Positions 1-32,000 of a DNA stretch of 32,000 nucleotides are shown here, in pieces. Positions within the stretch are counted from its first letter, which is position 1; each line of letters starts with the position of its first letter. The notes beneath the pieces are model-generated. The model was given only the letters and a program-made list of their open reading frames with translations, did not search any database and was not told the DNA's origin. The position numbers and the translations under genes are program-made. Source of the stretch: a virus; the IMG/VR virus record IMGVR_UViG_2551306257_000004, positions 3,278-35,277 of that record. One strand, written 5' to 3'.

Positions 1-587
1 CTGATGCCGATGTAGTCACTTCGGTTCCAGTCAACGTTCGTTGTGTTGAAAGTCCCTGCTGTTCGGACAAATCCAGGGATCCATTTTATCAAAATATTAT
101 TTTGCAATTCTGCTAGATTCATGTTTACCTCCTCGAATTGTTTTCTGATAGCTTCTCCTGCAGATGGATATTGCCGACCACTGTTAGCCACACGAATATC
201 TATCAATTCACTTGGTGCCGTTCCATTCCCAGCGTTAGCGATAAGATTGTTAATCTGACCGCTGACAACACTAATATCTTGAGCTGTTGATTTGTCGGCT
301 AGCTCCATTTTGTCCAGCCGTTCTACCAGAGTATTTGCATAGCCTCTGGCCTTAGCAACTTCCATGTTGGCATTGCCTTCCTTGGTGCCTTCTAACCATG
401 TCCGTTCAAATAGCTGCGCAATGACTTCACGAACATCAGACCCTTTACTTTTGGTTCGGATCCAATCCGTCAGGTATGAAATTTGATGTAGGACATTAGG
501 ATCAACATCTTCAAAGTCAGTATAAAATTTGCCACGGTTGCTTGCTTCATCCGCCTGTTTCGTCAAACTCTTAAAATCATATGCCAT
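1..587 (-). CDS. Tail fibre / receptor-binding (host-specificity) protein. Only the N-terminal ~195 codons are present; the gene runs off the left edge.
   Basis: Absent from the ORF track because there is no stop in the window. My translation from ATG 587 is MAYDFKSLTKQADEASNRGKFYTDFEDVDPNVLHQISYLTDWIRTKSKGSDVREVIAQLFERTWLEG... and it stays open to nt 1. A GGAGG lies ~8 nt upstream. The start overlaps the end of the Tal-like gene. Confidence 0.6.
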   Translation of the reverse strand, partial: MAYDFKSLTKQADEASNRGKFYTDFEDVDPNVLHQISYLTDWIRTKSKGSDVREVIAQLFERTWLEGTKEGNANMEVAKARGYANTLVERLDKMELADKSTAQDISVVSGQINNLIANAGNGTAPSELIDIRVANSGRQYPSAGEAIRKQFEEVNMNLAELQNNILIKWIPGFVRTAGTFNTTNVDWNRSDYIGI

Positions 588-2067
588 CCGCATTTCCTCC
601 TTGTGTTTCTTTTAATTTTTCGATAGCTGCTTGAGTTTCAGCAATCTTATTGTCAAAGCTTTGCTTCTTACCTTCCGCAACTTGCTTCTGTACTGTCAAA
701 CTAGCAATTAAGTTTGCATCGCTTTCCGAGTCTAGCTGAGCAATCTGTTCTGTCAGAACTTGGATTTCTTGAGCAAAGCTATCAGAGTTGACCTGATACT
801 GAGAAAGTTCCGTCTGCAAAAGTGACATCTGATTGTTGTAATTTGCTTGAGCCTCCAGTTTTGCATTTGCTGCTTGTTGATCAGCCATTACTTTTTCCAT
901 GGACTTCGTGGCCTCCTGCTGTTGTAATTGAAATTTTGATAAGGTCATACTGTCAGCACCTACGGTCAAATCTACTGATTCAGGCTGGGTGACATCAATA
1001 ACCTTTTTAATAATCTGTAATCGCTCTACTCCAGAAAGTGGTGGGTTATCAATCGGATGAGTATTGCCTATCTTGAACTTTTCAAACGAATGATCGATTA
1101 AATACAATTCAACAACTGACACAGACCAGGCGGAAATGGCAATTTTTTGATTAGCCATATACTGCTTACCACGTTCTAATAAGATTCTGGCATCCTTGAT
1201 TTCTGTCCAGTCCATAGGTCTTTGTATGATTCCGAACTGTCTGACCAATTCAGGGTCTTCAATGTAGCTCCTACCACCATTAACGCCATTGATTGTGACA
1301 CGTTCACGGACAACATATTGGCCTGTTTCTTCATCTTGAGTATCTTTATCCAGGTCAGAACCTAAAGGAACTAATCTAGTGATAAGGTTGCTCAAATCAA
1401 GCTCCCTGCGTGCTGTTTCAATGTTGGTACCTAGTTGGATAGGACTAGACATGTCTTGACCGACATCTTTTAGATAATCCAGGTACATACCGTCATCCTC
1501 CAAACGTAGTTGGATATAGCCACCCATTCGACCAACAAGATAGGTTTTGATGGTTTCAAAAGTAGTGTCATAACCAATAAAGCGATAGGGCACGTCGGAT
1601 TGATTTGGAACGGTCACCCGGCCAATTTTGAATTGTTTGTGTGGTTCTACTTGCCTATTATGGACATCAATAATCCGCCTCAAATAGTCTTCGACACCAT
1701 TATTTGTAACCCTCTGGAAAGTCTGTGTAGAATCCTGAAGATAGCCCAGTACCGACTCACAAACAAAGGTCTTTGCAAATAAACCTGTTGAATCCATGCC
1801 TGCATCTGGTTTTAGGACACGGCCATAAAATTCAACTTCTTTGTCGTATTTGTTGACGATTTTAACCAAACCAGTGATAGGCTCAATCTGATTATAAAGC
1901 GGATGGTCATACATGAGTTCAAACTCAAATGTACCAATATCAGACAAAGACTGTTCCAAACGTCCAGCCGATACTTTATCACCGTCTAACTGAGTTTCAT
2001 GCAATAAAGTTCCCACTTTGTCTGCGTGATTTTTGTAGTAGATAATCCGGTAGCCAAGTTCAATCAT
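577..2067 (-). CDS. Tail-associated / baseplate hub protein (Tal-like, prophage-tail N-terminal domain) with a C-terminal coiled coil.
   Basis: 496-aa ORF directly after Dit with a 4-nt overlap. The N-terminus MIELGYRIIYYKNH...GRLEQSLSDIGTFEFEL...FYGRVLKP is typical of siphovirus Tal proteins. The C-terminal ~120 aa are Q/E/A-rich heptad-like. Confidence 0.7.
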   Translation of the reverse strand: MIELGYRIIYYKNHADKVGTLLHETQLDGDKVSAGRLEQSLSDIGTFEFELMYDHPLYNQIEPITGLVKIVNKYDKEVEFYGRVLKPDAGMDSTGLFAKTFVCESVLGYLQDSTQTFQRVTNNGVEDYLRRIIDVHNRQVEPHKQFKIGRVTVPNQSDVPYRFIGYDTTFETIKTYLVGRMGGYIQLRLEDDGMYLDYLKDVGQDMSSPIQLGTNIETARRELDLSNLITRLVPLGSDLDKDTQDEETGQYVVRERVTINGVNGGRSYIEDPELVRQFGIIQRPMDWTEIKDARILLERGKQYMANQKIAISAWSVSVVELYLIDHSFEKFKIGNTHPIDNPPLSGVERLQIIKKVIDVTQPESVDLTVGADSMTLSKFQLQQQEATKSMEKVMADQQAANAKLEAQANYNNQMSLLQTELSQYQVNSDSFAQEIQVLTEQIAQLDSESDANLIASLTVQKQVAEGKKQSFDNKIAETQAAIEKLKETQGGNADGI

Positions 2068-2786
2068 CCCATGACCTCTTTCTGATAATGAAATTGAATT
2101 GTCCCAGTACCTTCTACACGAACATCATTGACACCAGGACGTAGGGACAAGTAGTAGTCTTGTTTGCTACCAGCTTCGAAAATGACCGGTTCTTCATCGT
2201 TAACCTTTACTGAAAATCGACTATCTACAGTAATTTTAGGTTTAACAGCCATTGAGCCAGCGTTGAAAAGAGGAAAATCCAGAGAGCCATTCACGATGTA
2301 CTTGGTATAATTTGCTACATCATCATCAAAATCAAAAACATCCCAAAGATCATCAAAATAATTCGTGTGACTTATCATGTACGGGTAACAATCGAATACA
2401 ATTGTCACTGTAAGCTGATTGAACTGCTCACCGTTCTCTACTTCAACGGATTTGCACTTACCAAGCCAATAATAATTGGCATCATGCGTGTCATAGAGTT
2501 TGTTTCGTGGATGTACCATAAGCTTCTGCTTGATGTTTCGTTCTACAATCTTACGTTGACTATATGGTGTGTTAAACAACATGAAAACATACTCAATTTC
2601 ACGATTTTCAAAGACCCGTGACCCCAATAAAGCAGAAAAATCAAGAACCCCCTGCTTAAATGGGAGGTTCTTGAGAATTTCTTTTTCATCTGGAGTTGGG
2701 GCATTGCGTTCCATCAAATATAACTTTTCATTCTTGGAGTTAAACCCCATGAATTGAATGTATTCATTGATTTCTAAGTTGCCCAT
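2064..2786 (-). CDS. Distal tail protein (Dit).
   Basis: 240-aa ORF immediately downstream of the tape measure and overlapping its stop. Size and position are canonical for Dit. Confidence 0.7.
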   Translation of the reverse strand: MGNLEINEYIQFMGFNSKNEKLYLMERNAPTPDEKEILKNLPFKQGVLDFSALLGSRVFENREIEYVFMLFNTPYSQRKIVERNIKQKLMVHPRNKLYDTHDANYYWLGKCKSVEVENGEQFNQLTVTIVFDCYPYMISHTNYFDDLWDVFDFDDDVANYTKYIVNGSLDFPLFNAGSMAVKPKITVDSRFSVKVNDEEPVIFEAGSKQDYYLSLRPGVNDVRVEGTGTIQFHYQKEVMG

Positions 2787-5700
2787 GAAGTTCTACTCCT
2801 TAACTGTGTATTTTGACCGAGGTTGCGGTCAACTTTTCGACTGATAACTTTGCCATCCAGATATGTGTTTCCACTTCTGCGGACTTCGTCAATCAGTTCA
2901 TCAAACTTCTTGATCAAGCGTTGCTGACTGGCCACATTGTCAATGCTGTGCTGGACACTTTGAGGATTATGTGACACAGTGACACTGTTCATCAAGTTAG
3001 CTGCCATGTTTGGCAAATCAAATGAACCATCAAGCCCGGTCTGTACCAATTCTGACAATTGACCAGCCATACTTGATACATTGCTTTTGACTTCCTGCCA
3101 GCCTGAGCTGATACCACGGTTCAAACCAAACATGATGGCCAGACCATTATCAACCAAAAGACGTTTATCATAAGAAATTGGACCCTTGTTTCTCTTGATC
3201 CACTCAGCCATGCTCGATACACTAGCTGTGATTTGTGCCCATCCTGCATCAATCCCTGACTTCAAACCAGCCATTAGGGCCGTACCGTTAGAGTACAGGT
3301 TGACACCAGAACCAACATTTCTCAAAGAACTGTTCATGTTATTAACAGTGTTTTGAGTAGATGACACCATTTGTTGCCCGGCAGATTGCCAAGCTGAAAC
3401 CATTTGGCTTCCACCATTGCGTACTGCGGACACAATAGCCGTCATTCCATTCAAAACAGCTGATTTCATCTGATTCATAGTGGATTGGGTAATGGACACC
3501 ATTTGGGTCCCTGCGGATCTGATTGCAGTTGCCATCTGGTTCCCACCATTCCGAACTGCTGAAGCACTAGCAGTCATTCCATTTAGTACAACTGATTTCA
3601 CTTGTGACATTGATGCCTGCATTGCTGTAGTCATTTGAATACCCGCTGTGCGGATCGCTGTTGACATCTGCATACCCGCGTTAGAGATTGCCGCTGTTGC
3701 ACCAGCCATTGAAGACATGATACCAGCACCTAGTGCCGTTACCTGACCCAGTGCCTGACTAGATGCTGAACCTAACCGTTGCATGGCATTTCCTGCTGCA
3801 TTGGCTTGACCGTTAAAGGTTGCAAGCCCTGCACTTGCTACAGATGCAGATGGTCCAATGGTCATGAGCATGGAAGCAAATTGTGTAATAGTTGCACCAA
3901 TCGCCATCAAGCTAGTTAATGAAGACTGGGCACTGGTTGCAAAGGTCATCATAGCAGTGCCAGCCATAGTCATCATAGCTGGTAACGTTCCAAGGCTAGC
4001 TGATAGGGTTGTAAGGGCAGTTGGTAACATTTGAATAGCTACGCTAGCCATCCGAGCTGATGTCGCCATCGTTTGCATGCCCATTCCTGCCGCTTGAAGT
4101 CCAGGACCAGCAGAACCTATTCCAGAGGCTACAATAGCAGTCAATCCAACTGCTACTGCTGCAAGTGATGCACCCATATCTATGATGTTTAGACTTGTTA
4201 CTTTACTGATACCACTAGCCAAACGTTGGAACCCAGTTCCTGCGTTTAAGGCAGCATTACCGATTGAGTCAAAGACTCCAGCTACTGAGTCTAAAATCCC
4301 TGATACCGCTGAACCAAATGACTCAATAATCCCTTGGGCACCACTAAACACCGTTTCAAGTGTACCGTTGAATGTTTCCAATGCTCCTGAAAGACTATCA
4401 ATGATTGGTGGAATAACTGACGCTAAGTCGGTAAAAGCATTGATTATATTTGGTAGTTGAGAAACTACCGCCGTCACCATTTGGGTTATAGATGGAATAA
4501 ATGGAGCCAATGCCTGCACAATTTGGACAATTGCATTTGACACAATTGCAGCAAGTTGGTTAAAAGCGCTCATAATAGCTGGCAATATCGGAGTGACCGC
4601 CTGAACAATTTGCACTGCTGCTTGAGAAATTACCGTAACAACTTGAACAAAAGTAGAGCTAATAATAGCAATAATCGGTGTAAGTGCAGTAAGAATTTGG
4701 GCAACGCCTCCTGTAATTGCTGAAACAATCCCCGCAATTGCCCCACCAACTGCGGTTGCCACCATTGAAAATGCCGTACCAAATGCCACAACTAACGGTG
4801 AGAGCATCGACAATGCGGAAGCTATTGTTGTCATAACTGGGGCAAGAGAAACTAAGGCAGCAACAAAGGCTTGAAGTGTTCCTCCTACTAATTGAACGAA
4901 AATATCAGCTAATCCTTTCAAGAACGGAAGTACCATTCCCTGAACAGCACTTAATGCCACTAATGCAGCAGTTACCGCTGCAAGCCCCATCGCAAACGAA
5001 GCAACTCCGACTGGATTAAGCATAGAAATAGCTCTAGCTATCCCTTGGAATACAGTTGAAATAGCTGACCCAATCCCCTTGAAGATTGAAGCAATACCCT
5101 TTCCTAGTCCGGTAAAAGTATTCTTTACTGCAGTTCCTGCCGATTTTGCCATTTTAGATAGACCAGCGAACGGATTTGGTATTTTCGGAGCTGTCGGCTT
5201 GAATTTACTAAAAGGATTTGGAATCTTAACATCTTTAAGTTTTTTTAGTGCCACGATTGTAAGTCCAATAGCGCCAATAAGCGGGGTAAATGCTCCAATA
5301 TTCAACTTACTTAATGCTTGCTTGATGAAATCAAGCGCTGGCTGTACTTTTGTTTTTAATTCGTTAAATTTAGCAACTACGGCACTGATAGCGCTATTTA
5401 CAATGTTGCGGAATGTTTCAGAATGCTTATAGGCATAAACTAGACCCGCAACTAGGGCGGCGATTGCTACAATAGCAAGACCCCATGGGTTAGAGAGGAC
5501 GGCGCTTATTCCTTGGAAGGTAGCTTTTAGTGTACCAATACCCTTCATAATTCCGGACAAAGCCAGTAAGACAGGTCCAGCACCGACGGCAATCAAGGCA
5601 ACCCATTTTTGCCATGGTGCAAGCGGTAGATTGTCCCAGATAGTCTTGACCACATTGCCAACATTTTTAGCAAAGTTCTGAACCGTTGTCTTGAGGTTCG

Positions 5701-6481
5701 TCATCAACTGGGCAACATCTGCTTCAGGATCACCAAGACCTGCCACAAAGTTCTGGAATGCGCCTTTCATAGCATCCAAGGAACCAGCAACGGTCTTTTC
5801 TGACTCTTTGAGGAAGTTCCCGTCATATTGCTTGGTGCGGTCCATGAACATCTGCATGGCAAGTTCTGCTTTTTCGGCATTGCTTGCCGTTTCCCACTTG
5901 AAGTTGAGACCTTTTTCAAGGGCATAGGCTTCAAGGGTTGTCGCATTCATGGCAACACCAAGGTTATCCATCATTGTGAAGTTGCCTTTGGCTGCGCCTG
6001 CTACGGATTCCATAGCCATGTTCATGTCAACACCCATAACGGATGCCACGTCTGCTGCACGTTTCATGGCTTTCGAAGTCATATCAAGGGCTTTTTGTTG
6101 CTCCACTCCTGAACCTTGAAAGAGGGAACCCATTTTATTAGCTGTAGCCATGTAATCCGATGCAGAGAGCCCCATGGTCTGGTAAGCACTCTTGGCATCA
6201 TTTTGAACACTCTTGGCAAACTGACCGAAGACAGCTTCTGTACCACCCAGGTTCTGCTCAAGACTTGCATAGCCTTTTACAACTGCCCCAATACCTGCAA
6301 GGGCTGGAGCAGTTAAACCAGCCGAAAGTGCCAGACCTGCCGTCTGGAATCCATTTGCGACATTCTCAAAGGTTCGGTTTGATTTACTTTGGAAACTCTC
6401 GAAAACAGATTGAGCTTCCTTGATTCCGCTTGTAAAATTCGAAACATTGGCCTTTAAGACCGCTGTTACATCAAATGCCAT
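2774..6481 (-). CDS. Tape measure protein.
   Basis: 1235 aa, the longest ORF in the window. It follows the G/G-T chaperones. It has an Ala/Gly/Ile-rich hydrophobic core, internal repeats (AVRNGGxQM...AIRSAGxQM) and a helical N-terminus. Confidence 0.9.
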   Translation of the reverse strand: MAFDVTAVLKANVSNFTSGIKEAQSVFESFQSKSNRTFENVANGFQTAGLALSAGLTAPALAGIGAVVKGYASLEQNLGGTEAVFGQFAKSVQNDAKSAYQTMGLSASDYMATANKMGSLFQGSGVEQQKALDMTSKAMKRAADVASVMGVDMNMAMESVAGAAKGNFTMMDNLGVAMNATTLEAYALEKGLNFKWETASNAEKAELAMQMFMDRTKQYDGNFLKESEKTVAGSLDAMKGAFQNFVAGLGDPEADVAQLMTNLKTTVQNFAKNVGNVVKTIWDNLPLAPWQKWVALIAVGAGPVLLALSGIMKGIGTLKATFQGISAVLSNPWGLAIVAIAALVAGLVYAYKHSETFRNIVNSAISAVVAKFNELKTKVQPALDFIKQALSKLNIGAFTPLIGAIGLTIVALKKLKDVKIPNPFSKFKPTAPKIPNPFAGLSKMAKSAGTAVKNTFTGLGKGIASIFKGIGSAISTVFQGIARAISMLNPVGVASFAMGLAAVTAALVALSAVQGMVLPFLKGLADIFVQLVGGTLQAFVAALVSLAPVMTTIASALSMLSPLVVAFGTAFSMVATAVGGAIAGIVSAITGGVAQILTALTPIIAIISSTFVQVVTVISQAAVQIVQAVTPILPAIMSAFNQLAAIVSNAIVQIVQALAPFIPSITQMVTAVVSQLPNIINAFTDLASVIPPIIDSLSGALETFNGTLETVFSGAQGIIESFGSAVSGILDSVAGVFDSIGNAALNAGTGFQRLASGISKVTSLNIIDMGASLAAVAVGLTAIVASGIGSAGPGLQAAGMGMQTMATSARMASVAIQMLPTALTTLSASLGTLPAMMTMAGTAMMTFATSAQSSLTSLMAIGATITQFASMLMTIGPSASVASAGLATFNGQANAAGNAMQRLGSASSQALGQVTALGAGIMSSMAGATAAISNAGMQMSTAIRTAGIQMTTAMQASMSQVKSVVLNGMTASASAVRNGGNQMATAIRSAGTQMVSITQSTMNQMKSAVLNGMTAIVSAVRNGGSQMVSAWQSAGQQMVSSTQNTVNNMNSSLRNVGSGVNLYSNGTALMAGLKSGIDAGWAQITASVSSMAEWIKRNKGPISYDKRLLVDNGLAIMFGLNRGISSGWQEVKSNVSSMAGQLSELVQTGLDGSFDLPNMAANLMNSVTVSHNPQSVQHSIDNVASQQRLIKKFDELIDEVRRSGNTYLDGKVISRKVDRNLGQNTQLRSRTSWAT

Positions 6482-6963
6482 TAACTAACCCCTCCTTTCT
6501 CTAGGTATTCGTTCATCAAACGGTTTAATTCTGCCATTCGGTCAAGTTTGCGTCTTCGCTCTGTTGGCTGGAAGAGATTTTGGATTTCCGTATCATAGTC
6601 AAAGAAATCATTAAAATCTTCATAAGCAGAACGAATGTTCTTTCCACTGCCTTTGGTAGCTTTAGCAGCCTGACTATACCAGGCATTCTTGGCCATCAAA
6701 TGCAGTTGATCTACTGTCTTGATTTCAAATGCCTTTTGATATGCCCAAAACTGTTCGATGGTTGTGTTGTAGGCTTGTTGATAAGTCAGCCCAGCTCTTG
6801 CAATCAGTATGGAGATACAGTCTGCGTAGGTGTAATGGTATCTGTTGTCTGTGTTGCTTGCTCCACTACTGTCATCTGTGGTTGTGGTTGTGCTGGTGCT
6901 TGAACTTGTGGAGCCTGGTCTCCTTGAACCTTCATAGCGAATGCCAGGATTGGTGATTTTTTT
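6481..6963 (-). CDS. T-frame extension of the tail assembly chaperone, giving a G-T fusion by -1 frameshift. The track lists only its last 72 codons (6481-6699).
   Basis: I traced the frame of ORF 6481-6699 upstream codon by codon. It has no stop back to at least 7020 and is the -1 frame relative to ORF 6804-7259. Its stop overlaps the tape measure ATG (TAATG). Confidence 0.55.
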   Translation of the reverse strand, partial: KKITNPGIRYEGSRRPGSTSSSTSTTTTTDDSSGASNTDNRYHYTYADCISILIARAGLTYQQAYNTTIEQFWAYQKAFEIKTVDQLHLMAKNAWYSQAAKATKGSGKNIRSAYEDFNDFFDYDTEIQNLFQPTERRRKLDRMAELNRLMNEYLEKGGVS

Positions 6964-7259
6964 ACTTCTTCTAAAACGCTTGTGAAGACTTGTTCGATGC
7001 GACCTTCGATAATCAGCTGTGTCAAATAGGCTTCCAGCTCTTCGTTGCTAGGCTTTTGAGGTGCCTCAGCAGTCGCAGCCTTAATCAAATCATAGAATGC
7101 CAATGGATCACCAAGGAACTGACCAACATTGAAAAGAGCCATTGCGCCATAACCAGTCTTCATGCCTTCAAATTCTGCGGGCTTACGCTTGTTCATTTCA
7201 GCAAGAAAGCCTAAACCAAATTTAAGTTCATAGTTTTTTCCGTTAATTGTTAAAATCAT
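6804..7259 (-). CDS. Tail assembly chaperone (gpG-like).
   Basis: 151-aa ORF between the major tail and tape measure genes. It contains an A AAA AAA slippery site, and the -1 frame is open across its 3' part. Confidence 0.7.
   Translation of the reverse strand: MILTINGKNYELKFGLGFLAEMNKRKPAEFEGMKTGYGAMALFNVGQFLGDPLAFYDLIKAATAEAPQKPSNEELEAYLTQLIIEGRIEQVFTSVLEEVKKSPILAFAMKVQGDQAPQVQAPAQPQPQMTVVEQATQTTDTITPTQTVSPY
6957..6963 (-). promoter_or_regulatory. Candidate -1 programmed frameshift slippery heptamer A_AAA_AAA.
   Basis: Seven consecutive T on + (A on -). The zero-frame reading is GTA AAA AAA TCA (EEVKKS). No other X_XXY_YYZ heptamer was seen between here and the G stop. Confidence 0.5.
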
Positions 7260-7277
7260 ATTTTGTTACTCCTTAAT

Positions 7278-7302
7278 AAAAAAGGGGCGGATGTACCGCC
7301 CG
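7278..7302 (-). terminator. Rho-independent terminator after the major tail gene.
   Basis: - strand CGGGCGG-tacat-CCGCCCC followed by TTTTTT, 9 nt after the stop at 7311. Confidence 0.7.
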
Positions 7303-7310
7303 TTTCAAAA

Positions 7311-7856
7311 TTAAACTGATGTTACTTTAGCCAAAGTTTGGTAAGCGTATTGTGCCGCTTTGACCGCTACTTCTTGCGATTCAGTCAAGGTGTCTTTGTT
7401 ATCAAATAGTCCTTTACCGTCAACTGCGTATGAGTAGCTCAATTCAACCTTGCCATCTGCTGGAGAAGTTAGTTCGAAGCTGGTGAATTTTCCTTGGAAA
7501 TAATCTACCAGGTATTCTGTTTTCTGAGTTTCCTCATTCTTCTTACCTGAATTGATATCTACGTTCCAAACTTCAACAGTTTCGCCATCCAAAAACCATT
7601 GACGCATTTGTTTCCACATTTCAATCGTTTCTGGATTTGTATCGCGGTATGCAAGGGCTGAAAAATCAAGTGTATTCTCACCGTCTGCAGTACTGTTCAC
7701 AATACCATCTACAGTTGTCTGTGAGTCAGTTTCTTTTTCCATGCTGAGTGTCATTTCAGTCATAAAGCGGATGCGGTCAGCATCTACTTTTGCACTGTCT
7801 TTCAGCAAACGAAAAAAGGAAAGAAAATCTTTCCCGTTAATTACTTCAATAGGCAT
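7311..7856 (-). CDS. Major tail protein.
   Basis: 181 aa, lying after the connector genes and before the G/G-T chaperones. The N-terminus MPIEVINGKDFLSFFRLL resembles TP901-1/phi13-type major tail proteins. It has its own terminator. Confidence 0.8.
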   Translation of the reverse strand: MPIEVINGKDFLSFFRLLKDSAKVDADRIRFMTEMTLSMEKETDSQTTVDGIVNSTADGENTLDFSALAYRDTNPETIEMWKQMRQWFLDGETVEVWNVDINSGKKNEETQKTEYLVDYFQGKFTSFELTSPADGKVELSYSYAVDGKGLFDNKDTLTESQEVAVKAAQYAYQTLAKVTSV

Positions 7857-7859
7857 ATT

Positions 7860-8246
7860 TTAAATTCCTTTCTGGTTGTAAGAAAATGAGATATCCAGCA
7901 CCCTGTGAATGAGTGGCTGGACATCTGTGTTATCTGGTGCGTCTTTCTGATTACAAGATACAAAGTTAATTGCGTAATCATAAGCCGCACGGGATGTTCT
8001 CAGCGAGTTTAAAAGCAAGCTGGTCAAATTATCTAACTCTGACCTTTGCGTTCGTGTAGCGTAAATGTGAACCGTCTGAGTGGCATTACCGAATAGGTCA
8101 AAGTTCGTTTCATCGGTATTGGAACTTTCACCAACATAGATGAACGGGTACTGGGTTCCGGCATCTGGCAGATAGTCAAATGTTCTGTCCGTCACTTTTT
8201 GACCTTCAGCGAATACATGCCGAAAAATAGCGTGATTTGGTGTCAA
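7860..8246 (-). CDS. Tail terminator / tail completion protein (gpU/DUF3168-like).
   Basis: 128-aa ORF immediately upstream of the major tail gene. The call rests on position and size. Confidence 0.5.
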   Translation of the reverse strand: MTPNHAIFRHVFAEGQKVTDRTFDYLPDAGTQYPFIYVGESSNTDETNFDLFGNATQTVHIYATRTQRSELDNLTSLLLNSLRTSRAAYDYAINFVSCNQKDAPDNTDVQPLIHRVLDISFSYNQKGI

Positions 8247-8614
8247 TCTTTAAAAGCTCCTTTCATAACATCTGTCATATCCTGTTTGAATTTTGGTTCT
8301 ACTTCTCTGATTGCTGGGCGTAAGTGAGGAGTGCCTTCCTGGAACCGTGTACCGTATTCTTGGTAACCAGCATAAGCCGCTTCATCGTCAACATGTCCTT
8401 CAAGCGGTCCATGATAGGATGTTTTGATTTGAGATTTTAGGTATCCTCCATTTACTGCTGCAACCGGGGCTTTATCTTGAGCAGTAGTTTTTAATTTTTC
8501 TGTATTATTTTTTACAGCTTTGCTAGCACCATCAAGAACTTTTGACCCAGCCCCCTTGATTACCATGGTCAGCTGTTCTACACCCTGCCAATCAATCTTC
8601 ATTCCTCCTGCCAT
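8243..8614 (-). CDS. HK97 gp10-like head-tail joining protein.
   Basis: 123 aa. The motif AAYAGYQEYGTRFQEGTPHLRPA is characteristic of the HK97 gp10 family. Confidence 0.65.
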   Translation of the reverse strand: MAGGMKIDWQGVEQLTMVIKGAGSKVLDGASKAVKNNTEKLKTTAQDKAPVAAVNGGYLKSQIKTSYHGPLEGHVDDEAAYAGYQEYGTRFQEGTPHLRPAIREVEPKFKQDMTDVMKGAFKD

Positions 8615-8920
8615 CTAACCACCTACTTTCTTGAGCCGAATAGCTCCCTTGATTGGTGCATCAATAGCGTCCAATGGTTCGTACCTACTGCCGTCATAGA
8701 TAGCGTATTGGAATGGTTCTTGCTCTTGCTGGAACCGGCAAATCATAATCTTTTCAGACCGACTGCCATATTCTTCAAAGACCTTTGCTTGTGAAATGAA
8801 GTTCACCAAACAAGGTACAAGAGTTTCTGTTCCTGGAGTTTCGTCATAACTATCCGTTGCTGGATTGTATTTGGATACAGTTCCACCACGGAAAAGAGCA
8901 ATGCGGTGAGGTGTCTTCAT
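8615..8920 (-). CDS. Head closure / head-tail adaptor protein.
   Basis: 101-aa ORF between the gp6-like and gp10-like genes, with overlapping stops and starts. Confidence 0.55.
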   Translation of the reverse strand: MKTPHRIALFRGGTVSKYNPATDSYDETPGTETLVPCLVNFISQAKVFEEYGSRSEKIMICRFQQEQEPFQYAIYDGSRYEPLDAIDAPIKGAIRLKKVGG

Positions 8921-9264
8921 AGGAACATCACCTTACCCTTCTGTCGTTGGGAACCGTCCAAACCAAAATCCTTATTCAAAATAGCCATGTAAGGCTTGAA
9001 GAGGTTGTCCCATTCCTGATAGGTGACCGAATAGCCGTCAACCGTTTCAGATGTGACCCCTTCAGAACCTTTGCGACCGTATAGCTTATAGACCACATTC
9101 TCAATCATGAAGTGATACTTGCTGTCAACGATTGAGGAGGATGTTAGTAGTTTGAAATAACCTTCTGCATCTTCAATCAAATCTTCAAGTAGTTCATCTT
9201 CTGCTGTGTCATCGGCTGGAATACCCAACCGACGTTTGATTTTTGCAAGTTGGGTGCTGTCCAT
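8917..9264 (-). CDS. gp6-like head-tail connector protein.
   Basis: The N-terminus MDSTQLAKIKRRLGIPADDTAEDELLEDLIEDAEGYF is the typical gp6-like connector signature. Confidence 0.7.
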   Translation of the reverse strand: MDSTQLAKIKRRLGIPADDTAEDELLEDLIEDAEGYFKLLTSSSIVDSKYHFMIENVVYKLYGRKGSEGVTSETVDGYSVTYQEWDNLFKPYMAILNKDFGLDGSQRQKGKVMFL

Positions 9265-9266
9265 GA

Positions 9267-9581
9267 CTAAGCTCCTTTCAAGAGTTCTAATAGCTCCGCT
9301 TTTTTAGCACGGGAGCTGTACTTGATACCAAGATCATCAAGCGCAGCCTTGATTTCGTCAATAGTCGGATCTTCAACTGTTACTTCTTCTACCTCAACTG
9401 TTTCTTTCTCATCTGGTTGAGTCGGAACTTCATCAACTGCGACAATAGCCCCTTTCTCCACTAGCTCATCAAGTCGCTCCTGGGATACGACAAGTCCAGG
9501 ACGTGGGTAGATAGCCCCTGCATAGTAGCAAAAATCATCATCCTGCAAATCACGGATAGCTTTAGTTGTTTTATAGGTCAT
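9267..9581 (-). CDS. Head-module protein with a C-terminal HeH/Rho-N-like motif.
   Basis: 104 aa with an acidic linker, followed by IDEIKAALDDLGIKYSSRAKKAELLELLKGA (helix-extension-helix pattern). It lies directly after the major capsid gene. Confidence 0.5.
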   Translation of the reverse strand: MTYKTTKAIRDLQDDDFCYYAGAIYPRPGLVVSQERLDELVEKGAIVAVDEVPTQPDEKETVEVEEVTVEDPTIDEIKAALDDLGIKYSSRAKKAELLELLKGA

Positions 9582-9593
9582 GACCTACCTCCT

Positions 9594-10523
9594 TTAGACA
9601 CCTACTGGTTGGATAGCAGCAAAGGCTTCATCGTTTGGAATAGCCACGGCAATTTCAAAGATAGCACGTAGTGCCTGCATGTCTTGCTCGAACAAGTGAA
9701 CATCACCAGAATCAAGAGTACCGTCATTTTGGACTTTAGACAATGTAGCCTGGTCAGCGATTTTCAGACGGAGGTTAGTTCCGTTTGGAATACCATAGAC
9801 AAGGCCATTGAAGTTACCAGTGATCAACGTACCTGCTGGGTAGGTCTGACCATCTTGCAACTGCAATTGTGCGTAAGGCAGACCGTCAAGCTCCCCAGTA
9901 GCATTTGGATTAGCTGGCTTTTCAAAGACATGTTGACCACCGTTGACATCGTCACGGATTGAACGAAGGATACGGTTAATTGTACGGTGACCAACAAAGG
10001 CATTAGGGTCCTTGTCTGACTTATCTTCCACATCGTAGATGCTGTCCAATGTAATGTCACCAGAAACTACATTGCCTGCTTTCTTAGCAGCTGCAAGGAC
10101 GTTAGCGCCAAATGGGTTGTTGTGCAAACCAAGGAAGGCAGCACCATCAATTTTCTTGTTGAAGAGGTCAACAATTTTATCCTTGATGCTGTCAAAGTAA
10201 TCTGTCCAAGTGTAGTTGAGCACTTCTTCCGTTACTGGAAGGATAACTGCGATTTTACGAGCTTCCAAGATGTAGGATTTGCTTTGAACCTTTGCAGTGC
10301 CGATTTTTTGACCTTCACCTACAAAGTATGCGTCAGTCAATTGACCAATTTCAACACCCTTACGGACCATCTTGCCATCCATCTCCACTTTTTGACCAAG
10401 CTGGACAACTTTTGAGGTCTTAACAAGGGAATCTGTAAATAGGTCTGTGATAAGTTCTGAAGTAATTTCTTTTCCGAGTGTTTCAGAAAGTAGGACTGTG
10501 TCTGGATTAAATTTTTGAGCCAT
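9594..10523 (-). CDS. Major capsid protein.
   Basis: 309-aa ORF right after the scaffold gene. Size and position are typical. An AGGAG-type RBS is present. Confidence 0.8.
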   Translation of the reverse strand: MAQKFNPDTVLLSETLGKEITSELITDLFTDSLVKTSKVVQLGQKVEMDGKMVRKGVEIGQLTDAYFVGEGQKIGTAKVQSKSYILEARKIAVILPVTEEVLNYTWTDYFDSIKDKIVDLFNKKIDGAAFLGLHNNPFGANVLAAAKKAGNVVSGDITLDSIYDVEDKSDKDPNAFVGHRTINRILRSIRDDVNGGQHVFEKPANPNATGELDGLPYAQLQLQDGQTYPAGTLITGNFNGLVYGIPNGTNLRLKIADQATLSKVQNDGTLDSGDVHLFEQDMQALRAIFEIAVAIPNDEAFAAIQPVGV

Positions 10524-10541
10524 ATTGCTCTCCTTTCATGT

Positions 10542-11102
10542 TTAGAAATTTGTGATTTTTGCGCTGGCAAACTTATCCTTACCACCTTTAGAGCGATCAT
10601 CCGTTCCACCGCTTGTGATTGGGGCACTGGACTTAGCTTCTTCACGCTTTCTGATATTGAGGATATTTGCCATGTTCGTGACTGCCAACTTAGTTGCTTC
10701 TTCATCATCTTTGACAACAAAAGCAAGCGTTGACTCATTGACTGGGACACCCTGCTTTTCAAGTTCCTTGATAGCGATGTCCTGCATTTGACGGTGGGCA
10801 ATTTGAGCTTTTAGGGTTGCGTTTTCTTCCTGAATGGCTTGGAGAGCTTCCTGCTTTTCCTTCTCTTTCAAGGCTTGCAACTCTTCGTCACTCATTTTTG
10901 CCTTTGCAACTGCGTCCTCAATCTGCTTTTGAACATCAGTTTTCACTTGAGCAAGCTCCATCTGATGCTTCTCTTCGGCCAATTTCAAACGACGTTGCAT
11001 TTCAGCAAGTGATACTGTCTTTTCAGGTTCCTGCGGATTGCTAGCCTGTTCCTCTGGAGCTTGTTCCGGATCAACTGCTGGATTTTTTTGTTCTTCTGCC
11101 AT
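10542..11102 (-). CDS. Scaffolding protein (DUF4355-like).
   Basis: 186 aa, highly charged and helical (EEKHQMELAQVKTDVQKQIEDAVAKAK...). It lies immediately upstream of the capsid gene. Confidence 0.75.
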   Translation of the reverse strand: MAEEQKNPAVDPEQAPEEQASNPQEPEKTVSLAEMQRRLKLAEEKHQMELAQVKTDVQKQIEDAVAKAKMSDEELQALKEKEKQEALQAIQEENATLKAQIAHRQMQDIAIKELEKQGVPVNESTLAFVVKDDEEATKLAVTNMANILNIRKREEAKSSAPITSGGTDDRSKGGKDKFASAKITNF

Positions 11103-11183
11103 GTTTTGGCTCCTTTCTTTTACGCTTTAACGTGCAACCTCCACGAACTCATGCAAGGATTAACGTCACTAGCACGGTTTGGA

Positions 11184-11217
11184 CAAAAAGAAAACTGGTC
11201 AATTTCGACCAGTTTTT
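11184..11217 (-). terminator. Rho-independent terminator, a symmetric hairpin that may act in both directions.
   Basis: AAAACTGGTC-aatttc-GACCAGTTTT is a 10-bp stem (11191-11200 / 11207-11216). On the - strand it is followed by CTTTTT. Confidence 0.6.
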
Positions 11218-11275
11218 AGTATTTTCAAGTAATTTTGAGTAGTCTATTCCTACCAGTCAAAATATGGAACACCTC

Positions 11276-11536
11276 CTATTCTGCGATTTCATAAGTTTCG
11301 GCAAAGATACCTGGTTTGCACGGATAAAACTCGCCTTGCACGCCCTTGATGATAAAATCGCCCTCAATCGCCGTCATTATCCCTTCTAAAGTGGGAATTT
11401 TAAGTACAGGCATTGATGGGATTTCGTAATCAATATTAACAGGGTCTAACCCCAACTCAGAAAGATTAGCCAATGTTTCTGGGTTGTCAAAAAATTGAAT
11501 TGCTTCAATCACTACTGGTTTTTTACGGTATTTCAC
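11276..11536 (-). CDS. Small conserved phage protein of unknown function.
   Basis: 86-aa ORF MKYRKKPVVIEAIQF...GDFIIKGVQGEFYPCKPGIFAETYE. This pattern recurs in phage genomes, possibly the PGDYG-type family, but I am not certain of that. Confidence 0.55.
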   Translation of the reverse strand: MKYRKKPVVIEAIQFFDNPETLANLSELGLDPVNIDYEIPSMPVLKIPTLEGIMTAIEGDFIIKGVQGEFYPCKPGIFAETYEIAE

Positions 11537-11589
11537 ACTTATCTCCTTCTTCTAGACAAAAGAAAAAGCCGTATTACTACGACTTTGAT

Positions 11590-11853
11590 TTATTTACGGC
11601 TGAAAAACCTTTTTTTCTTGGCTTTCTTTAAGTCTTTAACGTCAACTTCAAGGATTTTCTGATAGGTTTCTACTTCGTCAAAGCGGAAATTGATAGCTTC
11701 AGCATTACGTGAGTTAATTGAGTTAAGCTCTTCAATCAATCCTGTATGACGTTTGACAGCTTCAGTTAGTAAGATGTTTTCTGCGGTCAACTGTGCCACT
11801 TTGTTTTCAAGTTTTGCAATTCGTGACCATTTTTTCTTAATACGTTTATTCAT
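11590..11853 (-). CDS. Basic coiled-coil protein of unknown function.
   Basis: I moved the start to ATG 11853 (MNKRIKKKW...), which is preceded by AGGAGGAAAC. The track's upstream extension lacks an RBS. Confidence 0.5.
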   Translation of the reverse strand: MNKRIKKKWSRIAKLENKVAQLTAENILLTEAVKRHTGLIEELNSINSRNAEAINFRFDEVETYQKILEVDVKDLKKAKKKRFFSRK

Positions 11854-11874
11854 GTTTCCTCCTGTTTTTGGGTA

Positions 11875-11905
11875 CAAAAAAAGCACTTAGACTTCTCTAG
11901 GTGCT
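11875..11905 (-). terminator. Rho-independent terminator.
   Basis: - strand AGCACCTAG-agaagt-CTAAGTGCT (one mismatch) followed by TTTTTT. It abuts the stop of the 51-aa ORF. Confidence 0.55.
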
Positions 11906-12060
11906 TATGTGTGAACAACTATACCATCTTCGGTTTCTTCTGACATCGTCTGCATATAATCTTGAAATTCTTTAACAGCCCATTCAGGGGCATCCGGACT
12001 TAATTCAGTACCATTGTCCCCATCTATCCAATATTTATATCCTTTAGGTGCGGTCAGCAT
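11905..12060 (-). CDS. Small acidic protein (51 aa) immediately downstream of the MuF-fusion gene.
   Basis: Below the track's size cutoff. My translation is MLTAPKGYKYWIDGDNGTELSPDAPEWAVKEFQDYMQTMSEETEDGIVVHT*. A GAAGGAGG lies 9 nt upstream of the ATG. The start overlaps the last 17 nt of the MuF gene. Confidence 0.45.
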   Translation of the reverse strand: MLTAPKGYKYWIDGDNGTELSPDAPEWAVKEFQDYMQTMSEETEDGIVVHT

Positions 12061-13807
12061 TTTTCAGTACCTCCTTCGCCTTTCTTTCAAAAATCACTCT
12101 AAAATCATTTGCGATTTCCCTTGGTGTTTCACCATAGGCTTCAGCAAATAACTCAGCGAATGTTTCTGTGTTACTACGTTGCTGCTTGTAATATTCACGA
12201 GCATATCCGCCCGTTAATTTACCAACTTCTGAAACTCTATATTTTTCAGGATTTGATTTTTCCATTTCCCTGAAGACATCATCAGAAAATTGATTTGACA
12301 TCAGTTTAGATAATTGAAAATCAATATGATGCCCAAATTCATGTATCATGATGTGTTCCGGAGAACTATTCTTAGAAAACCAACCTGATTTTATATTATA
12401 TTCAACAGTATCTTTCAAAATATCTGCATTCAGGAACTTGCTAACGTTTATTCCGAACTCTACTGGAGTATTTGAACTTGCATAACGTGAATACCAAGCA
12501 ATAGCCTGACCTGCTTTTGATTTTGTAATCGCTCTGACTTGAGGAATCTTTTCAGGAAGAGCTGTGTAGATTTTCTCGAAAGATTTTAAGATGGAGTATG
12601 TTTGTTCCAGTGCGAGTTGCGGCAACTTTGTCCTACTCGTTTCACTGATAGACATTCCAAACTCATCTGAAAGTCTTTGAATAAGTTCTGCCCTGTCCAA
12701 AGTTTCTTCAAAAACATAACGATTGAAGAAACCATCCTCTTCATCTTTAATTTTATCACTTTCATCACTGAAATCAAGCAATTTTTGGTCTTCTTCGACT
12801 ATTTGTTTCTGACCCGCTTTCTTAGCTTCAGCAGTTTCGTCCTCTCCCCAAACACCATTCGGAGCTTCACGATCAAGTGTACTGCCTCCAGCTTTATAGT
12901 CCATTTTGATATGGCCATAACTAGAACACCGACAGTTGGGGTGCATGGGGTACATATTGACACCTTTTTCTACGTCCTCAATCGGAATAGCCTTTCCGTC
13001 TAGGGCTTGGCAGACTTCACATGCTCCAGGTTCTGCTACATAAATTAAATGAGTAAAGTCATTCTCCTTGAGCATAGCCAATTGCGTGTCAGCGTTAATC
13101 CGTGCTATCTCAGTCTTTAACAACCGTTTAGCGTTCTGTTCACTGGTGCCGTATTTTTTGGCCAGGCGCTTCATTTCCTGCTTGTAACCCATCATGTCTG
13201 TAAAGATACGGTTCAGCGAACCAAACACCTCTCTCTGAAGCGTGGCACGAAGTCCAAGACCGCCCCATACTCTAGCAGAAAATTTCTGACCGTAGAAATC
13301 AGCGTCTAAAATCGCCTGCATGCGCTTTTTCGCTCCGCTGGATGAAATACCCAAAATGCCTGCTTGACGCTTGTATTCAGCCAGATATTCGTCTGTCCGT
13401 GCCTTATCAAAGACCTCGTTAACCTCAGCGGTCAAATTTTGGATTTCAAGAGTTAGTTCAGCCCTCAAAAGTTCCAGTCTGCTGACTTTCATCTTGAGGT
13501 TATAGACTTTTAGCCATTCATTGGTTGCATGGCTAAAATCTTTTTCTTTGACAGCCTTGGCAGCCTTATCAGCAAACTTTGTAACATCCATTTCGGATGC
13601 TTTTTTCATAGCTTCCTGCTTGGTCAGACCTTCCTTGCTGGCATATCGCATGTAAAAGCCATCAATTTCCCTTTGCATACGGTCAAATGACTCTTGATAG
13701 ATTTGAGCCAGCAACTTGTCACGGTCCAGATCTCGCTTCATCAGCTCAGCTTGAGCTTTTCGCTCCGCATTGTACCGCTGATTATTCCTTATCTGCTTGT
13801 CCGACAT
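12044..13807 (-). CDS. Head morphogenesis protein (SPP1 gp7 / Mu F family) fused to a C-terminal HExxH metallopeptidase-like domain.
   Basis: The MuF signature ...CEVCQALDGK...MHPNCRCS lies at aa ~265-298, followed by an acidic linker. HEFGHH is at nt 12343-12326, and ETFAELFAEAYG lies ~55 aa downstream (gluzincin-like third ligand). The start is ambiguous: GTG 13816, ATG 13813 or ATG 13807. AGGTGA favours 13807. Confidence 0.8.
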   Translation of the reverse strand: MSDKQIRNNQRYNAERKAQAELMKRDLDRDKLLAQIYQESFDRMQREIDGFYMRYASKEGLTKQEAMKKASEMDVTKFADKAAKAVKEKDFSHATNEWLKVYNLKMKVSRLELLRAELTLEIQNLTAEVNEVFDKARTDEYLAEYKRQAGILGISSSGAKKRMQAILDADFYGQKFSARVWGGLGLRATLQREVFGSLNRIFTDMMGYKQEMKRLAKKYGTSEQNAKRLLKTEIARINADTQLAMLKENDFTHLIYVAEPGACEVCQALDGKAIPIEDVEKGVNMYPMHPNCRCSSYGHIKMDYKAGGSTLDREAPNGVWGEDETAEAKKAGQKQIVEEDQKLLDFSDESDKIKDEEDGFFNRYVFEETLDRAELIQRLSDEFGMSISETSRTKLPQLALEQTYSILKSFEKIYTALPEKIPQVRAITKSKAGQAIAWYSRYASSNTPVEFGINVSKFLNADILKDTVEYNIKSGWFSKNSSPEHIMIHEFGHHIDFQLSKLMSNQFSDDVFREMEKSNPEKYRVSEVGKLTGGYAREYYKQQRSNTETFAELFAEAYGETPREIANDFRVIFERKAKEVLKNADRT

Positions 13808-15293
13808 CCGCATCACCTACAATCTGGTTGATTTCTGCATCACTTGCACCGCCCTCTTTCAAAAGACGGCTTTTTTCTTTGCGGGCATCCGTGAAACTTG
13901 CGGATTCCATGAGGGTTTCTTGTGAAATGTCCATTCCGGAATTGATAGCAGATTGAATTTCTGCCCAAACATCTGTCGGTAGGTTCTCATGGAAAGTGAA
14001 TGTCAGCAAGTTTGCGTCAACTGCTTCAAATCCCTTCAGATTTTCAGACAAAGATTGTAGTAGCTTGTATCTGCGTTTCAAAGCTTTGATGAAGAACCCA
14101 CGTTTGACTGATGTAACCTGTTGCAAATCAACCAGCTTATAACGAATAGCAATCCCAGATGTTGCTGAGAACGTAGCGTCATCTTGTAAGTTAGGTAAAC
14201 CAACAATCCGGAAGAAATCTTTGATAAGTCTGGACTTATAAGCTTCTACACCGCTCACATCATATTGCTTGTAGATATAACCAGCTTCAAGGCTTGTCTG
14301 CTGACCATTGTGACCTATCCCGCTTTCAAGTACCAGCATGTTGGCCTGCTTCATTTTCATAATATCTGAGGCATTCATCCCTGTACTCTCTACATCCCCT
14401 TTGATGACCAGCATGGCATCATTGAGATCTGACATGTAGTTAGCCGTGTCACTTTCTGCTGCATCATAAGCGTCAACGATTGGAATACCTTTTTCCCAAT
14501 CTCCCAACCGCTCACGGTTGTTTTGCCATTCGACTACTGGCACCATGTTGAAAGGATTTGGTTTGCGATCAGATTCTTTCCAATCATTATCATAGCTGAC
14601 AATCTCCCTATCCGTGTAAACCGTAACAAACAGTTTACCGTTGTAAATCGGACAATGGACAGCAGCAATAATCTCTTTTCTGACATCTGCACTTCTGATA
14701 GTGAACATTTCCTTAGCGTCAATCAAGACCACGGCTGGTTGCTCAAATTCATCAAAGTAGTGTAATTCAAAAGCCCGTCCAAATCGTGAAGCATCATAAA
14801 CCAATTCACGATTGAGGGCTTCAATGTCATTGTAGCTATTGAAATTATCAACACTTGTCAAATCCAAGTCAATTTCTGTTGATCCAATTGAAATCGGCTG
14901 ACCAACCGTGTACCCAGTAAAGAAACGGCTAGCTTGACCGCCCAGGTCATGCCTAATTCTATAGTCAGCCTTTTCAGGTTCGAGCCGTTTTCGACCATTC
15001 AAAATAGTATAGTTATTACCGTTTGAATAGCTTTCCAGTATCTGCAGTCGTTCAATTTGATCACCAAAAAAGCCGGCAACCATTTTCTTCAGGTCCTCTG
15101 GTTCCTTATCCTTTTCAATCAATTTTTCTGCAGAATGGAACATAAAATGGACGTTAGCCTTATCTGAGAACTGCAAAAAGTCCTCTCGTTTTTCAAGTGT
15201 TGCCGGTTCCATATCCCGCTCAAACTGATAGGACCTTGGAATGTATTGACCTTCTTGCAGAATATCATCTGCATGGTGTGTAGTTTCTGTCAT
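13782..15293 (-). CDS. Portal protein (SPP1 gp6-like).
   Basis: 503-aa ORF directly after terL, with a 1-nt gap, and before the MuF gene. Confidence 0.85.
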   Translation of the reverse strand: MTETTHHADDILQEGQYIPRSYQFERDMEPATLEKREDFLQFSDKANVHFMFHSAEKLIEKDKEPEDLKKMVAGFFGDQIERLQILESYSNGNNYTILNGRKRLEPEKADYRIRHDLGGQASRFFTGYTVGQPISIGSTEIDLDLTSVDNFNSYNDIEALNRELVYDASRFGRAFELHYFDEFEQPAVVLIDAKEMFTIRSADVRKEIIAAVHCPIYNGKLFVTVYTDREIVSYDNDWKESDRKPNPFNMVPVVEWQNNRERLGDWEKGIPIVDAYDAAESDTANYMSDLNDAMLVIKGDVESTGMNASDIMKMKQANMLVLESGIGHNGQQTSLEAGYIYKQYDVSGVEAYKSRLIKDFFRIVGLPNLQDDATFSATSGIAIRYKLVDLQQVTSVKRGFFIKALKRRYKLLQSLSENLKGFEAVDANLLTFTFHENLPTDVWAEIQSAINSGMDISQETLMESASFTDARKEKSRLLKEGGASDAEINQIVGDADVGQADKE

Positions 15294-15294
15294 G

Positions 15295-16596
15295 TCATCT
15301 CCTCATCAATCTATTGATTGTCTTGATTTTACTTTCAACGTTTTGCTTATCTTTGACAAAAATAAGATTTTGCAAAGCATAGCGTATAGCATCAATACAG
15401 TGGTTATAGCTGTCACATGGCTTATTGATGTATTCATTTGTACGTTTGTCTTTCTGCCAGGTATAATTTTCTAATTCTTCAATAGTTTTGACACACCTTT
15501 CATCAACAATAATGTCAAACTGCTGCATGAATTGGACACCTTGCAAAACGGAACCTTTGCCTTTGTCAACGGGAATAGCCCTGCGTAATCCCAAAGTTTG
15601 AAGCTCTGCGATAGACTTCTGTTCCGCTGAGTCAGCCATAATGACTTCTTTGGAATAGCCAAGACTGGTGACTGCTTCAGCTATCTGATTATTCAGCAAA
15701 CCTTTTCTGACATACTCTTCCAAGATATAGATTTTCTTGTTTTCCCTGTCCACTTTGACATGCATGAATGCTGATGGGTCATTGGCAAAACCAAAGTCCA
15801 GGCCAAAATAGGACGGCAAGTGTGCCAGCTTGTCCTTATTGAGTAGCCTTTTTTCATACTTAGGAAAAATCAACTTGTCCAAGGTTGCAAACTCGCCCAG
15901 GGCATAGATTTTGTAATAAGCTTCATTCCTGTTGGCAAGCTCCTCAATGTTCTCCCTTGTCACATCATCCAAGAAACGATTGTCTTTGTAGGTTGTTTGG
16001 TAGATAACTGTGTTTTTGGGACGCTTAACAAAAAACGCATTAAAAACCCAATTCACTTTAGAAACTGGGTTGAACATGAGATAAATTTGTTTTTGTTTGT
16101 GCTTGCGATCACGCAAACGAAGTGTAAGCTGGGTATAATCGTCCAATGTGAACTCAGACGCTTCTTCCATGACCACATCTGAGATACCTTTGATAGACTT
16201 GATTTTCTCTGGGTTATCCAACCCCTTGAAAATAAATTGAGCACCGTTTGGCAGCTCAATCCGATAAGCTGAATTATTAACCTTGCACTTATCCAACAAG
16301 TCCCAGGCATCTAAGCACTGTTTGACATCTTCAAAGATTGAGTCATAGACCGTTGAACCAACCTTGCGTAGAAACAGAACCTTGCGAGGATGTTTCCAGT
16401 CTTTGCAAGCCTTGTAAACAACCTTCTGAATAACACCGTGACTTTTGCCGGAAGAGGCACCGCCATAGTGAATTTCAGTAAAGGTGTTATAATCTTCAAG
16501 CTTGTCATAGATATGCTTGTTGAAGACCCTACTAGGATACGGGACTGATATTTGAATACTTAGCTTTGGTCTAGTCTTCGTCAGCATCCCATTCAC
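15295..16596 (-). CDS. terL: Terminase large subunit (PBSX/Terminase_3-like).
   Basis: Walker A motif HYGGASSGKSHG near the N-terminus. 433 aa. It overlaps the terS stop. The start may be ATG 16587 (AGGTGA upstream) rather than GTG 16596. Confidence 0.9.
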   Translation of the reverse strand: MNGMLTKTRPKLSIQISVPYPSRVFNKHIYDKLEDYNTFTEIHYGGASSGKSHGVIQKVVYKACKDWKHPRKVLFLRKVGSTVYDSIFEDVKQCLDAWDLLDKCKVNNSAYRIELPNGAQFIFKGLDNPEKIKSIKGISDVVMEEASEFTLDDYTQLTLRLRDRKHKQKQIYLMFNPVSKVNWVFNAFFVKRPKNTVIYQTTYKDNRFLDDVTRENIEELANRNEAYYKIYALGEFATLDKLIFPKYEKRLLNKDKLAHLPSYFGLDFGFANDPSAFMHVKVDRENKKIYILEEYVRKGLLNNQIAEAVTSLGYSKEVIMADSAEQKSIAELQTLGLRRAIPVDKGKGSVLQGVQFMQQFDIIVDERCVKTIEELENYTWQKDKRTNEYINKPCDSYNHCIDAIRYALQNLIFVKDKQNVESKIKTINRLMRR

Positions 16597-17005
16597 CTAC
16601 CCTGATTTCAATCGTTCGTTGAGTGATTTCTTGCTTATCAACAAATAGACCATAACGCTTACCGAGATCAACGGCAGCACTTTTCCTAGTTGAAACGCTA
16701 GGCTTTGCCATGACCATCCGCTGAGTACCCTCACCGTCCAAGATAAGCAAAGGCTCCGTGACCTCTCCACGCATAACGGAAGTAAGGAACTCTAGGACTT
16801 CCTGCTGATCAGCAACCCGTTCAGACTGCAACTTTTCCAGCTGTTCGTCTATATAGGCTTTGACCATAGCATTTGATAGCAATCTACTACCATTTGCTTG
16901 AGCAACTGCATCCTTCTTAACATTCGGATAGGCTTTTTTATAGGCCCTTGTAGCGTTCAAACTTATAATGTACTCATCAGCAAAAATCTTCTGTTTTTCG
17001 GTCAT
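16571..17005 (-). CDS. terS: Terminase small subunit (Terminase_2-like).
   Basis: MTEKQKIFADEYIISLNATRAYKKAYPNVKKDAVAQANGSRLL is a typical terS N-terminal HTH. I set the start at ATG 17005, with GGAGG at 17023-17019. Confidence 0.85.
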   Translation of the reverse strand: MTEKQKIFADEYIISLNATRAYKKAYPNVKKDAVAQANGSRLLSNAMVKAYIDEQLEKLQSERVADQQEVLEFLTSVMRGEVTEPLLILDGEGTQRMVMAKPSVSTRKSAAVDLGKRYGLFVDKQEITQRTIEIRVGEWDADED

Positions 17006-17030
17006 CCCATGTCCATCACCTCCGTTCCTC

Positions 17031-17063
17031 AATAAAATAAAAACCCACACTTCATTGTGTGGG
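17031..17063 (-). terminator. Strong rho-independent terminator immediately upstream of the terS RBS.
   Basis: - strand CCCACAC-aatgaa-GTGTGGG (17063-17044) followed by TTTTTATTTTATT (17043-17031). The T-tract ends 7 nt before the terS GGAGG. Confidence 0.7.
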
Positions 17064-17345
17064 AAAAATATAGGAGAAAGACCCCTAGCGGAATCAAACC
17101 GTCCAGCTTATAACTTACCTAGGATATAAGTAGCTGTGCAATCTTGCAGGGCCTAGTCGCATCCGCAACCATTTCAAAGTTAATGAGTGATATATGAATT
17201 CTCGTCCAACGACTTACCCCATTCTGGGACACAAACACTCAAAGGGAACGACAGGAATCCAACCTGCCTACATCACAAAGATGCGTTGCGCAGACTCTCG
17301 TTCCCACAACCGGTAAGGCTTACTGCCTTACCCTTATTTCTTGAT
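17064..17345 (-). ncRNA. Candidate structured noncoding RNA or leader of unknown class.
   Basis: No credible ORF on either strand. An extended -10 TGcTATTAT lies at 17360-17352 (- strand). There are many stable hairpins, two with GGTTnGATTCC T-loop-like sequence. The region ends in the terminator listed above. Confidence 0.4.
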
Positions 17346-17391
17346 GATACTATAATAGCACGATTGTTTGACCAGTGCGCTACAGACTAGT

Positions 17392-17826
17392 TCACTTTAG
17401 TTCACTTTTGTCAATTACAGCACCTAGTTCACGGATTGCATCTTTCTTCTTTTTGTAGAAAGTAGTCTTGCTGCATTGTAAAAACTCAATCATATCATAT
17501 ACGCTTGCTTTCTGAATATACACCATCCTTAGAATTGTTCGACTTGCAGGTTTTGGCATTTTATCAATCAGCCTACTCAATTCAATTCTGCGTTTGATAG
17601 CTTCTTCAGTAGCATCTTTCATATACTCTTTCAAGGAATCTTGCATGCTAAAAATATCAATGTAACGTTCATCTAATTGAATCTTCTGACCCCCTTGAAC
17701 CTTATTCACGTTCATTTTAGGACTAGAAAGTAAACTAGCTTCAAGATTAGCAAGCTCATCAATTCGATTCTGTATCTCTTCATCCAAATTTTGTAGTTCA
17801 TCAAGTAACTCTTTAGCCTTGTTCAC
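17392..17826 (-). CDS. Late-gene transcriptional regulator, sigma-70 region-4-like HTH (RinA/ArpU/DUF1492-type).
   Basis: The C-terminal ASRTILRMVYIQKASVYDMIEFLQCSKTTFYKKKKDAIRELG is a region-4-type HTH. It is the last gene before terS. The likely start is GTG 17826 with AAGGAG 7 nt upstream; the track start is 17868. Confidence 0.6.
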   Translation of the reverse strand: MNKAKELLDELQNLDEEIQNRIDELANLEASLLSSPKMNVNKVQGGQKIQLDERYIDIFSMQDSLKEYMKDATEEAIKRRIELSRLIDKMPKPASRTILRMVYIQKASVYDMIEFLQCSKTTFYKKKKDAIRELGAVIDKSELK

Positions 17827-17869
17827 TCTCTGTCTCCTTTGTGGTATAATATTGATAGCGAAAACCACA

Positions 17870-17899
17870 GCCTGGGCAGAGAGTGCCTTGGCTTTTTTT
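17870..17899 (+). terminator. Hairpin with a T7 tract that is best formed on the + strand, and may act in both directions.
   Basis: + strand GCCTGGGCA-gagag-TGCCTTGGC followed by TTTTTTT. On the - strand the stem has two mismatches and only a TTTT tract 5 nt away. Confidence 0.45.
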
Positions 17900-17902
17900 G
17901 TT

Positions 17903-18169
17903 TTAGTATTGATTCAGAATGCTTACTACTTCATCGAACGGCAAGCGTACCTTAATTGTTTTTTCCTCATAGGATAAAAATGGTTTGGGTATTTTGAGAA
18001 TTAATACAGTAATATAGCTGTTCTCACTACGAATACCCTCAATACTATCTATCATTTTTTTACATAACGCAACCGAGCCAAGTTTCACAAACCTTGGCAT
18101 TTCCTTCCTAACCAATCTATTTCTTCCTGAGTACGGATACTTCTTAGGTTTCATTACTTCTCCAATCAT
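17903..18169 (-). CDS. Hypothetical early protein.
   Basis: 88-aa ORF. An alternative start is ATG 18154 (MKPKKYPYSG...) after GGAG. The ATGA overlap with the upstream gene supports 18169. Confidence 0.5.
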   Translation of the reverse strand: MIGEVMKPKKYPYSGRNRLVRKEMPRFVKLGSVALCKKMIDSIEGIRSENSYITVLILKIPKPFLSYEEKTIKVRLPFDEVVSILNQY

Positions 18170-18435
18170 AATTTAAATGTATCAGCAACAATTTGACGCC
18201 CGAAATCTTTAGCTATTAAATCGGTTTGACTCATAAGTTTATTATCAAAATTAACAAGCGGATTGAGAAGGTCTTGTCTTAAAGCCGGTCTAATACTAAC
18301 TTGTTTGACTGGCCTATTCTTTGTGTAAAGGGGAATCACTACTTCGTGTCCATTTGCTATAGCTTCCAAATCTCCATCAGTAAGATAGATTTCAAGTTTT
18401 TGATCACTACACTTAATTGCTTCCAGTTTTTCCAT
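18166..18435 (-). CDS. Hypothetical early protein.
   Basis: I set the start at ATG 18435 (MEKLEAIK...), preceded by CAGGAGG. It forms a TAATG overlap with the upstream small ORF. Confidence 0.5.
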   Translation of the reverse strand: MEKLEAIKCSDQKLEIYLTDGDLEAIANGHEVVIPLYTKNRPVKQVSIRPALRQDLLNPLVNFDNKLMSQTDLIAKDFGRQIVADTFKL

Positions 18436-18611
18436 TAACAACCTCCTGAGCACCCAGAATTGATAAAGTCTTTAAAGTTTTCAAGTTCTTCAACAACATC
18501 ATCCAGCACCTTTTTCTCTTGTCTAATATCCTTCTCCGAAGCACCTTCACGCTTGATATAATGTTCCAAAGCGTGCTTCATGATATGCAATCTCACATAT
18601 TCGCTTGCCAT
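18435..18611 (-). CDS. Hypothetical small protein (58 aa), not in the track.
   Basis: My translation is MASEYVRLHIMKHALEHYIKREGASEKDIRQEKKVLDDVVEELENFKDFINSGCSGGC*. GGAGG lies upstream. It has TAATG overlaps at both ends. Confidence 0.5.
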   Translation of the reverse strand: MASEYVRLHIMKHALEHYIKREGASEKDIRQEKKVLDDVVEELENFKDFINSGCSGGC

Positions 18612-18844
18612 TATTCCTCCTTCAACAAAAGTTTCTCTAGTCTATCAAATTCTTTTTGAGTAACAGAGACATGGTTTGAACCATTTGGGAAAGGAGTTCT
18701 AAATTCTAGTTCATTAAAACCATACGATAACCTAGCTATTTCATTTACATTTACGATTAAATCCCACTCGGTACCGTCTGATATGTAAGTTATTTTTATA
18801 AATTTATTTTTCACTGCTCCATCTCCATTTTTTAATACAGTCAA
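18611..18844 (-). CDS. Hypothetical early protein.
   Basis: 77-aa ORF that is part of the translationally coupled chain. Confidence 0.5.
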   Translation of the reverse strand: MTVLKNGDGAVKNKFIKITYISDGTEWDLIVNVNEIARLSYGFNELEFRTPFPNGSNHVSVTQKEFDRLEKLLLKEE

Positions 18845-18859
18845 TCGCTTCCTGTTTAT

Positions 18860-19168
18860 TCATTGTTTCCGTCCTTTCAAATAATCAGGGATTGGGTCGC
18901 CAACCTTAATTGCCTCATACTGTTCTTTGGTAACTAAGAACTTACCGTAGGCATGAGCTGTAACCGTGTAGCGTCCCTCTATGATTTCCTTGTCTGTGAT
19001 TTGCCCGAACATCTCAACTCCAGCGCTATCAACCTTGTGAATAATAACCATTTCACGTTCTTCTAGTCTTTTCACTTGTTCGCGCAATACTTTGACTTCT
19101 GTCACTGCTGCAAACAAAACGATGACCAAACACAGAGTCACTAAGATCAATGGATCATTTTCTTTCAT
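18860..19168 (-). CDS. Membrane-anchored small protein (DUF1372-like).
   Basis: One N-terminal TM helix (LILVTLCLVIVLFAAV). The size and sequence recall a family common in streptococcal phages. Confidence 0.5.
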   Translation of the reverse strand: MKENDPLILVTLCLVIVLFAAVTEVKVLREQVKRLEEREMVIIHKVDSAGVEMFGQITDKEIIEGRYTVTAHAYGKFLVTKEQYEAIKVGDPIPDYLKGRKQ

Positions 19169-19179
19169 TTGCTTCCTCC

Positions 19180-19695
19180 TTACCTTACACCGTGCTTTTC
19201 TAGTTGGTCGTTTTTGGTTCCTGCGTCAACAAAGTACGAGCCAATCAAAATAGCATCTGCTTCATCATCTTTCACTGCCTTTTTGAAATTTTCGGCCACT
19301 TTTGCCACTGATTGAACCTTCATTGATTTCTTGCTGCGATCCTTATAGCTAAACTTCCAATGTTTTCGCCATGTCGATACATTGACAAAAACTACCTGGT
19401 CCGCAATCAATCTCCCTAGAATGAGACCGGTCACGATACCGATGCTCATCATAGATTGTTGGTTTGGTCCCATGACATTGTTTTTTTCGACAATGATTGT
19501 CTCAAATGGGCAGTCGAATTTTTGTAAAGCCCGCGACTGGATGGCTCGTAACTCGCTGGCCATATAGCGACCACGTTCAAAGTATGATTTGCTTTTGTGC
19601 TTCAAGACACCGCTCTGGACAAGGTCTGAGCCACGGAAAATGGCCCAACCTGTCCCAGCAGTTGAAATATCTAGTGACAATGTTAGATTGCTCAA
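19180..19695 (-). CDS. RuvC-like Holliday junction resolvase.
   Basis: N-terminal SLDISTAGTGWAIF (catalytic Asp) and C-terminal DEADAILIG, with a length of 171 aa. Confidence 0.7.
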   Translation of the reverse strand: MSNLTLSLDISTAGTGWAIFRGSDLVQSGVLKHKSKSYFERGRYMASELRAIQSRALQKFDCPFETIIVEKNNVMGPNQQSMMSIGIVTGLILGRLIADQVVFVNVSTWRKHWKFSYKDRSKKSMKVQSVAKVAENFKKAVKDDEADAILIGSYFVDAGTKNDQLEKHGVR

Positions 19696-20024
19696 CTCAA
19701 TTCACCTCTCAATCCGCAGAGATCAAAAAGATTTCGCTTGTTCGCTTCAATGTATTCGAAGAAGATTTGTAATTCCGCAAGTCTTCGTTTTTCTTTCTTG
19801 ACGCCCAGGCTACTGTGATACTCGATTTCTTCGATTGGTTTTGCCTTGATGTCAAGCCAGTAAAGTGGTTCAAAGACATCTCCGTTCTCATCCAAAGACG
19901 GCTCTGCATCCTGGTTTCTGAAAATCATTTTGATATCGTAATCGATCAAGTTTTCGATTTTGATTTCCTTTTTTTCAATCTCAATGACGATTGACGTTTT
20001 TGGTACGTTAATTTTTGTAATCAT
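19692..20024 (-). CDS. Hypothetical protein.
   Basis: 110-aa ORF with a 4-nt overlap with the resolvase gene. Confidence 0.5.
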   Translation of the reverse strand: MITKINVPKTSIVIEIEKKEIKIENLIDYDIKMIFRNQDAEPSLDENGDVFEPLYWLDIKAKPIEEIEYHSSLGVKKEKRRLAELQIFFEYIEANKRNLFDLCGLRGELS

Positions 20025-20033
20025 ATATGCTCC

Positions 20034-21416
20034 TTATGCAACTTTTTCTTGTTTTGTGACTTGAAGCCACTTTTTAGCTACGTCCCAGACTTCTCCAGGG
20101 ACGTCCCTGTTGTATTTCCCTCTGAACTGGACAATCTGCCCTAGATTGACCTCAAGCGTATATAGCGGCATGTTAGGCTTGCTAGCCAGCCGGACAAAGA
20201 CAATCATTGTCTTCCCTTTGAGATGTTTTTCAGTGTACGAGCTGACGCAATGATGCAGTTTCTTACCCTCATAAATCAACTCAGCAACTCGCGACGGCAC
20301 ATGAAAGGTGTAGCCTGCCAATGTCATATCAAAGGCATCTCGACGCTTAAATTCAGCTTCAAGCTGTTTCTCACGTTCTCTCTGAGCACGGTCTTGTTCT
20401 GCTCGTCGAAGCCTACGTTGCTCCTCTCGGAATTGATTATAGAGCTCAACGGTGTGCCGGTGCATGGCATCAAAGTCCTTTGGTACTATCATCGCGTCGC
20501 CTTCTGGGTCTATGCCCATTTCAGTAAGCATATTCAAGTAGTCTTTATACTCTCGGAAATCTATCCGGTTTTTAATAACCCAGTTTTGAAATTTATTGAT
20601 CCCGACACCTGCTGGAATGTGCTTGATATCCTGGTAGTCCAAGTGTTTTTCTATACCTGGGATAAGCTTTCCATTTCGTTGGCCAATTCTACGAGCCAGT
20701 TCGAATTCACTGAAACTACGGTCCGAATTTTTGAAAAATTGCTTGTTTTTCTGTAGCCAGCGACGATTGAGAGTGCGCATATCAACCGTTTTTTTATACC
20801 CTAATCTCGTAAAAGCGTATGGAAACATTATTTCGTCGGCCAAACGATTTGCACCGATTTTCTGAGCAAATTCAATCTCATATCGATATTTGTACAGGCG
20901 TTCAATTTGATGGTAACCAATCCTGTCAAATTTGATGTATCTTAATTCAGAAATCGTCTTCAGCTGCTTGTTCCAATTGTTCGGATAAAATTTATTGCCA
21001 GTGTATGGACCAGATCCGTAGTAGTTTTCAATCAGGAATGGCAGGTACTGGTCATTATTCGCACAACCAATCTTGATGTGCTTGCCACCCTCGAACCGCT
21101 CCAGGTTTGTCATTTCAAAATTGATCGATTGCTTACCGTTGTCAAAACTGGAAGAGAACATGTATGACTGAATTTCAATCCTTTTAGCTGTGGCCAAGAC
21201 AACCGAGAAAAAATATACCTTATCAAAGAAAGTCAGTTTTGATGCTTTTGTCAGTCTCTTTTCGACACAGTGCCCCAACTTCAAATCGCTGGCCACAATG
21301 GTTTCATGCTTATTGGACCATTTGTAAGTAGTTATCTGAGAATAGCACCAGTCCCAGAACGATTTGGGCGGTTTTAATCTTCGCTCTGCTTCACGTTTAC
21401 ATTGCTCTGGTTTCAT
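20034..21416 (-). CDS. PcfJ-like domain protein.
   Basis: The C-terminal ELIYEGKKLHHCVSSYTEKHLKGKTMIVFVRLASKPNMPLYTLEV matches my memory of the PcfJ-like signature (L.HCV..Y....G...I...R). It overlaps the PcfK-like gene by 4 nt. Confidence 0.55.
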   Translation of the reverse strand: MKPEQCKREAERRLKPPKSFWDWCYSQITTYKWSNKHETIVASDLKLGHCVEKRLTKASKLTFFDKVYFFSVVLATAKRIEIQSYMFSSSFDNGKQSINFEMTNLERFEGGKHIKIGCANNDQYLPFLIENYYGSGPYTGNKFYPNNWNKQLKTISELRYIKFDRIGYHQIERLYKYRYEIEFAQKIGANRLADEIMFPYAFTRLGYKKTVDMRTLNRRWLQKNKQFFKNSDRSFSEFELARRIGQRNGKLIPGIEKHLDYQDIKHIPAGVGINKFQNWVIKNRIDFREYKDYLNMLTEMGIDPEGDAMIVPKDFDAMHRHTVELYNQFREEQRRLRRAEQDRAQREREKQLEAEFKRRDAFDMTLAGYTFHVPSRVAELIYEGKKLHHCVSSYTEKHLKGKTMIVFVRLASKPNMPLYTLEVNLGQIVQFRGKYNRDVPGEVWDVAKKWLQVTKQEKVA

Positions 21417-21874
21417 GCTTCATCCAAAAAGTCAAAAATGCTCATTTGATTTTCGACTACACCTTTCGTGGATTTTTTGGGTTTATCTGGCTTGGTATCT
21501 TCAACTGGCCAGATACCCTGACGGGCTTTGGCTGTAGCTGATTTAGCAGGCTTAGTTTTTTTCTTGGAAACTGGCTCAACTGGTACTTGTCTAATATTCT
21601 CCAATTTGCTATTGGAAAGGAAATACTCTCGAACCCAACCGAACACGGTTTGATCATCAATGCAGGCAACACCATTCTGAGCAAATTCCTTAGCCTTTTT
21701 CTTAGCGTATTCCAAAGATGATTTGATTGTATAGCCATCCTTCAGGATACCTTGGAAAAGCTCATCGTCTTCCTGCTCGCACAGCCAATTATGGACATGG
21801 TCCTCTGATGGGCTGTGTTCCTTGTTCATTTCGTCCAGCATCTTTGCTAGTGCTTTTTCTTTTAATTCGTTCAT
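21413..21874 (-). CDS. PcfK-like protein (AcrIIA9-family-like).
   Basis: 153 aa. The N-terminal domain ...HVHNWLCEQEDDELFQGILKDGYTIKSSLEYAKKKAKEFAQNGVACIDDQTVFGWVREYF fits the PcfK-like pattern. It has a basic tail. It is paired with a PcfJ-like gene as in pCF10-type elements. Confidence 0.45.
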   Translation of the reverse strand: MNELKEKALAKMLDEMNKEHSPSEDHVHNWLCEQEDDELFQGILKDGYTIKSSLEYAKKKAKEFAQNGVACIDDQTVFGWVREYFLSNSKLENIRQVPVEPVSKKKTKPAKSATAKARQGIWPVEDTKPDKPKKSTKGVVENQMSIFDFLDEA

Positions 21875-21884
21875 AATTTAGTCC

Positions 21885-21931
21885 TAAAAAATAGGCCTGG
21901 TTGCGAGTGAAAGCTAATATAACACCAGGCC
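21885..21931 (-). terminator. Possible terminator with a large loop.
   Basis: GGCCTGGT / ACCAGGCC is an 8-bp stem (21894-21901 / 21924-21931) with a 22-nt loop. On the - strand it is followed by TATTTTTT. Confidence 0.4.
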
Positions 21932-22014
21932 CAACGAAATTCTCACTGTCTATTCGTCCAAAATGACTGTGAGTTGACGCTTTCTAGTTCGCTTTTATCG
22001 TGGTTCACGGCACG

Positions 22015-22290
22015 TTATCTGTGTTCCCAGGTACAAAAGATTGTCAATTGTTTCTTCAGGTTGAAACCATTTCGGAAATTTAGGACAAATCTTTTTTCTG
22101 GGTATGTTTGCATTTTTTTATAAATATATTCAGACATATGATCAATTGGTTCTCCGCTGAACCATTTGATGCCGTTACTTTTGACCAATTCGAGCAACTC
22201 TCTAGCTTCACCAATTGTTCCAGCTACCAGAGAAAATTCAGCTATAGATTCTTCCTTCAACTGCTTTATTTTTTCAGCAAAATTTGTCAT
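22015..22290 (-). CDS. Hypothetical protein.
   Basis: 91-aa ORF in the expected orientation. Confidence 0.5.
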   Translation of the reverse strand: MTNFAEKIKQLKEESIAEFSLVAGTIGEARELLELVKSNGIKWFSGEPIDHMSEYIYKKMQTYPEKRFVLNFRNGFNLKKQLTIFCTWEHR

Positions 22291-22303
22291 TTAAAGCGCC
22301 TTT

Positions 22304-23140
22304 CTAAAATATCCCCGCAATCAAATCATCCAGATTGATTACACGGTCCAGGGTTCGCTTACTGCGGCAGTAGTCACAATTCCCACAACCTTTCGGTTTG
22401 ATTTCGCCTGCGATGATTCCAGCGACACGCTCGACATTGTTTTCAAAGAATTGCAGACCTTCGTCTAAACGGTATTGCGAAAGTGTGATAACTGCTTTGT
22501 CAGGCACGTCTTCCTTACTGACTGCGACAACAAATGGAACAAAATTTGGATAGCCCATTTGTCGCAACAATTCCTGATACAGCCCCAGTTGGACATCGTA
22601 GCGAAAACCTAAAATGTTAGCAGCAGCTCCAGGCATTTTCTTTCGTTCCACATCGGACCATTCAAGACCGCGGATGGTCTTCATGGTTTTTAGATCCACA
22701 AAATAACCTTCAGTCAAGTTGATACTATCCACCTTACCCTTGACCTTGATACCAAAGATTTCGCCTTCCAAAATCATTTCCTTGCGGACATCGTCGCCTG
22801 GGTTGCCGTGATAGAGAGGCAAGAAATCTTTGTCATCTTTCAGAGCATCAATCATGTTCTGGGCAACTTGGAACTCTTTCTTCAGCTCTCCCTTAGTCGC
22901 TCCACGGCTCGAAATCATCCTAGTTTTGTTGGCGTCAACAAAATTGGCGTGAGCTTCTTCGCTCTCGAAATAACTATGTACATAGTTGCCGACCAACAAA
23001 GCTGTATCATCTCGCTTGTCCGTCCACTCCTTATCATCAATGGCTTTAGCTTTCGCTTCGCAGTCCATGTAAGCCTTAAAGCGAGAATTCGAAAGCCATT
23101 GACGGTCTTGGTAATAATTTTCTTCAGTTAGTCTAGTCAT
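22304..23140 (-). CDS. PD-(D/E)XK nuclease with Cas4/AddB-like cysteine cluster, the likely exonuclease partner of RecT.
   Basis: It has VDS...VDLK (D...(D/E)xK). There are exactly four Cys: one in MDCEAK and three in GCGNCDYC. It lies in an operon with RecT. Confidence 0.65.
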   Translation of the reverse strand: MTRLTEENYYQDRQWLSNSRFKAYMDCEAKAKAIDDKEWTDKRDDTALLVGNYVHSYFESEEAHANFVDANKTRMISSRGATKGELKKEFQVAQNMIDALKDDKDFLPLYHGNPGDDVRKEMILEGEIFGIKVKGKVDSINLTEGYFVDLKTMKTIRGLEWSDVERKKMPGAAANILGFRYDVQLGLYQELLRQMGYPNFVPFVVAVSKEDVPDKAVITLSQYRLDEGLQFFENNVERVAGIIAGEIKPKGCGNCDYCRSKRTLDRVINLDDLIAGIF

Positions 23141-24347
23141 TGATTTTCACCCATTCTCCTAATTTTTCAACAACTATCCCATGCTGTTCATACAAACCAC
23201 CCTTACCACCGAATAACTTAGCAGTCGCTCCGTCTGGGAAAGTAATTCTGAAATCACCTTGCCATTTGACCACCTTCTTATTCAGCTTTATTTTGTCCTC
23301 TGACGCGTTTTTCTGTTCGGAGGTATATTTACCCTCTGACACATTTTCTTGTTGAATTTCGTCAGAATTTGGGCGATTTTGAGCATTTCCGCAAATAGCT
23401 CCATGTTGAGCTAGGAATTCCTGCTCCATTCGGTCCTGTTCTTCTTGCCATTTTCTTGCGTCATTGACAAGTTCTTCATGGACGGCTAGTGCAGATACCC
23501 CTGATTCGAGCATATCGGCATACTTCTTCGGGTTCAGACCTTTACTCTCTGCGATAGCAGTCATCTCTTCAATCCGTTTTGCCAGTTGTTGCTTGCGTCT
23601 AACTTCTTCACGGGTTCTATCTGCCAGAGCCTTGTCATCAGCAATTGCCTGTAAGATGTCAGCTAGGCTTGCTCCTTGTTCAAAATTACGTACGTAAGGA
23701 GCTGGGCCAAAGTCTGCTTTGGCAGCTGCTTCAGTAATTTTGATTAGTGCTGACTCATATTCTTCCTTCTTGGCCACCTCTTCCTCTACCAAGCTGGTAA
23801 CCATATTGACTGTGGCTTTATTTGGGCGAATATTGTCAGCCATGAAGCATGTCTTCTTAGAAAACTCATCAAAATACTTGCTGAACAAACGGATGTCAAT
23901 GTCTTTTCCTGTGCTTGCAATAACTTCCCGGAATAGTTCCTCAATGGTTTTGGCACGTTTAAGTCGTTCCTGTTCTTCAAACGCCTTCACACCTTCATCA
24001 ATCGACTCGCCAATTTCGGCGATAGGTTCCAACAAGCCGTCCACCCAAGCCTTGACTTCGTCGATGGGCTTGTTGTAATCTGCCAATTTTTCTTTAACAG
24101 CTGACTTGACCTTCTTCTGCAGTTTGTTTAACTCAGCTCGGACCTTGGCATCGTCTTCAAACGTTTCTGCCGTGACGGTATAGTTCTTGTATTTTTCAAC
24201 GTATCCAGTAAGTGCCTGCTCCAACAAATCCTTGCCCACGATAGTGATTTGGGCTGGTGTGAATTCGAAGTCAAAATCTAATACTGTCGCAGTCGGAACT
24301 GGTGCCATACTTTCCAGATTGTCAAATAGAGATAGTTCTTCAGACAT
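23133..24347 (-). CDS. DUF1351-like phage protein.
   Basis: 404 aa, helical and charged, immediately downstream of RecT with a 1-nt overlap. This arrangement is common in streptococcal and lactococcal phages. Confidence 0.55.
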   Translation of the reverse strand: MSEELSLFDNLESMAPVPTATVLDFDFEFTPAQITIVGKDLLEQALTGYVEKYKNYTVTAETFEDDAKVRAELNKLQKKVKSAVKEKLADYNKPIDEVKAWVDGLLEPIAEIGESIDEGVKAFEEQERLKRAKTIEELFREVIASTGKDIDIRLFSKYFDEFSKKTCFMADNIRPNKATVNMVTSLVEEEVAKKEEYESALIKITEAAAKADFGPAPYVRNFEQGASLADILQAIADDKALADRTREEVRRKQQLAKRIEEMTAIAESKGLNPKKYADMLESGVSALAVHEELVNDARKWQEEQDRMEQEFLAQHGAICGNAQNRPNSDEIQQENVSEGKYTSEQKNASEDKIKLNKKVVKWQGDFRITFPDGATAKLFGGKGGLYEQHGIVVEKLGEWVKIND

Positions 24348-25258
24348 TAGAACGGTTCCTCCTCATCTAAGATTTCGCCGGTTTCGGCATCAATGACCTG
24401 CTCGGTTGTTTCCATTTTGGAAATATCCACTCCCGCTTCTTCAACAGTTTCCGTTTCAGAAATAGTTGCATCTTCTGCAGGTTCTTCAGCAACAGTCTTG
24501 CCGGTCATCTTGTCCAGGATATCCTGCCCAGCTGATTGAACTGGCTCTGCTTCTTTGATTTGACGGTCGTTGTCATATTCTTCAGCAATTGTATTGTTAA
24601 TTGCCCCAGCAAATAAATCGCTATCATCGCTAGTATTTACAAAGAATTTGGCTGCTCGATTGATAACTGTCCGCATAGCCATCTGGTCAGGGAAATCAAT
24701 TTGGACATTTTTTGTCTTGGCTTTTGACCATGATTTATCAATCTGCTTCTTGGTCATGATGGTCAAAAATTTCTCCCCGTCCACACGTTCGATGATGCAA
24801 TAAGCTCCAGCAATAGGATTATCAGCATTTTGCCATTCAGTCTTGTGGTTTACCAACACCTTGCGTCCATTTTCATTTTTGATTTCGACTTCATCACCTT
24901 CGTAAATAACCTCAGCAATAATATCCTTAACATCTTGCAATTGCTTAACGGTTTTCATTGTGCCAAAGTAGGACATTCTAAGTTGTACTTCTGATCCGTA
25001 CTTGATAAAATAACATTGTTTTTTTGCAGGGCTAAGACCTTGCGTCACCATATCCAACAAAGCGTTGTAAACACTATCTTGGCTACATTGTTGGAGTAGA
25101 TTGCCACTCGCTGAGTTTTTCAAAGCATAATAGGCAGAACTAAGGGCGTTACTAACACTGTAGTTAGGTGCAATTAATAACCCTTCGCCTTTCATCGCTT
25201 CAATCCGGTTAGCCACGTTCGATGTGACTTGCTTTTGTGTTAATTCAGTAGTTGTCAT
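24347..25258 (-). CDS. recT: RecT-family single-strand annealing protein.
   Basis: 303 aa. The RecT-like core is ...CYFIKYGSEVQLRMSYFGTMK...AGAYCIIERVDGEK...MTKKQIDKSW. It has an acidic C-terminal tail. Confidence 0.75.
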   Translation of the reverse strand: MTTTELTQKQVTSNVANRIEAMKGEGLLIAPNYSVSNALSSAYYALKNSASGNLLQQCSQDSVYNALLDMVTQGLSPAKKQCYFIKYGSEVQLRMSYFGTMKTVKQLQDVKDIIAEVIYEGDEVEIKNENGRKVLVNHKTEWQNADNPIAGAYCIIERVDGEKFLTIMTKKQIDKSWSKAKTKNVQIDFPDQMAMRTVINRAAKFFVNTSDDSDLFAGAINNTIAEEYDNDRQIKEAEPVQSAGQDILDKMTGKTVAEEPAEDATISETETVEEAGVDISKMETTEQVIDAETGEILDEEEPF

Positions 25259-25277
25259 TATTTTCTCCTTGCTTTTC

Positions 25278-25445
25278 TTAATAACCTGTTTGGTTTCGCC
25301 ATTCTTCTTGTAATTCTTTAACCATTTGAAGATGACTCATTTTCATGATTCGTCTTTTGTCTTGATAGCTACCATCCCAAACATTAGCAAGCATGTCATC
25401 TTGCAGCTGCTGCTTAAACTTTTTTAAATGTAGTCGCTTCTTCAA
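25278..25445 (-). CDS. Possible small ORF (55 aa, TTG start).
   Basis: My translation is (TTG)MKKRLHLKKFKQQLQDDMLANVWDGSYQDKRRIMKMSHLQMVKELQEEWRNQTGY*. The start overlaps the upstream stop. No clear RBS was seen. Confidence 0.3.
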   Translation of the reverse strand: MKKRLHLKKFKQQLQDDMLANVWDGSYQDKRRIMKMSHLQMVKELQEEWRNQTGY

Positions 25446-25621
25446 TGTTTTCTCCCTTTTGTCTTTCTTAAGTTGAATTTCTCACGCTTTAAGCGTCTGT
25501 TTTCTCGTTTCAGGGCAAGTATCAAGTCCTGTTGTTCGTTGATAATCTCGCCCAGCTCTCGGCCCAGGTGGAAATAATCACACCTCAGCCGTCGGATTGT
25601 ATCTAGTAATTCCTCTGTCAT
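25442..25621 (-). CDS. Small coiled-coil protein (59 aa).
   Basis: I set the start at ATG 25621 (MTEELLDTIRRL...), which forms a TAATG overlap with the upstream small ORF. Confidence 0.45.
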   Translation of the reverse strand: MTEELLDTIRRLRCDYFHLGRELGEIINEQQDLILALKRENRRLKREKFNLRKTKGRKH

Positions 25622-25749
25622 TATGCATCCCCTACATAAATCCATTGACCGCCACGAAACACCCATTCATCAGGATCGTGTACCTGTCTTGGTTCATCAG
25701 GTTGTAGATAATCACGGTCGTAATCAAACCATGAGTAAGTGTCTTCCAT
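25621..25749 (-). CDS. Small ORF (42 aa), not in the track.
   Basis: AGGAGGTACGGC precedes the ATG. Translation: MEDTYSWFDYDRDYLQPDEPRQVHDPDEWVFRGGQWIYVGDA*. Confidence 0.4.
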   Translation of the reverse strand: MEDTYSWFDYDRDYLQPDEPRQVHDPDEWVFRGGQWIYVGDA

Positions 25750-25759
25750 GCCGTACCTC

Positions 25760-25900
25760 CTACGCCACATACTTTCTACCTAGCTCTCTGACAAGGCGGA
25801 TGTATCCTGCCTTATCAGCTAGACCTGTATCCAGTAGCTTTTCCTTCTCTCCTGCCGTGGCACGTTGCCAGACAAGATTTTCACGTTGTTGCCATTTCAT
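25760..25900 (-). CDS. Small ORF (46 aa), not in the track.
   Basis: The ATG lies 6 nt after the upstream stop. Translation: MKWQQRENLVWQRATAGEKEKLLDTGLADKAGYIRLVRELGRKYVA*. Confidence 0.35.
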   Translation of the reverse strand: MKWQQRENLVWQRATAGEKEKLLDTGLADKAGYIRLVRELGRKYVA

Positions 25901-25906
25901 CGCTGA

Positions 25907-26236
25907 TTAGTCCTTAGCCAAAATATCAAGCAACCTCTCGATTGAGTCTTTGACGCCATCAGTATCTTTGACTGGTTCAGCTAGCTCTTGCCCGTCCAAG
26001 GTGATCAAGGTATATTCTGCCTGCACCTTGATTGGTTCAGCATCGAACAGCATTGCCATCGCCAAGTACTTCTCATGGTCCTCGCCGTAATAATATTCTT
26101 CTGGAATTTTCAAAGCATCTTCAACATCGCTCGACCAACCTGCCGAATATGCTAAAACGTGTTCGTTGTTTTTGTAACTAGATAGATAATCACCTTTTTT
26201 GTTTCTCAATACGATAAATGTGTTTGTTTGTTTCAT
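25907..26236 (-). CDS. Hypothetical protein.
   Basis: 109-aa ORF with AGGAGG-like sequence (CACAGGAGGAAAATC) upstream of the ATG. Confidence 0.55.
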   Translation of the reverse strand: MKQTNTFIVLRNKKGDYLSSYKNNEHVLAYSAGWSSDVEDALKIPEEYYYGEDHEKYLAMAMLFDAEPIKVQAEYTLITLDGQELAEPVKDTDGVKDSIERLLDILAKD

Positions 26237-26415
26237 GATTTTCCTCCTGTGGATAACTTCTGTAAATCCCTATTATATTATTTATATATAACGATTAGTT
26301 TGTTTTTAAGTTGGTTTGAGGCTTTAGCCTCTTATTGTTCATTAGTGGGCGATAGCCCCTAGATTATTATTAAGTTAGTTATTATTTTTATTTAGTTATT
26401 ATTAGTGTCGGGTTT

Positions 26416-26477
26416 TTCAACTTTTGAAAAATACAACTTTGTAAAATTCAACTTTTGAAAAATACAACTTTGTAAAA
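26416..26477. repeat. Perfect tandem 31-bp direct repeat x2, iteron-like, inside a putative replication origin.
   Basis: TTCAACTTTTGAAAAATACAACTTTGTAAAA occurs at 26416-26446 and again at 26447-26477. Each unit carries two CAACTTT(T)G submotifs, and an inverted copy (AAGTTG) follows. The flanking 26260-26410 is very AT-rich with short GC hairpins. Confidence 0.8.
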
Positions 26478-26493
26478 CCCGTAAGTTGTAAAT

Positions 26494-26859
26494 TCACTCT
26501 GACGATTCACCTGTGGATAACTCATCATCAACCTTTTCTTTCCAGTACTCCCAATAGCTATCTGTGATAGGGATGTCGGAAACTAAGGGGTAGTTCTGAA
26601 TTCCTCTTCCTCTCCCTAGACTTTTTCTGTAGATACGTATATAGCCGCTGTCTTTTAGTTCTTCAAAGGCATTTCTATGAGCTTCTCGACCGTTCTTTGA
26701 GCGTTTGGAAAGTTGATCGATGTACGGTCGCCAAGTATCTTTGTTCGACATCAGTACAAATAATAACCCTTTAGCTTGTAAACTGAGTTCGCTGTTTTGT
26801 GCAGGGTGATTATTTATTTTAGAGTAGTTTTCATGCGTGTTTCTGATGATGTACTGCAT
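26494..26859 (-). CDS. Winged-helix DNA-binding protein, a candidate origin-binding or replication organiser.
   Basis: 121 aa. The pattern ...INNHPAQNSELSLQAKGLLFVLMSNKDTWRPYIDQLSKRSKNGREAHRNAFEELKDSGYIRI resembles DnaD-N / replisome-organiser-type wHTH domains. It is directly adjacent to the iterons. Confidence 0.45.
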   Translation of the reverse strand: MQYIIRNTHENYSKINNHPAQNSELSLQAKGLLFVLMSNKDTWRPYIDQLSKRSKNGREAHRNAFEELKDSGYIRIYRKSLGRGRGIQNYPLVSDIPITDSYWEYWKEKVDDELSTGESSE

Positions 26860-26911
26860 AAGCCATAACCATTCCTCCTAAACTCCAACAATCACAAGTT
26901 GAAGCGTGTTA

Positions 26912-27037
26912 TCAATCGCTGTCATGTTCGTCATATTCCAAAATCCTTTCTACATCCTCAAGATGTTCAGTGTCGCCTGTCCGAAGAAATCGGTCGCACG
27001 ATTGAGTTATAAGTTCTAATCTGACCATGTTATTCAT
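26912..27037 (-). CDS. Possible small ORF (41 aa).
   Basis: The ATG lies 1 nt after the upstream stop. Translation: MNNMVRLELITQSCDRFLRTGDTEHLEDVERILEYDEHDSD*. Confidence 0.3.
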   Translation of the reverse strand: MNNMVRLELITQSCDRFLRTGDTEHLEDVERILEYDEHDSD

Positions 27038-27038
27038 C

Positions 27039-27185
27039 TCACAACCCTGCCTGTAACTTAGCGATTTTTAAATCTAAAGCCAGTTCATACATCGATTTCT
27101 CTTGATACATTTCAAAAGGGTTCCCAGTCAATGCAACAAGATTTTCAATCAAGTTGATACGTCCAATCCCATTACTAATTTGCAT
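27039..27185 (-). CDS. Small ORF (48 aa).
   Basis: The ATG 27185 overlaps the end of ORF 27175-27450. Translation: MQISNGIGRINLIENLVALTGNPFEMYQEKSMYELALDLKIAKLQAGL*. The track's 117-aa version overlaps the upstream ORF in another frame. Confidence 0.4.
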   Translation of the reverse strand: MQISNGIGRINLIENLVALTGNPFEMYQEKSMYELALDLKIAKLQAGL

Positions 27186-27450
27186 GTCTGCCCCACTTTC
27201 TAGCTGAACGAACCGGTGCATCATCAGCAAACTTGATTGGTTTCCAGTTTGCAAGAGACTGTTTAACACGGTTCTTCCAGGCTTGTCTATCTGCTTCAAC
27301 TGCACGTTCACATGCCATAGCGATTTTGTAGTCGAGCAAAAGCTCCTGATCTCGTTTCTTCCGCTCTTTCTCAATCTTCTTCTGTTCCACAATGCCTACT
27401 GCCAAGATTGGCACTGCGAAAATTGATAATGATAATAACGCTTCTGTCAT
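27175..27450 (-). CDS. Small membrane protein.
   Basis: 91 aa with an N-terminal TM helix (LLSLSIFAVPILAVGIV) followed by a charged helix. It has an ATGA overlap with the upstream gene. Confidence 0.5.
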   Translation of the reverse strand: MTEALLSLSIFAVPILAVGIVEQKKIEKERKKRDQELLLDYKIAMACERAVEADRQAWKNRVKQSLANWKPIKFADDAPVRSARKWGRHAN

Positions 27451-27758
27451 GCAGAAAACCTCTTTTCTATTTCAATATTTTTCAACATTTCTGCCAATGT
27501 TTCTTTCTTCGGTCTGTATCGATTGCGACTTTTCCACTTTACAAATAGACCGAATCCTTTGTAATCAATAAACACAATCTTATGAGTAGGGTTAAAAACG
27601 TATTGTCTAAAGTCCGGATGCTCACGCATTTCTGCCGCCCAAACTTTAGCCGTTGTAACAGTCAATCCTTCCCAGATTTGGCAAAGGTGTGCATAGTCAC
27701 CAGCTTCTGCCTTTTCAGACTGTTTAGCCGGTCTATAGACTAATTCTGCTTTTGGCAT
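27447..27758 (-). CDS. Hypothetical early protein, possibly DUF771/excisionase-like.
   Basis: 103-aa ORF with an AAAGGGA RBS. The family assignment is from memory only. Confidence 0.4.
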   Translation of the reverse strand: MPKAELVYRPAKQSEKAEAGDYAHLCQIWEGLTVTTAKVWAAEMREHPDFRQYVFNPTHKIVFIDYKGFGLFVKWKSRNRYRPKKETLAEMLKNIEIEKRFSA

Positions 27759-27837
27759 AGCAATTCATCCCTTTCTGTGATATAATTTTCTTAGTTAATT
27801 TTATTGTGCCCCTGACCTCGTCATGGGGCTATTTTTA

Positions 27838-28032
27838 TTAGCTTTTTGCTAATTCGTCCAGACTCACATCAAGAGCCTTGGCGATTTTTTTTACTGTTTC
27901 AAAATGCAAATCTTTAACCTTTCCGTCACGAAGTCGATAAAGCATTGCTGGATCAAGTCCTGCATTCAATGCTAGCCTATAAACCGAAAAATTTTTTTCA
28001 GCCAAAATTCGTTCGATATTTTTCCACAACAT
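27838..28032 (-). CDS. Small XRE-family HTH protein.
   Basis: 64 aa. NFSVYRLALNAGLDPAMLYRLRDGK...TVKKIAKALDVSLDEL is a classic Cro/C1-type HTH. Confidence 0.75.
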   Translation of the reverse strand: MLWKNIERILAEKNFSVYRLALNAGLDPAMLYRLRDGKVKDLHFETVKKIAKALDVSLDELAKS

Positions 28033-28094
28033 ATTGTTTTACTCCTTACCAATATTTATATAATTAGTTTTATGCCTATATAGATTTATATACT

Positions 28095-28132
28095 ACATAT
28101 AGTGCGGAATTTTATTCACATACACTATATGT
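28095..28132. promoter_or_regulatory. Perfect 10-bp inverted repeat, a candidate operator.
   Basis: ACATATAGTG (28095-28104) and CACTATATGT (28123-28132) are separated by 18 bp. The right arm abuts the -35 of the + strand promoter. Confidence 0.4.
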
Positions 28133-28160
28133 TGACAATCTTGCTTTTTTATACTATAAT
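28132..28160 (+). promoter_or_regulatory. Consensus sigma-A promoter.
   Basis: TTGACA (28132-28137), an exact 17-nt spacer, then TATAAT (28155-28160). Confidence 0.65.
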
Positions 28161-28213
28161 AAACCCATGACAATCAGGAAAATAAATCCAACTTTAACTA
28201 CCAAATCTGGTGA

Positions 28214-28251
28214 TTTTCTCCTGTGCGTCAAATATTATGGAAAGGAGAAAA
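28214..28251 (+). promoter_or_regulatory. 5' UTR hairpin that sequesters the Shine-Dalgarno sequence.
   Basis: TTTTCTCCT (28214-28222) is the exact complement of AGGAGAAAA (28243-28251), which contains the RBS for ATG 28256. The loop is 20 nt. Confidence 0.45.
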
Positions 28252-28255
28252 CGAT

Positions 28256-28600
28256 ATGAGCAACAACTTAGCAAAATCTGATATCCTAGCAGTACATAAT
28301 ATGATTGCTGAAGATACAAACCATAAGTTAATGATCCAGACAGCTGCTGGACAATACGTTGGTAAACTCTACAATCCCTCTAACGCAGAGCATTCTTTTG
28401 TATCAGCGATTTCTCAAAAAATAAATGATTTGAGACTTTCTGAATATGATGAAAAAAATCCAACAGCAATCTTTATGGTAGACGTTGAACTTCGGACCTC
28501 TTCAATTGCTGGTCCATTCAAACTGCCGTATGTTTGTTTATTTTTAGATCAAATCCTTGGTGTTTCAATTGGGAATTACGAACAGCCGATTGAAGAATAG
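28256..28600 (+). CDS. Unknown 114-aa protein, moron-like and opposite in orientation to the surrounding early genes.
   Basis: I set the start at ATG 28256 (MSNNLAKSD...), 8 nt after AAAGGAG. It has its own promoter and terminator. I recognise no family. Confidence 0.6.
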   Translation: MSNNLAKSDILAVHNMIAEDTNHKLMIQTAAGQYVGKLYNPSNAEHSFVSAISQKINDLRLSEYDEKNPTAIFMVDVELRTSSIAGPFKLPYVCLFLDQILGVSIGNYEQPIEE

Positions 28601-28682
28601 CGTTTGAGTCTATTGACAAGTCTATCGATGCTCCGATAGACTTTTTCATTTGTCCGCTATACGGATAACGTTTCGGTCTCAT
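28518..28682 (-). pseudogene. Probable remnant of an early gene truncated by the + strand cassette.
   Basis: The ATG 28682 follows GAAAGGA. The first 10 aa, MRPKRYPYSG, match MKPKKYPYSG at the alternative start (18154) of ORF 17903-18169. The rest reads through the + strand terminator and is antisense to the 114-aa ORF. Confidence 0.3.
28619..28647 (+). terminator. Rho-independent terminator of the 114-aa ORF.
   Basis: AGTCTATCG-atgctc-CGATAGACT followed by TTTTTC. Confidence 0.7.
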
Positions 28683-28712
28683 GGTTTTTCCTTTCTATGT
28701 TTTTGAAAAAAA

Positions 28713-28730
28713 CGTTCTCTTTAGTGAACG
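28713..28730. promoter_or_regulatory. Distal operator-like site.
   Basis: CGTTCTCTTTAGTGAACG has perfect CGTTC/GAACG inverted half-sites. It matches the site at 28964-28981 at 15 of 18 positions. It overlaps the cro-like stop codon. Confidence 0.45.
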
Positions 28731-28939
28731 ACATCTGTAAAAAAAATACCCAATTCATTTTTTGAGAATCCTAGTATGCTAGCAACTTTTGCAAGTTCGT
28801 CAGCATCAAACGGAACTATCCCATTCTCACGCTTTGCGTATCGCGCTCGGTCTTTCCAGCCCATTTGTTGTGCCATATAATCTTGCGTATAGCCTTTTGC
28901 AATTCTTTCTGCCTTAATACGCAGATAATTCAAAGCCAT
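28721..28939 (-). CDS. Cro-like XRE-family HTH protein, first gene of the lytic operon.
   Basis: 72 aa with GYTQDYMAQQMGWKDRARYAKRENG. It is divergent from the cI-like gene. RBS AAAGGAG is present. Confidence 0.75.
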   Translation of the reverse strand: MALNYLRIKAERIAKGYTQDYMAQQMGWKDRARYAKRENGIVPFDADELAKVASILGFSKNELGIFFTDVVH

Positions 28940-28963
28940 AACATTCTCCTTTCTGTCAGATTT

Positions 28964-29017
28964 CGTTCTCTCAAGTGAACAACCTTAGTTTACACCTTAC
29001 GTTCTTTTTTGTCAACA
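28964..29017. promoter_or_regulatory. Two operator-like sites in the switch region.
   Basis: CGTTCTCTCAAGTGAACA lies at 28964-28981, just downstream of the lytic -10. CGTTCTTTTTTGTCAACA lies at 29000-29017 and overlaps the lytic -35. Confidence 0.45.
28987..29015 (-). promoter_or_regulatory. Early lytic promoter.
   Basis: - strand TTGACA (29015-29010), a 17-nt spacer, then TAAACT (28992-28987). Confidence 0.55.
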
Positions 29018-29059
29018 AAAAAATCAAAAAAAGTATAAAAAGTTTTTTCGTGGTTTTTC

Positions 29060-29088
29060 TTGTGCTTTTTTGGGAACGGTGCTATAAT
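29060..29088 (+). promoter_or_regulatory. Repressor (lysogenic) promoter.
   Basis: TTGTGC (29060-29065), a 17-nt spacer, then extended -10 TGcTATAAT (29080-29088). Confidence 0.55.
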
Positions 29089-29107
29089 TTACATAAGGAG
29101 TAAAAAA

Positions 29108-29839
29108 ATGAGAACAAATGATGAAATTATCACATTAATTGATGAAATAAGAAGAGAAAAAGGAATGTCTATTAGCGAATTAGCAAGACAAGTTGGAATG
29201 GCAAAATCAGGCATTTCTAGATATTTTAATAAAACAAGAGGTTTCCCTTTAGATAGAGCAGATGATTTCGCCAAAGCATTAGGAACCACTTCTGAATTCT
29301 TGTTAGGTGTACAACCAATCTCCAAAGATAATAAAATTCTCGAGATTTACAACAAGCTCGAACCAACTAGACAAGAAAAAGTCCTCGACTATGCCGAGGT
29401 ACAGTTGGAAGAACAGAATAAGGTTAGATCAATCTTTGAAGTTCGTGAGGATTCTGAAGATTACATTACTGACTATGTCGAAGGATTGGTTGCAGCAGGT
29501 CATGGCACATTCCAAGAGGACAATCTCCACATGGAAGTAAGACTTCGAGCAAGCAATGTCCCAGAAAAATACGATACAATCGCAAAAGTGGCCGGCGACT
29601 CCATGGAGCCAATGATAAAAGATAACGATTTACTCTTTATCAATGTGACAAGTAAGGTGGAAATCAACGACATCGGCATTTTTCAAATCAACGGTAAGAA
29701 CTTTGTTAAGAAACTTAAACGTGACTATGACGGACGCTGGTACCTACAGAGCCTAAACAATAGCTATGAAGAAATCTACTTGAACGAAGACGACGATATC
29801 AGAACCATTGGTGAAGTGGTGGATATTTATAGAAATTGA
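29108..29839 (+). CDS. cI-like repressor with an N-terminal XRE HTH and a C-terminal S24 (LexA-like) autopeptidase.
   Basis: I set the start at ATG 29108 after AAGGAG. The HTH is MSISELARQVGMAKSGISRYFN. A candidate Ala-Gly cleavage site lies in LVAAGHG. The catalytic Ser is in GDSMEP and the Lys in NFVKKLK. Confidence 0.85.
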   Translation: MRTNDEIITLIDEIRREKGMSISELARQVGMAKSGISRYFNKTRGFPLDRADDFAKALGTTSEFLLGVQPISKDNKILEIYNKLEPTRQEKVLDYAEVQLEEQNKVRSIFEVREDSEDYITDYVEGLVAAGHGTFQEDNLHMEVRLRASNVPEKYDTIAKVAGDSMEPMIKDNDLLFINVTSKVEINDIGIFQINGKNFVKKLKRDYDGRWYLQSLNNSYEEIYLNEDDDIRTIGEVVDIYRN

Positions 29840-29858
29840 TATCAAATGGAGGAAATAT

Positions 29859-30728
29859 ATGGATATCAAAAGAATCATTAACTATATCTTAGCAAGCTGG
29901 AATAGAGTCGCTTGGTCATTATTTATTCTGGGTGTAATTCTTTCTTTTCTTATTCCTCCAATTGGTGGTTTATTCTTGCTCAGTGCCACCATCCTTTATT
30001 TTATTAAAATTAGAAAGCCCAAGCCCAAAAAGAATAGAGCAGCAGGGAAATTTTCTAATGATTATGATCACCACAATGCAAATAGTTTAGAAAATGACAA
30101 AGACTACAAAATAGAATTTTCTTCAAAAATTGTAAATTCAGACGGTGTGGCAATCGAAGACTACCCAAACGTTTCTAAATTTCGTGTTAATCCAAGTGGC
30201 GAACGTTACGATGATTCATACTATACAGGAACGCCATATAAACTTCGTGAACTACTTCTTTTAATTTGGTGGGGAAAAACAAAAAATCCTAGAAAACCGG
30301 ATAGTAAACCGCCACGTTATTTCTATTACGACTATCATTTGGAAACTAAGAAAGTTACTGAAATGTTTATCAAAGATAGTGTTCTAACCAAAGATGATAA
30401 AGAAAGAATTGTATTAACTGAGTATGGTAAAGAACTTTATGATGAATTTGAAATACTCTGGGAAATGCACTCTTACAAAGGTTTTTTGGGCGAATTACCA
30501 AATTTAGATAAAGAATTTGCTGATTGGGATTACAACACATACAAGGCTAATAATAATTTACTTGAAATTGCTCACTTGAAAGAAATTATTAATTTTAATT
30601 CTAAAATGCAGAAACAGTACCCTGCTAGCAGCAAACAATACAAAGCGTACCAGCAAGATATTGAACGCGACATGGAACAAATTGATTTTCTCTTCAGAGA
30701 GCTTGATAAACTTACAGGTAAAAAATAA
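29859..30728 (+). CDS. Two-TM membrane protein with a ~220-aa soluble domain of unknown function, located between the repressor and the integrase.
   Basis: I set the start at ATG 29859, 6 nt after GGAGG. The TM segments are WSLFILGVILSFLI and IGGLFLLSATILYFI, followed by KIRKPKPKKNR. GC content is low. I recognise no family. Confidence 0.6.
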   Translation: MDIKRIINYILASWNRVAWSLFILGVILSFLIPPIGGLFLLSATILYFIKIRKPKPKKNRAAGKFSNDYDHHNANSLENDKDYKIEFSSKIVNSDGVAIEDYPNVSKFRVNPSGERYDDSYYTGTPYKLRELLLLIWWGKTKNPRKPDSKPPRYFYYDYHLETKKVTEMFIKDSVLTKDDKERIVLTEYGKELYDEFEILWEMHSYKGFLGELPNLDKEFADWDYNTYKANNNLLEIAHLKEIINFNSKMQKQYPASSKQYKAYQQDIERDMEQIDFLFRELDKLTGKK

Positions 30729-30735
30729 AAAAAAG

Positions 30736-30771
30736 CCCCACGCTCAAAGATTGGACCCAGAGAGCGTGAGG
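30736..30771. terminator. Hairpin downstream of the membrane-protein gene. Its U-tract lies on the - strand side only.
   Basis: CACGCTC (30739-30745) pairs with GAGCGTG (30762-30768) across a 16-nt loop. It is preceded on + by A8 and followed by CAAAAGG. Confidence 0.3.
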
Positions 30772-30857
30772 CAAAAGGTAAAGAAATCTTTTCAAAAGAC
30801 ATTATCTTTTGAAGTGTTTTCTTATACCCATTTTAACAGAAAATGAGGTAAAAAACA

Positions 30858-32000
30858 ATGTGGGATGAGCAACTTCCAGACGGTAGATATAAATTTTTTG
30901 AACGATTCAAAGATCCATACACTGGAACTTGGAAAAGAGTAGCTACTATTTTAACAAGTAATTCGAGTAGGGCGCAAAAGCAAGCTCAAAAAATCCTTGA
31001 ACAAAGGATTGCGGAAAAATTAGCTCAGCTCAAAACATCTGAAATGCTATTTACAGACCTTTTCGACCAATGGTGGACTTTCTACCAACAAGAAATCAAA
31101 CGTACCTCTATCGCTTCTCTGAAGGGCAATATTAAAGAAATAAGAGAGAGTTTCGGCATTGGCGTCAAAGTAGTCAATATTGACCCAAAATACGTCCAAA
31201 ATTACCTAGACAACCTGGATTGCTCCAGAAACAAGAAAGAGCGTAACAAATCCATGTTGAACCTTGCTTTTGATTATGCAGTCGATCTGGACATCATCAA
31301 GGAAAATCCATCAAGAAGGGCCAAACTGCCACGGATCAAAAAGACCTTGGAAGATTGGAAAAAGATTGAAGAAAAATATCTTGAGGAAGACGAAATAAAA
31401 CCACTACTTGAAGAACTCTGTCGCAGACCTAGCACATACCGGATTGGGTTAGCCGGGGAATTTATGAGCTTGAACGGTTGTCGAATTGGAGAGTTAATCT
31501 GTATTGAGCCTGAAGACCGAAATTTTGAGACCAGGCAATTGGAACTCCATGGAACCTATGATCATACTGAAGGCTATCGCAATGGCGAGAAAACAACTCC
31601 AAAGACCGTCGCTTCATACCGCGAAACACTCATGACCAAGCGAGAAATGGAAATTATTCAAGAGTTTGAATTTATGAATGAGCTAGAAAAAAATACCAAC
31701 CCACGATATAAAGATATGGGCTACATCTTTACAACCAAGAATGGTGTACCGATGCAAACTAACTCTTTCAACCTAGCCTTGAAGAATGCAAATCAGCGAC
31801 TTGAAAAACCAATTCAGAAAAACCTAACCAGCCACATCTTCCGTCATACCCTTGTCAGCCGTCTAGCTGAGAATAATGTCCCTTTAAAAGCTATTATGGA
31901 CCGTGTGGGGCATGCAGATGCCAAGACAACTATCCAAATTTATACCCATGTTACTAAGAAAATGAAATCAAATGTGGCAGATATCATGGAAAACTACTAA
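30858..32000 (+). CDS. int: Tyrosine recombinase (phage integrase).
   Basis: 380 aa. It has an N-terminal SAM-like domain. The catalytic region contains LNGCRIGE (Arg) and HIFRHTLVSRL...DRVGHADAKTTIQIYTHV (H-x-x-R ... H ... Y). Confidence 0.9.
   Translation: MWDEQLPDGRYKFFERFKDPYTGTWKRVATILTSNSSRAQKQAQKILEQRIAEKLAQLKTSEMLFTDLFDQWWTFYQQEIKRTSIASLKGNIKEIRESFGIGVKVVNIDPKYVQNYLDNLDCSRNKKERNKSMLNLAFDYAVDLDIIKENPSRRAKLPRIKKTLEDWKKIEEKYLEEDEIKPLLEELCRRPSTYRIGLAGEFMSLNGCRIGELICIEPEDRNFETRQLELHGTYDHTEGYRNGEKTTPKTVASYRETLMTKREMEIIQEFEFMNELEKNTNPRYKDMGYIFTTKNGVPMQTNSFNLALKNANQRLEKPIQKNLTSHIFRHTLVSRLAENNVPLKAIMDRVGHADAKTTIQIYTHVTKKMKSNVADIMENY

Follow-up and report, generated by a model that had tools for sequence, protein, structure and literature searches.

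A conserved tRNA-like RNA in the late leader of Streptococcus prophages

The late leader of Streptococcus prophages contains a conserved, previously undescribed RNA of ~165 nt, which is tRNA-like. In the stretch of viral DNA analyzed here (32,000 nt, positions 3,278 to 35,277 of IMG/VR record IMGVR_UViG_2551306257_000004; hereafter, the window), we regard positions 17407 to 17031 of the minus strand as probably the promoter of the late operon, comprising packaging, head, tail, and lysis genes, followed by an untranslated leader of ~310 nt. The motifs follow one another on that strand in the order of direct repeats and extended −10, 5′ hairpin, degenerate tRNA-like element (TLS1), conserved RNA, and terminator. 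The conserved RNA represents a structured family that is annotated neither in Rfam 15 nor in phage records and occurs widely among prophages of S. pneumoniae, S. mitis, S. oralis, and S. suis. The anatomy of the region is as follows.

17392–17826, minus strand: late regulator gene, DUF1492 (LtrB) family (Pfam PF07374, E = 3e-28), the last early gene
17388–17407, minus strand: two direct repeats, AAGTGAACTA, overlapping the regulator stop codon; presumed regulator-binding site
17336–17360, minus strand: late promoter core, consisting of the extended −10, a second −10-like hexamer, and the initial transcribed sequence
17360–17352, minus strand: extended −10, TGCTATTAT, recognized by sequence
17349–17344, minus strand: second −10-like hexamer, TATCAT, recognized by sequence
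17345–17336, minus strand: conserved initial transcribed sequence, ATCAAGAAAT, from sequence comparison
17312–17333, minus strand: 5′ leader hairpin, GGGUAAGGC-AGUAA-GCCUUACC (DNA arms GGGTAAGGC/GCCTTACC), with no U tract after it
17244–17305, minus strand: TLS1, a 62-nt degenerate tRNA-like element with an 8-bp acceptor-like stem and a T arm, GGCAGG-UUGGAUU-CCUGUC
17171–17243, minus strand: 5′ domain of the conserved RNA, from the alignment and RNAalifold, with helices P1 (UGAGUG/CACUCA) and P2 (UGUG/CAUA)
17155–17170, minus strand: P5 hairpin, GUUGC-GGAU-GCGAC, paired in 98.4% of cells
17080–17153, minus strand: 74-nt tRNA-like cloverleaf, the 3′ half of the conserved RNA, a four-way junction in RNAalifold
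17148–17137, minus strand: first arm of the cloverleaf, 4 bp and a tetraloop (TGCA-agat-TGCA), from RNAalifold
17136–17104, minus strand: long arm of the cloverleaf, ~9–11 bp with an internal loop or bulge
17118–17123, minus strand: self-complementary hexamer CCUAGG in the long-arm loop, a candidate kissing-loop dimerization site
17103–17087, minus strand: T arm of the cloverleaf, GACGG-UUUGAUU-CCGCU, 5 bp and a 7-nt loop
17031–17063, minus strand: intrinsic terminator, stem-loop CCCACAC-AAUGAA-GUGUGGG (17063–17044, −11.9 kcal/mol) followed by UUUUUAUUUUAUU (17043–17031)
16571–17023, minus strand: terS, the first late gene (Terminase_2, Pfam PF03592, E = 4e-28), with ribosome-binding site (RBS) GGAGG at 17023–17019 and ATG at 17005
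After terS: terL (Terminase_3)

The original prediction described an ORF-free, hairpin-dense element in this region, and every motif that it listed was located on the minus strand where it had been placed. Only mechanical ORFs of 39–67 aa overlap the region, none with a Pfam or PHROGs match at E ≤ 1, in agreement with the claim that no credible ORF lies between the late regulator and terS; the region is non-coding, and 1- and 2-base indels in its homologs break any reading frame. Its folding energy is −116.9 kcal/mol, compared with −99.8 ± 5.5 kcal/mol for shuffled sequences (z = −3.1), and none of 100 shuffles folded as well. With homologs collected and compensatory base changes found among them, the element proved to be real, conserved, and structured. 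The suggestion of a riboswitch or another known RNA family was not borne out, as no Rfam family matched the window at gathering score, and at E ≤ 10 only weak or chance-level matches were returned, those to riboswitches being limited to a chance-level SAM/SAH match on the terminator. ARAGORN called 0 tRNA or tmRNA genes in the window. We found no earlier description of the conserved RNA in the literature, in a search that stopped short of the single motifs of the 10,006-motif phage catalog (PMC10690425).

The region is common to 81 Streptococcus phage records, many of which align in the core only (75%–87% identity), with flanks that do not align. A further 181 loci were collected, all from Streptococcus except for 2 chance matches, and the more than 200 copies of the conserved RNA that were gathered are all from Streptococcus phages or prophages. 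Its 5′ domain begins, gap-free, at the discriminator base of the upstream tRNA or tRNA-like element and contains, besides P1 (the invariance of which is partly imposed by the search patterns) and P2, a hairpin P3 (CCC-AGAAU-GGG), a variable hairpin with 3 alternative forms, and the linker UUAACUUUGAAAUG. The closing pair of P3 is C-G in 97 copies, U-A in 11, and A-U in 1, and the P5 variants GUCCC/GGGAC and GUCG/CGAC preserve pairing. The 3′ half is the cloverleaf, closed by an acceptor-like stem of 5–6 bp, GGCCC(U)/(G)GGGUC; 120:195 was considered as a seventh acceptor pair and dropped, these positions being unpaired in 51 of 128 sequences. The loop of the T arm, UUUGAUU, is invariant across copies and its stem covaries; the arm has G53-C61, U54, U55, R57, and A58, with U rather than C at position 56. 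Pairing in the distal part of the long arm is ambiguous, loops of 12 and 7 nt fitting about equally well.

When all 43 tested pairs are taken together, those of the 5′ domain and P5 among them, pairing is found in 98.7% of cells, versus 32%–46% in slid controls, and the covariation of 0.166, versus 0.108, was reached by none of 500 shuffles. Compensatory changes include U-A to C-G at both 125:190 and 138:170, A-U to G-C at 172:186 (26 sequences), and G-C to C-G at 173:185 (22 sequences), where U-G is also found; they represent few independent events, two of the long-range pairs vary only in the S. suis clade, and the halves of the T arm and of the palindrome are tightly linked in these changes. 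The pair 126:137 is C-G in 60 sequences, U-G in 45, and U-A in 21. Many G.U pairs are compatible with the strand of the late genes only.

These data bear on two explanations in which the RNA would have no role of its own. The block might be non-functional debris, that is, decayed phage tRNA genes in a recombination hot spot, conserved through recent spread only; the slot is indeed highly mosaic and rich in odd or truncated tRNA-like cassettes, close relatives can do without the block, and the window copy has unique mismatches beside a truncated TLS1. We nevertheless consider debris quite unlikely, since conservation across phages of 5 species (S. suis, S. pneumoniae, S. mitis, S. oralis, and S. 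infantis) is higher in the core than in its flanks, the variation is concentrated in compensatory and wobble changes, and neutral decay does not predict 4 different palindromes in a single register. The window copy itself is slightly degenerate, with an A.C mismatch in the T stem found in no other copy and a truncated element in the tRNA slot, and could be decaying. A signal at the DNA level (a pac or cos site, for instance, or a palindrome bound by a protein) would fit the position immediately upstream of terS, the 6-bp palindrome, and the short direct repeats, one of which, TATCACTCATTAAC, is duplicated in some phages. It is very improbable, because the same core precedes unrelated packaging modules (Terminase_2/3 and HNH-type), the palindrome changes in sequence with its symmetry preserved, and the G.U pairs of the helices are A.C mismatches on the other strand.

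In 215 of 216 copies, the register of CCUAGG is occupied by CCUAGG, UCCGGA, CCCGGG, or GUCGAC. Each of the three symmetric position pairs of the palindrome changes on both sides, and 99.7% remain complementary, so that the loop hexamer stays palindromic by covariation, as in kissing loops of the dimerization initiation site (DIS) type. This compensation suggests kissing-loop dimerization, in which two copies of the conserved RNA would be joined by their palindromic loops. RNAcofold favors a duplex of the long arm, but it would do so with any hairpin, and this result is no evidence for the dimer. The HIV-1 DIS and other palindromic-loop RNA dimers (reviewed in PMC12990946) offer a likeness, a six-base self-complementary hairpin sequence whose natural variants remain palindromic, whereas the RNA described here is a non-coding RNA of a DNA phage rather than a packaged genome, its loop size is uncertain, and its dimer is a prediction. 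The combination of a cloverleaf bearing a T-loop with a covarying palindromic loop makes RNA dimerization directly testable. The original prediction had instead read the three copies of the repeat (CTAGG, CCTAGG, and CTAGG at 17156–52, 17123–18, and 17088–84, minus strand) as arms of mutually exclusive helices. This reading fails on the alignment, as flank-to-center pairing is possible in only 79% and 74% of cells, with no compensation; the outer copies overlap the two strands of the acceptor-like stem, and the central copy is the self-complementary loop.

Several tRNA-like structures are processed by tRNA enzymes, among them the mascRNA of MALAT1, the bacterial Y-RNA YrlA, and the tRNA-like domain of tmRNA. 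The cloverleaf of the conserved RNA resembles them in having an acceptor-like stem and a T arm with a T-loop signature within a larger transcript, and in encoding no CCA. It differs in that it lacks both a D loop with G18/G19 and a 7-nt anticodon loop with a conserved anticodon, has U where C is expected at position 56, and carries one more base between T stem and acceptor strand, and it is missed by tRNA, tmRNA, and Y-RNA models; at 17153–17080, neither ARAGORN nor Rfam (including E ≤ 10) gave a match. The canonical tRNA set of a 7-bp acceptor, a D arm with G18/G19, and a 5-bp anticodon stem with a 7-nt loop is absent from both the cloverleaf and TLS1. For tmRNA, in which tRNA-like ends enclose a tag reading frame, ARAGORN and Rfam likewise returned no match.

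TLS1 abuts the conserved RNA on its 5′ side. The 8-bp helix with a T-loop-like hairpin that had been noted there is present, pairing GGGAACGA with TCGTTCCC (17305–17298 with 17251–17244) around TGCG-caa-CGCA and the T-loop hairpin, but is better described as a degenerate tRNA-like element, lacking D and anticodon arms, in a slot for tRNAs. ARAGORN did not call it, and Rfam gave only a weak tRNA-Sec match (E = 1.3, 17305–17244). The same slot holds tRNA-Ser(GCU) in 70 of the 181 relatives and other odd tRNA-like cassettes in further ones; the tRNA-Ser adjoins the core without a gap, and other tRNAs are found 72–93 nt downstream (6 nt in one locus). Other phages have an unusual 81-nt tRNA whose T arm and acceptor are matched by the 3′ half of TLS1; full-length copies of TLS1 are limited to the window and a single IMG/VR contig.

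The RNA block is optional cargo. Among relatives with the same regulator and promoter, leaders measure 25–92, 175–575, or 1101–1392 nt, as surveyed at 80 loci (83 scanned, 78 with a measurable leader), at 69 of which the regulator is at least 86% identical. Phage Javan589, for instance, has a regulator 99.3% identical to that of the window and the same promoter, followed by a leader of only ~50 nt. GOLLD was found in all 10 long (>830 nt) leaders submitted to Rfam. Relatives score 265–283 bits in the leader slot, and the window has no match at gathering score or E ≤ 10 to RF02032, the model of the conserved 3′ domain of GOLLD. The late-operon leader is where these phages carry tRNAs and GOLLD, and the setting in which GOLLD is transcribed is thereby defined as late and upstream of terS. 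GOLLD and ROOL are structured RNAs of phages and prophages that belong to tRNA islands and self-associate through loop–loop contacts (RF02032; PMC12286853). GOLLD is similar to the conserved RNA in being phage-borne and tRNA-adjoining and in filling the same leader slot in relatives, whereas the conserved RNA has ~165 nt rather than >500–800 nt and is built on a tRNA-like cloverleaf, and its single palindromic loop predicts a dimer instead of the cage of GOLLD and ROOL. The possibility that the core is the 5′ domain of GOLLD was discarded, as each occurs without the other and the two are ~400 nt apart where both are present.

The modules are bracketed by a promoter and a terminator. Homologs of the DUF1492 regulator are encoded in 409 Streptococcus phage records, and the gene lies 43–340 nt upstream of the core RNA at 134 of 156 informative loci. 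DUF1492/LtrB constitutes family III of the late activators (PMC3753634); a profile search of the window regulator against the PDB gave only weak matches, to the helix-turn-helix protein Lin0861 (3o60, E = 0.03) and to the sigma factor SigF (E = 0.46). We also considered the core to be DUF1492-specific and rejected this, for it is found behind a regulator with a C-terminal helix-turn-helix as well, which by eye only resembles sigma region 4. In the window, the DUF1492 gene is immediately upstream of the promoter, and the regulator-specific repeats adjoin its 3′ end. Relatives with the same type of regulator have 2–4 copies of AAGTGAACTA, and regulators with other (helix-turn-helix) C-termini are paired with other repeats, namely TGATAGTAAA, TGGCAGT, AAGTGAG, TGGGAC, and ATCTTGA. 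This change of repeat type with the regulator C-terminus agrees with the repeat logic described previously (PMC3753634), and the regulator would bind at the direct repeats of 17407–17388.

The composite promoter motif, AATC-TGnTAnnAT-..TATCAAGAA, is present in 61 of 65 distinct upstream sequences, the other 4 all coming from loci with a different regulator, and is likewise preserved in phages of S. pyogenes and S. infantarius. The tandem −10-like hexamers are conserved among relatives, as is a GCAY element in the −35 region, where no −35 consensus could be discerned. Transcription most likely starts ~7 nt past the extended −10 (17360–17352), and judging from the arrangement of these elements, the adjacent DUF1492/LtrB regulator most likely acts on this promoter by way of the direct repeats.

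The −10 had been predicted to be the element's own promoter. It is the late promoter itself, invariant in relatives and preceded by repeats matched to the regulator. A free-standing small-RNA gene, with a constitutive promoter and terminator of its own, acting in trans while the late operon starts elsewhere, would account for the −10 and strong terminator that bracket an ORF-free, structured, and conserved sequence, and phage GOLLD, ROOL, and tRNAs are precedents for stand-alone RNAs. We judge such a gene unlikely: only ~7 nt separate the terminator from the terS RBS (in relatives, the hairpin is typically 18–35 nt from the first ORF), leaving no room for a separate terS promoter, in cargo-free phages the first late gene is directly under this promoter, and the upstream repeats co-vary with the late regulator. 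Of the alternatives offered originally, a discrete non-coding RNA or a terminated leader, each is partly right, as modules of stable-RNA type are present within a late-operon leader that is closed by a terminator.

The terminator (17063–17031) is the best terminator-like site on the minus strand nearby, and its U tract ends just ahead of the terS RBS. At least 87 of 122 distinct relatives have an equivalent hairpin with a U tract, the stems of which covary, at the same typical distance from the first late ORF. From its position immediately before the RBS, it follows that every late transcript must pass the terminator, which would make it a gate or attenuator; the idea is strengthened by the hairpin and U tract being retained even in ~50-nt leaders that have no RNA cargo. 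The 5′ leader hairpin of the window has its homolog in minimal-leader phages, in the ascending arm of their promoter-proximal terminator (AAGGGUAAGGCAC...GCCCUU-UUUU).

In the late regions of Gram-positive phages controlled by Ltr activators (RinA, ArpU, LtrA, LtrB/DUF1492, and LtrC; Quiles-Puchalt et al. 2013, PMC3753634), the regulator is, as here, the last early gene, specific repeats lie just after or over its 3′ end, and a promoter upstream of terS drives the late cluster. The described staphylococcal and enterococcal cases have the terminator before the promoter and a leader of 28–118 nt (PMC3753634), whereas in the Streptococcus phages the promoter comes first, followed by a leader of 50 to 1400 nt, which, unlike those described, can hold tRNAs, tRNA-like RNAs, and GOLLD, and by the terminator directly before terS. 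For a regulator family described so far as plain activators, a conserved terminator is thereby seen to separate the late promoter from the late genes. A strong terminator in front of highly expressed genes is hard to reconcile with simple leakiness.

We propose that in this phage lineage the leader serves as a slot for stable RNAs of the phage tRNA-island kind, of which the window holds two, directly abutting. The conserved RNA comprises two domains, the 3′ domain being the 74-nt cloverleaf, which bears a genuine T-loop. Host tRNA-processing enzymes may cut the modules out of the leader, with RNase P acting at the 5′ side of the acceptor-like stems and RNase Z at the junctions, where it would cut past the discriminator-like base and where no CCA is encoded. 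The terminator, provided that it is as efficient as its stem and U tract predict, would block read-through from the early operon as well as basal transcripts; the terminated product would be a short, abundant, cargo-bearing RNA, and terS and the downstream genes would be expressed only by RNA polymerase that reads through.

The same layout is reminiscent of PR′–tR′ of lambda and Stx phages, the source of 6S RNA and StxS (PMC7547250), in its succession of regulator gene, promoter, short terminated non-coding leader, and late genes, and differs in that the regulator is not a Q protein and the leader bears tRNA-like modules. It raises the possibility, which we hold only tentatively, of an antitermination cassette like that of lambda Q, in which the extended −10 promoter would be largely constitutive and the default product a short leader RNA ending at 17031; the DUF1492 protein, or a put- or EAR-like RNA element of the leader, would render RNA polymerase terminator-resistant and so open the late genes, and the tRNA-like RNAs would be passengers exploiting an always-on short transcript, comparable to 6S RNA or StxS. 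As in Q modules, an intrinsic terminator stands between the late promoter and the late genes. Most relatives have one hairpin with a U tract in that interval, at about +12 to +50 in minimal leaders, and cargo leaders have lost the U tract of the promoter-proximal hairpin, the terminator standing after the cargo instead. An extended −10 needs no −35, which fits the conserved tandem hexamers, the regulator gene is next to the promoter, just as Q is next to PR′, a functional RNA arising from PR′–tR′ termination has a precedent (PMC7547250), and published reporter data (PMC3753634) do not separate activation from antitermination. However, the regulator belongs to DUF1492 and to no Q family and weakly resembles sigma region 4; direct repeats in this upstream position are what activators typically use, and characterization of related Ltr proteins showed them to be repeat-binding activators (PMC3753634). 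The conserved GCAY element suggests factor-dependent promoter recognition, and the occurrence of the core RNA behind a different regulator type argues against its being a regulator-specific cis partner. More terminator-like sites are found inside the late operon, as the antitermination scheme would have it, but their count is not above that in shuffled sequence. It is doubtful, though conceivable, that DUF1492/LtrB regulators work in a lambda-Q-like circuit rather than as simple activators, with a leader terminated by default as the platform for tRNAs, GOLLD, and a dimerizing tRNA-like RNA.

In such a lambda-Q-like circuit, the leader RNAs could act in trans, for example as decoys for host defenses that target tRNAs or as partners of tRNA-processing enzymes. 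As a minor observation, CACUCAUUAAC agrees with the boxA of rrn operons, GCUCUUUAACAA, in 9 of 13 positions, a similarity estimated to be at about chance level.

The late genes of the window lie on the − strand, and the stretch separating the late regulator gene from terS probably comprises a late promoter, a leader acting as a tRNA-island-type slot for stable-RNA cargo, and a terminator that no late transcript can bypass. The features framing this stretch are:

17392–17826, − strand: DUF1492 (LtrB) late regulator gene (domain search)
17063–17031, − strand: intrinsic terminator of textbook form, hairpin plus U tract, −11.9 kcal/mol
ATG at 17005, − strand: terS (Terminase_2; ORF table and domain search)
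3′ of terS, − strand: terL (Terminase_3), then a portal-like ORF (ORF table and domain search)

The original prediction described 17391–17024 as free of credible ORFs and rich in hairpins, and each of its motifs was found in place. The overlapping ORFs are only mechanical (39–67 aa), yielded no match in Pfam or PHROGs, and every reading frame of the region is disrupted by small indels among homologues. The hairpin noted ahead of terS is indeed of the intrinsic terminator type, and the − strand RNA folds better than shuffled sequence (z = −3.1). The suggested Rfam search, run together with ARAGORN across the window, found nothing.

Comparison of the upstream sequences of 120 loci (65 distinct) revealed a near-invariant block, AATC-TGnTAnnAT-(2 nt)-TAnnAT-CAAGAA, in which an extended −10 is followed by another −10-like hexamer and then by an initial transcribed sequence that is itself conserved; it was absent from 4 of the 65 distinct sequences, all at loci with a different regulator. 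The block is preceded by 2 to 4 direct repeats of group-specific sequence (GTGAACTAAT in the window type; TGATAGTAAA, TGGCAGT, AAGTGAG, TGGGAC, or ATCTTGA in other groups), and the regulators of the repeat groups have their N-terminal and central parts in common, whereas the C-terminal helix-turn-helix differs. DUF1492 constitutes family III (LtrB) of the Ltr superfamily, where the promoter upstream of terS has its recognition sites in repeats just 3′ of ltr (PMC3753634); the window and its relatives resemble this superfamily in that the group-specific repeats vary along with the regulator C-terminus. Because the repeat/regulator pattern matches this logic and the promoter core is near-invariant, the extended −10, originally taken to be the element's own, belongs instead to the late promoter. 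The region is also less likely to be a free-standing sRNA gene than a leader served by this promoter, the core of which is also kept by phages of S. pyogenes and S. infantarius that have only distantly related DUF1492 genes. The tandem −10-like hexamers 2 nt apart (TATTAT-AG-TATCAT at 17344–17360; TAGAAT-GG-TAGTAT in other promoter types) are conserved across regulator types and could reflect either a sigma-dependent promoter-proximal pause or ambiguity as to the true −10. Distant DUF1492 homologues were also seen in the Streptococcus "satellite phages" Javan756, 720, 475, and 219 (MK448644, MK448607, MK448512, and MK448369), which suggests that satellites carry their own late-regulator-like genes.

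The content of the leader varies behind this promoter. In the S. suis phage Javan589, the regulator is 99.3% identical, and the repeats and promoter are identical up to ATCAAGAAAT, after which only a hairpin and a run of U7 precede the RBS of the first late gene. The regulator alignment was used to retrieve 80 loci (83 scanned; leader measurable in 78), 69 of which encode a regulator sharing at least 86% identity with that of the window. These loci had leaders of 25–92 nt without cargo, of 175–575 nt carrying tRNA-Ser with or without a conserved ~165-nt structured RNA (the core; ~17243–17080 in the window) or other tRNAs, and of 1101–1392 nt; GOLLD was present in all 10 long (>830 nt) leaders put through Rfam (265–274 bits). 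The place of the core in one phage is occupied by a different 72-nt tRNA-like cassette in another. Furthermore, 22 of 156 informative loci lack any DUF1492, and the core also occurs behind a non-DUF1492 regulator, with a C-terminus that is sigma-region-4-like by eye; a role for the core as a regulator-specific cis element is thus ruled out.

A blastn search recovered the region from 81 records of Streptococcus phages (S. suis, S. pneumoniae, S. mitis, and S. oralis); for the majority, alignment was limited to the core (equivalent to 17245–17090, 75–87% identity), and the flanks were unalignable. Pattern searches across viral and genome sequence collections provided 181 loci with 128 distinct core sequences, Streptococcus throughout bar two chance hits. 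The order in annotated pneumophages is DUF1492 gene, tRNA-Ser(GCU), core, GOLLD in some, and terS or an HNH gene. At 70 of the 181 loci, the tRNA-Ser 3′ end coincides with the first U of the core, and other tRNAs (Lys, Trp, Glu, Phe, and unusual ones) often follow ~75–90 nt downstream. Where tRNA-Ser is missing, the slot upstream of the core is filled by non-canonical tRNA-like cassettes, one of which is the 62-nt element of the window (TLS1, 17305–17244). Other phages have an unusual 81-nt tRNA whose T arm and acceptor strand are matched by the 3′ half of TLS1; at full length, TLS1 occurs only in the window and one IMG/VR contig. Module junctions have neither spacer nor encoded CCA, and RNase Z and RNase P would release the RNA modules.

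In all cassettes upstream of the core (100 nt upstream at L222, L166, L137, L032, and L249; also L291:3124–3200), an acceptor stem and a T arm of sequence GGUUCGAnUCC are combined with an odd body. For example, one of 81 nt is called "tRNA-???" by ARAGORN, which assigns it a 2-base anticodon; another is annotated "tRNA-OTHER"; and a third is the 72-nt element GGCGGUG...CACCGCC. At L004:8490–8530 and L291, the GOLLD 3′ domain is directly followed by a T arm with an acceptor 3′ strand (CAGGUUCGAGUCCUGUCGUUCC), which is near-identical to the 3′ half of TLS1 and for which no 5′ acceptor partner was found nearby. A related phage locus also has a GP20-b RNA (RF03003, 52 bits; L050:2463–2525), well away from the late leader.

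RNAalifold, applied to an alignment of the 128 core sequences, predicted the following elements, from 5′ to 3′:

5′ domain: P1 (UGAGUG/CACUCA), P2, P3 hairpin, and a variable hairpin
P5 hairpin: between the 5′ domain and the four-way junction
74-nt four-way junction: acceptor-like stem, short tetraloop arm, long arm, and T arm (loop UUUGAUU)

Pair counts support this predicted fold: standard pairs occupy 98.7% of alignment cells, versus 32–46% when partners are slid by 1–3 columns, and the covariation score of 0.166 (0.108 in shuffles) was reached by 0 of 500 shuffles, although independent evolutionary events are few and the invariance of P1 is in part a product of the search patterns used. 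The covariation proposed as a check was observed, with several pairs changing on both sides: alignment columns 172:186 (A-U or G-C), 173:185 (G-C, C-G, or U-G), 125:190 and 138:170 (U-A or C-G), and 106:115. Both sides also change in pair 126:137 (C-G, U-G, or U-A) and in the P3 closing pair (C-G, U-A, or A-U); how the distal part of the long arm pairs is ambiguous. G.U pairs are common in the helices, which fits an RNA transcribed from the late-gene strand; a DNA packaging signal is a less likely account of the region. Neutral tRNA debris is likewise less likely than maintained cargo, and in the window copy the T stem contains an A.C mismatch (172:186; 17087–17103) and the tetraloop is AGAU rather than UGAU (17138–17147), both found in no other copy. 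Together with the truncated tRNA-like element, these two substitutions hint that the cargo of this particular prophage may be decaying.

The most conserved stretch, UAUCACUCAUUAAC (17179–17192), is also the 3′ strand of P1. At 14 loci, including L002:2735–2775 and L003, a 17-nt tandem duplication in the 5′ domain (UAUCACUCAUUAACUCC then UAUCACUCAUUAAC) makes two alternative P1 3′ strands available in some pneumophages. As a candidate rrn antitermination boxA (GCUCUUUAACAA), UAUCACUCAUUAAC was rejected, the agreement at 9 of 13 positions being estimated at about chance level.

The strongest structural signal is the hexamer CCUAGG in the long-arm loop (17123–17118), replaced in the same register by UCCGGA, CCCGGG, or GUCGAC in relatives and perfectly palindromic in 215 of 216 copies. 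Since six adjacent bases are unable to pair within one molecule, pairing between two copies of the RNA is the most economical reading of the sequence pattern. Palindromic loops are a recognized dimerization motif (PMC12990946), and the conserved RNA would dimerize through its own. The alternate pairing of the central CCTAGG with the flanking CTAGG copies, as envisaged originally, did not hold: only 74–79% of cells pair, compensation is absent, and the flanking copies overlap both strands of the acceptor-like stem.

In the conserved RNA, the T-arm motif is genuine and the junction tRNA-like; the RNA lies outside the tRNA, tmRNA, and GOLLD families, whose defining models and features it did not match. 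By analogy, it would work most like tRNA-like modules embedded in longer transcripts; GOLLD and ROOL, which in phages are often close to tRNA islands (PMC12286853), share its genomic niche. We found no prior account of it in the literature searched, and it represents a new family of phage tRNA-like structured RNA, sited in the late-operon leader.

Of 122 distinct downstream regions, at least 87 have a hairpin plus U tract ahead of the first late ORF, typically by 18–35 nt, with covarying stems (GUCGCACA/UGUGUGGC, GUCACUC/GAGUGGC, CCCACAC/GUGUGGG, and ACACAUAUC/GAUGUGUGU). Minimal leaders place a 10–13-bp hairpin and U tract at about +12 to +50; cargo leaders have a promoter-proximal hairpin (17333–17312 in the window) that shares homology with the ascending arm of this terminator but lacks the U tract, and they carry the terminator after the cargo. 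The terminator–terS gap leaves no room for a promoter, and the regulator gene lacks a terminator of its own. The terminator would gate or attenuate late expression and insulate it from early read-through. The main rival is a lambda-Q-like circuit. Its default output would be the terminated leader, with read-through conferred by either the regulator or an element of the leader RNA. This circuit shares the layout of PR′–tR′, the short RNA of which is functional in Stx phages (PMC7547250), and would suit the retention of the terminator even in 50-nt leaders; however, the regulator is no Q protein, and the upstream repeats and conserved −35-region element look like activation, and we consider such a circuit less likely than the favored arrangement. 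For Ltr-controlled phages, that arrangement, a terminator-gated leader, has no earlier description in the literature searched. Within the late operon, strong terminator-like hairpins with U tracts were also seen on the − strand at 11216–11191, 11586–11565, 7835–7817, and 7301–7285, the overall count of such sites being not above that in shuffled sequence; these may be partial terminators setting gene dosage or further sites needing read-through.

Follow-up and report, generated by a model that had tools for sequence, protein, structure and literature searches.

What does a small plus-strand gene, equipped with its own promoter and its own terminator, do inside the early operon of a temperate phage that is transcribed in the opposite direction? 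The first-pass annotation of this DNA had described the locus as a self-contained expression cassette, and had proposed that it carries an accessory gene expressed in the lysogen, possibly under the control of the small HTH protein encoded next to it. We have followed up this proposal in the 32-kb window, that is, the whole stretch of 32,000 nucleotides that was analysed, which comes from a record of a 35-kb provirus.

Anatomy of the cassette

The window contains a self-contained small-gene cassette on the plus strand, located inside the minus-strand early operon of a Streptococcus suis-type prophage. Its elements and immediate neighbours are as follows (the gene carried by the cassette is called the cargo).

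27838-28032, minus strand: gene for a 64-aa HTH protein of the Cro/C1 type, which is proposed to repress the cargo promoter
28091-28104: candidate left operator O_L, TACTACATATAGTG (family consensus CACTAnATATAGTG), which holds the left repeat arm
28123-28136: candidate right operator O_R, CACTATATGTTGAC, holding the right repeat arm and reaching into the -35 hexamer
28132-28160, plus strand: sigma-A consensus promoter TTGACA-17-TATAAT, with a predicted TSS near 28167
28167-28255, plus strand: conserved type A leader, which precedes at least 10 unrelated cargos
28168-28171 pairing with 28227-28230: leader stem P1, from the RNAalifold consensus and pair counts
28175-28182 pairing with 28215-28223: leader stem P2, from the RNAalifold consensus and pair counts
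28189-28204: invariant leader loop motif of 16 nt, CAACTTTAACTACCAA
28214-28222 pairing with 28243-28251: alternative helix between the anti-SD and the SD
28256-28600, plus strand: cargo ORF, coding for an acidic protein of 114 aa that belongs to phrog_3773 (PHROG E 2.2e-23) and has a predicted Sm-like fold
28618-28648, plus strand: intrinsic terminator with a 10-bp stem, a 6-nt loop and a T-tract
28641-28707, minus strand: conserved right-hand junction of the slot, with the RBS and the start (28682) of a small ORF, MRPKRYPYSGQMKK...

The features originally listed for the cassette were all present, either at the positions given for them or a few bases off. The promoter matches the consensus at 12 of 12 positions and is the single perfect TTGACA-17-TATAAT in the window, both strands included, where Markov simulations predict 0.02 occurrences; among its homologues, some have this promoter and others an extended -10 (TGnTATAAT). 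The 5' UTR is predicted to be about 89 nt long, instead of the 95 nt first proposed. The 114-aa ORF was confirmed and is preceded, 5-8 nt upstream, by the SD GGAAAGGAGAA; the upstream GTG at 28223 is not its start, because all the homologues begin at the same MSNNL. The terminator consists of a stem at 28618-28643 followed by TTTTTCATTT, with a folding z-score of -3.35. It is unidirectional, there being no T-run on the minus-strand side, and it is kept together with the ORF in Javan74, Javan355 and loci L006-L013. As had been stated, both flanking genes encode HTH proteins on the minus strand (28721-28939, HTH_3, cro-like; 27838-28032, HTH_26), and the excisionase gene is located immediately downstream of the cassette in the early direction.

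The 10-bp inverted repeat next to the promoter is indeed perfect, with the arms ACATATAGTG (28095-28104) and CACTATATGT (28123-28132). However, it is not one long-range repeat, since each arm is part of a 14-bp quasi-palindrome of its own. Note that perfect 10-bp inverted repeats with a spacer of 3-30 nt occur six times in the window, compared to 1.1 expected, and that two of these six are in the cassette.

Exchange of the coding sequence among streptococcal phages

The idea of an autonomous accessory unit was borne out by the closest relatives, Javan589, Clyde and others, which keep the HTH gene, the operators, the promoter and the leader with 85-95% identity to the window and have the ORF replaced by unrelated ORFs. 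Phages Javan589, 566, 583, 253 and Clyde carry other ORFs between flanks that are 85-97% identical; Javan589 matches the window with 95% identity over 27463-28249 and 97% over 28641-28707, and its ORF is different. In Javan74 and Javan355, the shared region is limited to 28227/37-28682/98, which corresponds to the RBS, the ORF and the terminator. Overall, the HTH gene, the two operators, the promoter and the leader are fixed in many streptococcal phages, while the ORF and the terminator stem are exchanged. At least 10 unrelated cargos were found in this position: the type A leader precedes YjzC (PF14168), DUF1508 and ORFs of 72, 56, 85/82, 42, 84 and 160 aa, and a KTSC cargo is found behind a type B leader. 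Sequence comparison thus indicates that the locus is a conserved expression slot, carrying different small genes in different streptococcal phages.

On the right-hand side, the tail of the small minus-strand ORF that starts at 28682 runs antisense into the cassette. The N-terminus of this junction ORF, M[RK]PxRYPYSG, is kept in Javan589, 74, 355, 7 and CHPC663. Small minus-strand ORFs also overlap the 3' end of the cargo gene in distant loci, and were considered as a possible conserved partner gene; we rejected this possibility because these ORFs are not homologous to one another. The reversed orientation is itself a trait of the cargo family, seen down to 27% identity.

An intact member of the cargo family is found in the integrase-less S. 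thermophilus phage CHPC663, where the HTH gene, the operators, the leader and the terminator are also the same. Therefore, the cassette is not tied to lysogeny, and a benefit to the lysogen is not the whole story. A lysogen-only role of the cassette is doubtful, and a role immediately early in infection would fit equally well.

Candidate regulatory elements and the cargo protein

The 64-aa protein matches the Pfam families HTH_26 (E 6.8e-13) and HTH_3 (E 4.6e-07), and its homologues are encoded divergently to the cassette in Javan589, 566, 583, 253, 74, 7, 288, IPP16, L014 and CHPC663. The earlier suggestion that this protein controls the cassette through the repeat gained support from co-conservation: in divergent phages, with both leader types and in every cargo context, the cassette is accompanied by a homologous small HTH gene and by a pair of operator-like palindromes, of which one lies over the cargo -35. 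O_L is conserved in all the group-1 intergenic regions, with a related form in the other groups, and when the operator palindrome was searched at up to 2 mismatches, O_L was the sole match in the window. The centres of O_L and O_R are 32 bp apart. Since O_R overlaps the -35 hexamer, this arrangement supports control of the cargo promoter by the HTH protein. It is the co-conservation that supports a putative binding of the HTH protein to O_L and O_R, with little true covariation between the HTH proteins and the operators because the operator core is similar across the HTH groups. A weak promoter-like site on the minus strand, TTGTCA-18-TAAAAT at 28138-28109, could give the HTH gene an expression of its own. 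This promoter is doubtful, as its -10 is poorly conserved in Javan589/Clyde and absent in the Javan74 group.

The leader can form two mutually exclusive helices, the 5' stem and the anti-SD/SD helix, with a few compensatory changes in each. The P1/P2 stem was 94% paired, where slid controls gave 25-53%; it shows 3 compensatory pairs, and none of 500 shuffles reached its pairing value. The anti-SD/SD helix was 87.5% paired compared to 62-77%, with 1 compensatory pair; these statistics rest on a small number of divergent lineages, because the leader sequences are closely related. In the CHPC663 leader the entire P2 helix has been swapped, and P1 is retained. The leader matched no Rfam family, and no complementary site with which its loop could pair in trans was found elsewhere in the window. 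In the regulatory RNA that we propose, the 5' stem closing around the invariant CAACUUUAACUACCAA loop would compete with the anti-SD/SD helix, and a protein, an RNA or the antisense early transcript might be the trans-acting factor. The conserved leader, of about 65 nt, could in this way represent a new cis-regulatory RNA of streptococcal phages, gating the translation of the slot cargo through such a factor; we put this forward tentatively and consider it rather unlikely. Were it correct, the leader, the HTH protein and the head-on promoter would constitute a second decision switch downstream of CI/Cro.

The cargo protein is under purifying selection (dN/dS 0.18-0.30) and has a pI of 4.9 and a net charge of -6. 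That the gene is real is supported by this selection, by 50 clusters of close homologues and by 43 representative clusters; the protein is rare, being present in 4 of 251 Streptococcus species genomes. No motif had been recognised in it initially, and structure prediction had been recommended. The AF2 model (pLDDT 84.5, pTM 0.77) shows the arrangement of the Sm fold, an N-terminal alpha-helix followed by five bent antiparallel beta-strands (H3-20, E24-29, E32-38, inserted helix H44-59, E71-80, E88-96, E100-106). In support of this, the top 50 PDB matches obtained with Foldseek were all Sm, LSm or SmAP proteins (TM on target up to 0.68, E 2e-3 to 1e-2). One cargo homologue carries the depositor annotation 'small nuclear ribonucleoprotein G'. 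The sequence searches gave a different picture. The LSM (PF01423) and Hfq (PF17209) profiles matched none of 42 family members at E up to 0.1 and nothing in the record at E up to 10, and a PDB sequence search with the cargo matched no Sm protein. Used as a single sequence or as a 42-sequence profile, the cargo had no match in Pfam, NCBIfam, PADLOC or the PDB sequences, and the PADLOC defence models gave no families at E up to 0.1.

A helical insert of about 30 residues (42-70) interrupts loop 3, between beta2 and beta3, and the Sm2 Arg-Gly in loop 5 is replaced by an invariant Asp98-Gln99, the equivalence of both loops being assigned from secondary structure and not from superposition; on this assignment, the Sm1/Sm2 residues of the uridine pocket (Asp/Asn in loop 3, Arg-Gly in loop 5) are missing. 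The most conserved block of the cargo family, FxDQIxGVSxG, is located at the beta4-beta5 loop, which is the site of the Sm2 motif. Judged by the predicted model, the cargo resembles the Sm/LSm proteins by fold alone, without their sequence motifs. Most likely it would act as an oligomer, binding protein or nucleic acid in a conflict between phage and host or between phages.

Interpretation and comparison with known systems

In our opinion, the locus is probably a moron hotspot of streptococcal temperate siphophages: an autonomous slot for accessory genes, reverse-oriented and served by a regulatory platform of its own. In the prophage state, CI would hold the minus-strand early operon off. The 64-aa HTH protein would then not be made, because its gene is downstream in the CI-silenced operon and has no conserved promoter of its own. 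In the absence of this protein the cargo promoter would be free, and would fire head-on against leaky early transcription. Upon induction or infection, transcripts of the early operon would cross the unidirectional terminator and the HTH protein would be produced; its binding to O_L and O_R, the latter over the -35, would switch the cargo promoter off, and this would remove the transcriptional collision. The leader may additionally tune translation: with the 5'-terminal stem formed, the SD would be free and the 5' end protected, and in the alternative state the anti-SD/SD helix would occlude the SD.

Another possibility could be an immediate-early anti-defence locus of the acr-aca type, in which the promoter fires on DNA entry to produce a small acidic inhibitor of host defence, and the neighbouring HTH protein, Aca-like, represses the promoter once it has accumulated. 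A strong promoter whose -35 is covered by a candidate operator, together with highly variable small cargos beside a conserved small HTH gene, makes up the guilt-by-association signature of acr loci, and both the acidic pI of the cargo and the intact cassette of the integrase-less CHPC663 agree with it. However, the HTH gene is divergent here, whereas typical acr-aca operons co-transcribe it downstream of the cargo; the cassette has the orientation of the lysogeny genes; and there was no similarity to the AcrIIA5, 6, 20 and 21 contexts examined. To our knowledge, YjzC, DUF1508 and KTSC have no documented anti-defence role. Anti-CRISPR identity was rejected for the candidates considered, as AcrIIA20 (64 aa) and AcrIIA21 (RepA-like) are different proteins and AcrIIA6 does not lie beside HTH genes. 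We consider the acr-aca explanation unlikely. A toxin-antitoxin or abortive-infection pair, in which the 114-aa protein would be the toxin and the HTH protein an antitoxin or regulator, would also place a small HTH gene next to that of a small protein, and the anti-SD element could restrain its translation. Against such a pair, the arrangement is divergent and not operonic, the HTH gene stays while the cargo is exchanged for unrelated small proteins, the cargo has no PADLOC match, and its acidic Sm-like fold is unlike known toxins; we regard it as highly improbable.

Two further explanations concern the cargo itself. Streptococci are not known to have Hfq, and the cargo might be a ring-forming RNA-binding protein, Hfq- or LSm-like, that modulates phage or host RNAs. 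The exclusive recovery of Sm/LSm/SmAP proteins in the fold search, the ribonucleoprotein G annotation, the position of the most conserved block at the Sm2 site and the precedent of T4 GoF for phage LSm-like proteins all point in this direction. The lack of any LSM or Hfq profile match even at E up to 10, the invariant Asp-Gln in place of Arg-Gly, the insert in loop 3 and the negative net charge point away from it. Moreover, unrelated proteins freely take the place of the cargo, which therefore does not belong to the switch. This function seems improbable to us. At the other extreme, the ORF could be incidental, and the strong convergent promoter would insulate xis and the replication genes from leaky early transcription in the lysogen. 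What is conserved, namely the promoter, the leader and the head-on geometry, with the ORF as the variable part, is in line with such interference, as are the unidirectional terminator just before the early small ORF and the excisionase immediately downstream in the early direction. However, strong SDs precede the cargo ORFs, and purifying selection acts on the Sm-like family. Moreover, the cargo families recur in different leader contexts, so the cargo proteins themselves are selected, and we hold interference as the main function to be quite improbable.

If the accessory-gene slot that we favour is real, the streptococcal temperate phages carry a standardised socket for accessory genes, in which a consensus promoter gated by the HTH protein is combined with a structured leader. 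This socket would serve as a search handle, making the genes between the leader and the MRPKRYPYSG junction candidate conflict or fitness genes; more than 10 small protein families have already been found in it, including YjzC, DUF1508, KTSC and the Sm-like-fold family. It would also explain gene exchange among the phages of S. suis, S. agalactiae, oral streptococci and S. thermophilus, and its promoter-operator-leader module could be used in lactic acid bacteria as a small, regulatable part for gene expression. The Sm-like-fold family would represent a second phage LSm-like group, unrelated to the T4 GoF family.

With respect to known proteins, the cargo model shares with Sm, LSm and Hfq the N-terminal helix and the five bent beta-strands, and differs from them in its lack of profile similarity, the DQ in place of RG, the helix/loop of about 30 residues between beta2 and beta3 and its acidic character. 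Like the LSm-like fold family of T4, formed by GoF, MotB.1 and Frd.2 (PMC12152347), the cargo is phage-encoded and recognisable by structure prediction only. In sequence, it is unrelated to these T4 proteins.

The locus as a whole recalls the anti-CRISPR loci repressed by Aca, with candidate inverted-repeat operators on a strong promoter, a conserved small HTH neighbour and hypervariable small cargos. It differs from them in that the HTH gene is divergent, within the early lytic operon, and in that no Acr activity or homology is known for the slot cargos. In Gram-positive bacteria, 5'-terminal stem-loops that stabilise mRNAs and leaders that sequester the SD are exemplified by aprE and ermC. 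Here too a stem is located a few nucleotides from the predicted 5' end and a very strong SD is faced by an occluding anti-SD segment; unlike those leaders, this one has a large loop with an invariant 16-nt motif and is common to many unrelated phage ORFs. Finally, morons are promoter-ORF-terminator units inserted between the genes of temperate phages, first described in the lambdoid phages HK97 and HK022. As occurs with morons, the cassette is bounded by a promoter and a terminator of its own, is oriented independently of the surrounding operon, and is present, absent or replaced among close relatives. Unlike in morons, only the ORF and the terminator stem are exchanged here, and the promoter, the operators, the leader and a dedicated HTH gene are shared by at least 10 cargos.

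A cassette with exchangeable cargo

The window spans the lysogeny region and the early region of a siphophage provirus of the Streptococcus suis type (a 35-kb IMG/VR provirus record). Javan589, Javan562, Clyde and SMP, all phages of S. suis, are its nearest relatives.

Gene order, from right to left across the window
30858-32000, + strand: integrase
29859-30728, + strand: 289-aa ORF between CI and integrase, phrog_17298 (E 2e-119), a family of unknown function
29108-29839, + strand: S24-type CI repressor
28721-28939, - strand: cro-like HTH
28518-28682, - strand: small ORF, start at 28682
28095-28647, + strand: cassette, between the small - strand ORF and the 64-aa HTH gene
27838-28032, - strand: 64-aa HTH_26 protein
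27447-27758, - strand: excisionase (phrog_904)
beyond the excisionase, - strand: more early genes

The spot between CI and integrase is the classic superinfection-exclusion position; the 289-aa ORF found there had no match in Pfam, NCBIfam or PADLOC. Four GTTC-N8-GAAC-type sites (28714-28729, 28965-28980, 29001-29016 and 29062-29077) surround the divergent CI/cro promoters, and the arrangement resembles a switch of the TP901-1 kind that includes a distal operator. One of these sites is at the cro stop codon and was also scored as a weak - strand terminator (28730-28713).

Every element that the first-pass annotation had listed for the cassette was found in the sequence, and we consider its anatomy solid. 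The TTGACA-17-TATAAT promoter at 28132-28160 matches the consensus at 12/12 positions and is the only perfect consensus promoter in the 32-kb window when both strands are scanned, against 0.02 expected. The ORF (28256-28600) is preceded by the Shine-Dalgarno (SD) sequence GGAAAGGAGAA, and the terminator (28618-28643) combines a 10-bp stem with a trailing T-tract and has a folding z-score of -3.35. Since the hairpin has no T-run on its - strand side, early lytic transcription should be able to read through it.

Module boundaries were set by pairwise blastn of the window against its relatives. Javan589 matched 27463-28249 (xis, HTH gene, intergenic region, promoter and leader) with 94.7% identity, stopping immediately before the ATG of the ORF, and matched again at 28641-28707 (97%), beginning within the terminator T-tract; the ORF in between encodes 72 aa unrelated to the window cargo. 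Clyde showed the same pattern of matching flanks around an unrelated ORF. The reverse applied to Javan74 (S. anginosus) and to Javan355 (S. oralis): they had only 28227/37-28682/98 in common with the window, namely the RBS, ORF and terminator, and their upstream promoter and leader differ. The swapped unit is therefore the ORF plus the terminator stem, and the alignments indicate that the fixed parts are a left-hand platform and a 65-bp right junction. A search of phage records and viral contigs with the leader placed it upstream of at least 10 unrelated ORFs.

Cargos found in the slot (L-numbers are loci of related phages or viral contigs)
Sm-like 114-aa family: window, L006, L007, L014
YjzC-like protein (PF14168): Clyde, L028
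DUF1508 protein: Javan253
other ORFs: 72, 56, 85/82, 42, 84 and 160 aa
KTSC protein, behind a second (type B) leader: pneumococcal phage IPP16

A short ORF on the - strand marks the right junction; it has a good RBS, and its N-terminus, M[RK]PxRYPYSG, is kept in Javan589, Javan74, Javan355, Javan7 and CHPC663. Its conservation is confined to the first ~14 residues, the tail running antisense into the local cargo, whichever that is. Another window ORF (17903-18169, - strand) has the paralogous start MKPKKYPYSG.

Putative paired operators and the leader RNA

The inverted repeat upstream of the promoter is perfect over 10 bp, as annotated. When the intergenic regions adjoining every HTH homologue were aligned, it resolved into two copies of a 14-bp quasi-palindrome with the consensus CACTAnATATAGTG, 32 bp apart centre to centre.

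28091-28104: left operator O_L, TACTACATATAGTG
28123-28136: right operator O_R, CACTATATGTTGAC, overlapping the -35

Paired sites of this kind, the right-hand one overlapping the -35, accompany the HTH gene in several phage settings, independently of leader type and of cargo: in Javan74, IPP16, L009 and L012, where the HTH is only 61-66% identical (sites CACTATATATTGTG and CACAATATATTGAC), in L045 and L052, in Javan7, L008 and Javan288, and in the S. thermophilus phage CHPC663. Elsewhere in the window the palindrome was not found at up to 2 mismatches. Note that CTATATAG at 28077-28084, 17 bp left of the O_L centre, is the 8-bp core of the palindrome; it is partly conserved among relatives and may be a third, weaker HTH site.

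The suggestion that the HTH protein acts through the inverted repeat stood in part: two operator-like sites are co-conserved with the HTH, but because the operator core is alike in all HTH groups, this is co-conservation and not strict covariation. From sequence comparison, it is most economical to place the cargo promoter under HTH control. The promoter-like site on the - strand (28138-28109) is poorly conserved, and we therefore infer that the HTH is made by read-through from the early operon.

RNAalifold on 21 distinct type A leaders (the kind in the window) predicted a closing stem that starts 1 nt after the predicted TSS, its loop containing the invariant CAACTTTAACTACCAA.

28168-28171 with 28227-28230: P1
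28175 onward with positions up to 28223: P2
28214-28222 with 28243-28251: anti-SD with SD

P1 and P2 (12 pairs) had 94% of cells paired against 25-53% in slid controls, with three compensatory pairs, and 0/500 shuffles reached the observed value. The anti-SD/SD helix, which the single sequence yields as its minimum-free-energy fold, had 87.5% against 62-77%, one compensatory pair (U-A to C-G, in three sequences) and 27/500 shuffles reaching the observed value. The two structures are mutually exclusive, since the anti-SD segment is common to both.

Most other family members have the type B leader (loci L003, L004, L005, L008-L013 and L022); in oral and group B streptococcal phages it lies in front of the Sm-like family. 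Its 5'-terminal hairpin, TTGACTA...TAGTCAA with an anti-SD-like CCUCUC loop (TTGACTAG-GACCTCTCACCG-TTTTAGTCAA), lies ~60 nt upstream of the cargo ATG and is 100% paired; 2/6 pairs are compensatory, both changes coming from one lineage, and Javan7 has compensatory stem changes. In CHPC663, P1 is retained, CGATT/AATCG stands wholesale in place of P2, and a UCUCCUU anti-SD lies in the loop. At this locus (L091, 28155-28836) the leader is a hybrid that joins a type B-like loop to the P1 stem and 3' end of type A. Because the sequences are closely related, the pairing statistics are suggestive rather than conclusive. The leader had no match in Rfam. In Gram-positive bacteria, a stem at the very 5' end of an mRNA, combined with a strong SD, is an arrangement that stabilises it against decay.

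A cargo protein with a predicted Sm-like fold

The cargo protein (pI 4.9, net charge about -6) matched phrog_3773, a family of unknown function (E 2.2e-23), and had no match in Pfam, NCBIfam, PADLOC or PDB sequences. The family is small (1.84 billion representatives yielded 43 clusters at 50% identity, and 4/251 Streptococcus species genomes carry it) and occurs in phages of S. suis, S. agalactiae, S. anginosus, S. oralis, S. infantis, S. thermophilus and S. salivarius and also in Lactococcus phages. The window protein has a dN/dS of 0.18-0.30 against eight homologues.

Structure prediction, which the first-pass annotation had proposed, was performed with AlphaFold2 on a 42-sequence alignment (pLDDT 84.5, pTM 0.77) and gave helix 3-20, strands 24-29 and 32-38, helix 44-59, and strands 71-80, 88-96 and 100-106. 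The best 50 Foldseek matches in the PDB were all Sm, LSm or archaeal SmAP proteins (probability 1.0, TM on target up to 0.68, E-values 2e-3 to 1e-2), and the best non-family BFVD matches include 'putative KleE' and 'RNA binding protein'. Searches with the LSM and Hfq profiles missed the ORF even with the E cutoff relaxed to 10. On the predicted model we therefore regard the cargo as having an Sm-like fold and not as an Sm family member. Loop 3 is the site of a helical insert, and the most conserved block, FxDQIxGVSxG, occupies the beta4-beta5 turn, where Sm2 normally has Arg-Gly. Canonical U-rich RNA binding seems unlikely.

Homologues of just 27-28% identity are still the sole reversed gene among phage genes, and a 135-aa member in L015 (4001-4408) lies reversed a short way upstream of the genes for the small and large terminase subunits. 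The phage backbone there is unrelated, so the family also occurs outside the early-region slot. CHPC663, a Moineauvirus of 52 genes, has no annotated integrase, and the window integrase had no tblastn match in it. Its two reversed genes (2/52) are gp33, which belongs to the cargo family, and a small repressor-like remnant; gp33 is surrounded by a 61-aa HTH, two operators, an extended -10, a leader, a terminator and an MKPKRYPYSG ORF. The whole cassette is thus maintained in a phage unable to lysogenise by integration, where it is either a recent relic or works during infection. Gene arrangement points to reversed orientation as a trait of the cargo family, and to lysogeny not being required for the cassette.

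Models and comparison with known systems

We favour, with somewhat better than even confidence, an HTH-gated moron slot. With CI on, the early operon would be off and no HTH made, and the consensus promoter would fire head-on into the early operon, producing the cargo; with the early operon on, HTH would accumulate and close the cargo promoter. The leader would set the stability and translation of the cargo mRNA.

An acr-aca-like immediate-early anti-defence locus, to which we give roughly one chance in five, would fit the retention of the cassette in CHPC663, the acidic cargo and the hypervariability of the cargo beside a conserved HTH, but the HTH/cargo geometry is divergent. An Hfq-like RNA-binding role for the cargo is improbable, and a transcriptional insulator with an incidental ORF marginally more so; a toxin-antitoxin or abortive-infection pair is very improbable. 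Note that the acr-aca, Hfq-like and insulator readings concern different layers (regulation or cargo function) and are not strictly exclusive of one another.

Precedents exist for morons, for hotspots of defence and anti-defence genes that have conserved flanks, and for autoregulation of the Aca type. We found no account of such a platform for phages of streptococci. Among published groups of phage LSm-like proteins, the only one that we found, T4 GoF, MotB.1 and Frd.2, is unrelated to the cargo family (PMC12152347). Novelty appears to lie in how the parts are combined: many cargos are served by one set of a divergent small HTH, paired operators, a consensus promoter and a conserved leader that looks bistable. 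The cargo family with a predicted Sm-like fold, alongside this platform, also appears to be new.
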